In this document: in pieces, positions 1-44,487 of the stretch
Numbering within the stretch: the stretch's first letter is position 1
Layout: each line of letters begins with the position of its first letter
Origin: an uncultured archaeon
GTDB lineage: Archaea; Thermoplasmatota; Penumbrarchaeia; JASLWR01
Assembly (NCBI GenBank): GCA_964342815.1
Contig: CAYFHS010000036.1
Location: 1 to 44,487 of the forward strand
Direction of reading: 5' to 3'
Length of the DNA: 44,487 bases
Notes under the pieces: model-generated
Database searches by the model: none
Told to the model about the DNA's origin: nothing
The model's input: only the letters and a program-made list of their open reading frames with translations
Translations under genes and position numbers: made by a program

Positions 1-58
1 CGGTACGGGACACCTTTACCAAGAAGACAGTCACTTTGTTCCCGTCTTTACATATAAA
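1..58 (+). repeat. Partial copy of a dispersed intergenic repeat; inverted relative to the copy at the right end
   Basis: Bases 1-55 equal the reverse complement of 44311-44365 with 4 mismatches; the match extends about 3 more bases. Confidence 0.85.
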
Positions 59-61
59 AGT

Positions 62-1138
62 CTATTTTCGGTATCTAGCAAGGAACAAAAGGGTAACGGC
101 AGCCATCAGTATTAAAATATAAATAGTTAGGTCCACCCCTCCAATGATTCCTAGCTTCAGTGTCTTGAGAATTGCGATTTCCCTCCCCTTTTCCAATCTG
201 ATCTCGCTGGTTGGGTCCAATAAGTTCTCGGTTTCCCAATCTGTTTCCGGTAGCTCTGGGTACAGCTTACCATGGATTTCGATTGAACTTATCATATCAC
301 CATTATCCGGTAAGGCGATATCCGCTGCGGGCCGGGATCGGCTTGAAATGTTAATTACCACTTTTTCAATAACTGTGAGATCCTCTAATTGTGGAATGAT
401 GTATAAGGTATTGCTCGCGCTTTCGAAAGCTCTTACACTCAGGTTCCCTTCCTCCTGGAAGTAGACCGTCCAATCCTTCGATTCCAACTCATCTCGGTTT
501 AAAATTGTTACTTGTGTTTGTATGGGGACATTTCCAAGGTTATTCAGGAGAACATCCCGTTTCCATATCCTGTCATGGCCCATATTATTAGAACTGCTCT
601 TGATTTCCAAGGACTGTTCGAGATACGGAGATACAGATACCTCCAAGGCTTTGGAAGTGAATGTGGTGCTTCCAAACCCGGGCAATGACGTGGCCTCACC
701 GGTTATTGTTATCCTGTTGATTTTATTTGCCGGATACCTGGGATTCACGTGAACAGTGAAGGAAAAATCCGATCTTTTATTAGCAGTATCGAGCACCGTG
801 GAACTAGGTGTGATCTTCCACTCCCAGCCTCCCGTATCTGCAGTCAAACTTACAAAGAGGCGGCTTGAATCGACCCTTCGACCTGAAAAGTCCGCCGATA
901 TGGTGCCGTTGTATCTGAGTACCAGTTCGTCTTCCAGTGAAATATTGCATAATACGCTATCCGGACAGTCTATGCTCACCAACATTTCCGGAGTCTCGGA
1001 AGGCAGCAAAGTTGGCCATAGCAGCAGCACTATGAGTGGAGGAACGATAATAACTTGAACGATAGAAGACCATTTTCCCATCCGCAGGAAATCCTTAGGT
1101 TTTCGAGGATGAAGTGAATTTACAAATTCACGACCCAT
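62..1138 (-). CDS. Membrane-anchored surface protein with beta-rich extracellular region (possibly choice-of-anchor T-like)
   Basis: 358-aa ORF with an N-terminal hydrophobic segment (IVQVIIVPPLIVLLLW) and a C-terminal TM plus basic tail (LLFLARYRK). Starts 1 nt after the upstream stop. Family name is a tentative resemblance. Confidence 0.75.
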   Translation of the reverse strand: MGREFVNSLHPRKPKDFLRMGKWSSIVQVIIVPPLIVLLLWPTLLPSETPEMLVSIDCPDSVLCNISLEDELVLRYNGTISADFSGRRVDSSRLFVSLTADTGGWEWKITPSSTVLDTANKRSDFSFTVHVNPRYPANKINRITITGEATSLPGFGSTTFTSKALEVSVSPYLEQSLEIKSSSNNMGHDRIWKRDVLLNNLGNVPIQTQVTILNRDELESKDWTVYFQEEGNLSVRAFESASNTLYIIPQLEDLTVIEKVVINISSRSRPAADIALPDNGDMISSIEIHGKLYPELPETDWETENLLDPTSEIRLEKGREIAILKTLKLGIIGGVDLTIYILILMAAVTLLFLARYRK

Positions 1139-1139
1139 T

Positions 1140-1733
1140 TTATAGTTCTCCCTTGCATGAAGGACAAATTATCCAATGCATTCTAACCTGCTCCTCGCAT
1201 TTGGGACATGGTTTCATAACGCTTTCGAAATCTGTGATGGAGAGAGGTTCAACCCAATCCTCGTCTTCCCTGATGGGTGAATAAAGGTCTTCGATATCGA
1301 GCTGTGAGCGGTGTTCAACGTTAGGAGGAAGCGATACTTCATCTTCCGGGATAATTTCCATTCCAGCCGTCCTTTCCTCTTCCATGGCTTCCTTCTTCTT
1401 TGTAAGTTCTTTGAGTTTTTTCTTGCATTTTTTCATGGTAAGGACGTATTTCTTCTTGGATATCTTCTTTTTTTTATAGAAGTATTTGGCCTTTTTCATC
1501 TTCTTTCGGATATTCTTTATTTTAGTTTCAATTTCTCCTTTGTCGTCATCCTTGATGGTAGGCTCAACTGATGTTTTTTCAGCGGCTGGCTTGCCCACTC
1601 CTTCTTGCAAAAAAATGTTTTCTACTTCCGGTTCACCCGTCTCCTTTGATTCGTAAACCGAAATATAATTACCGCACTGGGGGCAGTTTTCCTCGCCCTC
1701 TTCCACTTCAATATCGCATGCCGGACAGTACAT
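1140..1733 (-). CDS. Double zinc-ribbon protein with Lys-rich coiled coil
   Basis: CPAC...CPQC at the N-terminus, CPKC...CPSC at the C-terminus, central poly-Lys segment. ATG at 1733 preceded by AGGTG (ORF track starts at GTG 1742). Confidence 0.8.
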   Translation of the reverse strand: MYCPACDIEVEEGEENCPQCGNYISVYESKETGEPEVENIFLQEGVGKPAAEKTSVEPTIKDDDKGEIETKIKNIRKKMKKAKYFYKKKKISKKKYVLTMKKCKKKLKELTKKKEAMEEERTAGMEIIPEDEVSLPPNVEHRSQLDIEDLYSPIREDEDWVEPLSITDFESVMKPCPKCEEQVRMHWIICPSCKGEL

Positions 1734-1805
1734 CCTTAACACCTGCTACGGATTCGCTATATATTACCTTCAATTAATTCGTTATTGTAGGCTTAAGTCG
1801 AACAA

Positions 1806-3137
1806 CTATATCTTTAATTTGAATTGGATATGGATTAGCACAATACTGTACTCCTTTTCCACCACGCCGTCACCGTCCATATCGACCTCAACGTCACCAA
1901 TGAGCCGTAGACCGACATATTCGTCGGACCCCGATGCTTCGGGGTAGAAGCCATGTGACACCACGGCCCCAGTCTCGTCGACGTTGAATTCCTCTTCCTC
2001 TTCGCTAGTCATCGGGTCGAAATAATCCCAATCCCATTCGTAAGTTAGCGGCCCGTCATTGTAAGAACCGCTAGCGTCGAAATCTATCGTGTATTCGGCC
2101 CCCACTTCCGACAGCTTGAAATACACAGTCTTTTCATACCTATCGAATTCCTTGTCATAAGAAAAACCGCCGCTAAGGTTTGCGTTGGGCTTTTGATTGA
2201 GCTTTTCGGTGAGGACCGAAGAAATACTATCAACAAAGGGAGAATCGTCCTTTATAAGGCTATTTCTGGCTTTCACCTCGAAACGGTAATCCCCTGCAAC
2301 TTCGTATTCGTAACCCCCGTAATCGATTGACAGGAAAGGAGCATCGCTCTTTTGCACGGTTTTCTCATGGACCTTCGACCCTTCCCGATACACGGTAAGG
2401 TCGATATCGACACCAATGGGTTTTGCGTTGGGACTGGCAAAGCTGTAGACCTGCAATCCTCCGGCTTCCTCGCGAATTAATAATGTCTTTACGACGCTGC
2501 TGAATATCCATTCTTTCTGGTTTGCCTTGATCAGGCTCGGTGTAATACCTTCTGCGAAAGTAAACTTGTTTTTCTCGAACTCTGAAATCAATCCGTCTGA
2601 TATCAGGCTAGCATCAAGATCGGTCTTGAAACTCTTTGCCATGGTGAACTCGGAGGTGAGGTCGCCTCCCAGAGGGAACATGACGATTTTCAAGTTATTT
2701 CGGTCCTGTTCCCGGAATTCATCATAACTGGTTCCCACGTGAATATACTCCAGAACCCATTCTATGGTGTGTACTTCGGTGACCTTTTTATCCTTGTAAG
2801 CCACTTCCACCTCATAATCCCCGTTCCCCATGACGAAATCCTTGTATGGAATCTCTTTTAATGCCTGGTCGGCACTGAACGACAAACTTTTACTGTATAC
2901 CTCTGTATCCTCGTACAATATCTTGATCCTGCCTTTACCTTCCACCGAACCGGGTCCGTTAGGATCCGCCACCGCTCTCACAATGATACCCGTACTGTCG
3001 TCATTGTCTACGATGGTCCCGAGAAACAGTCTGCTGATGCTGTCGTCCGAACTCCAGATCACCGTATATATGATGGCAGCTAGTATCAACGCGACGATGA
3101 CGCCGATAACTATGAATTTCTTTTTGATCTTGACCAT
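1806..3137 (-). CDS. N-terminally anchored surface protein with C-terminal PKD-like domain
   Basis: Start re-placed to ATG 3137 (AGGTGAG RBS); KKK followed by a hydrophobic helix; PKD-like FDASGSYNDGPLTYEWDWD motif. Confidence 0.8.
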   Translation of the reverse strand: MVKIKKKFIVIGVIVALILAAIIYTVIWSSDDSISRLFLGTIVDNDDSTGIIVRAVADPNGPGSVEGKGRIKILYEDTEVYSKSLSFSADQALKEIPYKDFVMGNGDYEVEVAYKDKKVTEVHTIEWVLEYIHVGTSYDEFREQDRNNLKIVMFPLGGDLTSEFTMAKSFKTDLDASLISDGLISEFEKNKFTFAEGITPSLIKANQKEWIFSSVVKTLLIREEAGGLQVYSFASPNAKPIGVDIDLTVYREGSKVHEKTVQKSDAPFLSIDYGGYEYEVAGDYRFEVKARNSLIKDDSPFVDSISSVLTEKLNQKPNANLSGGFSYDKEFDRYEKTVYFKLSEVGAEYTIDFDASGSYNDGPLTYEWDWDYFDPMTSEEEEEFNVDETGAVVSHGFYPEASGSDEYVGLRLIGDVEVDMDGDGVVEKEYSIVLIHIQFKLKI

Positions 3138-3509
3138 TTGCTCACCTTGTATTGTCCCCAGGATCGATGATCCCGGCATTTCCATTTTCTCTATCATGAA
3201 ATTATATGATTTACTGGATTCAACGGAATCGCTTCCTTTCGGAGCTGCGATTCCGCGAACATTATCAAGGTGCCAACCTCGACATTTTGTCGAACTTTGC
3301 ACCGTGGACAATATGAATTTGAATTGATTAAACAGTTTCGGTAAATTATTTGCTATTATATTTAAGACTATTGAAATATAATTATGCCGATATATAATGA
3401 TTTCGTACAGTTTCCGTTGATATTTGGTGAAATTATTTTTGGGAGTTTACAGCGATGCCAATAATAAAGAGTAAAATAAAAAATGCAAGAAAGAGCTTTG
3501 TGTTGGTCA

Positions 3510-4013
3510 ATGATCAAGGATTTTCATTTTTGCCCGTTCTGCGGGGCAGAACTGGTTGGGCGGGAACTGGAGGGCCGGAACCGACAGTGCTGTCCGGAAT
3601 GCGATTATGTCCATTTCAAAAATCCTCTTCCTTCGGCTGCAGGAGTGCTTCTCCGTGGAAAAAAGATTCTGCTCATCAAGCGGGGGATCGAACCCGGGAA
3701 GGGGCACTGGTCCCTTCCGTCGGGATTCATCGAAGAAGGAGAGACCCCTGAAGAAGGTTGTATCCGGGAAGTCCGGGAAGAAACAGGTTTGGAAACCAAG
3801 GTCAAAAAACTACTGGACATATTCCATGTGAGATCGAATTTCTATGGGGAAATACTGGTTATCGTCTATCTTCTCGAAGAAATCGGGGGTGAACTTCAGG
3901 CAGGTACGGATGCCCAGGACGTCAGGTTCTATACTATGGATGATATGCCATATCTTCACGTAAAAGGATTCACCAATGTGCTAACCGAGATCCTACCCTG
4001 CCAGGACCATTGA
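3510..4013 (+). CDS. Nudix hydrolase with N-terminal zinc ribbon (ADP-ribose pyrophosphatase-like)
   Basis: Nudix box GFIEEGETPEEGCIREVREETG; CPFC...CPEC ribbon. Start re-placed to ATG 3510. Confidence 0.9.
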   Translation: MIKDFHFCPFCGAELVGRELEGRNRQCCPECDYVHFKNPLPSAAGVLLRGKKILLIKRGIEPGKGHWSLPSGFIEEGETPEEGCIREVREETGLETKVKKLLDIFHVRSNFYGEILVIVYLLEEIGGELQAGTDAQDVRFYTMDDMPYLHVKGFTNVLTEILPCQDH

Positions 4014-4016
4014 AAT

Positions 4017-5309
4017 TCAAAGATATATTTTGGATTTCTCCGAGTCTAGTTTCTTCCGGTCCTCATCATTTCTCTTCTTTTTCACCTTTTTCACTGCTTT
4101 GAGAAAATGCGACTTTGTAATCCTCTTTCCTTCGGCCCTCACAGTGAACATACCCGCTTCGGTGCAGGTGTTTTTTATCTCCGCACCGCTGAATCCCTCG
4201 CAGATCTTGGCAATTTCCTTTAAATCCTTTTTAAGACGCCAGTCAAGTTTCATTTTCCTGGTATGTATCTTGAGTATCTGCAGTACTCCAGCGTAATTTG
4301 GCGGAGGGATCTCTATGATCCTGTCGAAACGTCCCGGCCGAAGCAGGGCTTTGTCCAGTATATCTGGCCGGTTGGTTGCAGCGATTATAGAAACGTCATC
4401 AAGCGGTTTGAATCCGTCCATCTCGGCAAGTAACTGCATAAGCGTGCGCTGTACTTCCCGGTCCCCTGAAGTATCCATCCCCAACCGACGGGCACCTATG
4501 GCATCTATCTCATCAATGAATACCAGGCTGGGTGCCTTTTCCCTTGCAAGTTGAAAAAGTTCCCGGACCAGCCTGCCGCCTTCGCCGATGAATTTCTGGA
4601 CCAATTCGGATCCGACCAGTTGAATGAATACCGCATTCGTTTTGTTTGCCACCGCTCTCGCGAGGAGGGTCTTGCCGTTACCGGGCGGTCCCACGAACAG
4701 TATCCCCTTGGGTGGATCGATACCCACTTTCTCATACAATTCAGGCTTTATGAGGGGGAGTTCCACCGTTTCCCGGACCTCGTCGATCTGTTCCTCGAGA
4801 CCCCCTATGTCATCATATGTGACCAAGGGACGCTCCACCACCTGGGCACATGACACTATCGGGTCTCTCGAAGGAGGGAGTACGCCCACGATATTGAGGT
4901 TCTTGTAATCCATCATAACCCGCTTGCCCACCGCTAATTCGTCCATCTCAGAGTTTCCTTCCTCCTTCAGGTTCTTCACCACGTAATAGTGACCGATCCC
5001 ATTCTTCACTAGAACCCTGTCCTCATCCAGTGTTTCCAGGACCTCACCTACCACATGGGGTGGGGTTCTGAAGTGTTTAAGTTCTGAAACTAATTTGCTG
5101 TTCTTCTTCTTTATTTCGTTAAGGGCACCACTCAATTCTCTATACTTTTTTTCCAGTTCCGCTTTTTCCATCATCAATGAGTAGTTCCTCTCCATCAGAT
5201 TTGCATTGAGGCGGTTAAGGCGGTAAAATGTTTCGCTTCGGTCTTCAAAATCTATCTTCTCTTCCTCTTCTACCACATTTGATGAAACCGTATCTTCCGT
5301 AATAGACAT
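4017..5309 (-). CDS. pan: Proteasome-activating nucleotidase (AAA+ ATPase)
   Basis: N-terminal coiled coil and OB region, Walker A GPPGNGKT, pore loop KFIGEG, Walker B VFIDEID, SRH AATNRPD..D.ALLRPGRFDR, C-terminal HbYX motif (IYL). Confidence 0.95.
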   Translation of the reverse strand: MSITEDTVSSNVVEEEEKIDFEDRSETFYRLNRLNANLMERNYSLMMEKAELEKKYRELSGALNEIKKKNSKLVSELKHFRTPPHVVGEVLETLDEDRVLVKNGIGHYYVVKNLKEEGNSEMDELAVGKRVMMDYKNLNIVGVLPPSRDPIVSCAQVVERPLVTYDDIGGLEEQIDEVRETVELPLIKPELYEKVGIDPPKGILFVGPPGNGKTLLARAVANKTNAVFIQLVGSELVQKFIGEGGRLVRELFQLAREKAPSLVFIDEIDAIGARRLGMDTSGDREVQRTLMQLLAEMDGFKPLDDVSIIAATNRPDILDKALLRPGRFDRIIEIPPPNYAGVLQILKIHTRKMKLDWRLKKDLKEIAKICEGFSGAEIKNTCTEAGMFTVRAEGKRITKSHFLKAVKKVKKKRNDEDRKKLDSEKSKIYL

Positions 5310-5383
5310 GATGATACTCCCTTATAGAAATGGCTGGATCGCAAAGCTCCCGAAATAACGAATAATATCCCGTAGAGTAATTA

Positions 5384-5563
5384 TTATTCTCCTTCCAGAA
5401 AGAATAATTCACCGTCATATTGTCTGAATATGTCCACCATCTGGAGGGTATCTTCGACCTTTTCAAGGCCGACTCGATCATCCACCTTTTTAAAATAATC
5501 TCGAGCCTTGTAACACCAAACCTCGAATGTCGTTAAAGAATATTCCTTTATCCTTTTTTCCAA
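5384..5563 (-). CDS. Small hypothetical protein (59 aa)
   Basis: TTG start at 5563 with AAGGGGG RBS just after the stop of the upstream small gene; ends in TAATAA. The ORF-track version (5384..5725) overlaps the upstream gene and is probably over-extended. Confidence 0.5.
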   Translation of the reverse strand: MEKRIKEYSLTTFEVWCYKARDYFKKVDDRVGLEKVEDTLQMVDIFRQYDGELFFLEGE

Positions 5564-5583
5564 GTTCGTGTCCCCCTTGCTTA

Positions 5584-5802
5584 TTATTCCGCGGATATTC
5601 TCAGGCCGCTGTCCCTGTAATGAATATATATATTGTCCCTTATCTTCTTTGTAAGGTTGGAGAGTGACTCGTAGATATCGTCCAAATCGACTTCGAAATA
5701 CCTTGCGGCCTCCTTGGAGTTCCACTTGCTGGTTTCGAAATCGTTGGCCTTGATATATTCGTACAACTTCCTGTCGAGTTCATTCAATTCATCAAAGCCC
5801 AT
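5584..5802 (-). CDS. Small helical, HTH-like hypothetical protein (72 aa)
   Basis: AGGAG RBS; amphipathic helical pattern (LDRKLYEYIK...SKEAARYFEVDLDDIYESLSNL); resembles small conserved Thermoplasmata proteins from recall. Confidence 0.75.
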   Translation of the reverse strand: MGFDELNELDRKLYEYIKANDFETSKWNSKEAARYFEVDLDDIYESLSNLTKKIRDNIYIHYRDSGLRISAE

Positions 5803-5985
5803 GGCCACCACTCCTATGGATTTTTGTGGGCTGAGATAGTACGGTATGTTTATTTATTATTATCCTCCTATTTCTTAAGGGGAATAATGAGATACGAGCT
5901 CTATTAATGAATGGGTGAATCGTGTATATCGAAGGAGAATTAAAAAAAATCCCGAATAGTCACACATAGTTTTATCGGAGGTTCC

Positions 5986-8841
5986 ATGTCCGGTTTCAGC
6001 ATACTGCATCCACGCATCCGCAAACTCCTGGTGCGGGAGGGGATAATCGAGCCCACGGTGCCACAACTTAGGTCCATCCATCACATTCTCGCAAAACGGC
6101 ATACATTGGTTATAGCTCCTACAGGTATCGGAAAAACGGAATGTGCGGCGATACCAATTTTCGACCACCTGCTACGTATGAAAGAAAATGCGGTCCATAA
6201 TCCCGGTTTCAAGGCAATCTACACGACACCCTTGAGAGCATTGAACCGGGACATAATTTCCAGGTTGGAGAGCTGGGGAAAAGCTCTGGACATCACTGTG
6301 GGATTACGGCACGGCGATACTCCGCAAAGTGAGAGGAACCGGCAGTCCCGCAATCCCCCAGATCTTCTGATAACCACTCCTGAAACCCTTCAAATACTTT
6401 TCACAGGGTCTCGTTTGGTCAAACATCTTCAGGAGGTCCGGTTTGTTGTTGTGGACGAGATACACGATATATGTCCAAATGTCAGGGGTGCTCAGCTATC
6501 CGTGGTACTGGAAAGATTGGAAAAGGTTTCAAACCATGAGGTGACCCGCGTAGGTCTGTCGGCCACTGTTGGTTTCGAATCCATCGTTAAAGTTGCGAAT
6601 TTCCTGGGAGGGATGGGCCGGAGGGTAAAGGTAGTGAACGTGGATGAGGATAATGATTCGGTCATGGAGGTCGTTGCCCCGGGAGAGGAAGGTTATGAGA
6701 AGAAACTGACTTCGGAATTGGCATGTACAGAAAAAGAACTGGAATCCATTATTACATCTCTCCGCCTTATAGAAGAGAAGCAGCCAGTGCTCTTCTTTGT
6801 GAATACCCGGCAGACCGCCGAAGTGCTGGCTTCACGAATCGCTATACTGAATCCCGATATTCCGTTGGGTATTCATCACGGCTCGCTTTCGAAAGAGGTT
6901 CGGATGAAGATGGAGGAAGATTTCAAGAAAGGGGACCTCAAGGGATTGATCTGTACTTCGTCACTGGAACTGGGGATCGATGTGGGTTTTGTTGATCATG
7001 TTGTTCAGTTCTCATCCCCCAGAGAAGTAACGCGCCTGGTCCAGAGGATTGGCAGGGCGGGGCACGGTGTTGGTAGAGTATCGCATGGAACTATCCTTGC
7101 TACCAGATCCGACGACATTCTGGAAAGCGGGGTGATAGTCCGCAAGGCTCTGGCAGGGGAGATGGAAAGGATAAAAATACCGGTTAATCCACTTTCGGTC
7201 CTGTCGAATCAGATAATGGCTGCATGCATGAAAAAGGGTGAAAGGGCCATTTCCATGGATGCGGGAGAGTTCTTTAACACTATCAAGAGAGCAATGCCGT
7301 TTTCAACACTTAAGGCCGATATCTATTATACTCTCCTTCGTGAACTGGACGAAATGAAAATGATACGATATGACCCCGCATTGAAAATTATTTCTCGAAA
7401 GAAGCGAACCATGGACTACTTTTATAACAACATTTCCATGATAAGGGACGAGAAGGTGTTCAAGGTGATCGATATGGTTTCCAGACGCCCCATCGGTACC
7501 CTGAACGAGGGGTTCGTCGTCACCAGCCTCGAGCCGGGGGTGAAGTTCATTGTCAGGGGGCGGCCGTGGGTGGTTGTGGAAATCGAGAGTGAATCGATAA
7601 TAGCGGCCCCTTCCTCCGATATAGGCGCCATACCCTCCTGGACCGGTGAGGATATACCTGTTCCTTTTGGAGTTGCACAGGAGGTGGGAGAGGTTCGCAA
7701 GGAGATTTTCTCAATCATAACAAAACATGATGTCGAGAGCAAGCTTCGGGGCGGTTCAATAAAGGACAAGTACCGTTTGGGGGGAACTGCCTGGCAGCGC
7801 GCTATTTCGTATATTGAAGAGCAGGTGCGGGAAAATACGCTCCCCACCTCCGAAGTTATCACAATAGAGCGTTATGGGGAAACCACAGTGATAAATACTT
7901 GTTTCGGGACAAGGACAAACGATACTTTCGCTCTTATCATATCATCTTTAGCTGCCTCCCGGCTTGGCCGCGGGGTCGAGACTACAACCGATGCGTACCG
8001 CATAGTATTGAGCTTGCCCCGTTCGTATCCGACAAAGGAAATAAGAAAATTGTTTTTCAATATTCCGGCGAAGGATGTCCCGGGGCTGCTTAAGGCGCTG
8101 GTAAAGAATTCGACTCTTGCAAAATGGACATTATTGTACGTCGCAAAGAAATTCGGTGCGATCAAAAAGGATGCGGACATGAAATACATCAATACGGAAT
8201 ACCTCATAAAAAGCTTCCGAGACACGCTTATTCACCGCGAGGCCGTCCGGTGTGTGCTCCGCGATTACCTTGACGTGGAAAATACCCGAAGAGTTCTCGA
8301 TGGGATTCAATCAGGAGAAATCTCGGTTGTTATGGGGGGGAATTTGTCCCCAATGGCCCTTGAAGGTCTGGAGTCGAGGTCTTCTCTTATAATGCCCTCC
8401 AGGGCGGATTCCACTGTGCTTCAGGCATTAAAAGAAAGGCTAATGCGGCATCCGGCAGTCTTCGTTTGTCTCCACTGCAGTTCATTCGCTCATAAACAGA
8501 TCGAGAAGATACCCGAGCGGAAACCCATGCGCTGCAGCAACTGCGGAGGCACATACCTTGCCATGCTGAGGGATTATGAGCTGGATCTACTCCATATGCT
8601 CCGCAAGGACCGAAAAAAACTGAATCCGGATGAGGAGAAGAAGCTGAAGAGGCTAAACATCAATGCTTCGCTGATATCGCAGTACAAGAAACGGGGAGCG
8701 CTGGCCATGATGGGCCGGGGCATCGGTCCGGTGCGGGCGGCCAGGATACTTGCCATGCCATTCTACCTGGAGGAGGAGTTCCTGCGGGCGATATTGACGG
8801 CGGAGATCGAGTATGCGCAAACGCGCCGTTTCTGGGATTGA
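5986..8841 (+). CDS. lhr: ATP-dependent Lhr-family SF2 helicase with C-terminal zinc ribbon
   Basis: PTGIGKT, TPLRALNRD, DEIH, SAT, HHGSL, TSSLELGID, QRIGRAGH; CLHC...CSNC near the C-terminus; GGAGG RBS. Confidence 0.93.
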   Translation: MSGFSILHPRIRKLLVREGIIEPTVPQLRSIHHILAKRHTLVIAPTGIGKTECAAIPIFDHLLRMKENAVHNPGFKAIYTTPLRALNRDIISRLESWGKALDITVGLRHGDTPQSERNRQSRNPPDLLITTPETLQILFTGSRLVKHLQEVRFVVVDEIHDICPNVRGAQLSVVLERLEKVSNHEVTRVGLSATVGFESIVKVANFLGGMGRRVKVVNVDEDNDSVMEVVAPGEEGYEKKLTSELACTEKELESIITSLRLIEEKQPVLFFVNTRQTAEVLASRIAILNPDIPLGIHHGSLSKEVRMKMEEDFKKGDLKGLICTSSLELGIDVGFVDHVVQFSSPREVTRLVQRIGRAGHGVGRVSHGTILATRSDDILESGVIVRKALAGEMERIKIPVNPLSVLSNQIMAACMKKGERAISMDAGEFFNTIKRAMPFSTLKADIYYTLLRELDEMKMIRYDPALKIISRKKRTMDYFYNNISMIRDEKVFKVIDMVSRRPIGTLNEGFVVTSLEPGVKFIVRGRPWVVVEIESESIIAAPSSDIGAIPSWTGEDIPVPFGVAQEVGEVRKEIFSIITKHDVESKLRGGSIKDKYRLGGTAWQRAISYIEEQVRENTLPTSEVITIERYGETTVINTCFGTRTNDTFALIISSLAASRLGRGVETTTDAYRIVLSLPRSYPTKEIRKLFFNIPAKDVPGLLKALVKNSTLAKWTLLYVAKKFGAIKKDADMKYINTEYLIKSFRDTLIHREAVRCVLRDYLDVENTRRVLDGIQSGEISVVMGGNLSPMALEGLESRSSLIMPSRADSTVLQALKERLMRHPAVFVCLHCSSFAHKQIEKIPERKPMRCSNCGGTYLAMLRDYELDLLHMLRKDRKKLNPDEEKKLKRLNINASLISQYKKRGALAMMGRGIGPVRAARILAMPFYLEEEFLRAILTAEIEYAQTRRFWD

Positions 8842-9125
8842 ATATGCGAAGAATGCATATGTGCAGATTAAACATGCATAAATATGCTGTTTTGGTATTG
8901 AATCCTCATCATAACGAAACAAAATATAAAATTTATTCAATAAATTATTTCAATAACTTTCATAATTTATTTCATTTAGAATCTTTGAGGGAATATATAA
9001 ATAAATATTGGGACAATACCACATAATAGTGAAAGCCAATTCCTCGAAACATTATAATTCATGCGGGATAGGATCAATATGGTCCTCCTTTCATATCCTT
9101 AGACAATTCCGGGAGATAGAATCGG

Positions 9126-9632
9126 ATGTCGAAATTAAAATCCAGTAAATTTTTTTGCATGGGGGATGAACAGGGTAATGAAAAAATTTGTGGGAAGGGT
9201 TCAAGGATAAAGACGGAAACTTCTTACATTGGACAGGATGAAATATTCAGATCAACCGTAGAGGCTGCAAAAATAACCCCCCCCGATTACTGTTTAATGA
9301 ACTTGACCCGGGTCATTCCGTGGAGTCTCATGGATGACGAGTTTCCGACCAATTCAACAAAGCATGCTTTTCCTGCGGATCGTATGAAGGATGCGGGGAT
9401 AAACCAGTCTGGGAAAAGGTTCGAAGGAAAGGGAACACATGATCCAGCATTTTTTATTTTTACAATATACGGCATTAGCTCGGAAATCCCGCTGGAGATA
9501 GGTCTGGGAAGCAAGGATTCCCCTGGCCTTTATCAGGTCAATAAGCTAACCATGGACCAGCTCGACGAGGAATTTCGGTCGTGGTGCGACAACGGGACAA
9601 AATTGGATACGAGCTTCAAGGGGGGCCTGTGA
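9126..9632 (+). CDS. Hypothetical protein coupled to the downstream histidine kinase
   Basis: 168-aa ORF, GGAGA upstream, TGATG stop/start overlap with the kinase; no recognisable motif. Confidence 0.45.
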   Translation: MSKLKSSKFFCMGDEQGNEKICGKGSRIKTETSYIGQDEIFRSTVEAAKITPPDYCLMNLTRVIPWSLMDDEFPTNSTKHAFPADRMKDAGINQSGKRFEGKGTHDPAFFIFTIYGISSEIPLEIGLGSKDSPGLYQVNKLTMDQLDEEFRSWCDNGTKLDTSFKGGL

Positions 9633-12163
9633 TGGGTGTCAAAATATTGATAGTTGAAGCTGAGCGAATAGTTGCCGATGATATCGCCTCCTGCCTCAAA
9701 GGTATCGGTTACAAGGTTTCGGGAATCGTACCGACAGGTGAACAGGCTATAGAGATTATGGAGAAACAAAACCCGGCTCTGGTTCTGATGGACGTGATGC
9801 TTCAGGGAAAGATGGATGGTATTGACGCAGCAGATGAGATCAAAAAACGATTCGGTATTCCGATAATCTTTCTTACTGCCCGCACTGACAAGGAGACCTT
9901 TGAAGAAGCAAAAAGGACCGAACCGTACGGTTACATCGTCAAACCCTTTAGAGAAAAGGATCTTCACAGTGCTATAGAAATCGCTCTCTACAAGAGTGAA
10001 ATGGAGAAAAGGATCGAACACCTCAATGCGGTACTGGCGGCTATCAGAGGTGTCAACCAGCTCATCATACGCGAGAGGGACCGTGACGTTCTGTTGAAGA
10101 GTGCCTGCGACAAGCTGATAGAAACACGAGGTTATTCCGATGCCTGGATCGTACTTATGGGCCAAGACGGACAGTTCTCGGAGATATTTGAAGCCGGGTT
10201 GAATGAGAATCTCGCTCCTTTGATGGAGCTTTTGAGGCACGAAGAGATCCCCAAATGCGCAAGGAAGGCATTGAACCAGACTGAATTGGTGGCAACTGTG
10301 AATCCTTCCATGTCCTGCAGGTACTGTCCCCTGCTTGTGAGTGAGAGGATAAAAGGCCGTCTTACGATTCGTTTGGAAACACGGGGGAACGTCAAAGGCC
10401 TTTTATCGGTATCGCTCCCATCGAATCTAGTGAGCGATGTGGAGGAACAGTTATTGTTCACGGAGCTTGCAGGCGACATATCCTTTGCACTTCATGACAT
10501 CGAGCTCGATGAAAAGCGATTATATTCAGAAAAGGAGCTTATCAGACTCAACCGCTCATTAAAGACCCTGAGCAAGTGCAACATCGCAATGGTTCATGCC
10601 ACTGATGAAAGCGCTTTGCTGGAGTATGTCTGCAAGATCATTGTTAATGCGGGGGAATACGGTTTTGCATGGGTTGGTTATGTGGAGAAAGGTGATGGAA
10701 AACTTCGTCCCGTGGCTGTTGCAGGGCCCAATGATGCTAATCTAATTGAATCGGACCTTTCGCTGGCAGATGAAGGAGGGGATGCTGTTCCGGTTAAAGA
10801 GGTTTTGAGAACGGGCAGGGCTGTCATTTCGAATATGAAAACGAAAGACCCGAGATACGAAATTCATCGCACCGAAGCTTTGAAACGAGGGTACGCTTCA
10901 TTCATGGCCCTGCCTCTTCGAGAAGGGAAATGTACGTTTGGAGTAATAAATATCTTTTCATCGGACCCCGACGCCTTCGATGCTGAAGAGGTCAAATTGC
11001 TGAAAGAGTTGAGCGAGGACCTGGCATTCGGAATTACTACGATCCGGGCAAGGCGAGAGCACAGGAATGCAGTTGAAGCTCTGCGTGAGAGCGAGGAGAG
11101 GTACCGCGACCTCTTCGAAAATGCCAACGATCTGATACAGAGCGTGGACACGAAAGGTAACTTTCTATATACCAACAAGGCCTGGAGAGAGATCCTTGGT
11201 TACGACACTGAAGAGCTGGAGAACTTATCCATATTCGATATCGTTCATACCGATTGTAGGGAGGAATACAAAAATCTATTTGGCCGGGTTGTGAAAGGGG
11301 ATGTACCGGATACAGTGGAAACAGTTTTCGTAACGAAGAAAGGGAGGCGTATAATGGTGGAAGGTTGCGTTAACTGCCGCTACGAGGGCGGAAAGGCGGT
11401 TTCGACCAGAGGTATATTCAGGGATATCACGGAGCGAAAGAGGGCGGAGGCGAAATTGAGAAAAACCCAGTCGCACCTGCTGCAATCGGAGAAGCTGGCG
11501 GGGATGGGAACCATGGCGGCAGGTATCGCTCACGAGATAAACAATCCACTGCAAGTGATAATGGGAATGTCGGAGATCATACAGGATGAGGAGAGCCTGG
11601 AACAGATCCAGGAGGATGTAGGTGACATACTGGGAGCTTCCGAGAAGATCCAGAACATCGTGAAGAACCTTTCCGTGTATTCCCGTGATGCCAAGACGCT
11701 GAAGGTTCAGCCTCTCGATCTGAACAAGGTAATAAGGAAGAGCATCAGCGTTGCAAGATATTCCTCGAATTTTCTGGATATTGGTGTGGCCCTGGATCAA
11801 GAGCGACTCCCGGTGATAGAGGGTAACCCGGGTGAGCTGCAGCAGGTATTCATCAATCTCATCACGAATGCAATTGATGCCATGGAAGAATCGGGTATTC
11901 TTTCCGTAAGGACAAGGGCCGAAGAAAACTCGATCAGGATTGAAGTGAGCGATACTGGGAAGGGAATCTCACGTGAAGAGCTTGGAAACATATTCGATCC
12001 GTTCTTCACCACGAAGGATCCCGGCAAGGGGACGGGACTGGGACTCTATGTCATTCACCAGATCGTTGGGAAATACGGTGGAGGGATCGAGGTGGAAAGC
12101 GAAGTGGGGAATGGTACAAAGTTTAGAATCGCATTTCCTGCAAAAGACACAACGAATGGATAA
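9632..12163 (+). CDS. Hybrid sensor histidine kinase (REC-GAF-GAF-PAS-HisKA-HATPase)
   Basis: N-terminal receiver (LVLMD...YIVKPF), two GAF-like segments, PAS (YRDLFENANDLIQSVD), H-box AHEINNPL, N-box QVFINLITNAIDA, G-boxes DTGKGI, FDPFFTTK, GTGLGL. Start re-placed to ATG 9632. Confidence 0.93.
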   Translation: MGVKILIVEAERIVADDIASCLKGIGYKVSGIVPTGEQAIEIMEKQNPALVLMDVMLQGKMDGIDAADEIKKRFGIPIIFLTARTDKETFEEAKRTEPYGYIVKPFREKDLHSAIEIALYKSEMEKRIEHLNAVLAAIRGVNQLIIRERDRDVLLKSACDKLIETRGYSDAWIVLMGQDGQFSEIFEAGLNENLAPLMELLRHEEIPKCARKALNQTELVATVNPSMSCRYCPLLVSERIKGRLTIRLETRGNVKGLLSVSLPSNLVSDVEEQLLFTELAGDISFALHDIELDEKRLYSEKELIRLNRSLKTLSKCNIAMVHATDESALLEYVCKIIVNAGEYGFAWVGYVEKGDGKLRPVAVAGPNDANLIESDLSLADEGGDAVPVKEVLRTGRAVISNMKTKDPRYEIHRTEALKRGYASFMALPLREGKCTFGVINIFSSDPDAFDAEEVKLLKELSEDLAFGITTIRARREHRNAVEALRESEERYRDLFENANDLIQSVDTKGNFLYTNKAWREILGYDTEELENLSIFDIVHTDCREEYKNLFGRVVKGDVPDTVETVFVTKKGRRIMVEGCVNCRYEGGKAVSTRGIFRDITERKRAEAKLRKTQSHLLQSEKLAGMGTMAAGIAHEINNPLQVIMGMSEIIQDEESLEQIQEDVGDILGASEKIQNIVKNLSVYSRDAKTLKVQPLDLNKVIRKSISVARYSSNFLDIGVALDQERLPVIEGNPGELQQVFINLITNAIDAMEESGILSVRTRAEENSIRIEVSDTGKGISREELGNIFDPFFTTKDPGKGTGLGLYVIHQIVGKYGGGIEVESEVGNGTKFRIAFPAKDTTNG

Positions 12164-12237
12164 ATGGCGTTTATCATAATATATATTATTTGAGAGAAGT
12201 GTTTCCGGCACTATACTTAACTTTCACTTTTATAAAC

Positions 12238-12283
12238 AAATCATTTATGATTTAAAAATTGAAACAAAAGTTAAATACTTTTA
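12238..12283. promoter_or_regulatory. Inverted repeats upstream of abiEi (candidate autoregulatory operators)
   Basis: AAATCAT-tt-ATGATTT at 12238-12253 and AAAAGT-taaat-ACTTTT at 12267-12283 in the AT-rich leader. AbiEi proteins are known to bind promoter inverted repeats. Confidence 0.35.
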
Positions 12284-12299
12284 TTTAGATGTATATAGT

Positions 12300-13037
12300 A
12301 TGAGATCACATCGTTTCCTGAAGATTTTATCTTCGAAAAGTCCGGGCGTAATAACACCGGGTAGCGCAATAAAAATCACCGGTTATAATAAGGCATATGC
12401 CTACACTTATTTGAACCGCCTAGTAAATAGGGGTGAGTTGATTCGTGTGGAGAAAGGGAAATACGTGCTTCCCGGTACCACAGCACCCATAGTTGCTTCA
12501 AATCTTGTTCATCCTTCGTATATCTCATTGTTATTCGGATTGTTTATGCACCATCGAACGACACAAATACCCGTTGTTATAGATGTCATCTCACCAGTCT
12601 CAAAGAGGGAGATCGATTATAATGGATATAACATCTCCTTTGTCAAGTTCCCTCAAAGAAGGATTTTTGGGTATGCATCCGAACGAGCGGAGGGAAATAT
12701 GGCCCTGTCCCTCGGTTCCTTGGAAAAGGTCATAATTGACTGTTTGTATCTCCCAAAATATTGTCCGTTACAGGAAACATATTCAGCTATCCGGGAGGGT
12801 GTGGATGTACCGAGACTGATCGAAACCGGAATAAGAATGAGCTCAGGCATCACTCTGAAGAGATTGGGATACATCCTGGATACAATTGGTATCGACATCC
12901 ACGAAGATATCTCGAAATATATAAATTATAAATTCGATCCGCTGGATCCCATATCATCTACCAATGGAAGTGATGTGATCAAGGATCGGAAGTGGCATCT
13001 ATTGATCAATACAATTCTAAAAACTAAGGAGATATGA
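12300..13037 (+). CDS. Type IV TA antitoxin, AbiEi family transcriptional regulator
   Basis: N-terminal wHTH (LNRLVNRGELIRVEKGKY), SYISL...GL, SLEKVIIDCL motif; 4 nt upstream of an AbiEii-type gene. Confidence 0.87.
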   Translation: MRSHRFLKILSSKSPGVITPGSAIKITGYNKAYAYTYLNRLVNRGELIRVEKGKYVLPGTTAPIVASNLVHPSYISLLFGLFMHHRTTQIPVVIDVISPVSKREIDYNGYNISFVKFPQRRIFGYASERAEGNMALSLGSLEKVIIDCLYLPKYCPLQETYSAIREGVDVPRLIETGIRMSSGITLKRLGYILDTIGIDIHEDISKYINYKFDPLDPISSTNGSDVIKDRKWHLLINTILKTKEI

Positions 13038-13041
13038 GATC

Positions 13042-13803
13042 ATGATGAATAGAAGCGACCTTGGAAATATCATACATCCGTTTATTCTCACACTTGGCCA
13101 GAAAGAGAAGGATTACCTTCAACATATCATCTTATTATACATATTTAAACACAGTGACGACTCGTTGATCTTCAAGGGCGGCACCTGCATGCAGAAGGTA
13201 TATGGACTGAACCGTTTCAGCGAGGACCTGGACTTCACAATTAACCGAGAAATAGATGAAGAAAAGCTTGTAGCAAAGGTCGTAAAGGGTCTTCGATATC
13301 ATGGTTTTCCCTCTGAGATCGAAATTAAAAAACACGGGATCAATACCGGAATCAGATTTCTCATTCACGGTCCGCTATACGTGGGAACACGTCGTTCTAT
13401 GTGCTCTCTGAAAATGGACGTGAGCAGGCGGGAAAAAATTATTATGGATTCCGAATCAATCACAGTTTATCCCATTTATGATGAAATATTCCCGTATCTT
13501 GCCTTATGCATGAATAAAATGGAGATACTTTCGGAGAAGATCAGGGGGATTATGACCAGAGATACAACTCGTGACCTGTACGACCTGTTTTTTCTTATCA
13601 AGAAAGGAGTAGAGCCGGACATGAACATGGTGAACGAGAAGTTGAAATTCTATGATATGATGTTCGAGATGACGAGATTTGAAACCGCAATAGGAAAACG
13701 AGGGACGACCTGGGGAAGAGAGATTCGGAAATATTCTTCGTTCAGCTTGGATTTTGGAGAGGTTTCCCATACTGTTATCGGGTCTGTAAAAGAAGCGCTG
13801 TGA
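13042..13803 (+). CDS. Type IV TA toxin, AbiEii/AbiGii nucleotidyltransferase
   Basis: FKGGT...RFSEDLDF, EK(IRGI) and RDLYDL motifs. Confidence 0.92.
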   Translation: MMNRSDLGNIIHPFILTLGQKEKDYLQHIILLYIFKHSDDSLIFKGGTCMQKVYGLNRFSEDLDFTINREIDEEKLVAKVVKGLRYHGFPSEIEIKKHGINTGIRFLIHGPLYVGTRRSMCSLKMDVSRREKIIMDSESITVYPIYDEIFPYLALCMNKMEILSEKIRGIMTRDTTRDLYDLFFLIKKGVEPDMNMVNEKLKFYDMMFEMTRFETAIGKRGTTWGREIRKYSSFSLDFGEVSHTVIGSVKEAL

Positions 13804-13842
13804 ATTTGCGATTACATGACAAGACGGTGACTATTGGCCAGT

Positions 13843-14045
13843 CTTGGCTTGGCTTGCACAAGTAATGTCTGGGTAAGGGTGATGTAACGAATTACATCAA
13901 CAGTGACGTGCCAGTATGGTACGTCTTTACCAGAAAAGCCAAGTCCCGACATAGAATCGGAGATTCTATTAGGGCTAATAGAAACAAACCTTTCTATGTC
14001 GCCTACTGGCTTTGTTTGAAAGTTTGGCGAGCCAGCTGGGTCGCC
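13843..14045 (+). repeat. Diverged copy of the dispersed repeat merged with a hairpin-rich segment
   Basis: CTTGGCT..ACAAGTAAT (13848-13866) and 13911-13940 (22/30 identity) occur in the same order as in the reverse-complemented right-end repeat; several perfect stems. Confidence 0.55.
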
Positions 14046-14244
14046 TTCACTTCTAAACTCAATCCACCGGATATCATAGATTCTGTCAATTTATTATGTA
14101 GAAGGGTCTCTCAGTACCTTCAGTGTCATTTGTGGTGAGCAGGTCCAAGAAGGATTTTTTTATATAGGAATGTATACAATAATAGGATTAAATATTAAGA
14201 CAATTATCTTCGTTAAGAAATTGAAAAAATAATGCCGTGATATT

Positions 14245-14412
14245 GTGGAAAATCGAGAGAAATTCCTAAAAATGGTCGAAGCGAGGCGCCATAAAGAGCT
14301 GATGGAAGAAGCTTTACGCGCCCGGAACTTTACCTCCGCTGAAACACTTGAAATGGGCCTTGAGCTTATTAAATTCGCGCTAAAGTTCGGTGAGGTTACC
14401 AGAAATGCGTAA
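14245..14412 (+). CDS. Small helical protein (55 aa), putative MenA1-like antitoxin; absent from the ORF track
   Basis: Manual translation from GTG 14245: MENREKFLKMVEARRHKELMEEALRARNFTSAETLEMGLELIKFALKFGEVTRNA; stop overlaps the start of the NTase gene. Confidence 0.65.
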   Translation: MENREKFLKMVEARRHKELMEEALRARNFTSAETLEMGLELIKFALKFGEVTRNA

Positions 14413-14971
14413 TATGGAAGATATTCTAGAACTCGTATGTAAATATTTGAACGAGCATAATACAGAATATGCGATCATTGGAGGAATGGCCGTTATCGCA
14501 TTCGGCGTACCGAGGACGACAATGGATGCCGATTATATCATCAATATGGAAATTGAAGGGATGAAGAGATTGGCAATATTCCTGGGTGAGCACGGTTTTT
14601 TTTCAACGCCCATGGAGATTGAAATTGCTCTAATTGAGAGATCACATTTCACGGCAATAGAAAGATCTTCACTAATCAGATTGGATATCAAGGGAGTATA
14701 TGGACTCCGGGACCGTAGGACTATCAAAAACCGCCGCATGGTCGAATATAACGGCTTTGAGATGTATTTTGCCTCTCCGGAAGACACCATCGCCCACAAA
14801 TTATTGTATGGCAGCGAACAGGACTTGAAAGACGCTGAAGGAATATACGTCCGCCAACTCTCTAACCTCGACACAGCTTATCTTGAAGAGATATGTGATG
14901 AAATGGAAGTCGGAAAAGACCTGATCCTAATACGGAAGCGGATAGCAAATCATGTTGATAACAGTAGATAA
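14405..14971 (+). CDS. MenT1/DUF6036-like nucleotidyltransferase
   Basis: AIIGGMAV...PRTTMDAD (GG..RxTxDxD), SPEDTIAHKL, QDLKD; GGTGAGG RBS before ATG 14405. Confidence 0.85.
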   Translation: MRNMEDILELVCKYLNEHNTEYAIIGGMAVIAFGVPRTTMDADYIINMEIEGMKRLAIFLGEHGFFSTPMEIEIALIERSHFTAIERSSLIRLDIKGVYGLRDRRTIKNRRMVEYNGFEMYFASPEDTIAHKLLYGSEQDLKDAEGIYVRQLSNLDTAYLEEICDEMEVGKDLILIRKRIANHVDNSR

Positions 14972-15330
14972 ACTTATTTTCATTTAGGTAAACATCCGCC
15001 ATAGCATGCAAAAGATTCAGCGGAATCGGCCCTTTGGGCTCATGTTTCACCCTGATGAGTCCCTAGCGGTCTTTGGGATTTGCACCGTTGACAATATAAT
15101 GATATTCGGGTACATCCTTGATACATTCAAGGGCAGTTATCGGGCGGGCAAGGGTAGTTGTGGGAAGTAAAAAGTAGCGTAAACTTAAAGGCATGGGGCG
15201 GAACATTTATCTGAAATTAGCTATCCTCCGCAGCAATTTCTCACCTTACCGTGGATTTATGATTTAACGCTTTTTCTATATGCTTTTATTTTATTATATA
15301 AATTAAACCATACTTACTTATATATAAAAT

Positions 15331-16251
15331 ATGGATATAAATAAATTAATGAATAAAAACATACTTAAGGATCTCCGCTCTGTACTGCTGGAACGGACCC
15401 GCCTCGATAGCCTACCCGAAAGCACTTGGAAGCGGATGTCCGCTCTCAACACCTGGGGAACCAATGCCATTGAGGGCAGCACCGTCACGAGGGAAGAAGC
15501 TGAGTGTCTTGTGATCGATGGAACTAGCATTAAGGGTAAGCCTGTCGCCGAGGTTCTGGAGACGGTCCAGCACGAACGGGTGTTTCGTTCGCTTCCAAGC
15601 CTGACAAGTCGCGATATATCGCTTGAGACGATCCTTGGAATGCACGAGCAGGTCTTCTTCGGTATTTTTCAGGACGCAGGCCAGTGGAGAAGGGTCAACG
15701 TACGGATAAAAGGTGCTTCCTTCACCCCACCAAGAATGGAGAAAGTGGTTCGTGAACTTGAGAAATGGACGGCGGAGTATCGGCAGCGTGACATTGATGG
15801 TGAGGATACTTTCCTTCTAGGCGCCCGAATGCATTTCGATCTTGAGCGGATTCATCCCTTCAGCGACGGTAACGGAAGGATCGGAAGACTTCTTTTAAAT
15901 CTTCATTTTCTGATGCGGAACTGGCCTCCTATCCATGTTCTTCCGGAGCATCGGAAGGAGTATCTCGACGGGTTGAATTTTTCTCATACCGAAGGCGATC
16001 TATCATCTCTCGTTTACCTTTTCGAAAAGCTGATGGGCGCTAGCCTCCTGGACCTTCTGGACGAGGTGGGAACTTCTGAGGACGAGCTGATGACATTGAA
16101 AATGGCGGAGAAACACTCGCCATATTCTCACAATTATATCGCCCTTCGATGCAAGCAGGGAATGCTCCCTGCAGTGAGACGGACGGGAAATAAATGGCTA
16201 ACGAGCGGAAGAGCACTGCGGTTGTACGGTGATCACGCTGGGAGACGTTGA
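15331..16251 (+). CDS. Fic/AMPylase with N-terminal inhibitory helix and C-terminal HTH-like domain
   Basis: Canonical HPFSDGNGRIGR; inhibitory (S/T)xxxE(G/N) motif TNAIEG; C-terminal excisionase-like segment (YIALRCKQGMLPAVRRTGNKW). Confidence 0.92.
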   Translation: MDINKLMNKNILKDLRSVLLERTRLDSLPESTWKRMSALNTWGTNAIEGSTVTREEAECLVIDGTSIKGKPVAEVLETVQHERVFRSLPSLTSRDISLETILGMHEQVFFGIFQDAGQWRRVNVRIKGASFTPPRMEKVVRELEKWTAEYRQRDIDGEDTFLLGARMHFDLERIHPFSDGNGRIGRLLLNLHFLMRNWPPIHVLPEHRKEYLDGLNFSHTEGDLSSLVYLFEKLMGASLLDLLDEVGTSEDELMTLKMAEKHSPYSHNYIALRCKQGMLPAVRRTGNKWLTSGRALRLYGDHAGRR

Positions 16252-16540
16252 TGTTCCGAAATTAAGGAAACCTTTGAAAAAACAGTTGAGGAACCTCATC
16301 TCGACCGGAGAGCTAATGTCAAACATATCCGATAACGGGAAACTGCCAGCTTGCCGGCAAGAATCGGAACCAGTTCAAGATGTGATCTTCTACAGTCGTA
16401 AGTCACTTTTTATCACCACAGTACTATGTCGGTTTTGTGTGCTTGATTTATGAAATTTGTGCAGTTGATTGCATTAATTTATTAAAAAGTGTGCAGTTTG
16501 TTGGGAATGTTTAAATATAAGTTTCTCCCCTTTGTACTGT

Positions 16541-17836
16541 ATGAAACCAGGGAACTTACAGACCGTTATTATCGATCAAATGGAAGATACGAAAAGGATT
16601 TTCAGCTCAGAGAATATTATTGAACGAGAATTCTTTTATCATTGGGACAATGTTATATCTACTGATCTGGTAAAGGTCATCTACGGTGTGAGGCGATGCG
16701 GTAAATCGATATTTTCATTCCAATTATTGGAGCAGAGAGAATCAGCATATATCAATTTCGATGATGAGCGTCTTGCAGGAATAAAAACAGATGACCTCGA
16801 CGAAGTGGTCCAGGCATTTTATCAAGTTTATGGCGATACGAAATATATTTTGCTGGACGAGATCCAGAATATCCCTGGCTGGGAATTATTCGTCAGCCGC
16901 TTAATGAGACAAGGATTCAATGTTGTTATAACCGGAAGCAGTGCCAATCTGCTAAGTAAAGAACTTGCCACACATCTCACAGGCAGATATCTTCCCCTAG
17001 GGATATTTCCATTTTCATATCGGGAATTCCTTGCATACAGGGGGATACGAATTGAGAAGGAAAAGATATTAGGCACCCGTACGAAATCGATACTTATGAA
17101 GAACCTATATGATTACCTTGAAACAGGTGGATTTCCTGAGGCATTGAAATATCCGGATTACCGTAGAAAATATTTATCCACTCTCTATTCCGATATAATA
17201 TCCAAAGATGTTGTGGGTCGATTTAATATCCGATATATAAGGACATTGAAAGATATCGCCAATTATGTCATTTCCAATTTTTCCAATTTAATGACATATA
17301 ATCGGATCAAAAATAAATTTGAATTGAAAAGCGTACATACTGTCAAGAATTACCTTTCATATCTAGAGGATGCTTCCATTATTATCATGGTGGATAAATA
17401 TTCCTCTAAACACAGGGGTCGGATTGTCTCACCGAAGAAAGTATATGTCGTGGACGTAGGGGTGGCACAGGCCGTAGCGTTTTTTATATCAAAGAATTTC
17501 GGCCTGCTCATGGAAAATATAGTCGCAATAGAACTTTTTAGAAAGAAGGCTCAAGATCCAGCTATCGAACTGTTCTATTGGCGCGATTATCAACAACATG
17601 AAGTTGATTTTATAATAAAACGCGGGCAGAACATTGAGCGATTGATACAAGTATCGTATGCCAACTCAGATGACGATATCAACAAGCGAGAGATACGTGC
17701 ACTATTAAAAGCTTCAGAAGATCTAAAATGTGGCGTACTTACAGTCATTACCTGGGACTATTTGGATGAACGAGAAATTGCCGGAAAGGACATCCACTTC
17801 ATTCCACTATGGCACTGGCTTTTCACCAGCCAATGA
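16541..17836 (+). CDS. AAA_14 ATPase with DUF4143 / PD-(D/E)xK-like C-terminus
   Basis: GVRRCGKS, YINFDDERL, LLDEIQ, ITGSS, GGFPE, KKVYVVDVG, ENIV, EVDFII. Confidence 0.92.
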   Translation: MKPGNLQTVIIDQMEDTKRIFSSENIIEREFFYHWDNVISTDLVKVIYGVRRCGKSIFSFQLLEQRESAYINFDDERLAGIKTDDLDEVVQAFYQVYGDTKYILLDEIQNIPGWELFVSRLMRQGFNVVITGSSANLLSKELATHLTGRYLPLGIFPFSYREFLAYRGIRIEKEKILGTRTKSILMKNLYDYLETGGFPEALKYPDYRRKYLSTLYSDIISKDVVGRFNIRYIRTLKDIANYVISNFSNLMTYNRIKNKFELKSVHTVKNYLSYLEDASIIIMVDKYSSKHRGRIVSPKKVYVVDVGVAQAVAFFISKNFGLLMENIVAIELFRKKAQDPAIELFYWRDYQQHEVDFIIKRGQNIERLIQVSYANSDDDINKREIRALLKASEDLKCGVLTVITWDYLDEREIAGKDIHFIPLWHWLFTSQ

Positions 17837-17881
17837 GCAATATTCTGGATTCTTCACCAAGAGATGGATCGAGGGACAAGG

Positions 17882-17961
17882 GAATTTCGGCAGCGGGACA
17901 TTGAAGGTGAGGACACTTTCCTTCTCGTAGCTCGCATGCATTTCGATCTCGAGCGGATTCA
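17882..17961 (+). pseudogene. Fragment of a second Fic gene
   Basis: 80 nt encoding EFRQRDIEGEDTFLLVARMHFDLERI versus EYRQRDIDGEDTFLLGARMHFDLERI at 15775-15854; breaks just before the catalytic HPF. Confidence 0.85.
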
Positions 17962-18295
17962 GCAGTATCTGCGCGACCACGCGCCCGTTTCTCTCCGATG
18001 CCCGCTACGCTCCAGTGCATCGCTGATGCACTTGCATGATAATGCAACGGAGTGCCAACGGGAACAGGAACGTTCACATAGGGAATGTTCCGAGTATCGG
18101 GGATGTATAGTGAGTACACCGGTAGAATGTGATGTCCAGAATGGGTGGAAACCGTCGGTTAACAAATATACAAATGCTAAAAAAAATAAAATTTCCTTTT
18201 TCAGCTAAAAGAAAAAATAAGACCTGCACAATGATATGTTGTTTGCATGGGACCTTACTTCAGTTCCACGCATCCGATCTCGCATAGGTGTTGAC

Positions 18296-19089
18296 ATGCC
18301 CCCCTTAAAATCCTGACCATAGACGACAATCCCTTCATCCGAAAACTGCTGAAAAGACATCTTGAGAAGGTAGGCTACGAGGTTTTAACAGCCGAGGGCT
18401 GCGATGAAGGTCTTAGTATAATGGAAACCCAAGATATCTCCCTGGTCCTTCTCGACGTTTCCATGCCGCGAAAGAGCGGTGTCATGTGCCTCGACGAGAT
18501 AAACAAACGCTTTGAAGGCATTCCGGTGATCATGGTGACCGCCATGTCCAATCTCGACATTGCTGTGGAAGTGATGAAGAAGGGGGCTCTGGATTACATC
18601 GTAAAACCGGTAAAGAAGGAAAAGCTGCTGGCCTCGGTGAAAAGGGCCATCGAGAACAAGAGCACGCTCATGAGAAGCAAACCCCTGGCACCTTTCAAGG
18701 TAAACCACGCGATACTTCTCAGCAACGGCGGACTGGTAATGTACCATAAAAACCTGATTCCCCGTATCCAGATCGATGAGGATATATTCGGGGGAATGTT
18801 CACTGCCATCAAGATGTTCATAAGCGACTCGCTGTCCATAAAAGGGGTGCTGAAGAATATAGAGCACGGGGACTACAATATAATAATCGAGGAGGGGTGG
18901 AACTTCTACCTTGCCATAATCGGCGAGGGAGAGGATGTGAATTCCATAAGGGAGGAAATGAAGCGAATTGTAGACAGCATCAATTATGGATACAACCACT
19001 TTATCGTTAACTGGAAGGGGGACGCCGCGGAACTGGGCAACATTGACAAGGAATTCCGGGGACTGTATCCTGGCGAGGAAAATGAATAA
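18296..19089 (+). pseudogene. Response regulator (receiver plus longin/roadblock-like domain), frameshifted in a C6 run after the start codon
   Basis: AGGTG RBS then ATG 18296 reads MPPLKS-stop. The frame of ORF 18421 is open from 18295 (LKILTIDDNPFIRKLL...) with no standard start codon; contains LVLLD and YIVKP. Confidence 0.8.
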
Positions 19090-19112
19090 TTGACGATAAC
19101 AGTGTGAGACCA

Positions 19113-20315
19113 ATGTCTGAAGATAAGACGGATTCAAACGAATGCCATGACCTGGGAGAGCAGGACGGGCTCGATCAGGAGGGTCTCTATCAATCTTTTT
19201 TCGAGAATTTTCCAGGTATCGTATTTCTTGCGGATTTGAGTATGAAACCCATTTTCATACGCGGAGAGCTGGAAGGTATTACGGGATACACCCAGGGCGA
19301 CCTTCTGTCCGGGAGTATGAAATGGACCGACATAATTCATCCCGATGACCTGGATGGAGTCACCGACACGGACCATGCGGAGAAAATATTTTCGGCCTCC
19401 GGAACTTCACAGGAGCTCGAGCATCGAATAATAAGGAAGGATGGTGAGATCAGGTGGATTCGAGAGATCACCAGAGCAGTACCCGCTAAAGACGGTAATG
19501 CAAACTACGTTCAGTTTGTCGTATTCGATATAACCCGTGGCAAGGAAACGAACGAGAGGATGGAGGCCGAATGCAGGGAATCCCTGGAAACATCTATCGA
19601 GCTAAGGATGGCCTACGAGGAACTGAGAAGATCGCAGGCGAATCTGGTGAAATCAGAAAAGACGGCCAGGATAGGAACCCTCGCGGACGGTATCGCCCAC
19701 GAGATCAACAATCCTCTGCAGGTAATATACGGCATGACCGAGATAATAATGGACGAAGAGGACCTAACCGAGGTAAAGATACACTGCGGGGATATCTTGG
19801 AAGCGGCGGAGAGGATAAAGCGGATTGTTCACGGCCTGGCATATTATTCGTCGAAGACATTGGCGAAAGCGGTGGAGTGGATCGATCTCAATGAGATCAT
19901 CGAGGACGGCATAGAGATGCTGAAACACTCACCGAAATTGTTCGACGTGCATCTCAAGGTACAGCTCAACGAGATTCCGGAGATCGAAGGAAACCGAGAG
20001 GAATTACAGCAGGTAATCATAAACATCCTTCACAATTCACTTGGGGCCATGGAGGGTGACGGTGAACTGTCCATATGCTCGAACAAGATGGATAAGTCCA
20101 TAGTGGTGGAGATCAAAGACACGGGGAGAGGAATATCCAACGATAACCTGGAAAGCATTTTCGTTCCATTCTTCACCACAGAGGGATTTGGAACGAGAAC
20201 GGGTCTGGGATTGTATATAGTTCAGAAAATAATCAAGAAATACCAGGGGTCCATCGAGATCGAGAGCAGTGAGGGAAAGGGTACCTCGGTAACATTGAAA
20301 TTTCCCATTGATTAA
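19113..20315 (+). CDS. PAS sensor histidine kinase
   Basis: PAS (IHPDD, RIIRKDGEIRWI), H-box AHEINNPL, NILHNSLGA, DTGRGI, FVPFFTT, TGLGL. Confidence 0.92.
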   Translation: MSEDKTDSNECHDLGEQDGLDQEGLYQSFFENFPGIVFLADLSMKPIFIRGELEGITGYTQGDLLSGSMKWTDIIHPDDLDGVTDTDHAEKIFSASGTSQELEHRIIRKDGEIRWIREITRAVPAKDGNANYVQFVVFDITRGKETNERMEAECRESLETSIELRMAYEELRRSQANLVKSEKTARIGTLADGIAHEINNPLQVIYGMTEIIMDEEDLTEVKIHCGDILEAAERIKRIVHGLAYYSSKTLAKAVEWIDLNEIIEDGIEMLKHSPKLFDVHLKVQLNEIPEIEGNREELQQVIINILHNSLGAMEGDGELSICSNKMDKSIVVEIKDTGRGISNDNLESIFVPFFTTEGFGTRTGLGLYIVQKIIKKYQGSIEIESSEGKGTSVTLKFPID

Positions 20316-20328
20316 CAAAGAAGGTGAT

Positions 20329-20706
20329 ATGGTGGCAGGAGAAAAGATATTGCTCATCGACGACGAGCAGCCCATTAGGAAAATGTTCAGGTTAATCCTC
20401 TCCCGGGCAGGTTATGATATATACGAAGCCGACGGCTGCTTGAAGGGCGTAGAAGTACTGAGGGAGGAGGCTGACATTTCAACCGTAATACTGGATGTGG
20501 TAATGCCTGGAGTGACCGGGATCGATTGTCTCGCGAAGATCAAAGCGGAGTTCGGAGAGATACCCGTTATCATGGTTACTGGAGTCACAAATATGGAGAC
20601 CACCAAGGAAGTGTTGAAGATGGGGGCTTTCGATTACATAGCAAAGCCAGTTAGAAAGAATGATCTTCTCAATATTGTTGGAAAAGCGCTTGGAAAAGCC
20701 GATTAG
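20329..20706 (+). CDS. Stand-alone CheY-like receiver protein
   Basis: ILLIDDE, VILD, MVT, YIAKP; AAGGTGA RBS before ATG 20329. Confidence 0.92.
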   Translation: MVAGEKILLIDDEQPIRKMFRLILSRAGYDIYEADGCLKGVEVLREEADISTVILDVVMPGVTGIDCLAKIKAEFGEIPVIMVTGVTNMETTKEVLKMGAFDYIAKPVRKNDLLNIVGKALGKAD

Positions 20707-20764
20707 TGATGAATCATCCAGATATTTTTGTTCTTTTCATCCTCTTGATGACAAAAAACGGTGA

Positions 20765-22181
20765 ATGCAGATGAAGAAGATATGTTTCGTCCTGGACCGT
20801 TCGGGATCCATGAGGGGGATCAAACTCGATTCCGCAAAGGATGGGGTTCCGTCGCTTTGTGGAGGGGCTATACGCATAATGGGACCGGGACATGTTAGGT
20901 TATATCGACACCTACATCTCCTTCATCAGCTTCAACGACATCGTCCAGGTGCGGCTGACGCTCCGCCCGGTAATGGATGTGATTCCTAAACTCAAGCATG
21001 CTCTCGAGAAAACAACACCCCGGGGAATGAGCGCTCTATGGGATGCATTCGGTGCCGCCGTAAGGGAACTCAGCGAGGAAAACCGGGAGGAGGACGAGAA
21101 CTGGATGGTTTTGCTAACGGATGGCCGTGACAATGCCAGCCGCAAGTTCACGCTGAAGAAATTGAAGGAATATATATTGAAGTCCAGGGTCAAACTAAGA
21201 ATTATGATCATAGGTCTCGCGGATTCCCTGGAGGAGTTCAAACTGCGTCATCTTAGTACCCATTTCCGAGGCCAGTACGTAAAATCCGCCTCCGATACCA
21301 TTAGCATACGCTCCTCCTTTGCCCAGGTGGCTAAATCAATAGAAATTGGACATTTCGCCCCTCACTTGGAGATAGATTCTAGAAAATCCTTGTACGGGGA
21401 CCTTAAAGCCGAAGAACTGATCAGGCTGGGTATTAAGGCGCCCCCCTCCCAAGAAAAAATTTCTAAAAGAGATGATACAGATATCTTCAAAATGACAATG
21501 ACCCCCCTTCATCTAAATTTAACAGAAGCAGTGTTGAGGTTAAACAAGGCAAGACAGGTGGAGTGCGACCACGAAATATCCGATGTGGGCAGATCCGAAG
21601 GAGCTGAGATCACCGGTGTTTTGAATATAGCGACACATCAGATACTGTACTGCAAACACAGGAAAGTGGGTGGAAACGAGTTAGAGGGGGCATGTACCTG
21701 TGACGATTTCAGACATAGGGGCCGCAAGCTTGGGATTCCCTGCAAGCATCTGTGGATGGTAATAGGAACGGGTAGCTCGGACCTCTGCGCCGAGGATAGG
21801 TTGAAGGAGGATATCGCGCGGGTACTCACAGGAATCGAAGGTGATATGGGATTGGATGCTGCGCAAGCTGCAAAGATCATCGGATTGATGCAGGACAGGC
21901 TCGCGCCGCTGGTGACTAAGACCAGAGGAAGCCCACCGAAGCAATCGGCAGTTCCTATACCAGCAAGTAAACAGGATACACAGACAACATTGGAGAACCT
22001 GGTGCTGGATTCTCTTGCAAAGAGACCTGGGGGTATGACCGTCGACAGACTTTGTGCAGAAATGAATGTGAAAACCGATAAGGGAAAAAAGAAGGTTCAA
22101 ATCGTCCTGAAATTTCTGGAGATGAAACGAAAGATCAGCAGAATGAATGATAAATTTTACATTAATCAAGTAAAATCCTAA
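20765..22181 (+). pseudogene. VWA-SWIM zinc finger-wHTH protein, 5-prime part disrupted by a frameshift and a stop
   Basis: MIDAS DRSGS in ORF 20765; continuation RRFVEGLYA-stop-WDRDMLG...SALWDA...LLTDG in the +1 frame from 20850; SWIM CTC...CKH; C-terminal wHTH-like segment. Confidence 0.75.
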
Positions 22182-22251
22182 GTGAGCTCGATCATCAGAC
22201 ACTGACCATTTCCCGTGACTTATCGAATTTCCAATTATTTTCACAAATCGA

Positions 22252-22890
22252 CTATTCGATCGGTAAATTTAAATGTTCTATCTCTTGGATCCGTTCGTCC
22301 AATGCCTTCCTCAATCCCTTGATAACAATGTCCGATTGGACATGCAGCTCCTTCCCTAATTCCCTGCTGGCCTCGAAATGCATTTTATAAAAATCCTCAC
22401 TGCGCTTTTTAAGGGTCCGCTCAAGTATTTCCTCTATCGAACCCTTCTTGCTCATAATACCTCTCATGACCCCGATCCATCCTAACCTGTCGATGGCATC
22501 GGCATCGTATACAATTTTTTCTTCAATGGTTTTCTGAGGGATCATCGATGTTGGTGAATGGGCCGTTATCACGTTTGTAATCTTTACAATCTTATCAGGA
22601 TCCAACCCGATGCATTCGAAGTATTCCTCGGCTATTGTGGCGCCCACGAGACCGTGCATCACGTCCGCCCCGTTTATAACACGTCCAATATCATGGAACA
22701 GCGCACCCACTATGACCGTGAAAGGATCAGATACTTCCGGTATCGCCTCTGCTATTTTTATAGCATATCTGGTCACTTCCAATACATGCGAATAGTCATG
22801 TCCTTCAGTATGTGCGTGCTTTTGTTTTACAAACGAAACCATGTCCCTGATCATGGCCAATTCCTTATTGTTGAGCTTCCTGGTAAACAT
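22252..22890 (-). CDS. HD-domain phosphohydrolase
   Basis: HDYSH...FHDIG...H...AHS...DAD.IDRLG; AGGTGAGG RBS before ATG 22890. Confidence 0.9.
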   Translation of the reverse strand: MFTRKLNNKELAMIRDMVSFVKQKHAHTEGHDYSHVLEVTRYAIKIAEAIPEVSDPFTVIVGALFHDIGRVINGADVMHGLVGATIAEEYFECIGLDPDKIVKITNVITAHSPTSMIPQKTIEEKIVYDADAIDRLGWIGVMRGIMSKKGSIEEILERTLKKRSEDFYKMHFEASRELGKELHVQSDIVIKGLRKALDERIQEIEHLNLPIE

Positions 22891-22901
22891 ATACCTCACC
22901 T

Positions 22902-23804
22902 TCAAATAAATACATGTATGATCGAATCACCCGGTACAACCGCTGCTTCACGTCTCACATATCCAACGGTTCCATCGCAAGGGCAGCTCAACACCTTTTC
23001 AATTTCCGGTTCAAATGGTTTTAGCAGTGCTATGATCTGACCCTTTTCCACTCGGTCACCAGGTTCCACCACAACCCTTATGAATCCCATCTCTCCCACC
23101 TTGGGGATCACCCTGTCATGATAAATTCCGTGGTTTTCCGGTTCCCTAAAATCTCCGGGGATAACCGCTCTTTTTTTAAGCAGGTTCATTAGACCATACA
23201 AACATCTTTCAACGTTTTCTATTTCGATCCTTCTTCCCCCACCTATCTCGATAGTACACGACCTCACTCCCTGGTTCCTGATGACAGGAGCGATCAATCC
23301 TTCTTCCTCCCTACGGACCCATATGTGCTCAAATAATAAATAAGCCGCGTAGCCAACGTCTTCTTCTTTGGGCACGCGAACGTGTGAAATGAACTTACCC
23401 GGTCCGCCGGAGTGAATGTCGATCAGATAATCATGTTTTTTAAATATTGTGGAGTATAGAGAATTCCCCAGCCTCCCGGTATTCGAGTCCATGAGATCGG
23501 GATAGATTCGGTTCATGTCTATACCGTCGGGCCCCGTCCTCTGTTTAAGAAGGAACGCTGGAGGGTTGATCATGGGTAATATGACAATGGTCCCGTTGAT
23601 TTTTTCCGGTAGTTTTTCCCTAAGAAGAAGGAGAGTTAAAATACCGTTCCATTCGTTCCCGTGCTGCCCTGCTGTGAAACAGATCCGTTCCCCGCTCCCG
23701 CCGGATATTGTTGTCATGGGCAGGCACTCCCCTTCCACCTCCAGCAAATAATGGTTTTTCCCCTTTAATAAAAGATCTAGATCACCTATCTTAACCGTCC
23801 GCAC
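22902..23804 (-). CDS. Succinylglutamate desuccinylase/aspartoacylase (M14) family protein with C-terminal biotinyl/lipoyl-like domain
   Basis: AGQHGNE, DMNR, IDIHSG, TIEIGGG; VEPGDRVEKGQII segment; GGAGGAG RBS. Confidence 0.9.
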   Translation of the reverse strand: MRTVKIGDLDLLLKGKNHYLLEVEGECLPMTTISGGSGERICFTAGQHGNEWNGILTLLLLREKLPEKINGTIVILPMINPPAFLLKQRTGPDGIDMNRIYPDLMDSNTGRLGNSLYSTIFKKHDYLIDIHSGGPGKFISHVRVPKEEDVGYAAYLLFEHIWVRREEEGLIAPVIRNQGVRSCTIEIGGGRRIEIENVERCLYGLMNLLKKRAVIPGDFREPENHGIYHDRVIPKVGEMGFIRVVVEPGDRVEKGQIIALLKPFEPEIEKVLSCPCDGTVGYVRREAAVVPGDSIIHVFI

Positions 23805-25116
23805 CCTTTTCTCCTCCGATCATCTCTTTTTGCATAAGCTCAAAAACGGCACATGAGGCTGCGAACATGTCGGCCACATCCGTTTCCGTCAATCCGAACA
23901 TGTCCAATGATTCAGGGCTCAGCCCCATTCCCCTCTCGGTTTCTATCCCACCGTACCCGGAAAGATTTACTACGAATCCTTCTTTGTGATCCATACTCAA
24001 GAAGGGACTTCTTGCTATTCTCATAAGGAGACCCATTGGAATTATTTCATCTCCGTTCCTTCCAACGTAAATCCGAATATCGAAGTTTCGTTCACTTTTT
24101 TTCCACTTCATGGGGACGAATCTCACAGCCTCCACAACTGTATAGGGGAACGGTTTTCTCTCATTGCCGAACTTGGCCCAAAACTCGTTCATACTTAAAT
24201 TCAAGATTGCCTCTATGTCCGCTCGTTCGTCCAGTGCATAGATGCCAGCTCCTCCGCTGCCCCCGTACGGCTTGATGACCACAGGGGATGTGCCTGCCTT
24301 GAAGAAATCCGCCGCCACTTGCTTCAGCTCTTCCAAATCAGGGCATAACCGGGCCTTCAAAGGATGGATCCGATATTTACCTAGCAGGACGCTGTACTTT
24401 TCAATGAGTTCATACGTGGAATATTTATCATCCGTGGTTCGGTACACTCTATTGGCAAACAAGGTCATGAGATCACCGGTACTTGCCCACTTGCCAAGGT
24501 CTTGATGCCGCCTTATCACGCCGTCGCCGACTATACCATGGAGCGGAATATCATCGATAAACGCATATCCATTATCCACTCTTATCCTTGGAAGGATCTC
24601 GGGATAAGCTCCCATCATTATTTTTGCTCCACCGAGCTCAAGGTTTGTGTCGGGACCGATGGTAATAAAATGGGCATCTTCCCCACTTTCCTTTATAACC
24701 TGGTAGAAAGCTTCCGCCACAATGAACTTTTCATGTATTACCTTATCCTCATTGAGATGGCCGATCAAAATGTTAGGTTCTTTCGGTAGGAAACGAAGCA
24801 TCTCCACGAAGCTTCTGCAAGCCTTTTTGGTATATTTTACTGGCAAAAGGGAAATACCGCGGCTGTTACCGCCGTTCGTTTCGATGATGCAGAACCTTTT
24901 TTGGCCCATATGGGAAGAGACCATAAAATCCACGCTTCCCAAGAAGAAATGGTCTGTGAATATCCTCCCGTGACCTCCCTCCCGTAACTTTTGTATTGCC
25001 TGTTGGATGATCCTGTCACACGTTTTCGGATCCTGTTTCTCTCTGATGTCCTGAAGAGTTACCATTTGTCGACCCAGCACGGAAGCATATCTAACAAGTG
25101 CATCATCATTGATCAT
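23791..25116 (-). CDS. Circularly permuted ATP-grasp amidoligase
   Basis: ANR...DDK, VVIKPYGGSGGAG, FDIRIYV, VVNLSGYGG in the C-terminal half; the normally terminal D...ExN strands (SVDF...IIETNG) lie near the N-terminus. Confidence 0.8.
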   Translation of the reverse strand: MINDDALVRYASVLGRQMVTLQDIREKQDPKTCDRIIQQAIQKLREGGHGRIFTDHFFLGSVDFMVSSHMGQKRFCIIETNGGNSRGISLLPVKYTKKACRSFVEMLRFLPKEPNILIGHLNEDKVIHEKFIVAEAFYQVIKESGEDAHFITIGPDTNLELGGAKIMMGAYPEILPRIRVDNGYAFIDDIPLHGIVGDGVIRRHQDLGKWASTGDLMTLFANRVYRTTDDKYSTYELIEKYSVLLGKYRIHPLKARLCPDLEELKQVAADFFKAGTSPVVIKPYGGSGGAGIYALDERADIEAILNLSMNEFWAKFGNERKPFPYTVVEAVRFVPMKWKKSERNFDIRIYVGRNGDEIIPMGLLMRIARSPFLSMDHKEGFVVNLSGYGGIETERGMGLSPESLDMFGLTETDVADMFAASCAVFELMQKEMIGGEKGADG

Positions 25117-25125
25117 GGTAACGCC

Positions 25126-26325
25126 CTAACAATTCAATACCCATTCTGGTTCAAGTACTGCGCTGACCTGGCCCAGTTCCAGTTCCAGGATCCTGTCCAG
25201 CACTTCTTCACCCCTGTAATCGAATGGGAATTGTGCGGGACCGGATAAATAGATTTTGGCTTCCTTTCCTCGAGTTTTGATCCCGAACATGGTTCCTCCG
25301 TCACCCATCTTAAGATCCACGAGGGATTCCATCATGGGGAAAGTGTAACCCCCTCCATGCGGTAGGATGTTTGCGTTGACAAGTTTGTCGTAGGCACCCG
25401 TTTGCTCCGCTCGTTCAAGAAAATTTAATTTTTCCATTATCTCTTCCGAGAGATTCGGTGCTGCGGATAATATGTAGCCACCAGCATTCGCTTTCAGGGC
25501 AAGTGGAAATCGACCCTTGGGCGTAGTAGAGTTCACTCCCAGAAGCATCTCATTAAAGGATCGAAGACCCTGGTGGCAGTGGTTCGAGATGAATTTAAAG
25601 TCATCGAACAGCTCAGCGGCGAAGAGGAGACGCTTTTTCTTTGAAAAGTCGTTTGCAAAATCGAAAGCGTCAAGGTACTCTCTTGCATTGTCACCCTGAA
25701 CATAATTTAGGGTTCCGAATTGAGTGGGAATAATCTCCATTCTTTCCTGGACCATTTTGCTCTGATGACAATACATTCCCATATGATCTCCATTATCCAT
25801 TCTTAACTCCGGTATACCAGAGTGGATCAGACAAACGTATGGGGGAATGTCCATATCGCTCTTGACCACCTTGAAAACATCAACGAAGTGATTGCTTTTG
25901 TTGATGTCCATATCGACTTTTACCTCATCGATGAAGTGTTCTGTCACTAACAAAGACCTCGCTCTTTCAATTATTTCTTCACAATCAGGTATTGAGTCCA
26001 ACGAACCTACCAGTATCCCGCAACCATTCGGCAACACGTCCAAAAAGATCAATTTCTCCCTTCCGTTTCCCCAGATGAGCTTACCCCCGTAACCAAAACC
26101 GTTTTGCCATCGTCTCAAGTTCCTTGTTACACACTCGTCCGGAGCACCGATAAAAACTGCTTTTTCCTCCATACCCAGCTCTTCCTGGGCATGATGTATC
26201 TTTGAAAGGCCGAATCTCATGTTGGCCTGAGACAACTGGGAGCTGGCATCATTTAATCCTGTGGTGAATAGATATTTTCCCGCTTCTTCCAACTGTGAAA
26301 ACCTCACATTATCCTTTAGATTCAT
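25126..26325 (-). CDS. Highly divergent RtcB-fold protein
   Basis: Collinear matches to RtcB ligand motifs: APD, PNGCG, SNHF, IHSG, NHCH, LPHGGG. Confidence 0.75.
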   Translation of the reverse strand: MNLKDNVRFSQLEEAGKYLFTTGLNDASSQLSQANMRFGLSKIHHAQEELGMEEKAVFIGAPDECVTRNLRRWQNGFGYGGKLIWGNGREKLIFLDVLPNGCGILVGSLDSIPDCEEIIERARSLLVTEHFIDEVKVDMDINKSNHFVDVFKVVKSDMDIPPYVCLIHSGIPELRMDNGDHMGMYCHQSKMVQERMEIIPTQFGTLNYVQGDNAREYLDAFDFANDFSKKKRLLFAAELFDDFKFISNHCHQGLRSFNEMLLGVNSTTPKGRFPLALKANAGGYILSAAPNLSEEIMEKLNFLERAEQTGAYDKLVNANILPHGGGYTFPMMESLVDLKMGDGGTMFGIKTRGKEAKIYLSGPAQFPFDYRGEEVLDRILELELGQVSAVLEPEWVLNC

Positions 26326-26464
26326 ATTAATGCGAGGTATTTTTATTATATTTATACCTATTGCTTAGCAAAGCTTATTCTATAGGTCCATGGGGACCGG
26401 TGTTTTTATTCACGGGGTTTGGATAAGGTTGAAAATGCAGCTCCGCGGATGGATTTTCCATCCA

Positions 26465-28126
26465 TCAATTCCCGGCCATCATGGCTTTCATATCCGACTC
26501 CACGTCGGTATTCGGCGCGATGTCAAAGTTCTCCACAAGCACATTCAATACATTGGGGGACACGAAAGCTGGAAGTTTTGGCCCGAGGCGTATCTTTTTT
26601 ACTCCGAGATGCAGCAGGGCGAGAAGGACCAGTACGGCTTTCTGCTCGTACCATGCGATGTTGTAGGAGATGGGCAGGTCATTGATATCATTTACACCCA
26701 CCGCCTCGGCAAGTGCCTTTGCCACCAGCACCAATGAATAGGAATCATTGCACTGGCCTGCGTCGAGCACCCGGGGGATGCCTCCTATGTCGCCCAGGCC
26801 CAGCTTGTTATACCTGTACTTCGCGCAGCCTGCTGTAAGTATGATGGTGTCCTTGGGTAGTGTTTCCGCAAATTTGGTGTAGTAGTTACGCTCACTCTGC
26901 CTGCCGTCGCAGCCCGCCATGACGAAGAAACGCTTGATATTGCCGGCGCTGATGGCCTCAAGCACCTTGTCCGCCACTCCCAGCAGCGTGTTGTGGCCAA
27001 AGCCGCCTGTGATCTCGCCCTTCTCGATCCCATGGGGGGGCGCGCACATTTTTGCATGATCGATGATCTGCGAAAAATCCTTACTGCCGCCAAGGGGCCG
27101 ATCGGGGATGTGTTTCACACCCGTAAAACCTGTTACACCGGTGGTGAATAACCGATGTTTGTAGGATTCCTTTGGAGGTACCAGACAGTTTGTGGTATTC
27201 AGCACCGCTCCGTTGAAGCTTTCGAACTCATCCTTCTGTTTCCACCACGAACCCCCGTAGTTGCCCACTAGATGAGAGTATTTCTTGAACGCCGGATAGT
27301 AATTAGCCGGCAGCATCTCTCCGTGGGTGTAGACGTCCACGCCCGTGTCTTTTGTCTGTTCCAGAAGCTCTTCCATGTCCTTGAGATCGTGGCCAGTTAC
27401 AAGTATGCCGGGATTGTCCTCGACGCCGATATTGACTTTTGTTACTTCCGGATGCCCGTAATTTGTGGTATTGGCTTCGCTGAGAAGTGCCATGGTCTTC
27501 ACACCGTACTCTCCGCATTTGAGGGTTAGGCCCACCAGGTCATTCACACCTAGGGAGTCATCCAGCGTGGCCGCGAGAGCTTCCTTCATGAAAGAAAATA
27601 TCTCCGGGTCTTCCGCACCGAGAACGAAGGCATGGTGCGCATAGGCTGCCATCCCCTTCAACCCGTAAAGAATTATGGAACGGAGGGAGCGGATATCTTC
27701 ATTTTCTGCTGAAAGTATTCCAACCTTTTCCGCGAGAGCCGTCATCTCCGAAGGATCTTCCGTGGAAATATCGGCATGAGGTGGCAGAGGTCCGTCATAC
27801 TCTTTGTCGTTTTTGTCATAGTAGGCAGCATGGAAACCAGCTCTTATACGGTCTCTGATGCCGTACGAAGCTATTATCTTATTGCTTAAGGCCTTGTCGT
27901 CGAAATTAGCGTTAGTGATGGTAACGAAGAGGTTTTCCATCACGAATTCGTCCAGTTCCGCAGTCTCGATCCCGAGTTCGCCGGCTTTGTCCCCATACCA
28001 TGATATCACTTTCAACTGGTGAAGCAGCACGTCCTGAAGATCCGAGGTCGGTGCCTTCTTTCCGCAAACTCCCGAGCGGTCGCAACCGGTTCCCCTGGCT
28101 GTCTCTTCACATTGATAACAGAACAT
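26465..28126 (-). CDS. hcp: Hybrid cluster protein (hydroxylamine/NO reductase)
   Basis: MFCYQCEET...GC...[46 protein letters not shown]; AAGGAGG RBS at ATG 28126. Confidence 0.97.
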
Positions 28127-28397
28127 TTTATTCCTCCTTATCATAAAGTAAACAATTTATTTTTAGTATTTATATTATATCAGGTATTCTTTTTATACTG
28201 AACTAAACCTATAATGTATCCATAGTATTTATAGGAATTTCCAGGCTTTTAACCAAAATTCAGAAGAATTGGATGAATAATCACTTTTTTGAATTCTATC
28301 CCCCAAAAATATATTTCCCATCATTAATATTATCGCCATAGAGGGCTTTGGACGTCCCTTTATCTTTTTGCGGTTTTACCAAGCCAAGGGGGATATT

Positions 28398-28825
28398 TCA
28401 TCTTGCCCAATGTAAGAAGTTTCCGCCTTTATCCTTGAAACCGGTTACCCCCGCTGCCCCTGTAATAAGAGTGATTGCCTGTACCATCACCCCATAGGTG
28501 GCCTCATCCGGTTCTCCATGACCTTTACGGAGATATCACCTCTTGCCGGTATCTTATCGGGATAAAATTCCTTCAAAGCCTTCCTACAGCACAAGTACGC
28601 CCCTGCCGTTGTGGGGCAGGCATGCCCGGTTAACTTCACCACATCTCTAAATCCGTATGCCAAAATTCCCACACTTTTTGAGAATGCGCCGAGTATTTCT
28701 CCAAGGGGTTCCCTCATTATTACTGGCTGAACTTCCGCAATGATATCATGGAAGCTATCAGGAAATACGGTTTCATCCTCTTGGAATGAATCCGAAGGTG
28801 GATTTCGTGATTTTCTGTTTTGCAT
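28398..28825 (-). pseudogene. Frameshifted, truncated copy of the FmdE-like gene
   Basis: Near-identical to the 5-prime half of 31711..32418; one G missing at 28520/28521; homology stops at about 28433. Confidence 0.85.
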
Positions 28826-29369
28826 AATTCAATTCCTCTTTTGATTCAATCACTATGTGTTGAGTAAAGTATCTAGACCGGCTGCTATTTTGTAATCAAA
28901 TGATCCATCAAACCCATTCTTCCTGAAGTATCTCTCCTTTGATGCCCACGACTTTAACTTTTATCGGTATCTTACGGTTTGCCTTTTTTGCGGCACTAGT
29001 CGCCAGGTTCAGGAGACCACGGCAGCAGGGAACCTGCATTATCATCACGGTAAGTGAATTGATCTTTGCGTCGTCTATCATAGAGACCAGCTTGTTAAGG
29101 TACATTTCCTGCCCGGAATCCAGCTTGGGGCAGGCTATAGCGAGGCCCTTGCCCTTGAGATGATCCTTGTGGAAATCCCCTAACGCGTAGGCCGTACAGT
29201 CGGCGGCCAAAAGCACATCCTTGCCCTGGTAATAGGGCGCAGTGGGTGGCACCAGATGAAGCTGGGTGGGCCACTGCCGAAGTTGGGACGGCCTCGTTGG
29301 GCCATTGTCGTCGTTTTCCTCTTTTTCGTTGTCTTTTCTTAGTTCCATCATTTTAGAACCCGGGCATCC
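28433..29369. repeat. Copy A of a ~0.94-kb direct duplication
   Basis: Aligns with 32025..32956; 28599..29075 is identical to 32192..32668 (477 bp, compared by eye). Confidence 0.92.
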
Positions 29370-29384
29370 ATTGAATCCTTTCAT
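28908..29384 (-). CDS. C-terminal-domain-only paralog of the 4Fe-4S protein at 32501..33355
   Basis: GCPGS...SQLRQWPTQLHL...ACPKLD...PCCRGL; ATGA overlap with the hemerythrin stop; lacks the ferredoxin domain. Confidence 0.7.
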   Translation of the reverse strand: MKGFNGCPGSKMMELRKDNEKEENDDNGPTRPSQLRQWPTQLHLVPPTAPYYQGKDVLLAADCTAYALGDFHKDHLKGKGLAIACPKLDSGQEMYLNKLVSMIDDAKINSLTVMIMQVPCCRGLLNLATSAAKKANRKIPIKVKVVGIKGEILQEEWV

Positions 29385-30175
29385 ACTTTCACCACATTTT
29401 CTTTTAATTCTGTTACAAATCTATCGATAAGTTTTTCGTATTTTTTATGTAAATCTTGATGTTTCATATCCACCTTTCCGAACTTGGCGAAGAGAGTGCC
29501 TATCTGGCCTATGGTCAATTGGCGGTCCATCCATGGATAGAGAATCTCGTCCTCCTTCTTTATGTGCTCCGTGAGAAGCTCGGCATAGGCACGGAGATGC
29601 TCCTTGACGGCGGCATTATTCCTCTCCTCCAAGCCCTTAAGTAGAGCTCTCACATGGGAACGGGCCTTTTTATGGTCCTCATGCATGGCCTTGATGACAT
29701 CCTGTTCCTCGTCAAAATATTTGAATAGAATGTCCTCTTCCTTGGCATGGTGGTATCTGTCAGCGTATTGTTGTATAAATTCCACTCCCGAAAGCACCAG
29801 TGTCCGATCATTTTCTATCTGAACGTCCACCTTTTTTATTATCACGGGGATCAAGGCCACCCATCTCTTAATCAATCGATGCTCATCCACCAGCTTTTTC
29901 AGAGGTGGAGAATATTTTATCTCTTTGTTTCTGCGAATCTTTTTCTTTGGGCGGGGTATCTCCATTTTCCTGTCAGGATAGATGATCCCAGCGATCCTTC
30001 CCATCAATTCCTGTTCGTCCTCGGGAGATAGGTCGTGTATCTCCACGATGTCCTTCAACAGACATGTACCCACGCTGCAAGGGGCACAACCTATTCCGTA
30101 TCCATCGAGGATTTCACCTATTTTCGGAAACTCTTTGATGATCTCTTTTATACCTCTATTCAGATATTCTTCCAT
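29381..30175 (-). CDS. Hemerythrin (HHE) domain protein with N-terminal Cys-containing DUF1858/ScdA-like domain
   Basis: IGCAPC motif; DEH, HHAKEE, EDH, HIKKED ligands; GAGGTGA RBS. Confidence 0.87.
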   Translation of the reverse strand: MEEYLNRGIKEIIKEFPKIGEILDGYGIGCAPCSVGTCLLKDIVEIHDLSPEDEQELMGRIAGIIYPDRKMEIPRPKKKIRRNKEIKYSPPLKKLVDEHRLIKRWVALIPVIIKKVDVQIENDRTLVLSGVEFIQQYADRYHHAKEEDILFKYFDEEQDVIKAMHEDHKKARSHVRALLKGLEERNNAAVKEHLRAYAELLTEHIKKEDEILYPWMDRQLTIGQIGTLFAKFGKVDMKHQDLHKKYEKLIDRFVTELKENVVKV

Positions 30176-30215
30176 CGATATCACCTCGCTCGATGTTTCC
30201 CCAGAAGGGAACTAT

Positions 30216-30443
30216 TTAGGCACTGACCACTTCTTTTACGCCTGGCACTAGCTGTTTCATCATTCTTTCCACACCTGCTTTAAGCGTCATCCGGCTCATG
30301 GGACAACCGGAGCATGCACCGGTCAGTCTCACCTTCACAAAGCCCTCGGATGTGACGTCCACGAGCTCGATATCCCCTCCGTCCGCTTGCAGTCTAGGTC
30401 TGATAATATCCAATGCCTTATTCACTTCTTTTTTCATGTTCAT
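30216..30443 (-). CDS. NifU/NfuA C-terminal domain protein
   Basis: IRPRLQADGGDIELV...GACSGCPMS. Confidence 0.93.
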   Translation of the reverse strand: MNMKKEVNKALDIIRPRLQADGGDIELVDVTSEGFVKVRLTGACSGCPMSRMTLKAGVERMMKQLVPGVKEVVSA

Positions 30444-30515
30444 TGCTTTCGACCTCCATTTGTTTTAAATTATTCATCAACCTTACAAGTTATTGAAGGG
30501 ACGTGATCGCCTTTC

Positions 30516-30710
30516 TCACCCTTCTATTTTGATTGCATCCACGGGACATATATCTTCTGCCTCGCGGTTCTCATCGATTTCATCCTCTCCGATCTCTATC
30601 TTTAATGGTTTGGCAATATCACCCTCTAATGTCCAATTATTGCATATCGCTTCACATGCACCGCAGCCGATGCATGCCTCTTCATCGAAGATTACCCGAT
30701 ATTTTTTCAT
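30516..30710 (-). CDS. Single-cluster ferredoxin
   Basis: CIGCGAC plus distal CPVDAI; starts immediately after the upstream stop. Confidence 0.9.
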   Translation of the reverse strand: MKKYRVIFDEEACIGCGACEAICNNWTLEGDIAKPLKIEIGEDEIDENREAEDICPVDAIKIEG

Positions 30711-31706
30711 CTATTCGGCCTCCTTCCGGTCATTTGGCGTAAAGCAGCAATAACCGATTTTGTCACATTTACTCTTGACCTCTTTCCATTCCTCTCCGGA
30801 AAGCACCTCCAATGCGATCTGGTAGAGGATGTTGTCTTCCTTGAAGATGTGACGTTCCAGTTCTTTTGTCAGGTAACTACCCAACTCGATTATTTTCACC
30901 CGAAATTCGTCGAAATCATGATCCTCGGGATTGTGGGCATATTGATAGAGTTCTTTTTTTCTTTTTCGCATCTCCACGTGGTCCATCCTCATTATGTTTG
31001 ATGGTTCTGTGATGTCATGTCTCTCAATTACAGTAAAAAGACAATCCTCTTCCCTCTCATGATGGGACTCCGCCTCTACCAGATGATGCGAGATATCCTT
31101 TAACCTGGGGAGATCATCTTCCATATCGGCGAAGCTGGCCACTTCTTTGATCCTGTCTACCACTCCGTCCAGCCCGTCCAGGCTCTTAAGGATCACCTTA
31201 TGTTCCTCCATCAACGTATTGATAGGATGCGGCGGAGGGACCTCCCTCTTGATCGATACCAGCGAATCCCTGATCATGTCAAGGTGAATGTCGCACAAAC
31301 TTTCTCGAATCTCCTCATGCGATACTCCCTCCTTTATCAATCCCTGCTCGATAATGGCCAGGGTTTTGGCGTCCACCAACTCTAAGAGGGACTTTGCTTC
31401 ATTTTGTGTCTCGTGGGTCATTTCACCGTCCTTGAGCTCGCGTAGTAGCTTTTTGGACTGCGCCTTCTTGTCGTCCCCATTGTTGACCCTTTTGACATCC
31501 AGGATCCATTCTCCATCCCCTCTTTTTTCCTTCAACAGCTCAAAGTCGCCCTTGGCGGTCAGCATGTGAACCAAGGGAACGGGATCGAACTCGAGTATGA
31601 TCCGCAGTTCATCACCAACTTTGAGACTATCCAGTCCCGGAAATATCAGGTTCTCGCGATGGTGGTGTTCCATCTCTCTCACATCGATTATATTCGTTTG
31701 TTCCAT
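30711..31706 (-). CDS. DUF2249/DUF438-hemerythrin fusion protein
   Basis: IIDVRE...DPVPL (DUF2249-like), IEQGLIKEG...LCDIHL (DUF438-like), HPINTLMEEH, HHEREE, HIFKEDNILY, IGYCC. Confidence 0.85.
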   Translation of the reverse strand: MEQTNIIDVREMEHHHRENLIFPGLDSLKVGDELRIILEFDPVPLVHMLTAKGDFELLKEKRGDGEWILDVKRVNNGDDKKAQSKKLLRELKDGEMTHETQNEAKSLLELVDAKTLAIIEQGLIKEGVSHEEIRESLCDIHLDMIRDSLVSIKREVPPPHPINTLMEEHKVILKSLDGLDGVVDRIKEVASFADMEDDLPRLKDISHHLVEAESHHEREEDCLFTVIERHDITEPSNIMRMDHVEMRKRKKELYQYAHNPEDHDFDEFRVKIIELGSYLTKELERHIFKEDNILYQIALEVLSGEEWKEVKSKCDKIGYCCFTPNDRKEAE

Positions 31707-31710
31707 TCGT

Positions 31711-32418
31711 TCACCTTCTTTTTTCTATCACAAGCCATTTTTTAATATCTTTTTCTTCGATGAGCATGGCTGCTATCTTTTCCCTCCACAGCTCTTGGAA
31801 TTCTTTTTTCTCTCCCTCCTTCGCGGCCTCCCAGATGATCTTTTCCAGAAGCTCCCGTAGCCTTCTGGCCTTATGGGGGGAAAAAGGGATCCTTTCGGGA
31901 TGAAATTTCACCAGTACCGCAGAACCATTGTCCCTTCGCTGGAATTCGAAGCTCATTCCATCTTGCATATTGCTATCAATAATGAATTGGAGCAGATCCT
32001 TCCGTCGGTATTCATGCCCCAGCCCCTTGAAACCGGTTATCCCCGCTGCCCCCGTAATAAGGGTAATTACCTGTGCCATCACTCCATAGGTGGCCTCATC
32101 CGGTTCTCCATGGACCTTTACGGAGATCTCACCTCTTGCAGGTATCTCATCGGGATATAATTCCTCCAAAGCCTTCTTACAGCACAAGTATGCCCCTGCC
32201 GTTGTGGGGCAGGCATGCCCGGTTAACTTCACCACATCTCTAAATCCGTATGCCAAAATTCCCACACTTTTTGAGAATGCGCCGAGTATTTCTCCAAGGG
32301 GTTCCCTCATTATTACTGGCTGAACTTCCGCAATGATATCATGGAAGCTATCAGGAAATACGGTTTCATCCTCTTGGAATGAATCCGAAGGTGGATTTCG
32401 TGATTTTCTGTTTTGCAT
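31711..32418 (-). CDS. FmdE-like hypothetical protein
   Basis: VVKLTGHACPT.AGAY motif resembling the FmdE HGHxCP signature. Confidence 0.75.
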   Translation of the reverse strand: MQNRKSRNPPSDSFQEDETVFPDSFHDIIAEVQPVIMREPLGEILGAFSKSVGILAYGFRDVVKLTGHACPTTAGAYLCCKKALEELYPDEIPARGEISVKVHGEPDEATYGVMAQVITLITGAAGITGFKGLGHEYRRKDLLQFIIDSNMQDGMSFEFQRRDNGSAVLVKFHPERIPFSPHKARRLRELLEKIIWEAAKEGEKKEFQELWREKIAAMLIEEKDIKKWLVIEKRR

Positions 32419-32956
32419 AATTCAATTCCTCTTTTGATTCAATCACTATGTGTTGAGTAAAGTATCTAGACCGGCTGCTATTTTGTAATCAAATGATCCA
32501 TCAAACCCATTCTTCCTGAAGTATCTCTCCTTTGATGCCCACGACTTTAACTTTTATCGGTATCTTACGGTTTGCCTTTTTTGCGGCACTAGTCGCCAGG
32601 TTCAGGAGACCACGGCAGCAGGGAACCTGCATTATCATCACGGTAAGTGAATTGATCTTTGCGTCGTCGATCATGGAGACCAGCTTCTCCATGTACATTT
32701 CCTGCCCGGAATCCAGTTTGGGGCAGGCTATGGCGAGGCCTTTGCCTTTAAGATGGTCCTTGTGGAAATCCCCAAGCGCGTAGGCAGTGCAGTCGGCGGC
32801 CAGCAGCACATCCTTGCCCTGGTAATAGGGCGCAGTGGGAGGCACCAGATGAAGCTGGGTGGGCCACTGCCGAAGCTGGGATGGTCTCGCTGAACCGGAA
32901 TCGTCTTGTTCCGCTTTTTCATCCGGAAATGACATCATCTTTGCCCCGGGGCATCC
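32025..32956. repeat. Copy B of the ~0.94-kb direct duplication
   Basis: See copy A; offset 3592-3593 bp. Confidence 0.92.
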
Positions 32957-33355
32957 GCCGGCTCCCATGGGTTTTTTGGCTGGTTCCGCGAGAGGATTTT
33001 TTATACCTCTTTCTCTGAGGTAGCCAAGGGCTTGATTAAGATATTCGTTTGCACCGTGTTCCCTGAGATGTGCGAGATGGGCCTTTATGGTATTATGACC
33101 CTTTGGCACGATGTTCTCCCGCATCACCCTTCGCTCGTCGTAGGGTTCGGCTTCCCTCTCCTCGATGGAGATGGCGCCTTCCGGGCAGTGTCCCAGGCAG
33201 GCTCCCAGGCCGTCACAGAACAGATCGCTGATGAGCCTAGCTTTCCCGTCTATTATCTGAAGAGCGCCTTCGAAACAGTTGGGCACGCATTCTTCACAGC
33301 CAGTACATTTTTCCTCGTCGATTTTGACAACTTTTCGTTTGACCATTTGCATCAC
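32501..33355 (-). CDS. 4Fe-4S dicluster protein of the type found beside hcp
   Basis: CTGCEECVPNC, CDGLGACLGHCP, GGCPG, WPTQL, ACPKLD, PCC. Confidence 0.9.
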   Translation of the reverse strand: MMQMVKRKVVKIDEEKCTGCEECVPNCFEGALQIIDGKARLISDLFCDGLGACLGHCPEGAISIEEREAEPYDERRVMRENIVPKGHNTIKAHLAHLREHGANEYLNQALGYLRERGIKNPLAEPAKKPMGAGGCPGAKMMSFPDEKAEQDDSGSARPSQLRQWPTQLHLVPPTAPYYQGKDVLLAADCTAYALGDFHKDHLKGKGLAIACPKLDSGQEMYMEKLVSMIDDAKINSLTVMIMQVPCCRGLLNLATSAAKKANRKIPIKVKVVGIKGEILQEEWV

Positions 33356-33428
33356 CTTGTATCTTTTTTCTACTTAATAGTAAATAGATACCAAAGTATA
33401 TATATATAGTGGTTACTAATAGTATACC

Positions 33429-33788
33429 ATGGACGAAGATTGTACCGTTTACCGAACCGTGGACCTGATCTCAAAGAAGTGGACCCTGTTGATCATACTG
33501 GAACTGTTCCGGGGAGAAAAGGAGAAGAAGAGATATTCTGAGATAAAAAGGAGCATACCGCGTATCACTCCGAAGATACTTTCCGAAAGGCTGAAGGAGC
33601 TGGCGGAGGAGAACGTCATCAGAAAAGAGATCGATTACAGCGAGATACCTATAAAGACCTTCTATTCTCTTACGGAGAGCGGCAAGGATCTCGTGCAGGT
33701 CGTCCAGAGTGTAAAGAAATGGGGCCTCAAGTGGAAGTTTAAAAACGAAGTGTGCAATGGAACGTACTGCGAAAACTGTGAGTTTTGA
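33429..33788 (+). CDS. HxlR-family winged-helix regulator with N- and C-terminal cysteines
   Basis: CTV...ISKKWTLLII...ITPKILSERLKEL...YSLTESG; C-terminal CNGTYCENC; divergent from the Fe-S cluster genes. Confidence 0.92.
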   Translation: MDEDCTVYRTVDLISKKWTLLIILELFRGEKEKKRYSEIKRSIPRITPKILSERLKELAEENVIRKEIDYSEIPIKTFYSLTESGKDLVQVVQSVKKWGLKWKFKNEVCNGTYCENCEF

Positions 33789-33832
33789 TCGATTGACTCG
33801 ATTTCCCGTATTTACTCAGGGATACAAAACAC

Positions 33833-36800
33833 TCATTTCCTAGGTATCAACCAAGACAGCCGCCAGCCAATCCCGAGAACGGCAAATACCGCAACCACGA
33901 TCAGTCCGATTATGCCGAATTCCGAGACCTGAGAATCCTTATCTTTTTCCTCCTTCCCGGCCACTTCGTTGATGATAATTGTCCCCTTCAAAGTCGCCTC
34001 GTTCCCCTCGATGTCTTTTACCTTTACAGTCACCGTACATGTTCCGGGATATACTTCAAGAAGATCGATATCGAAAAGATAATTTTCACCCACCTTCTTT
34101 GCCTGCAGCTCACGGACGAAGCCCGGTCCCTTCAACATTAGCGATACCTCTTTGATGATGGACAAGTCCGTTGCGGAAACCGTCAATTCGAGACGGTCAT
34201 CAACCGAATACTGTTTTCCATCGATATCCTCTTTTATCTCGATCTCCGGCGCCGTGGTATCCCGAATGTCTATCCCCAGTATCTCCGTGCTTGTCCTCTC
34301 CTCCAGGTCCGTTGCCCTGAGAGCGAACTGGAAAAAACCCGTGGTTAGCACAGACACATCCGGACGATATATGAACAGGCTGCTGAGAGGATTGTAATAA
34401 TCCGTTCCGTCATTCCACGTTTCGCCGTCATTGAGGGAAAATTCCACATCCCCCGGCTCCGTATCCCACCGTATCTCCGCCTTTATGAGAATTTCCTCAC
34501 CATACTCGATCACTGAATGGTCGGCGGGTTCGAGAAATACTATTACTGGCGGTCCTTTTTCGATGATGACCGGCTCTTGAAGTACGAAATATCTTTTGTC
34601 CGTTACGGTATTTCCCGACGTGTCTGCGGCTTCTATCTCCAGCAGATGCTTCCCGTCATCCATACCGGTGGTATCCAGCTCATATCGATATTCGGCCCCG
34701 TTCAAGGAATTCAGTATGTCAATCCCCTCGCCGTCAACCAAAAGATATAATTCTCCAATTCCAACGTTGTCCCGCACGGTTCCGTTAACCAGAAGAATTT
34801 CACCCGTGGTCAACTCCCTGTAATTCTCCGGATTTATAATATTCAATTGAGGCAGCTCAGTGTCAGGCTTCTTTTTCAGGCTGAACTGCAATCCATCGGT
34901 TCCGGACAGCTTTGCCGTATCCAATGCCCTCACCGATAGATTGTATCCTCCTACAGCATACCCCGAGGTGTTAAGCTCGAAATCGAAATTGCCGTCTGAA
35001 AAAGTGTGAAGAATGTCGAATGTGTCAAAAATGCCCATGCCGTCCACCTTCAATTCCAGTTTTTCGATCTCGTCCGTTTCCACCACACCCTTCACCCCGA
35101 TCAGTGCTCCCAGATAGAAAGAGCTGCCGTCGGAAGGCCTGGAAATGTCTACCTTCGGGGGTACGAAGGACGATATAATAACGGTGACTGAGTCCACCAC
35201 CTCATGGCCGAGCTCATTCCTCGCCATTATTGACAGAACAACCTCACCTTCCTCCAGGATTCCCGCTGAAATTACGTAGGAAAATTTGCCTCCGTGAAGA
35301 TATGGTTTAAGATCAATGGTTCGTGCGCCGAAGCTGAGGTTCAGAATAGTGATATTACCTCTGTCAAGCGCAGTACCGCCTATGGTAATATCATCGTCAA
35401 GGGTGAACACCCCGCCATCCGCCGGACTGGTGATGGATAGGAAAGGTCGGTCCTCCACTAATCGCGCGAGTATCATTTTCACCCGTACTATTTTGTATGT
35501 CTCAAGCTGATCGCACCCGCTCAGCATGAAAAATAACTTTTGTCCGCCATTGCTGAATATTTCCCCGGTATACGATTTTTCGTCAGAAGCGGCACGGTAG
35601 CACTCGGCTCGGAGGTTCGCCATTTTCCGTCCCATTTCTCTTTCCGGCAGGATGGCGAAATCCATGTGAAGCCCACCTTCGACGAGATGTGTGTGGACAG
35701 AGCCCGTGTTCGCATTTGGCGGTCTTTGATATGCGGATACAACCTCCATCTCATAAGAAATACGCCATGTTCCACCGGAGGGTGCTTCAACCTCGCGAAA
35801 AACGGGTCTCGGCCGGGGTTTTCTTCCCTCGAGGGTGATGTTGAACTCGTAACTCTTTCCACTGCCGATATAGGTCTTTGTCACTGCTCCGTTACCGAGT
35901 TTTGATATAACCTTCATGGATATGTTATTGTTGCACAGGGTGAACCTCGCTATTCCATGGGAATCGGTGTAGTTCCATATGCTGGGAAAGGGCGCCGTCA
36001 CGGGCGTATCGCCGGAGTGCTCTATAAGCCAATGACTTCCTATCACCACTCGGGCGCCGTCTACCGGTTCACCATCCCGATCCATGACTTTTACAGTAAC
36101 GTCAGACAAGAACTCCTGGGGAACGTAATCCGTAGTCACATCCTCGACCATGTCATTGCCGTGCCATTTGTATAATCCGGAACCCCCTCTTCCCCCCCAT
36201 CCGTACCAGTAGTTACCTTGATTATCTATCACGCTTCCGCTGTCGCTCCAGTAGTTGTCCCACTGATGCCAGCCCCTCTCCCAGAACTCGATCCATACGT
36301 GATCTTCCCCAAGCATGATTATGCCGGATGCCGGTATCAGAGCGGTGCGTGCGGCGGCAATGGTTAGGTCCTGAAGCTCGCCGCAGTTCCCGTTGTGGCT
36401 GCTTGCAATGCGCACGGGCTGTATTGGTCTTTCGTCGTCACTAACTTCCTGCTGGTTCAGAATAAGGGTCTTGCCGACCCAGTTCGAAACCCTAATAACG
36501 GCATTATCACCATAATCCGCCCGTCTCCCCCCTGGGGCCATGTGTGTGGTGCAGTTGAAAAGAACGTTTACCCCACTCAGCAGATCTCTTAAGAGAGGGG
36601 GATAAATGTTCGTGGGATATTTATCCGAGTCGTCGGCAGGGTCCGGGTCCTTGGGATAAGCCGAATCATTGTGATTGAAAAGGTATTCCCTCCAGAATCT
36701 GCCCTTTCCCCTGGGATACGGCAAGGCAGTCCCTCCGGTTTCGGGATCGATATACGCCGGATTCTCTTCGGTAACCTTTGGATGAACTATGAATTTGTAA

Positions 36801-38299
36801 TATATATCCCGGGGCAGCGTGATCTCCATGGGAGTTCCGTTGTCCAGTACCCGGTAGCGGGTGGTGGTATAGTAATCGCCGGACCCGAAATCTCCCACCT
36901 CCAGCAGATCAACGTAGGCAAGAAGGGGGGCGGTCCGGTAAATGTACTCGGCATTCTCAAGGAACATTTTCGGTATTACTTCATTCAATAAAAGCACGTT
37001 GTCACTGGTGTACGCGATTGAAGCTGCGATCTCGTCCACAAGATTTTCCGAGCAGGAAAGTAAAAGCTCCGCAAGATCTGAAATTCCTTTCCCGTCCACT
37101 ACTTTCAAAAGCTCATTTGGGGGATAGTACGACATTCCGGGCCATACTTCGTAACTGGAGGATATGCGGTAGTCCGGGGAGACCGAAGTACCCGTGTTAT
37201 CATAGAAAAAAATCCTGCGCAGGGAAGAGGTGAGGACCAGGTCATAAAGCTCGTCCGTTTCCAGGACTGCAATGGAGGGATCCAGGTTGTCCTCCGCATT
37301 TATTCCGGCAAACAGCGTAAGATCGTTGATGGTGAACAACGGATTGGTGGAAGTGCCCAAATTTGGCAGATGATGAAGTGTTCCGGATGCGGAGCCCACG
37401 ACGATGTCCCAATCGCCGTCTGCATCGAGATCTCCTCCGCCGGGACGTGCGGAATCACCAACGTCGATCCCTGCAAATACCAGAGGATTCCGGTTGAACT
37501 CGCCAATATTTCCTGTGGCCCGATTCTCCCAGTAATCGAGAGTTCCCTCCACCCTGCCGTGTACCAGGTCCGCATAACCGTCATTGTTCAGGTCCACCAG
37601 ATAGGGCGATAGACTGTTTCTTATGTTACCGATGGAAACAAAATCAAATACGGGAGTGAATCTCGTCCCGATGTTTTCAAAATAATAAATTTCACCCCAC
37701 CTTACAACCGCCAGATCCAGGTCCCCGTCCCCGTCCATGTCCCCCAGGGAAGGTTGGGTGAAATACCCCCCGTCAAAATTCCCCGCAGTATCGAACAGCA
37801 TTCGGTCCCACGAAAAGAGCGAGACATGTCGCGTCCCGTGATTTTTGTAGAGGTTTATACCTGTAAAGTTTGTACCCAGCATATCGTTATCACCGTCGCC
37901 GTCCAGGTCGCCGAAGGCGATTTCGATCTCCTCGAGATTGAATGATTGTATGCCGGTATAGGCGAGTTTTCTCGATAGATTATTACGAATCCACACCGGT
38001 CCCCTCATAACCGCTTCCTGAGCTCGAGGGCTCAATGCCGCCATGTAGTCCAGCTCGTCGGTAACGCTCAAGCTACCGGTGTCATTGTCGAATCGGATAA
38101 AGGTCTGGCTTCCCTTCTCCACCACGAGGTCGGTTTCCAATCGATCGACTTCCATCCATGTACTGTTATCCCCTGATCGGGAAATTGCTACGGGAGGATA
38201 CGTACTTTTTCCAATGGCGAAAGAAGTCTGCATGAAGACCGAAATTGTGATTATGATGGTAAACCAAAATTTCCATTTACATTCTGAAGAAAATACCAT
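33833..38299 (-). CDS. Large membrane-anchored surface protein: FG-GAP repeats, transglutaminase-like core, Ig-like repeats
   Basis: Signal-like N-terminus; repeats GDLDGDGDND, GDMDGDGDLD, VDLNNDGYAD, GDLDADGDWD; triad-like GNCGE / DHVW.E / WD; repeated ITSP.DG/ISRPSDG/INPEN Ig-like units; C-terminal TM. Confidence 0.87.
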   Translation of the reverse strand: MVFSSECKWKFWFTIIITISVFMQTSFAIGKSTYPPVAISRSGDNSTWMEVDRLETDLVVEKGSQTFIRFDNDTGSLSVTDELDYMAALSPRAQEAVMRGPVWIRNNLSRKLAYTGIQSFNLEEIEIAFGDLDGDGDNDMLGTNFTGINLYKNHGTRHVSLFSWDRMLFDTAGNFDGGYFTQPSLGDMDGDGDLDLAVVRWGEIYYFENIGTRFTPVFDFVSIGNIRNSLSPYLVDLNNDGYADLVHGRVEGTLDYWENRATGNIGEFNRNPLVFAGIDVGDSARPGGGDLDADGDWDIVVGSASGTLHHLPNLGTSTNPLFTINDLTLFAGINAEDNLDPSIAVLETDELYDLVLTSSLRRIFFYDNTGTSVSPDYRISSSYEVWPGMSYYPPNELLKVVDGKGISDLAELLLSCSENLVDEIAASIAYTSDNVLLLNEVIPKMFLENAEYIYRTAPLLAYVDLLEVGDFGSGDYYTTTRYRVLDNGTPMEITLPRDIYYKFIVHPKVTEENPAYIDPETGGTALPYPRGKGRFWREYLFNHNDSAYPKDPDPADDSDKYPTNIYPPLLRDLLSGVNVLFNCTTHMAPGGRRADYGDNAVIRVSNWVGKTLILNQQEVSDDERPIQPVRIASSHNGNCGELQDLTIAAARTALIPASGIIMLGEDHVWIEFWERGWHQWDNYWSDSGSVIDNQGNYWYGWGGRGGSGLYKWHGNDMVEDVTTDYVPQEFLSDVTVKVMDRDGEPVDGARVVIGSHWLIEHSGDTPVTAPFPSIWNYTDSHGIARFTLCNNNISMKVISKLGNGAVTKTYIGSGKSYEFNITLEGRKPRPRPVFREVEAPSGGTWRISYEMEVVSAYQRPPNANTGSVHTHLVEGGLHMDFAILPEREMGRKMANLRAECYRAASDEKSYTGEIFSNGGQKLFFMLSGCDQLETYKIVRVKMILARLVEDRPFLSITSPADGGVFTLDDDITIGGTALDRGNITILNLSFGARTIDLKPYLHGGKFSYVISAGILEEGEVVLSIMARNELGHEVVDSVTVIISSFVPPKVDISRPSDGSSFYLGALIGVKGVVETDEIEKLELKVDGMGIFDTFDILHTFSDGNFDFELNTSGYAVGGYNLSVRALDTAKLSGTDGLQFSLKKKPDTELPQLNIINPENYRELTTGEILLVNGTVRDNVGIGELYLLVDGEGIDILNSLNGAEYRYELDTTGMDDGKHLLEIEAADTSGNTVTDKRYFVLQEPVIIEKGPPVIVFLEPADHSVIEYGEEILIKAEIRWDTEPGDVEFSLNDGETWNDGTDYYNPLSSLFIYRPDVSVLTTGFFQFALRATDLEERTSTEILGIDIRDTTAPEIEIKEDIDGKQYSVDDRLELTVSATDLSIIKEVSLMLKGPGFVRELQAKKVGENYLFDIDLLEVYPGTCTVTVKVKDIEGNEATLKGTIIINEVAGKEEKDKDSQVSEFGIIGLIVVAVFAVLGIGWRLSWLIPRK

Positions 38300-38371
38300 T
38301 GGGCATCGTGGCATTAATTATTTCTATATACCTAATAATCTTTTGGTCGCAAATTGATTACCATATAATAT

Positions 38372-39619
38372 TCATTTCAATGTTCCGCCGTTAATCATAC
38401 TCGTTACTGCTTTTGTCACGGGATCGGCGCCGTATCTTTTCCTGTATGAGGTAGCAATGTTCAGCGTCTGGTACTGGGTCCATATCTCCACCTCTTCCCG
38501 GATCCCCCTGAGCTGCTTTTCCCTGCTTTCCGGAGCTTCCCAATGAACGTCGCTGTATTCAACAAGAGTGCATTTGAAATCGACCTGGTGGTTCACGAGC
38601 TGCTCTTCAGCGAAGTGCAGATGCTCCATTATTACCTTGGTGGCAATATCCGCATGGTTTATGAGATTGCACGCGAAGAACAGGGGCATTCTTTTCTTGT
38701 AGAACCATTTCAAAAGTTCCAGTTTTTCGAGGACTTTTCTGTCCTTCAAAGCCGGCCCCGATACAGGGTTCCGTTCTTCAGGTGTATTGTCCCCCGAGAG
38801 AACGCCTTCGAAGGAAATCCTCATGGGGAGGCGGCCCATGTCCTGCAGTATAATGGAAGAAACCTCCGAATCCATTCCGGACCGACCGGGAATCCTATGT
38901 TCTACCAGCCACCTTTTCCCGTCCATCACTACGTTCTCCACGGTGTTTATCTTCAGTGATTTTATACCTTTGACGAAATCTTTCAGGTCCGAGGAGCTAT
39001 TCCCCGAATTATCTCCCCCTTTCCTCATCTCTTCCAAAGCTCCGATCAATTTCTCCATTCCCCCGATCACCTTCCCGATCTCCAGCTCGAAATCCGAAAG
39101 GGGAGTGCTGCACCCACCATCATTGCAAACCGCTTCCACCCGTTCCATGAGGTTCCAGATATATTTTCCGAAAGGACTTATACTTGTACCATCCATACCC
39201 GCCAGCAGAGTGTCCAGTTTGTTCACATCGTATTCTGACACGATTCCGGGGCCGGAGCCGTGGTCCGGGCATTCCGTTCTCACCAAACTTATCCATTTCC
39301 CGCACTGACTGCAGAACGCCTCTGGCAGGATATCTCCGGTCAATCCTTCCTTGGAGAATACCTCGTGAAATTCGTCTGCGATCTCGCCCCATGCCATATC
39401 GGAATTCAAATTATTGAGATTCATTTTGCCGATCCACTCTTCCTTTTCCTCTTTTTTCAATATCTCGTCCAATTTACTCAAACTGTCTTTCAGCGACACC
39501 TCGCAATCGTCTATCCTTTCATTTGCAAGGGTAACTTCTTCTACTGCCCTCCTGGCATCTTCCGTGGCTGCCGAAGATGAACTGCCGCTTTCCTCTTCAG
39601 GGAATCCTAACCATATCAT
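38372..39619 (-). CDS. Phage-tail-like protein (tube-initiator/DNA-circularisation-N-like C-terminal domain) with zinc-ribbon N-terminal extension
   Basis: LVEHRIPGRSG...LQDMGRLPMRISFEG...FKCTLVEY pattern; CSQC...CPDH; ATGA overlap with the upstream gene. Confidence 0.65.
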   Translation of the reverse strand: MIWLGFPEEESGSSSSAATEDARRAVEEVTLANERIDDCEVSLKDSLSKLDEILKKEEKEEWIGKMNLNNLNSDMAWGEIADEFHEVFSKEGLTGDILPEAFCSQCGKWISLVRTECPDHGSGPGIVSEYDVNKLDTLLAGMDGTSISPFGKYIWNLMERVEAVCNDGGCSTPLSDFELEIGKVIGGMEKLIGALEEMRKGGDNSGNSSSDLKDFVKGIKSLKINTVENVVMDGKRWLVEHRIPGRSGMDSEVSSIILQDMGRLPMRISFEGVLSGDNTPEERNPVSGPALKDRKVLEKLELLKWFYKKRMPLFFACNLINHADIATKVIMEHLHFAEEQLVNHQVDFKCTLVEYSDVHWEAPESREKQLRGIREEVEIWTQYQTLNIATSYRKRYGADPVTKAVTSMINGGTLK

Positions 39620-42600
39620 CGGAACACCAACCCATGTCTCTTAGCTTCCTCTTCAATCATAACTTCGATTATCTCATACAAGCCTTTTTTCTCAATCTCT
39701 TCCGTAATTTCTCTTTTATCCGCTCTACTTTTTTGATCCTCTCCCCTCGATTTTATTTTCTCATTCTTTGATCCTTTCATTGTTAGATCCAGTAATTTCA
39801 ATTCTCTTAATCGCTCTAGTGACTTTAAAAGAGTAATATCGGACCCTTCTCGAGGAAGGTCAGGGCCCAAGGATGTTACTCCAGGGGGAGAGCTCATATT
39901 CTCATGATCCTGTTGAGTCCTTTCCTCAGGAGATAATCCCTGGGAGGGGCCGGGCGGGACTTCCGCTAAAGTTGTAAGGGAAAACTTTTTTTGGGGTACT
40001 GATTGCCATTGTGTGACTCCTTTATCAACGGCAGAATTGAAATTTACATCCCTGAAATATATATTCGCCGCCTGCTCTCTTATTTTTTGTACTGCAGGCG
40101 TCACTATATCCATGGCTTTCTCTATATCATAAGGCTCGCTCGTAAAATGTTCTTTCTCAATACTGTTCTCTATCACCGATTTAAGTTTTCCCTGATCTAT
40201 TGAAAAGAAATTCAATATTTCCATGGTTCTCAAGGGTTCAAGAAGCTTCTCATCGAGTTTTGGGTAATTTATAATGCCTGAATTTTTTTCAGCGGGGGGT
40301 ACAAATGGCAAGCTGGTTTTAGTAGTCCTTTTTTCTGCGAATATCAAAGGCGGAATTCTTCCATTTGTTTTTTTTAGTTCTGTAACATGATCTAATGAGT
40401 GCTGTGTGGATTCAGGCAGCTGGCTCTCGAGCGCGGGTATTTTTCCACGTCCCTCAATATTCAGTATTTCCAGGTTTCCCGATTCAATTTTTATGACCGC
40501 AGCCTCCACTTCGCGATTGTCTGTTGAAGATGACATGTCCTTTCCCACTATTTTCGCTTTTGGCGGTTCAACGTGCTTTTTCGCTGTTGTGGTGGATGAA
40601 ACAATCTTCCTATGGTCGTTGAGGTCAATGAAGCCCGTGAGAAATGGATTATCGTTATCAGGAACAGACGGTGTTTGGTGCAGAGGGGAAATGGATGAAT
40701 ACTTATCCTTTACTCCCTCCGGAATTATCGGTTTAATTTGTACTTTACTATCATCCGGAAGGTCACTTATGATACTTTCCTTATTCAGTTTCCGTCTCGG
40801 AATATTTCCAGGTGATATTTTTTCAATGGATCCGGGCGGGACCGGGGAAATCTTCGAGTCCGTTTTTTCAGCATTTGTACGGCCGCCCTTTCGATGATCT
40901 ACGCGGGGTAATTTTCGGGATAATGCATCGGATGGGGTTGTTCCGTCATATGTAGTTGAGGTAAGGTTTCCAGGAGTCTCTGCTCTTGAGGGTACTTTTG
41001 AAGCTACCATTTCTCCATTATTAATTGCTGTGTTTTGAGTAAAATCCTCCAAGTTCTCACGAAAGGAAATTTGTTCATCCGTTATATTGTTGATGATATC
41101 GTTCTTCGTCCTCAATCCAAGTCCGAAAGTACCGCTGGCAGCATCCGATAACATGGAAAGAGCCGTGCTAGGGACCCAAGGAGTTTCCGGGGATTCACGT
41201 TGGGCAGTCCTGTGGGTTTTTATAGATCGCCCCTTTGTAGAAGAGTTTCGAATTCTATCAATGTTGGACTTGTGTTTTTTCGGTTCGAAACCGGGCTCAC
41301 CCTGGTAGCTTATTATTTGCTTTGTCGCGCCTGTACTTTTCAATCCATTTTCTGTTATATCTTTGGGACACAGCGAAGCCAGTGTGATGGGGGGTTCCCT
41401 GCTAATGGGTCGTTGAGATTTAATTGTAGTCGGCATCTCCGTTTCATCATGTATCCCTTCCTTTTTTCCGGATATGGGCTTCAACGGCGCACTTCGAATA
41501 TTTTCAACTCCACTGTCATCTAGCGGAATATGCTCCGTTGAAGGCATGAACTGTTTTTCTTTTACAACTTTCAGGGTGCTTTCATCCGAAGGAAATTCCA
41601 GTTTTTCGCTTCCCGCTGGTGTTTTTCTTTCCTGAATACGGGCCAAACCGTTCATTTCTGTTATGGTGCCACTTTCATGAGCGGGGGATATAATATCGTT
41701 ACTTGGCGGTTCCGTGGCAAACTCTGGTTTTATTCTTGGTGGTTTTATTTCCATTGGCGGGACAACAGTGCTGTGGATCATTGTCACAGCCGCGGCTCCA
41801 CCCATCATGGATACGGCGCTCTTTGGTATTGACGCATAACGAGGTTCCGATCCAGGGGACAAACTTGTTTCAATCCGTTCTTCACTTATTTCTCTGTCTT
41901 TTTCAAGATTTATTCCCCCATCACTATACTGCACGGTTTCTTTTTCCGGTCCCTTAAAACCCGTTTGTAATGAGCCCGCCAAAAGTCCCAAAGCACCAGC
42001 CTTGCTTTGAGCGAATTTATTTTTTCCAGCTGTTTCATGTTCCATTTTCAAGGTTGATTCGGTGTGAGTTCCACTCAATTTCTTCGTTGTTTTTGCAGTC
42101 TCTTTATACCGCGTATTCGCTTCTCCATTATGTTTGTGAAATTCGTTCCCGTCCATTACTAACGGAGTATTACCATCGGCGTTTTCGGGGACATGCGGTT
42201 GAAGTTGCTCCAATTTTGTTCCGGGATATTGATCGTAATCCTTAGTGGTTATCAAGGTTTCAGGCAGCCCCTGGTCTCCAGGGACCGGGGAAAACAGAGG
42301 CGATTCGCTGTGTTCTTTTACTTTCTGTCGCAGCACGTCGAATGACGCGCTAAAAAGACCTTTTTCGTTCTGCAGTCCTCCCGATACCCTGCTTTCTGTC
42401 TCAGTGGAATTTTTCTCCGTATCGAGAGAAGGGGCAGGTGGTCGAATCCCGGCCCTTTTCACCATAATTTCCTCGTTCTTTCTCATAATGTCGAAGATAT
42501 TATCATATTCCTGCCAAACACCCTGGATCCTGCTGTGAATATCTTGGATCATAAAATTTAATTTTTCCAACTCCAGGCTCTCTAACCTGACTGCCGAGAA

Positions 42601-42771
42601 CGCTTCTTCCATTGCCGCCAGATCGACTTTCAGTCCGTTCTGTCCATTGTTCAGTCGCTGAATGGCTTTCAGCTCGTTATTGTTAAGAATATCCGAATTG
42701 TACAAATGATCACGAGTGATATCAACAAGGCCGTCAGCCTCCATTAACGGACGTTTAAGAAGTGACATCAT
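39616..42771 (-). CDS. Large low-complexity protein ending in an EEAKRHG motif, typical (from recall) of injection-system loci
   Basis: 1051 aa, N-terminal coiled coil, S/T/P/E/K-rich body, C-terminus IIEVMIEEEAKRHGLVFR. Confidence 0.7.
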   Translation of the reverse strand: MMSLLKRPLMEADGLVDITRDHLYNSDILNNNELKAIQRLNNGQNGLKVDLAAMEEAFSAVRLESLELEKLNFMIQDIHSRIQGVWQEYDNIFDIMRKNEEIMVKRAGIRPPAPSLDTEKNSTETESRVSGGLQNEKGLFSASFDVLRQKVKEHSESPLFSPVPGDQGLPETLITTKDYDQYPGTKLEQLQPHVPENADGNTPLVMDGNEFHKHNGEANTRYKETAKTTKKLSGTHTESTLKMEHETAGKNKFAQSKAGALGLLAGSLQTGFKGPEKETVQYSDGGINLEKDREISEERIETSLSPGSEPRYASIPKSAVSMMGGAAAVTMIHSTVVPPMEIKPPRIKPEFATEPPSNDIISPAHESGTITEMNGLARIQERKTPAGSEKLEFPSDESTLKVVKEKQFMPSTEHIPLDDSGVENIRSAPLKPISGKKEGIHDETEMPTTIKSQRPISREPPITLASLCPKDITENGLKSTGATKQIISYQGEPGFEPKKHKSNIDRIRNSSTKGRSIKTHRTAQRESPETPWVPSTALSMLSDAASGTFGLGLRTKNDIINNITDEQISFRENLEDFTQNTAINNGEMVASKVPSRAETPGNLTSTTYDGTTPSDALSRKLPRVDHRKGGRTNAEKTDSKISPVPPGSIEKISPGNIPRRKLNKESIISDLPDDSKVQIKPIIPEGVKDKYSSISPLHQTPSVPDNDNPFLTGFIDLNDHRKIVSSTTTAKKHVEPPKAKIVGKDMSSSTDNREVEAAVIKIESGNLEILNIEGRGKIPALESQLPESTQHSLDHVTELKKTNGRIPPLIFAEKRTTKTSLPFVPPAEKNSGIINYPKLDEKLLEPLRTMEILNFFSIDQGKLKSVIENSIEKEHFTSEPYDIEKAMDIVTPAVQKIREQAANIYFRDVNFNSAVDKGVTQWQSVPQKKFSLTTLAEVPPGPSQGLSPEERTQQDHENMSSPPGVTSLGPDLPREGSDITLLKSLERLRELKLLDLTMKGSKNEKIKSRGEDQKSRADKREITEEIEKKGLYEIIEVMIEEEAKRHGLVFR

Positions 42772-43207
42772 TAACCGACTCGAATTGTGACATTATGGGT
42801 AGTAATATACCATATATATAAAACTCGCCCGCTTCTTGGAAAACTATTGTATAAATTGAAAAAGGACCATTCAAAAAAATATAGGTTCGGAGGAAATTCG
42901 TTTTCCCTTATAGATTCTGTGTACAAAGAAAATTTGAAACGAGAGTCATGGTATGCCAAGCCGAAGAAACCGATGATTATTACAATATGGGTTCAATACA
43001 CCCAGCTGCGGATGGGACCATATTGTAATGAATGAAGAACCGTCTTGAAAATTGCCGTAATACCCTGCAGCTTGCTGCGAAGTGAGCAGAGCGAACGATG
43101 GGATCGGCAATTTTAGGTTCTTCAAATTTATTCAGAATTTTCTCATATACTGGAAACCGTCTCAAAACCAATGGATATGACAAACTGGTGACACCATTGA
43201 ATCGGTT

Positions 43208-43609
43208 CTACTCTTCTCTAACCCTGATTGCCGACCAGGTATACGTTGTCACCGCATATCCGTGAGCGTCCAGGGAGAATTCTCTGTCGTCCACGTGTAC
43301 TTCGTCGAATGTCATCTTCTTCAATGTGCTCTCGACGCTGGGCATGAAAGCATCCAGAGGCATGGCTACTACAATTTGGAATGTAGTGTCCGCCTCCATA
43401 TGTTCATTTAATAATTTGCTGTTTGAGTGCACCATTATTTGTCCACGGACGTGCAATTTCCCGTACGAATACCCAAAGGTCTCGTGGGATCCGATGGCGG
43501 GGATCTCCTTTTTGTCTTTATAAACCTTGAAAGTGAATCCCTTTATTCCGGGTATAGGTTGTCCGTCGAATAATATCTCTACTTTGTTTGCTGTTACGAT
43601 CTCTGCCAT
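43208..43609 (-). CDS. Putative phage tail tube protein (XkdM-like)
   Basis: 133 aa from ATG 43609 (AAGGTG RBS); beta-rich pattern ILFDG..I.G...EIPAIG...G...V.G.I...TFDEV...F...Y.W.A.RVREE. Confidence 0.7.
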   Translation of the reverse strand: MAEIVTANKVEILFDGQPIPGIKGFTFKVYKDKKEIPAIGSHETFGYSYGKLHVRGQIMVHSNSKLLNEHMEADTTFQIVVAMPLDAFMPSVESTLKKMTFDEVHVDDREFSLDAHGYAVTTYTWSAIRVREE

Positions 43610-43886
43610 AAACACACCTTTTTCTTTTGATACAGCTTGGGGTTCCTGCTCCGCCCCTGAGATAAATGTAATAACACATAACTTATATATATAAATTTTC
43701 ATGAACAGTGGAAAACTACATATATTACCTTTACTGAATAATCGAAAATTTTTCTTGAGAGTTTATTGCTTCTACATATTATTCGAAAATTGTAATACCT
43801 ATCACCTTGAAAGAATTACAGATAAAACCATTTATATCCAGTTCCCCGTTATTGATACTATAAGTTAATAAGCGTGAGATGTGATA

Positions 43887-44171
43887 ATGAAAACACGAAC
43901 AATGGTAATTGTTCTAAGTTTGATTGGACTTTTTCTGCTTTTCGGGTACACTGCTGCCTACGTCATACCTGATAATGAGCTGGGCATAGGATGTGGAATT
44001 CGAGGGTCCTGTAGTGTAAAGCAAGTGAGCGGTGCTTCCACATATTGCGGTGCTAATGGCGGAAATGCTGAAAACTGCGATAATTACGATAATGGTTGCG
44101 GAGAATACGAAAACGAGTGCCCGAATTCCGAGGAATGTCCTGAAAACAGTGAGAACTGTACCGAATTTTAA
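43887..44171 (+). CDS. Small secreted or anchored Cys-rich acidic protein
   Basis: MKTR plus hydrophobic helix; 8 Cys in the mature part with E/N-rich xxC repeats. Confidence 0.6.
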   Translation: MKTRTMVIVLSLIGLFLLFGYTAAYVIPDNELGIGCGIRGSCSVKQVSGASTYCGANGGNAENCDNYDNGCGEYENECPNSEECPENSENCTEF

Positions 44172-44310
44172 GAAAATTTAACAAAAATATATTTTCCCAG
44201 AGTGCAGCTGCGTTGTATTGCTGTTCAGTCAGTTGATCACAAAGGGGCAATGAACATTGTGCACTTCCGCGGAAACAAAACGAACTTTCGGATAATTAGC
44301 AGTGGAGTTT

Positions 44311-44487
44311 ATACGTAAAGACTGGAACAAAGTGACAGCCTTCTTGGTAAAGGTGTCCCGTACCGGGCCCTATTACTTGTTCAGCCAAGCCCATAGGTCT
44401 TGGCTTCTCAAGTAAGATGAGCCGGAATGGGTCGGCTTTACACGTAAAGTCAGGAACATTTGGACTGACTTATTGGTAAAGTTGAAC
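44311..44487 (-). repeat. Palindromic dispersed repeat with a degenerate 129-bp tandem unit
   Basis: ACGTAAAG..GGAACA..GAC..CTT.TTGGTAAAG occurs at about 44313 and 44442; hairpin TTACTTG..AGCCAAG/CTTGGCT..CAAGTAA at 44373-44415. Confidence 0.8.

Follow-up and report, generated by a model that had tools for sequence, protein, structure and literature searches.

A four-gene block of an uncultured member of the Thermoplasmatota encodes a protein, here called X, which its structural model identifies as a true RtcB-superfamily enzyme very distant from RtcB itself, together with a circularly permuted ATP-grasp ligase (AG), an M14-family deacylase (M14) and an HD-domain phosphohydrolase (HD). Conservation of these genes is modular, with X and HD forming a core and AG and M14 an add-on, and the full four-gene set belongs to one narrow lineage. 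The substrate of X is tentatively taken to be a nucleic-acid or nucleotide terminus (probability roughly 0.4), a reading favoured over a phosphorylated metabolite.

The block lies within a window of 44,487 nt (the whole stretch of DNA analysed, contig CAYFHS010000036.1), and its genes are all co-oriented in the ORF list and translations (Table 1). The first-pass annotation had described four co-oriented genes separated by about 10, -14 and 11 nt, and the measured spacings agree, with 9 nt between X and AG, a 14-nt overlap between AG and M14, and 11 nt between M14 and HD if HD starts at ATG (a 4-nt overlap if it starts at TTG). HD is the last gene of the operon and does not adjoin X. The 139-nt gap between the stop codon of the upstream hcp gene and X holds the element TATAAATATAATAAAAA, a candidate archaeal promoter that may drive a four-gene transcript, leaderless or with a short leader.

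Table 1. Features of the four-gene block (22252-26325) and its upstream region, in window positions
Feature	Position	Strand	Description
HD (P0004)	22252..22905	-	metal-dependent HD phosphohydrolase, YedJ/YpgQ/Lin1889 group; 217 aa from TTG 22905, or 212 aa from ATG 22890
M14 (P0003)	22902..23804	-	300 aa; AstE/AspA-type zinc deacylase, C-terminal beta-hybrid domain
AG (P0002)	23791..25116	-	441 aa; circularly permuted ATP-grasp ligase, eukaryotic glutathione-synthetase / GspS / YgiC-YjfC structural type
X (P0001)	25126..26325	-	399 aa; deeply divergent RtcB-superfamily enzyme (from structural model)
TATAAATATAATAAAAA	26340..26356	-	AT-rich TATA-box-like element, 15-31 nt upstream of X start codon; sequence inspection
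hcp	26465..28144		gene upstream of X

Searches of X against Pfam and NCBIfam (E ≤ 0.1), the RtcB model PF01139 included, give no match, and neither does a single-sequence search against PDB sequences, while a profile search against the same set gives no RtcB match. Comparison of X with 25 canonical RtcBs by hhalign gives an E-value of 0.0018, which is below significance, over one segment only (residues 141-246). The AF2 model of X (pLDDT 93.5) has the RtcB fold, RtcB being its sole significant fold match (Foldseek E 1.5e-8); RtcB accounts for every one of the top Foldseek matches, and of the 16 that reach E ≤ 0.001, 12 are given as RtcB chains. The VIA Z scores against RtcB structures range from 21.9 (2epg, 296 residues aligned, rmsd 3.3) to 19.9, with aligned spans of ∼300-319 residues, compared with 5.1 for the next unrelated fold.

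All of 32 X sequences have the motif H323-G324-x-G326, which aligns with the invariant H-G-x-G of the 25 canonical RtcBs, and His323 is the predicted nucleotidyl-accepting residue. In the joint alignment, D63, N145-H146-F147, H168, R232 and Y370 are further X-invariant columns that coincide with RtcB-invariant columns, and most of the RtcB active-site columns show no variation in X. The C-terminal Lys of RtcB, which contacts guanine, also aligns with a C-terminal Lys column of the X family, although the X of the window has Asn where both families have Lys. C102 (PNxCG) and H251 (HQ) are invariant in X, and their pairing with the Cys and HN of RtcB follows only from the order of the motifs and from inspection by eye. 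The RtcB mechanism involves a catalytic His and a metal-binding Cys (PMC13247085). The common fold and the presence of motifs in the same columns suggest that X probably shares the His-NMP, metal-dependent phosphoryl-activation chemistry of RtcB. A separate canonical RtcB is encoded elsewhere in the same genome, and X is therefore not the housekeeping ligase.

The four protein identities proposed in the first-pass annotation are all borne out by structure, domain and alignment searches, the two difficult ones (divergent RtcB and permuted ATP-grasp) among them. Pfam matches of AG to ATP-grasp models are all sub-threshold (residues 222-369; the best, PF14397, at 17.3 bits vs a cut-off of 31.4), and every NCBIfam match is far below its cut-off, so that no curated ATP-grasp sequence model covers AG. 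Its AF2 model (pLDDT 91.3) nevertheless has the permuted ATP-grasp fold: permuted-type ATP-grasps align to residues 2-405 (Z 14-16), whereas canonical ATP-grasps (CPS, Ddl, LysX, PurT, TTL) align only to ∼108-430 (Z 12-13.5). The best structural matches are glutathione synthetase, GspS and YgiC/YjfC, and an invariant E79-x-N81 is located N-terminal to K282 and the GSGGxG loop. The 258 database relatives of AG are all unnamed or labelled hypothetical, and AG is, on the basis of its model, a member of a distinct family of circularly permuted ATP-grasps.

M14 belongs to the AstE/AspA family (PF24827, 3.2e-21, 76.2 bits vs a cut-off of 25), and its zinc ligands and catalytic Glu are intact, with H48-x-x-E51, N98-R99, H131 and E186 aligning with the solved relatives 3cdx and 3na6. 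Among the NCBIfam models DoeB (TIGR02994 equivalog) comes closest, with M14 scoring 72.7 bits vs a cut-off of 402.7, indicating that it is not an ectoine-degradation DoeB. HD belongs to PF01966 (5.9e-15, 56 bits vs a cut-off of 22), and its best sequence matches among solved structures are 3b57, 2pq7, 3gw7 (YedJ) and 5dqv (1e-10 to 6e-7). The HD metal ligands H31, H66-D67, H79, H111 and D129/D131 (ATG numbering) are invariant in 27 X-linked HD proteins, and HD is 23-62% identical (mostly 42-51%) to HD proteins encoded directly beside X in other phyla.

The X family is present in 274 of 185,579 species genomes and in 3 of 301 Thermoplasmatota genomes, and is rare and patchy. Its hosts include Asgard archaea, Bathyarchaeia, Thermoplasmatota, Chloroflexi, Planctomycetota, Spirochaetota and other mostly uncultured lineages, and we propose that the X cassette is accessory and horizontally spread. 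HD alone recurs as a direct neighbour of X, accounting for 33 of the 150 genes that flank X in 75 loci; of 64 well-flanked loci from archaea and bacteria, 32 have HD no more than 3 kb from X and 27 have it within 300 nt. A full-length release-factor gene is found ∼450 nt upstream of one distant X relative; it probably encodes a normal RF, coincidentally placed.

The folds, conserved catalytic residues and gene linkage described above are observed here, whereas the chemical steps that follow, the substrate class and any sharing of one substrate by the two modules are inferred. By analogy with RtcB, X would bind a Mn-type metal via C102, H146, H168 and H251. His323 would be charged with an NMP from an NTP, probably GTP, and the NMP would be passed to a terminal phosphate to give substrate-pp-N, which would then be attacked by a hydroxyl, forming a phosphodiester with release of NMP. 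The ends joined would be of the 3'-phosphate / 5'-OH type. HD, being of the YedJ/YpgQ type, may hydrolyze a nucleotide pyrophosphate linkage, either to dispose of NTP or by-products or to reverse abortive capping as substrate-pp-N. AG would activate a carboxylate with ATP and join to it an amino acid that keeps its α-carboxylate free, and M14, as an AstE/AspA deacylase, could take this amino acid off again.

The nucleic-acid reading is supported by several genomic contexts of X and AG. HD, X and EndoQ are translationally coupled with gaps of 0-19 nt in 6 loci; in one of these (L022) the genes run directly into nusA-infB, and in most other EndoQ loci ProRS is located between EndoQ and nusA. PolX is encoded downstream of X in 3 Planctomycetota loci, one distant X relative adjoins a HAD phosphatase and a DEAD/ResIII helicase, and in a sister AG clade the slot of X is occupied by a Clp1/NOL9-like polynucleotide kinase (41 of 51 loci). 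However, EndoQ leaves 3'-OH/5'-P ends, which are not RtcB-type substrates, and this context thus also counts against the nucleic-acid reading. Also counted against it are that the link to EndoQ and the link to PolX are each confined to a single group of related genomes, and that no tRNA or Rfam RNA was found beside X.

A possible but less probable alternative is a small-molecule pathway, in which X would activate a phosphomonoester as R-pp-N and join it to a hydroxyl, giving a phosphodiester-linked solute, cofactor tail or natural product, while HD or another phosphatase would strip leftover phosphate, AG would add an amino acid to a carboxylate, and M14 would trim or recycle the product. X might then be the first RtcB-fold enzyme outside nucleic-acid ligation, an NTP-dependent 'phosphodiester synthase' receiving its metabolite phosphate from a kinase; an amino acid that can later be detached would be put onto the product by the AG/M14 pair, and the task of HD would be to remove phosphate or pyrophosphate. 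In P0142, an APH-type small-molecule kinase is indeed fused to X, in a metabolite-type cluster between two radical-SAM genes, an aminotransferase, a SDR and two HAD hydrolases; this fusion is nevertheless a single case on a very long branch, and no further long X fusions were found. The resemblance of AG to glutathione synthetase and its structural relatives, and of M14 to small-molecule deacylases such as DoeB, likewise counts against the nucleic-acid reading. The small-molecule alternative is further favored by the rarity and patchiness of X, by the GNAT, oxidoreductase and α/β-hydrolase neighbors of the Clp1-like/AG sister system, and by the pairing of X relatives with phosphatases of four folds (HD, HAD, His_Phos_1, Metallophos), which also fits a synthase/phosphatase metabolic logic. 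Against it stand the EndoQ, PolX, helicase and Clp1-like contexts, and the fact that all characterized RtcB-fold enzymes act on nucleic-acid ends (PMC13247085).

The four genes had first been viewed as a single reversible-modification system with two writers and two erasers. The genes are linked, but the evidence gives an X+HD core and an AG+M14 add-on; HD might reverse the action of X, and all four enzymes might act on one substrate. The claim that the gene order is conserved elsewhere holds for close relatives only (L005, L007 and L112, with 84% identical X), and pairwise links recur in distant phyla. It is unlikely that X+HD and AG+M14 are independent two-gene units without joint function, merely brought together in this lineage, as might be argued from the position of HD away from X, from the confinement of the full set to close relatives, and from the presence of AG in only ∼12% of well-flanked X loci. 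Viewed from the AG side, the link to X is nearly obligate: of the 10 well-flanked loci of close AG relatives, 9 have X nearby and all 10 have M14, in several gene orders. The association survives rearrangement, arising in at least four separate places on the X tree (a Chloroflexi AG-linked clade is sister to the EndoQ-linked clade, support 96), and the sister AG clade fills the slot of X with another phosphotransfer enzyme. Co-orientation of the genes may be due to chance, but their linkage is not, since X is so rare and yet recurs with AG, M14 and HD. The recurrence of the same partners across distant microbes suggests that the cassette is a real, uncharacterized enzyme system.

It is very improbable that AG and M14 instead act on a protein, be it X or a common partner, by attaching and detaching amino acids at its C-terminus or side chains, tuning X in the style of RimK/TTL with M14 carboxypeptidases: the protein-modifying ATP-grasps TTL/TTLL and LysX/ArgX are among the structural matches of AG (Z 12-13), AG is strictly dependent on X or the Clp1-like enzyme as a neighbor, and the C-terminal end of X, which is conserved, lines up with the Lys column at the C-terminus of RtcB, but the best matches of AG are small-molecule rather than protein ligases, the few AG-linked X sequences (alignment A1) have no common C-terminal signature (VLKI, AFKV, VLNC), and those AstE/AspA enzymes whose substrates are known use small N-acyl amino acids.

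The X clade would constitute a second, deeply diverged clade of the RtcB fold, with catalytic residues kept and its own fixed HD partner, and would imply either that a route for repairing nucleic-acid ends has gone unrecognized or that RtcB chemistry is put to a new use. If the metabolite reading were true, it would mean that a new kind of biosynthetic logic exists alongside the cytidylyltransferase/CDP-alcohol routes. The tight link of X to the AG/M14 pair, which in the sister system has a Clp1-like kinase in place of X, opens the way to concrete, cheap biochemistry, and names are provided here for three so-far-unnamed protein families.

To our knowledge, no enzyme fold other than that of RtcB joins 3'-phosphate to 5'-OH ends, and RtcB is highly conserved. 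RtcB (PF01139; 4DWQ/1UC2 from P. horikoshii, 2EPG from T. thermophilus and 7P3B from human) shares with X its fold, at the Z scores given above, and has the GNHF, IHxG and HGxG motifs, the Tyr and the C-terminal Lys in the same columns as the X family. X is only 10-15% identical to RtcB and ∼90 residues shorter, has PNxCG in place of DINCG, HQ in place of HN and HGGGY in place of HGAGR, and contains an inserted TRNxxRW segment. In contrast to the near-universal RtcB, X is sporadic, and it coexists with canonical RtcB. Bacterial RtcB RNA-repair operons (rtcBA with RtcR, Rsr/Y-RNA-RtcB, and PrfH-RtcB2) are likewise accessory operons, in which an RtcB-type enzyme is encoded together with accessory factors for end processing or rescue. 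RtcA, RtcR, Rsr and Archease are absent beside X in the annotated loci, and the partners of X are instead HD, the permuted ATP-grasp and M14, or EndoQ, PolX and DksA-type zinc-finger proteins.

The permuted ATP-grasps (glutathione synthetase, glutathionylspermidine synthetase, E. coli YgiC/YjfC and Mfla_0391, 3N6X) align with AG over the whole length (Z 12.7-15.9) and share the E-x-N Mg-site motif preceding the ATP-binding Lys and Gly-rich loop, although AG is only ∼10-14% identical to them and reaches no Pfam threshold. The AstE/AspA deacylases (succinylglutamate desuccinylase, aspartoacylase and the N-acetyl-DABA deacetylase DoeB) share with M14 the domain and the intact zinc and catalytic residues. 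TTL/CCP is an ATP-grasp/M14 writer-eraser pair, and here too an M14 deacylase is paired with an ATP-grasp ligase; unlike in such pairs, M14 is linked to a RtcB-like gene, and a literature search returned no published description of this combination, in line with the first-pass annotation. The stand-alone HD hydrolases YedJ, YpgQ (reported as a nucleotide pyrophosphohydrolase) and Lin1889 are the best solved-structure matches to HD and, like it, have intact metal ligands, but HD scores far below the NCBIfam equivalog cut-offs and represents a subgroup defined by its place beside X in many phyla.

Four minus-strand genes form a compact unit in the window (table below), encoding X (RtcB-like), AG (a circularly permuted ATP-grasp protein), M14 (an AstE/AspA deacylase) and HD (an HD hydrolase). 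Successive genes are separated by 9 nt, a 14-nt overlap and 11 nt (a 4-nt overlap if HD starts at TTG), and the ORF list and translations agree with the spacing of about 10, −14 and 11 nt given in the first-pass annotation. An AT-rich TATA-like element lies in the gap before X, suggesting that the four genes probably have their own candidate archaeal promoter. The hcp gene and, farther upstream, hemerythrin/DUF438/DUF2249 genes precede the operon. In L005 and L006, two loci from close relatives, hemerythrin genes (one with DUF438), Fer4, NifU and AF_0155 occupy the same position upstream of X, and the theme of these upstream genes in all three loci is nitrosative or oxidative stress. The 187-aa ORF following HD is probably not a gene, since it is without a family match and overlaps a convergent VWA+SWIM zinc-finger gene. 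Searches of the window for tRNA and Rfam RNA genes were negative.

Coordinates of the operon, its flanks and related features (window positions unless a locus is named)
Feature	Position	Strand	Remarks
X	25126-26325	-	399 aa
AG	23791-25116	-	441 aa
M14	22902-23804	-	300 aa
HD	22252-22905	-	217 aa from TTG, or 212 aa from ATG at 22890
hcp (hybrid cluster protein)	26465-28144	-	upstream of X, same strand
hcp + hemerythrin/DUF438/DUF2249 stretch	26465-31706	-	directly upstream of operon
AT-rich TATA-like element	26340-26356	-	15-31 nt from X ATG, in 139-nt gap before X
187-aa ORF	21681-22244	-	just downstream of HD
VWA+SWIM zinc-finger gene	20892-22181	+
X codon 398	25129-25131		Asn
HD-X-EndoQ loci	L022:7313-13361		also L036, L049, L055, L072, L078
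Clp1-like/ATP-grasp/AstE-like cassette	L182:3509-4753; L141:6283-7545		examples
Radical-SAM and ATP-grasp genes near X	L002:12337-16926		Lokiarchaeote
Canonical RtcB of source genome	G000:C7:22045-23379		E 8e-170

X has no match in Pfam, NCBIfam or, by phmmer, the PDB, and a PDB profile search does not recover RtcB. Its AlphaFold2 model (pLDDT 93.5, pTM 0.92), predicted from an alignment of 32 X sequences, gives 16 Foldseek matches at E≤0.001, the top ones all RtcB chains (best E 1.5e-8). VIA-align superposes about 300-319 residues on RtcB with Z 21.9-19.9 and rmsd 3.2-3.8 Å, compared with only Z 5.1 for the best unrelated fold. Local profile-profile comparison (hhalign) with 25 canonical RtcBs (PF01139) of the same phylum yields sub-significant segments only, with E 0.0018 over GNHF...IH and E 0.017 over the C-terminal strand. 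In a MAFFT alignment combining the 32 X sequences with these 25 RtcBs, D63 (PD motif), W73, N145-H146-F147 (GNHF), H168 (IHxG), R232 and Y370 fall in RtcB-invariant or -dominant columns, and H323-G-x-G aligns with the guanylylated histidine of RtcB. C102 (PNxCG; DINCG in RtcB) and H251-Q252 (HN in RtcB) are invariant in X and in the right order, as matched by eye only. Net charge and pI do not usefully separate X from RtcB. Fold match and aligned catalytic columns thus bear out the annotation of a divergent RtcB, and the model places X as a real but very distant relative. The penultimate Lys, in a further RtcB-invariant or -dominant column, is present in 30 of 32 X family members and all 25 canonical RtcBs; the X of the window, where it is replaced by Asn, and its 84% identical relative terminate in ...VLNC. 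The replacement may alter nucleotide preference.

AG matches ATP-grasp Pfam models over residues 222-369, all below threshold. Its predicted model (pLDDT 91.3) spans eukaryotic glutathione synthetase, GspS, YgiC/YjfC, 3K1T and 3N6X nearly full-length (Z 12.7-15.9), whereas alignments to the non-permuted ATP-grasps CPS, Ddl, LysX/ArgX, PurT and TTL/TTLL begin only near residue 108. Since, in addition, an invariant E79-x-N81 precedes K282 and the GSGGxG loop, the earlier assignment as a permuted ATP-grasp holds. The deacylase and hydrolase assignments likewise stand: M14 contains an AstE/AspA domain (3.2e-21), with H48-x-x-E51, N98-R99, H131 and E186 lining up with solved relatives, and scores far under the DoeB equivalog cut-off; HD gives an HD-domain match at 5.9e-15, its nearest solved relatives being Lin1889, 2pq7, YedJ and 5dqv.

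The X family comprises 328 relatives in a set of 5.8 billion proteins (221 cluster representatives at 50% identity), none functionally named and any label being "hypothetical". X occurs in 274 of 185,579 species genomes, including archaea (Asgard archaea, Bathyarchaeia, Methanocellales, Nanoarchaeota, Thermoplasmatota) and bacteria (Anaerolineae, Planctomycetota, Spirochaetota, Aerophobetes, Atribacterota, Clostridia). Only 3 of the 301 Thermoplasmatota genomes searched encode it, and the source genome has one copy each of X and AG. Such a distribution is that expected of an accessory gene spread by transfer.

Neighbourhoods of X were compared in 86 loci by ORF clustering and HMMs built from the clusters. 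Where X has 1.5 kb or more of sequence to its left and right (64 loci), HD is the predominant partner, lying no more than 3 kb away in 32 loci and no more than 300 nt away in 27; it may precede or follow X and nearly always shares its strand. AG is found in 8 of these 64 loci and M14 in 5. In an unbiased Pfam scan of the 150 genes immediately flanking X at 75 loci, 33 were HD genes and no other family accounted for more than 3. The HD of the window is 23-62% identical (mostly 42-51%) to X-adjacent HDs elsewhere, and is therefore the same partner, relocated to the operon end. Six Aerophobetes- or Clostridia-labelled loci contain a translationally coupled HD-X-EndoQ unit with gaps of 0-19 nt, leading directly into nusA-infB in L022, with ProRS between EndoQ and nusA in most others. 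EndoQ is involved in repair of deaminated bases, so that a stress link common to the genes upstream of the operon and to EndoQ-partnered X is conceivable. Other contexts are TetR, a DksA-type zinc-finger gene, X and PolX, in that order, in Planctomycetota, and Metallophos-HD-X-AG in Loki- and Helarchaeota. The four genes occur in the order of the window only in L005, L007 and L112, whose X is 84% identical; conservation of gene order thus extends to close relatives but not beyond them. Two genes downstream of X were considered as hidden AG relatives and rejected, the 412-aa one being EndoQ and the 585-aa one a HEAT-repeat protein. A check of 60 X loci showed no excess of tRNA genes next to X.

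Distant relatives of X, at 25-28% identity (in L196 and on the P0196 and P0257 contigs), differ in their neighbours: one belongs to a 408aa-HAD-X operon with a DEAD/ResIII helicase and an AbiJ-like gene after it, one is convergent with a SIR2-STAND-TPR gene, and one belongs to an X-293aa-172aa-His_Phos_1 operon. A Lokiarchaeote has lysine-2,3-aminomutase-like radical-SAM and ATP-grasp genes a few kb or less from X, as has the unclassified metagenome contig of P0007, where a GNAT gene joins them; they may be genes for beta-amino-acid peptides or solutes, or neighbours by coincidence.

Neighbourhoods of AG in 80 metagenome loci divide the family into two groups. Among close relatives (L112-L140), all 10 loci with flanks of 1.3 kb or more on both sides contain M14 and 9 contain X, with varying gene order and strand arrangement. 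In the 51 loci of the more distant clade (L141-L191), X is absent, and 41 encode a Clp1/NOL9-like P-loop polynucleotide-kinase homologue (PF16575 at 4e-28; PDB NOL9/Clp1 at about 2e-5). This gene precedes AG by a median of 76 nt, and 38 of the 41 loci have both on one strand. A weak AstE-like gene lies just downstream in 22 of 51, and FmdE+DksA-zinc-finger, GNAT and alpha/beta-hydrolase genes recur nearby, the first two upstream and the hydrolase convergent. The 414-aa upstream gene, considered as a cryptic X, is the Clp1-like protein. This Clp1-like/ATP-grasp/AstE-like cassette is separate and seemingly undescribed. On the X tree, AG association requires at least four separate events, and the AG-linked clade from Chloroflexi groups as sister to the EndoQ-linked one (support 96). 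From these counts and events, linkage to X or another phosphotransfer enzyme is almost obligate for AG, and AG/M14 is an optional add-on for X.

The operon encodes four intact enzymes with established folds and catalytic residues, in a non-random, modular gene linkage; the chemistry of all four is what we infer. A nucleic-acid or nucleotide terminus ranks first as the substrate of X, with a probability of roughly 40%, because of the fold prior and the EndoQ, PolX, helicase and Clp1-like contexts. A small phospho-metabolite, ranked second, is somewhat less probable. It is suggested by P0142 (743 aa), an APH-type kinase fused to an X domain in what is a metabolite-type cluster (two radical-SAM genes, an aminotransferase, an SDR and two HAD hydrolases), by the closeness of AG and M14 to small-molecule enzymes (GS-like and DoeB-like), and by the varied phosphatases that partner X, including HAD or His_Phos_1 enzymes in overlapping operons with distant relatives. 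However, the fusion is one case on a very long branch of the X tree, and a search for further long X fusions found none. The first-pass annotation had proposed two writers and two erasers: the pairing of a ligase with a deacylase is most simply read as AG writing and M14 erasing, and HD erasing the product of X is no more than a guess.

No Pfam, NCBIfam or PADLOC model covers X or AG, and PADLOC detected no defence system, its sole match being a weak HD/Cas10. Searches of full-text literature, with limited coverage of subscription journals, found no description of the X family or of the four-gene combination, in line with the earlier suggestion that the combination is undescribed. Canonical RtcB proceeds from His-GMP through RNA-3'pp5'G to 5'-OH attack, with a metal-binding Cys (PMC13247085). 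The source genome encodes such a canonical RtcB at a separate locus, so the role of housekeeping tRNA ligase does not fall to X.

Follow-up and report, generated by a model that had tools for sequence, protein, structure and literature searches.

A three-gene tail-tube cassette in a marine Thermoplasmatota archaeon, probably the tube module of a contractile injection system dispersed over the chromosome

The DNA analysed here, referred to below as the window, is one entire contig of 44,487 bp from the MAG of a marine (oxygen-minimum-zone) Thermoplasmatota archaeon (G000; 116 contigs, 89% complete, estimated contamination 3.2%). Three co-oriented genes lie on its minus strand, 0.8 kb from one end, and encode a 133-aa tube protein (43609..43208), a 1051-aa tape-measure-like protein (42771..39616) and a 415-aa tube-initiator or baseplate-hub ring protein (39619..38372), with a gene order and ATGA coupling as in tails. 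An earlier note on this DNA had described three such genes, with a tube-like product ending AIRVREE, a 1051-aa product ending EEAKRHGLVFR and a coupled third gene; all three ORFs are present, both C-termini read as described, and the 415-aa ORF starts inside the stop codon of the 1051-aa ORF (39619-39616). The same note reported that the window lacks sheath, baseplate, spike, capsid and integrase genes; Pfam searches of 30 further ORFs likewise reveal none, the matches to sheath, J, gp25 and spike families being on other contigs. The window also encodes host genes including PAN and Lhr, ARAGORN finds no tRNA in it, and tblastn finds no second copy of the three cassette proteins in the whole MAG. 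REP-like hairpins and toxin-antitoxin or defence genes are present around the cassette.

The gene upstream of the tube was said to be divergent, and it is a real gene (43881..44171, plus strand) coding for 96 aa with a signal/TM-like N-terminus, a Cys- and acid-rich tail and no Pfam family. A 99-aa counterpart in locus L042 is 59% identical and equivalently placed; the gene is a conserved neighbour, not a tail gene. On the other side lies a minus-strand gene (33833..38314) for a 1493-aa surface protein with FG-GAP, transglutaminase core and Big_7 repeats recognised by Pfam and a C-terminal TM segment. Homologues follow the cassette in G001, L042 and the P0018 contig, and none is beside it in L004/L005 or L011. 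We regard this protein as a co-oriented neighbour whose membership in the system is not shown. On the long contigs of relatives, where the sequence does not stop short as it does here 0.8 kb from the cassette, nothing tail-like follows.

The tube gene is correctly taken to begin at 43609, since its homologues are all 133 aa long and start MAEIV or MPEIV. A longer, 164-aa ORF from 43702 (P0001, of which residues 32-164 are the tube protein) was rejected because its ATG falls inside a TATA-like box and because of the uniform length of the homologues. The AlphaFold model of the tube protein (pLDDT 74.7) matches the tubes of phage 812, diffocin, PVC and AFP as well as Hcp in Foldseek (E 3e-5 to 1e-3, prob 1.0, TM 0.5-0.6), with phage 812 and diffocin the best. 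At the sequence level, PF18906 (Phage_tube_2) is matched by 12 of the 37 tube family members and PF09393 by five of the 37, the protein itself matches phrog_365 'tail protein' (E 7e-4), and the family profile finds the diffocin tube CD1364 (a weak match, E 2e-3) and XkdM in the PDB. These fold and profile matches dispose of one outcome that would have refuted the earlier note, the absence of a tail-tube fold in the product of 43208..43609. No match to the T4 gp19-type tube (PF06841) was found in the genome at E<=1, and judged by its sequence the tube belongs to the Phage_tube_2/XkdM side, not the T4 gp19 type. It is 77-99% identical to its relatives, and 77-88% identical across species with synonymous sites saturated. 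Remote members of the family were also seen on contigs of only 2-4 kb, too short for gene context.

The 1051-aa protein is encoded where a tape measure would be, between tube and initiator, with ATGA coupling to the latter. It has structured ends and a Pro/Gly/Ser/Thr-rich middle of about 900 aa (overall P 7.4%, G 6.3%), its longest stretch free of P and G being 37 aa, and it matches no family in Pfam or PHROG. Homologues range from 1006 to 1495 aa and retain a C-terminal EAKR[HY]GLV[FL] motif, with an identity of just 10-30% even where the tube is 88% identical. Canonical tape measures are long and helical with the C-terminus in the hub; the 1051-aa protein resembles them in position, length and C-terminal motif, but differs in its Pro/Gly-rich composition and in its very fast evolution between close relatives. 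A tape-measure role is inferred from position only.

The 415-aa protein (P0003) qualifies as the hub ring, or tube initiator, that such machines need and in which a tube-like domain is expected. Its residues 208-358 adopt the ring-domain fold of Mu gp43, Afp7, Pvc7, Cis7 and Dit, superpose on Afp7, Pvc7, Cis7 and Alg7, and structurally match almost only baseplate chains, with a diffocin baseplate chain at the top. The Pfam score to the phage Mu gp43 family (DNA circularisation protein N, PF07157) is 13.6 bits, below the family cut-off of 21; the initiator family profile retrieves nothing meaningful from the PDB, and a second word-index search, run with the alignment of the initiator family, brought up no protein beyond the same 16. 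The N-terminus is unusual, consisting of a coiled coil and a CxxC...CxxH zinc ribbon over about 200 aa, which aligned to none of the tail-tip ring proteins Mu gp43, Dit and lambda gpM.

A BRE/TATA-like box, TTTATATATATAAG (43680..43697, minus strand), was read from the sequence upstream of the tube gene and was also found as palindrome I2; its promoter function is inferred and not shown. Similar A-rich plus TATATATA boxes precede the sheath and spike genes on other contigs, and beyond these generic boxes no specific regulatory motif is common to the upstream regions of the four modules. A scan for sigma-70 promoters is inapplicable to archaea. A second TATA-like box, TTTTATATATATG (42811..42824, minus strand), stands upstream of the 1051-aa gene, some 40-50 nt from its ATG, and suggests, by inference, that the tube is transcribed separately from the TMP-initiator pair. 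The 436-bp gap between tube and TMP genes contains two perfect hairpins (42979..43114, minus strand), one with a 12-bp stem (42979-43029) and one with a 10-bp stem (43048-43114), which may be a terminator after an abundant tube transcript. The gap varies from 0.2 to 1 kb among relatives, and therefore holds no conserved chaperone gene. A tail-assembly chaperone or frameshift gene in the 436 bp was rejected, given that it offers no more than two short ORFs, which differ in frame, that the gap is about 200 bp in relatives, and that it carries the hairpins.

Other components of a contractile machine are encoded elsewhere in the same genome, so that modules lie on five contigs in all. Contig 10 carries a lone sheath gene adjoining ScpA/ScpB, which matches PF04984 (Phage_sheath_1; 42-43 bits, cut-off 31.4), PF17482 (1C) and phrog_279 (E 5e-26); a phmmer search with the sheath found nothing in the PDB, and the T6SS TssC/VipB-type sheath (PF05943) has no match in the genome, the sheath being of the Phage_sheath_1 type. 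On contig 1 are a gp25-like protein matching Sheath_initiator (PF10934; 34.5 bits, cut-off 32.9), a Baseplate_J protein (PF04865, E 1e-30) and a 381-aa I-like baseplate protein (phrog_1160, E 2e-12); the J protein matches phage 812 ORF62 (E 2e-14) and diffocin CD1371, with E from 6e-11 to 2e-14. Contig 52 encodes a gpV-type spike with DUF2345-like repeats (Phage_base_V, 24.9 bits in the genome search against a cut-off of 23.8, and 22.3 bits on the called protein), a PAAR protein (E 5e-26) and a conserved TPR protein. A further co-occurring cassette on contig 8 includes a 246-aa protein with a sheath-like insert and no PDB or Pfam family, which is a candidate only for a tube/sheath terminator or cap. 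Of the parts that the earlier note had proposed seeking in the rest of the genome, sheath, spike/PAAR and baseplate J were thus found on other contigs, whereas an Afp15-type ATPase is in no module. Nor was a tail terminator or cap, or a fibre, recognised among the modules, or lysis genes beside any of them. The Pvc16_N cap (PF14065) has no match in the genome, but its control was also silent, and Phage_GPD (PF05954) has none in G000, G001, G002 or G004.

The same split is observed in relatives. In G002 the tube is on contig 1 (at 176 of 251 kb), the sheath on contig 6, J on contig 12 and PAAR on contig 18, these modules being on separate contigs of 61-251 kb (the length of contig 3 left out), and G003 is divided in the same way; module order and split are kept across three genera, with the same layout in four independent MAGs. 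The three-gene cassette is mid-contig in chromosomal contigs of 250-480 kb, beside ribosomal-protein genes, which excludes the ordinary prophage split by assembly that would also have refuted the earlier note. Among 41 relatives, initiator, tube, sheath and J occur in the same families f1, f3, f4/f5 and f8, and in none of the 24 f7 genomes, except that G030 has a weaker match to Baseplate_J (E 1.3e-15). Across the phylum, seven of 401 sampled genomes contain the tube family, and all modules occur in the same few families of the class. The parts are under purifying selection (dN 0.08-0.4 with dS saturated; dN/dS 0.05-0.12 where computable), and the sheath, wedge and spike/PAAR genes are kept intact. 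Two sheath genes and the tube are on one 13-kb contig in family f3 (G005), an intermediate, less dispersed state. In G001, of the same genus as G000, the tube and most of the long gene are gone from the corresponding position, and J was not detected. Provided that this MAG is not mis-assembled, at least one lineage can thus do without the system or is losing it. All of these genomes are MAGs, and relatives are not independent samples.

In our view the three genes probably make up the tube module of a contractile injection system (CIS) that is dispersed over the chromosome and is closest to diffocin/PBSX-type tails, with its genes scattered over at least four, and probably five, small transcription units. 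Tube, J and initiator have their solved relatives in common (diffocin, phage 812, XkdM), which is expected of parts of one ancestral tail. By analogy with contractile tails of known structure, six copies of the 415-aa protein would form a ring on the spike-PAAR tip and template the first tube layer; the 1051-aa protein would dock in the hub through its C-terminal EAKRHGLVFR motif and fill the lumen, and the tube protein would polymerise around it. Together with the wedge of J and I-like proteins, the gp25-like sheath initiator would start polymerisation of the sheath, and contraction would then push tube and spike into a target. Assembly into one machine is inferred, as are its target, its cargo and whether it is released or cell-bound, and data on expression, particles or activity are lacking.

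The earlier note had left the choice between a split or domesticated injection system and a tube-only filament. A split system is favoured, with sheath, gp25/J/I-like wedge and spike/PAAR at other loci of the genome and co-occurring phyletically with the cassette; the filament is not, because a conserved sheath travels with the tube. A broader version, which we think unlikely, is that these are separately exapted leftovers of a broken ancient tail module with unrelated functions, such as a sheath-less tube or filament of the tube, long disordered and ring proteins, perhaps tied to the FG-GAP/transglutaminase surface protein. It would accommodate a cassette with its own promoter-like boxes, the surface protein that follows it in four lineages, the non-canonical N-terminus of the ring protein, a long protein whose composition is not tape-measure-like, and the separation of the tube from the TMP-initiator pair in family f8. 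However, independent functions predict no co-occurrence of the kind seen, with intact sheath, wedge and spike/PAAR genes under purifying selection in tube-bearing genomes, and the surface protein is not next to the cassette in L004/L005 and L011.

Known gene-transfer agents have dispersed loci, and the tube and J are closest to PBSX-, diffocin- and phage 812-type tails, so the cassette could encode the tail of a domesticated virus with dispersed genes (a gene-transfer-agent-like or PBSX-like particle) and with head genes too divergent for the Pfam models used, all the more as the search covered just three head families in a genome that is 89% complete. We nonetheless rate this as quite unlikely, given that HK97 capsid (PF05065), Terminase_6N (PF03237) and Phage_portal (PF04860) are absent above cut-off from G000, G001 and G002, and that tails which deliver DNA less typically have PAAR tips and a TPR partner than injection systems do. 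It is very unlikely that we are dealing with decaying prophage debris, scattered by rearrangements and without present function: all ORFs are intact, the tube stays 77-88% identical between species although synonymous sites are saturated, module order and split persist across three genera, and neither an integrase nor an att-like tRNA (in the window) nor head genes (in G000, G001 and G002) were found, even though G001 has suffered its deletion and REP-like hairpins and toxin-antitoxin or defence genes surround the cassette. Finally, the number of contigs, the estimated contamination and the position of the cassette near a contig end could point to a binning or assembly artefact, in which modules from different organisms or a virus were co-binned with the archaeon. 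This is scarcely tenable when relatives carry the cassette flanked by archaeal L18e/L13/S9/RpoN and Nog1 genes on contigs of 410-483 kb, the sheath is beside ScpA/ScpB in two genera, the window itself has PAN, Lhr and other host genes, and the layout recurs in independent MAGs.

Within the preferred reading of a dispersed CIS, we entertain with slightly less than even confidence the stronger proposal of a fully working organelle, its genes kept for a long time at five or more unlinked loci as a regulon in several marine Thermoplasmatota families, with a hypervariable disordered lumen protein replacing the helical tape measure and with a zinc-ribbon initiator ring. CIS, tailocins and T6SS have been found and catalogued as gene clusters, and clustering is usually read as a signature of phage origin and mobility. 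If the proposal is true, this would be the first CIS known without any operon-like clustering, and of a class probably not picked up by catalogues that report CIS as gene clusters. Scattered yet intact and co-inherited core genes would mean that such machines can be fully assimilated into the host chromosome and that surveys, above all those of archaea, probably count too few of them. Questions on how tube length is set and how the tube is initiated would also arise from the disordered tape-measure-like protein and zinc-ribbon initiator.

The best sequence and fold relatives are R-type tailocins and PBSX-type myovirus tails (diffocin CD1363-CD1371, XkdK/XkdM/XkdS/XkdT of B. subtilis PBSX and Staphylococcus phage 812), with which the archaeal system has in common an XkdM/CD1364-like tube (a weak match) and a CD1371/XkdT-like J. 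Their genes form a single contiguous cluster with lysis and regulatory genes, whereas the archaeal genes are in at least five loci, tens of kb or more apart, and the system differs further in its PAAR tip, its disordered rather than helical long protein, the zinc-ribbon/coiled-coil extension of its ring and the lack of a recognised fibre or terminator. With eCIS (Afp, PVC, AlgoCIS) and the cytoplasmic or thylakoid CIS (Streptomyces CIS-Sc, Anabaena tCIS) it shares a headless sheath-tube-baseplate-spike-PAAR architecture. The description of the locus as eCIS-like in the earlier note therefore stands as regards a contractile injection type but not as regards Afp/PVC markers, there being no PF06841 tube, Afp15-type ATPase or gene cluster, and no Pvc16_N match (with the silent control noted above). 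Catalogues of eCIS report loci or gene clusters (PMC12210884; PMC11566945), and we infer that they would probably miss genes scattered in this way.

Among archaeal CIS, only one has been characterised by experiment, the T6SS-like system of Halogeometricum borinquense, which belongs to clade IIa of eCIS-like systems and has no recognisable tape measure (PMC11566945). It is likewise headless, carries toxins and serves a chromosomal or plasmid-borne host function, and it is encoded in one cluster, cis1-16, with two subclusters 8.7 kb apart (PMC11566945). The Thermoplasmatota system, in contrast, is dispersed, has a different tube family and is in another phylum. Present in an uncultured lineage of oxygen-minimum zones with unknown cell-cell interactions, it would make this the second archaeal phylum, next to that of the haloarchaea, to have a CIS.

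Four co-oriented ORFs lie on the minus strand of the window: a tube gene (43609..43208), a long gene encoding 1051 aa and ending in EEAKRHGLVFR (42771..39616), an initiator gene encoding 415 aa that overlaps the long gene in an ATGA (39619..38372), and a gene for a 1493-aa surface protein (38314..33833). The first three ORFs, the C-terminal end of the 1051-aa protein and the ATGA overlap are as previously described, and the observation of tail-like genes is confirmed. A longer tube ORF opens at 43702, although we take 43609 as the true start because all homologues are 133 aa long and begin at the corresponding Met. This start is preceded by GGTG, and a TATA-like box (ATG AAA ATT TAT ATA TAT AAG) is found upstream of it. 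The 436-bp gap between the tube and long genes contains two perfect hairpins (window 42979-43114) as well as a second TATA-like box ∼45 nt before the long-gene ATG at 42771, and from these sequence features we infer that the tube is probably transcribed separately from the coupled long gene and initiator.

The metagenome-assembled genome (G000) comprises 116 contigs and 4.35 Mb at 88.9% completeness, and the window is one entire contig (C36, 44,487 bp). The gene upstream of the tube is indeed divergent, and is a real and conserved gene (window 43881-44171); its 96-aa product has a hydrophobic N-terminus and a tail rich in Cys, Asn and Glu, and belongs to no family. The remaining window genes are those of the host, including a PAN ATPase, Lhr helicase, histidine kinases, AbiEi/AbiEii, Fic, a hybrid-cluster protein, hemerythrins and HxlR. 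Outside the cassette of tube, long and initiator genes, the window yielded no capsid or integrase gene, no tRNA and no other tail gene. An AbiEi/AbiEii toxin-antitoxin pair, a Fic/DOC protein and an AAA_14/DUF4143 ATPase are encoded at 12300-13803, 15331-16251 and 16532-17836.

Sequence searches alone gave only hints as to the nature of the tube (phrog_365 'tail protein', E 7e-4). The AlphaFold model derived from its homologues (pLDDT 74.7) resembles Hcp and tail tubes throughout, with the tubes of phage 812, diffocin, PVC, AFP, SPP1 and GTA among the matches (E down to 3e-5, prob 1.0, TM 0.5-0.6). The absence of a tail-tube fold for 43208..43609, which would have refuted the earlier note, is thus not what the model shows. 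The tube family is small, with 75 representatives at E<=1e-3 in an exhaustive HMMER search. A 37-member profile of the family finds both the diffocin tube CD1364 (E 2e-3) and XkdM, in alignments that span almost the whole length, and among the members themselves Phage_tube_2 is matched by 12 of the 37 and DUF2001/XkdM by five.

The model of the 415-aa initiator-like protein (pLDDT 67) combines a long coiled coil at the N-terminus with a small beta unit, additional helices and, over residues 208-358, a beta domain. The small beta unit contains the invariant residues C103, C106, C117 and H120, a CxxC...CxxH cluster (within residues 100-125) that is flanked by coiled-coil helices and belongs to the N-terminal half; no alignment of Afp7, Pvc7, Cis7 or Mu gp43 reached this half. 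The 1051-aa protein occupies the tape-measure slot, and its role as a tape measure is inferred from this position only. Its composition is atypical for a tape measure: it is hydrophilic, and Pro, Gly, Ser and Thr are abundant between roughly residues 100 and 1000. No family assignment was found for it. Homologues of the protein vary in length between 1006 and 1495 aa and share only 10-30% identity, even where the tubes are 88% identical, and have a conserved C-terminal motif, ...EAKR[HY]GLV[FL].

Family searches across the whole genome returned exactly one match for each of the other core parts, and the sheath, baseplate and spike genes that the earlier note reported as absent from the window are present elsewhere. 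The sheath gene (phrog_279, E 5e-26) is on contig 10 beside ScpA/ScpB, on its own strand; a gp25-like Sheath_initiator, Baseplate_J and a 381-aa I-like baseplate protein are encoded together on contig 1; and contig 52 carries a gpV-type spike, PAAR and a TPR protein. The same searches found no T4 gp19-type tube, Pvc16_N, Phage_GPD or VipB, although the Pvc16_N control was silent. The 469-aa TPR protein directly follows the spike and PAAR (contig 52: 385-1794, L018), is found in the same position in the related genomes G002 and G003 with 65-78% identity, and may serve as adaptor, chaperone or effector partner. On contig 1, the gp25-J-I genes are immediately followed by a second AAA_14/DUF4143 gene (L016:13961-15274).

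Contig 8 has a further three-gene cassette (17643-19449; L039:12644-14450) encoding proteins of 246 aa, 158 aa and 188 aa, the last with a Big_1 (invasin Ig) domain. The 246-aa protein has no family assignment. It contains a sheath-like insert (26% identical to the sheath protein, E 1.7e-4). All seven strong matches to the first gene are in the families f1, f3 and f8, which bear contractile injection system (CIS) genes, and none was found in f4 or f5; a single weak match (E 1.8e-4) lies outside the CIS-bearing families, in G037. This cassette is a candidate for a fifth module, perhaps a terminator or fibre.

A cassette of the same make-up (133 aa, ∼1060-1190 aa and ∼423 aa) recurs on related metagenomic contigs in varied chromosomal settings, and the reading of the tube cassette as part of an ordinary prophage cut by the assembly is therefore not supported. 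In one setting it lies between L18e/L13/S9/RpoN and Nog1/iPGM, on contigs of 410-483 kb; in another it adjoins exonuclease VII, CN-hydrolase and Rce1; and one related contig has full synteny with the window. In G001, a member of the same genus, the DNA upstream of the cassette is the counterpart of G000 contig 48 (exonuclease VII and neighbours), and judged from this there is no tail gene beyond the end of the window's contig. The suggestion of a tube-only filament likewise finds no support, whereas a split injection system is supported both by the parts elsewhere in the genome and by the conservation of their dispersal. That the modules build one particle is inferred, as is the mode of action of the system.

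The 3.1 Mb genome of G002 (40 contigs) has the tube module 176 kb into a contig of 251 kb, the sheath 22 kb into one of 151 kb and J 65 kb into one of 93 kb; PAAR is carried by a contig of 61 kb, and the contig 8-type gene by a different contig again. The modules of G003 are split likewise. All three genera have the same module make-up, down to the TPR gene that follows PAAR and a C25-peptidase gene beside gp25. In more distant families the split pattern differs. G014 has the tube alone, separate from the long gene and initiator. G005 is less dispersed, with at least four full-length tube copies, and has two sheath genes and a tube on one 13-kb contig, with the long gene and initiator elsewhere; on this contig (contig 59, L030, 3916-10615) the order is sheath (535 aa), a 143-aa protein, sheath (463 aa), a 265-aa protein with a weak tail-assembly-chaperone PHROG match, an opposite-strand gene, and the tube.

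Among 41 relatives, the initiator is present in eight genomes, the tube in seven, the sheath in nine and J in eight. All carriers belong to families f1, f3, f4/f5 and f8, and none is among the 24 f7 genomes, with the exception of one weaker J match. Across the phylum, the tube family is present in seven of 401 sampled genomes. Because kin are not independent, we regard this distribution as a matter of consistency, not of statistics. The dispersed layout is conserved and selected; dN is small and dS saturated among relatives, with dN/dS, where computable, of 0.12 for the initiator, 0.05 for the sheath and 0.05 for the TPR protein. G001 is a counter-example, in that the initiator and surface-protein genes are kept but the tube is gone (L019:8373-11254). 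Its long gene is reduced to a 178-aa C-terminal remnant lacking ∼870 residues, 37% identical and with the same ...EAKRHGLVFR end, before the intact initiator; the replaced segment carries an AAA_21/AbiEii-like fragment. J was not found in this assembly.

Since HK97 capsid, Terminase_6N and Phage_portal were not found in G000, G001 or G002, the system is headless on present evidence. The nearest solved relatives are diffocin CD1364, XkdM and phage 812 for the tube, phage 812 ORF62 and diffocin CD1371 for J, and a diffocin baseplate chain for the initiator. This agreement among three different modules points to origin from one ancestral PBSX/diffocin-type myovirus tail rather than from the Afp/PVC lineage. 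The archaeal CIS published so far are encoded in clusters (PMC11566945), and CIS appear as gene clusters in surveys of metagenomes (PMC12210884). One published list includes a sheath homologue from Thermoplasmata but gives no context for it (PMC9230969); our literature search turned up no account of a Thermoplasmatota CIS with dispersed genes.

The 1493-aa surface protein (33833-38314) combines FG-GAP repeats and a transglutaminase core with four Big_7 domains and a TM segment at the C-terminus, and in four lineages a homologue is found downstream of the cassette. Large FG-GAP/PKD surface proteins are also encoded next to the sheath (contig 10), the wedge (contig 1) and the spike (contig 52), but such proteins are numerous in this genome.
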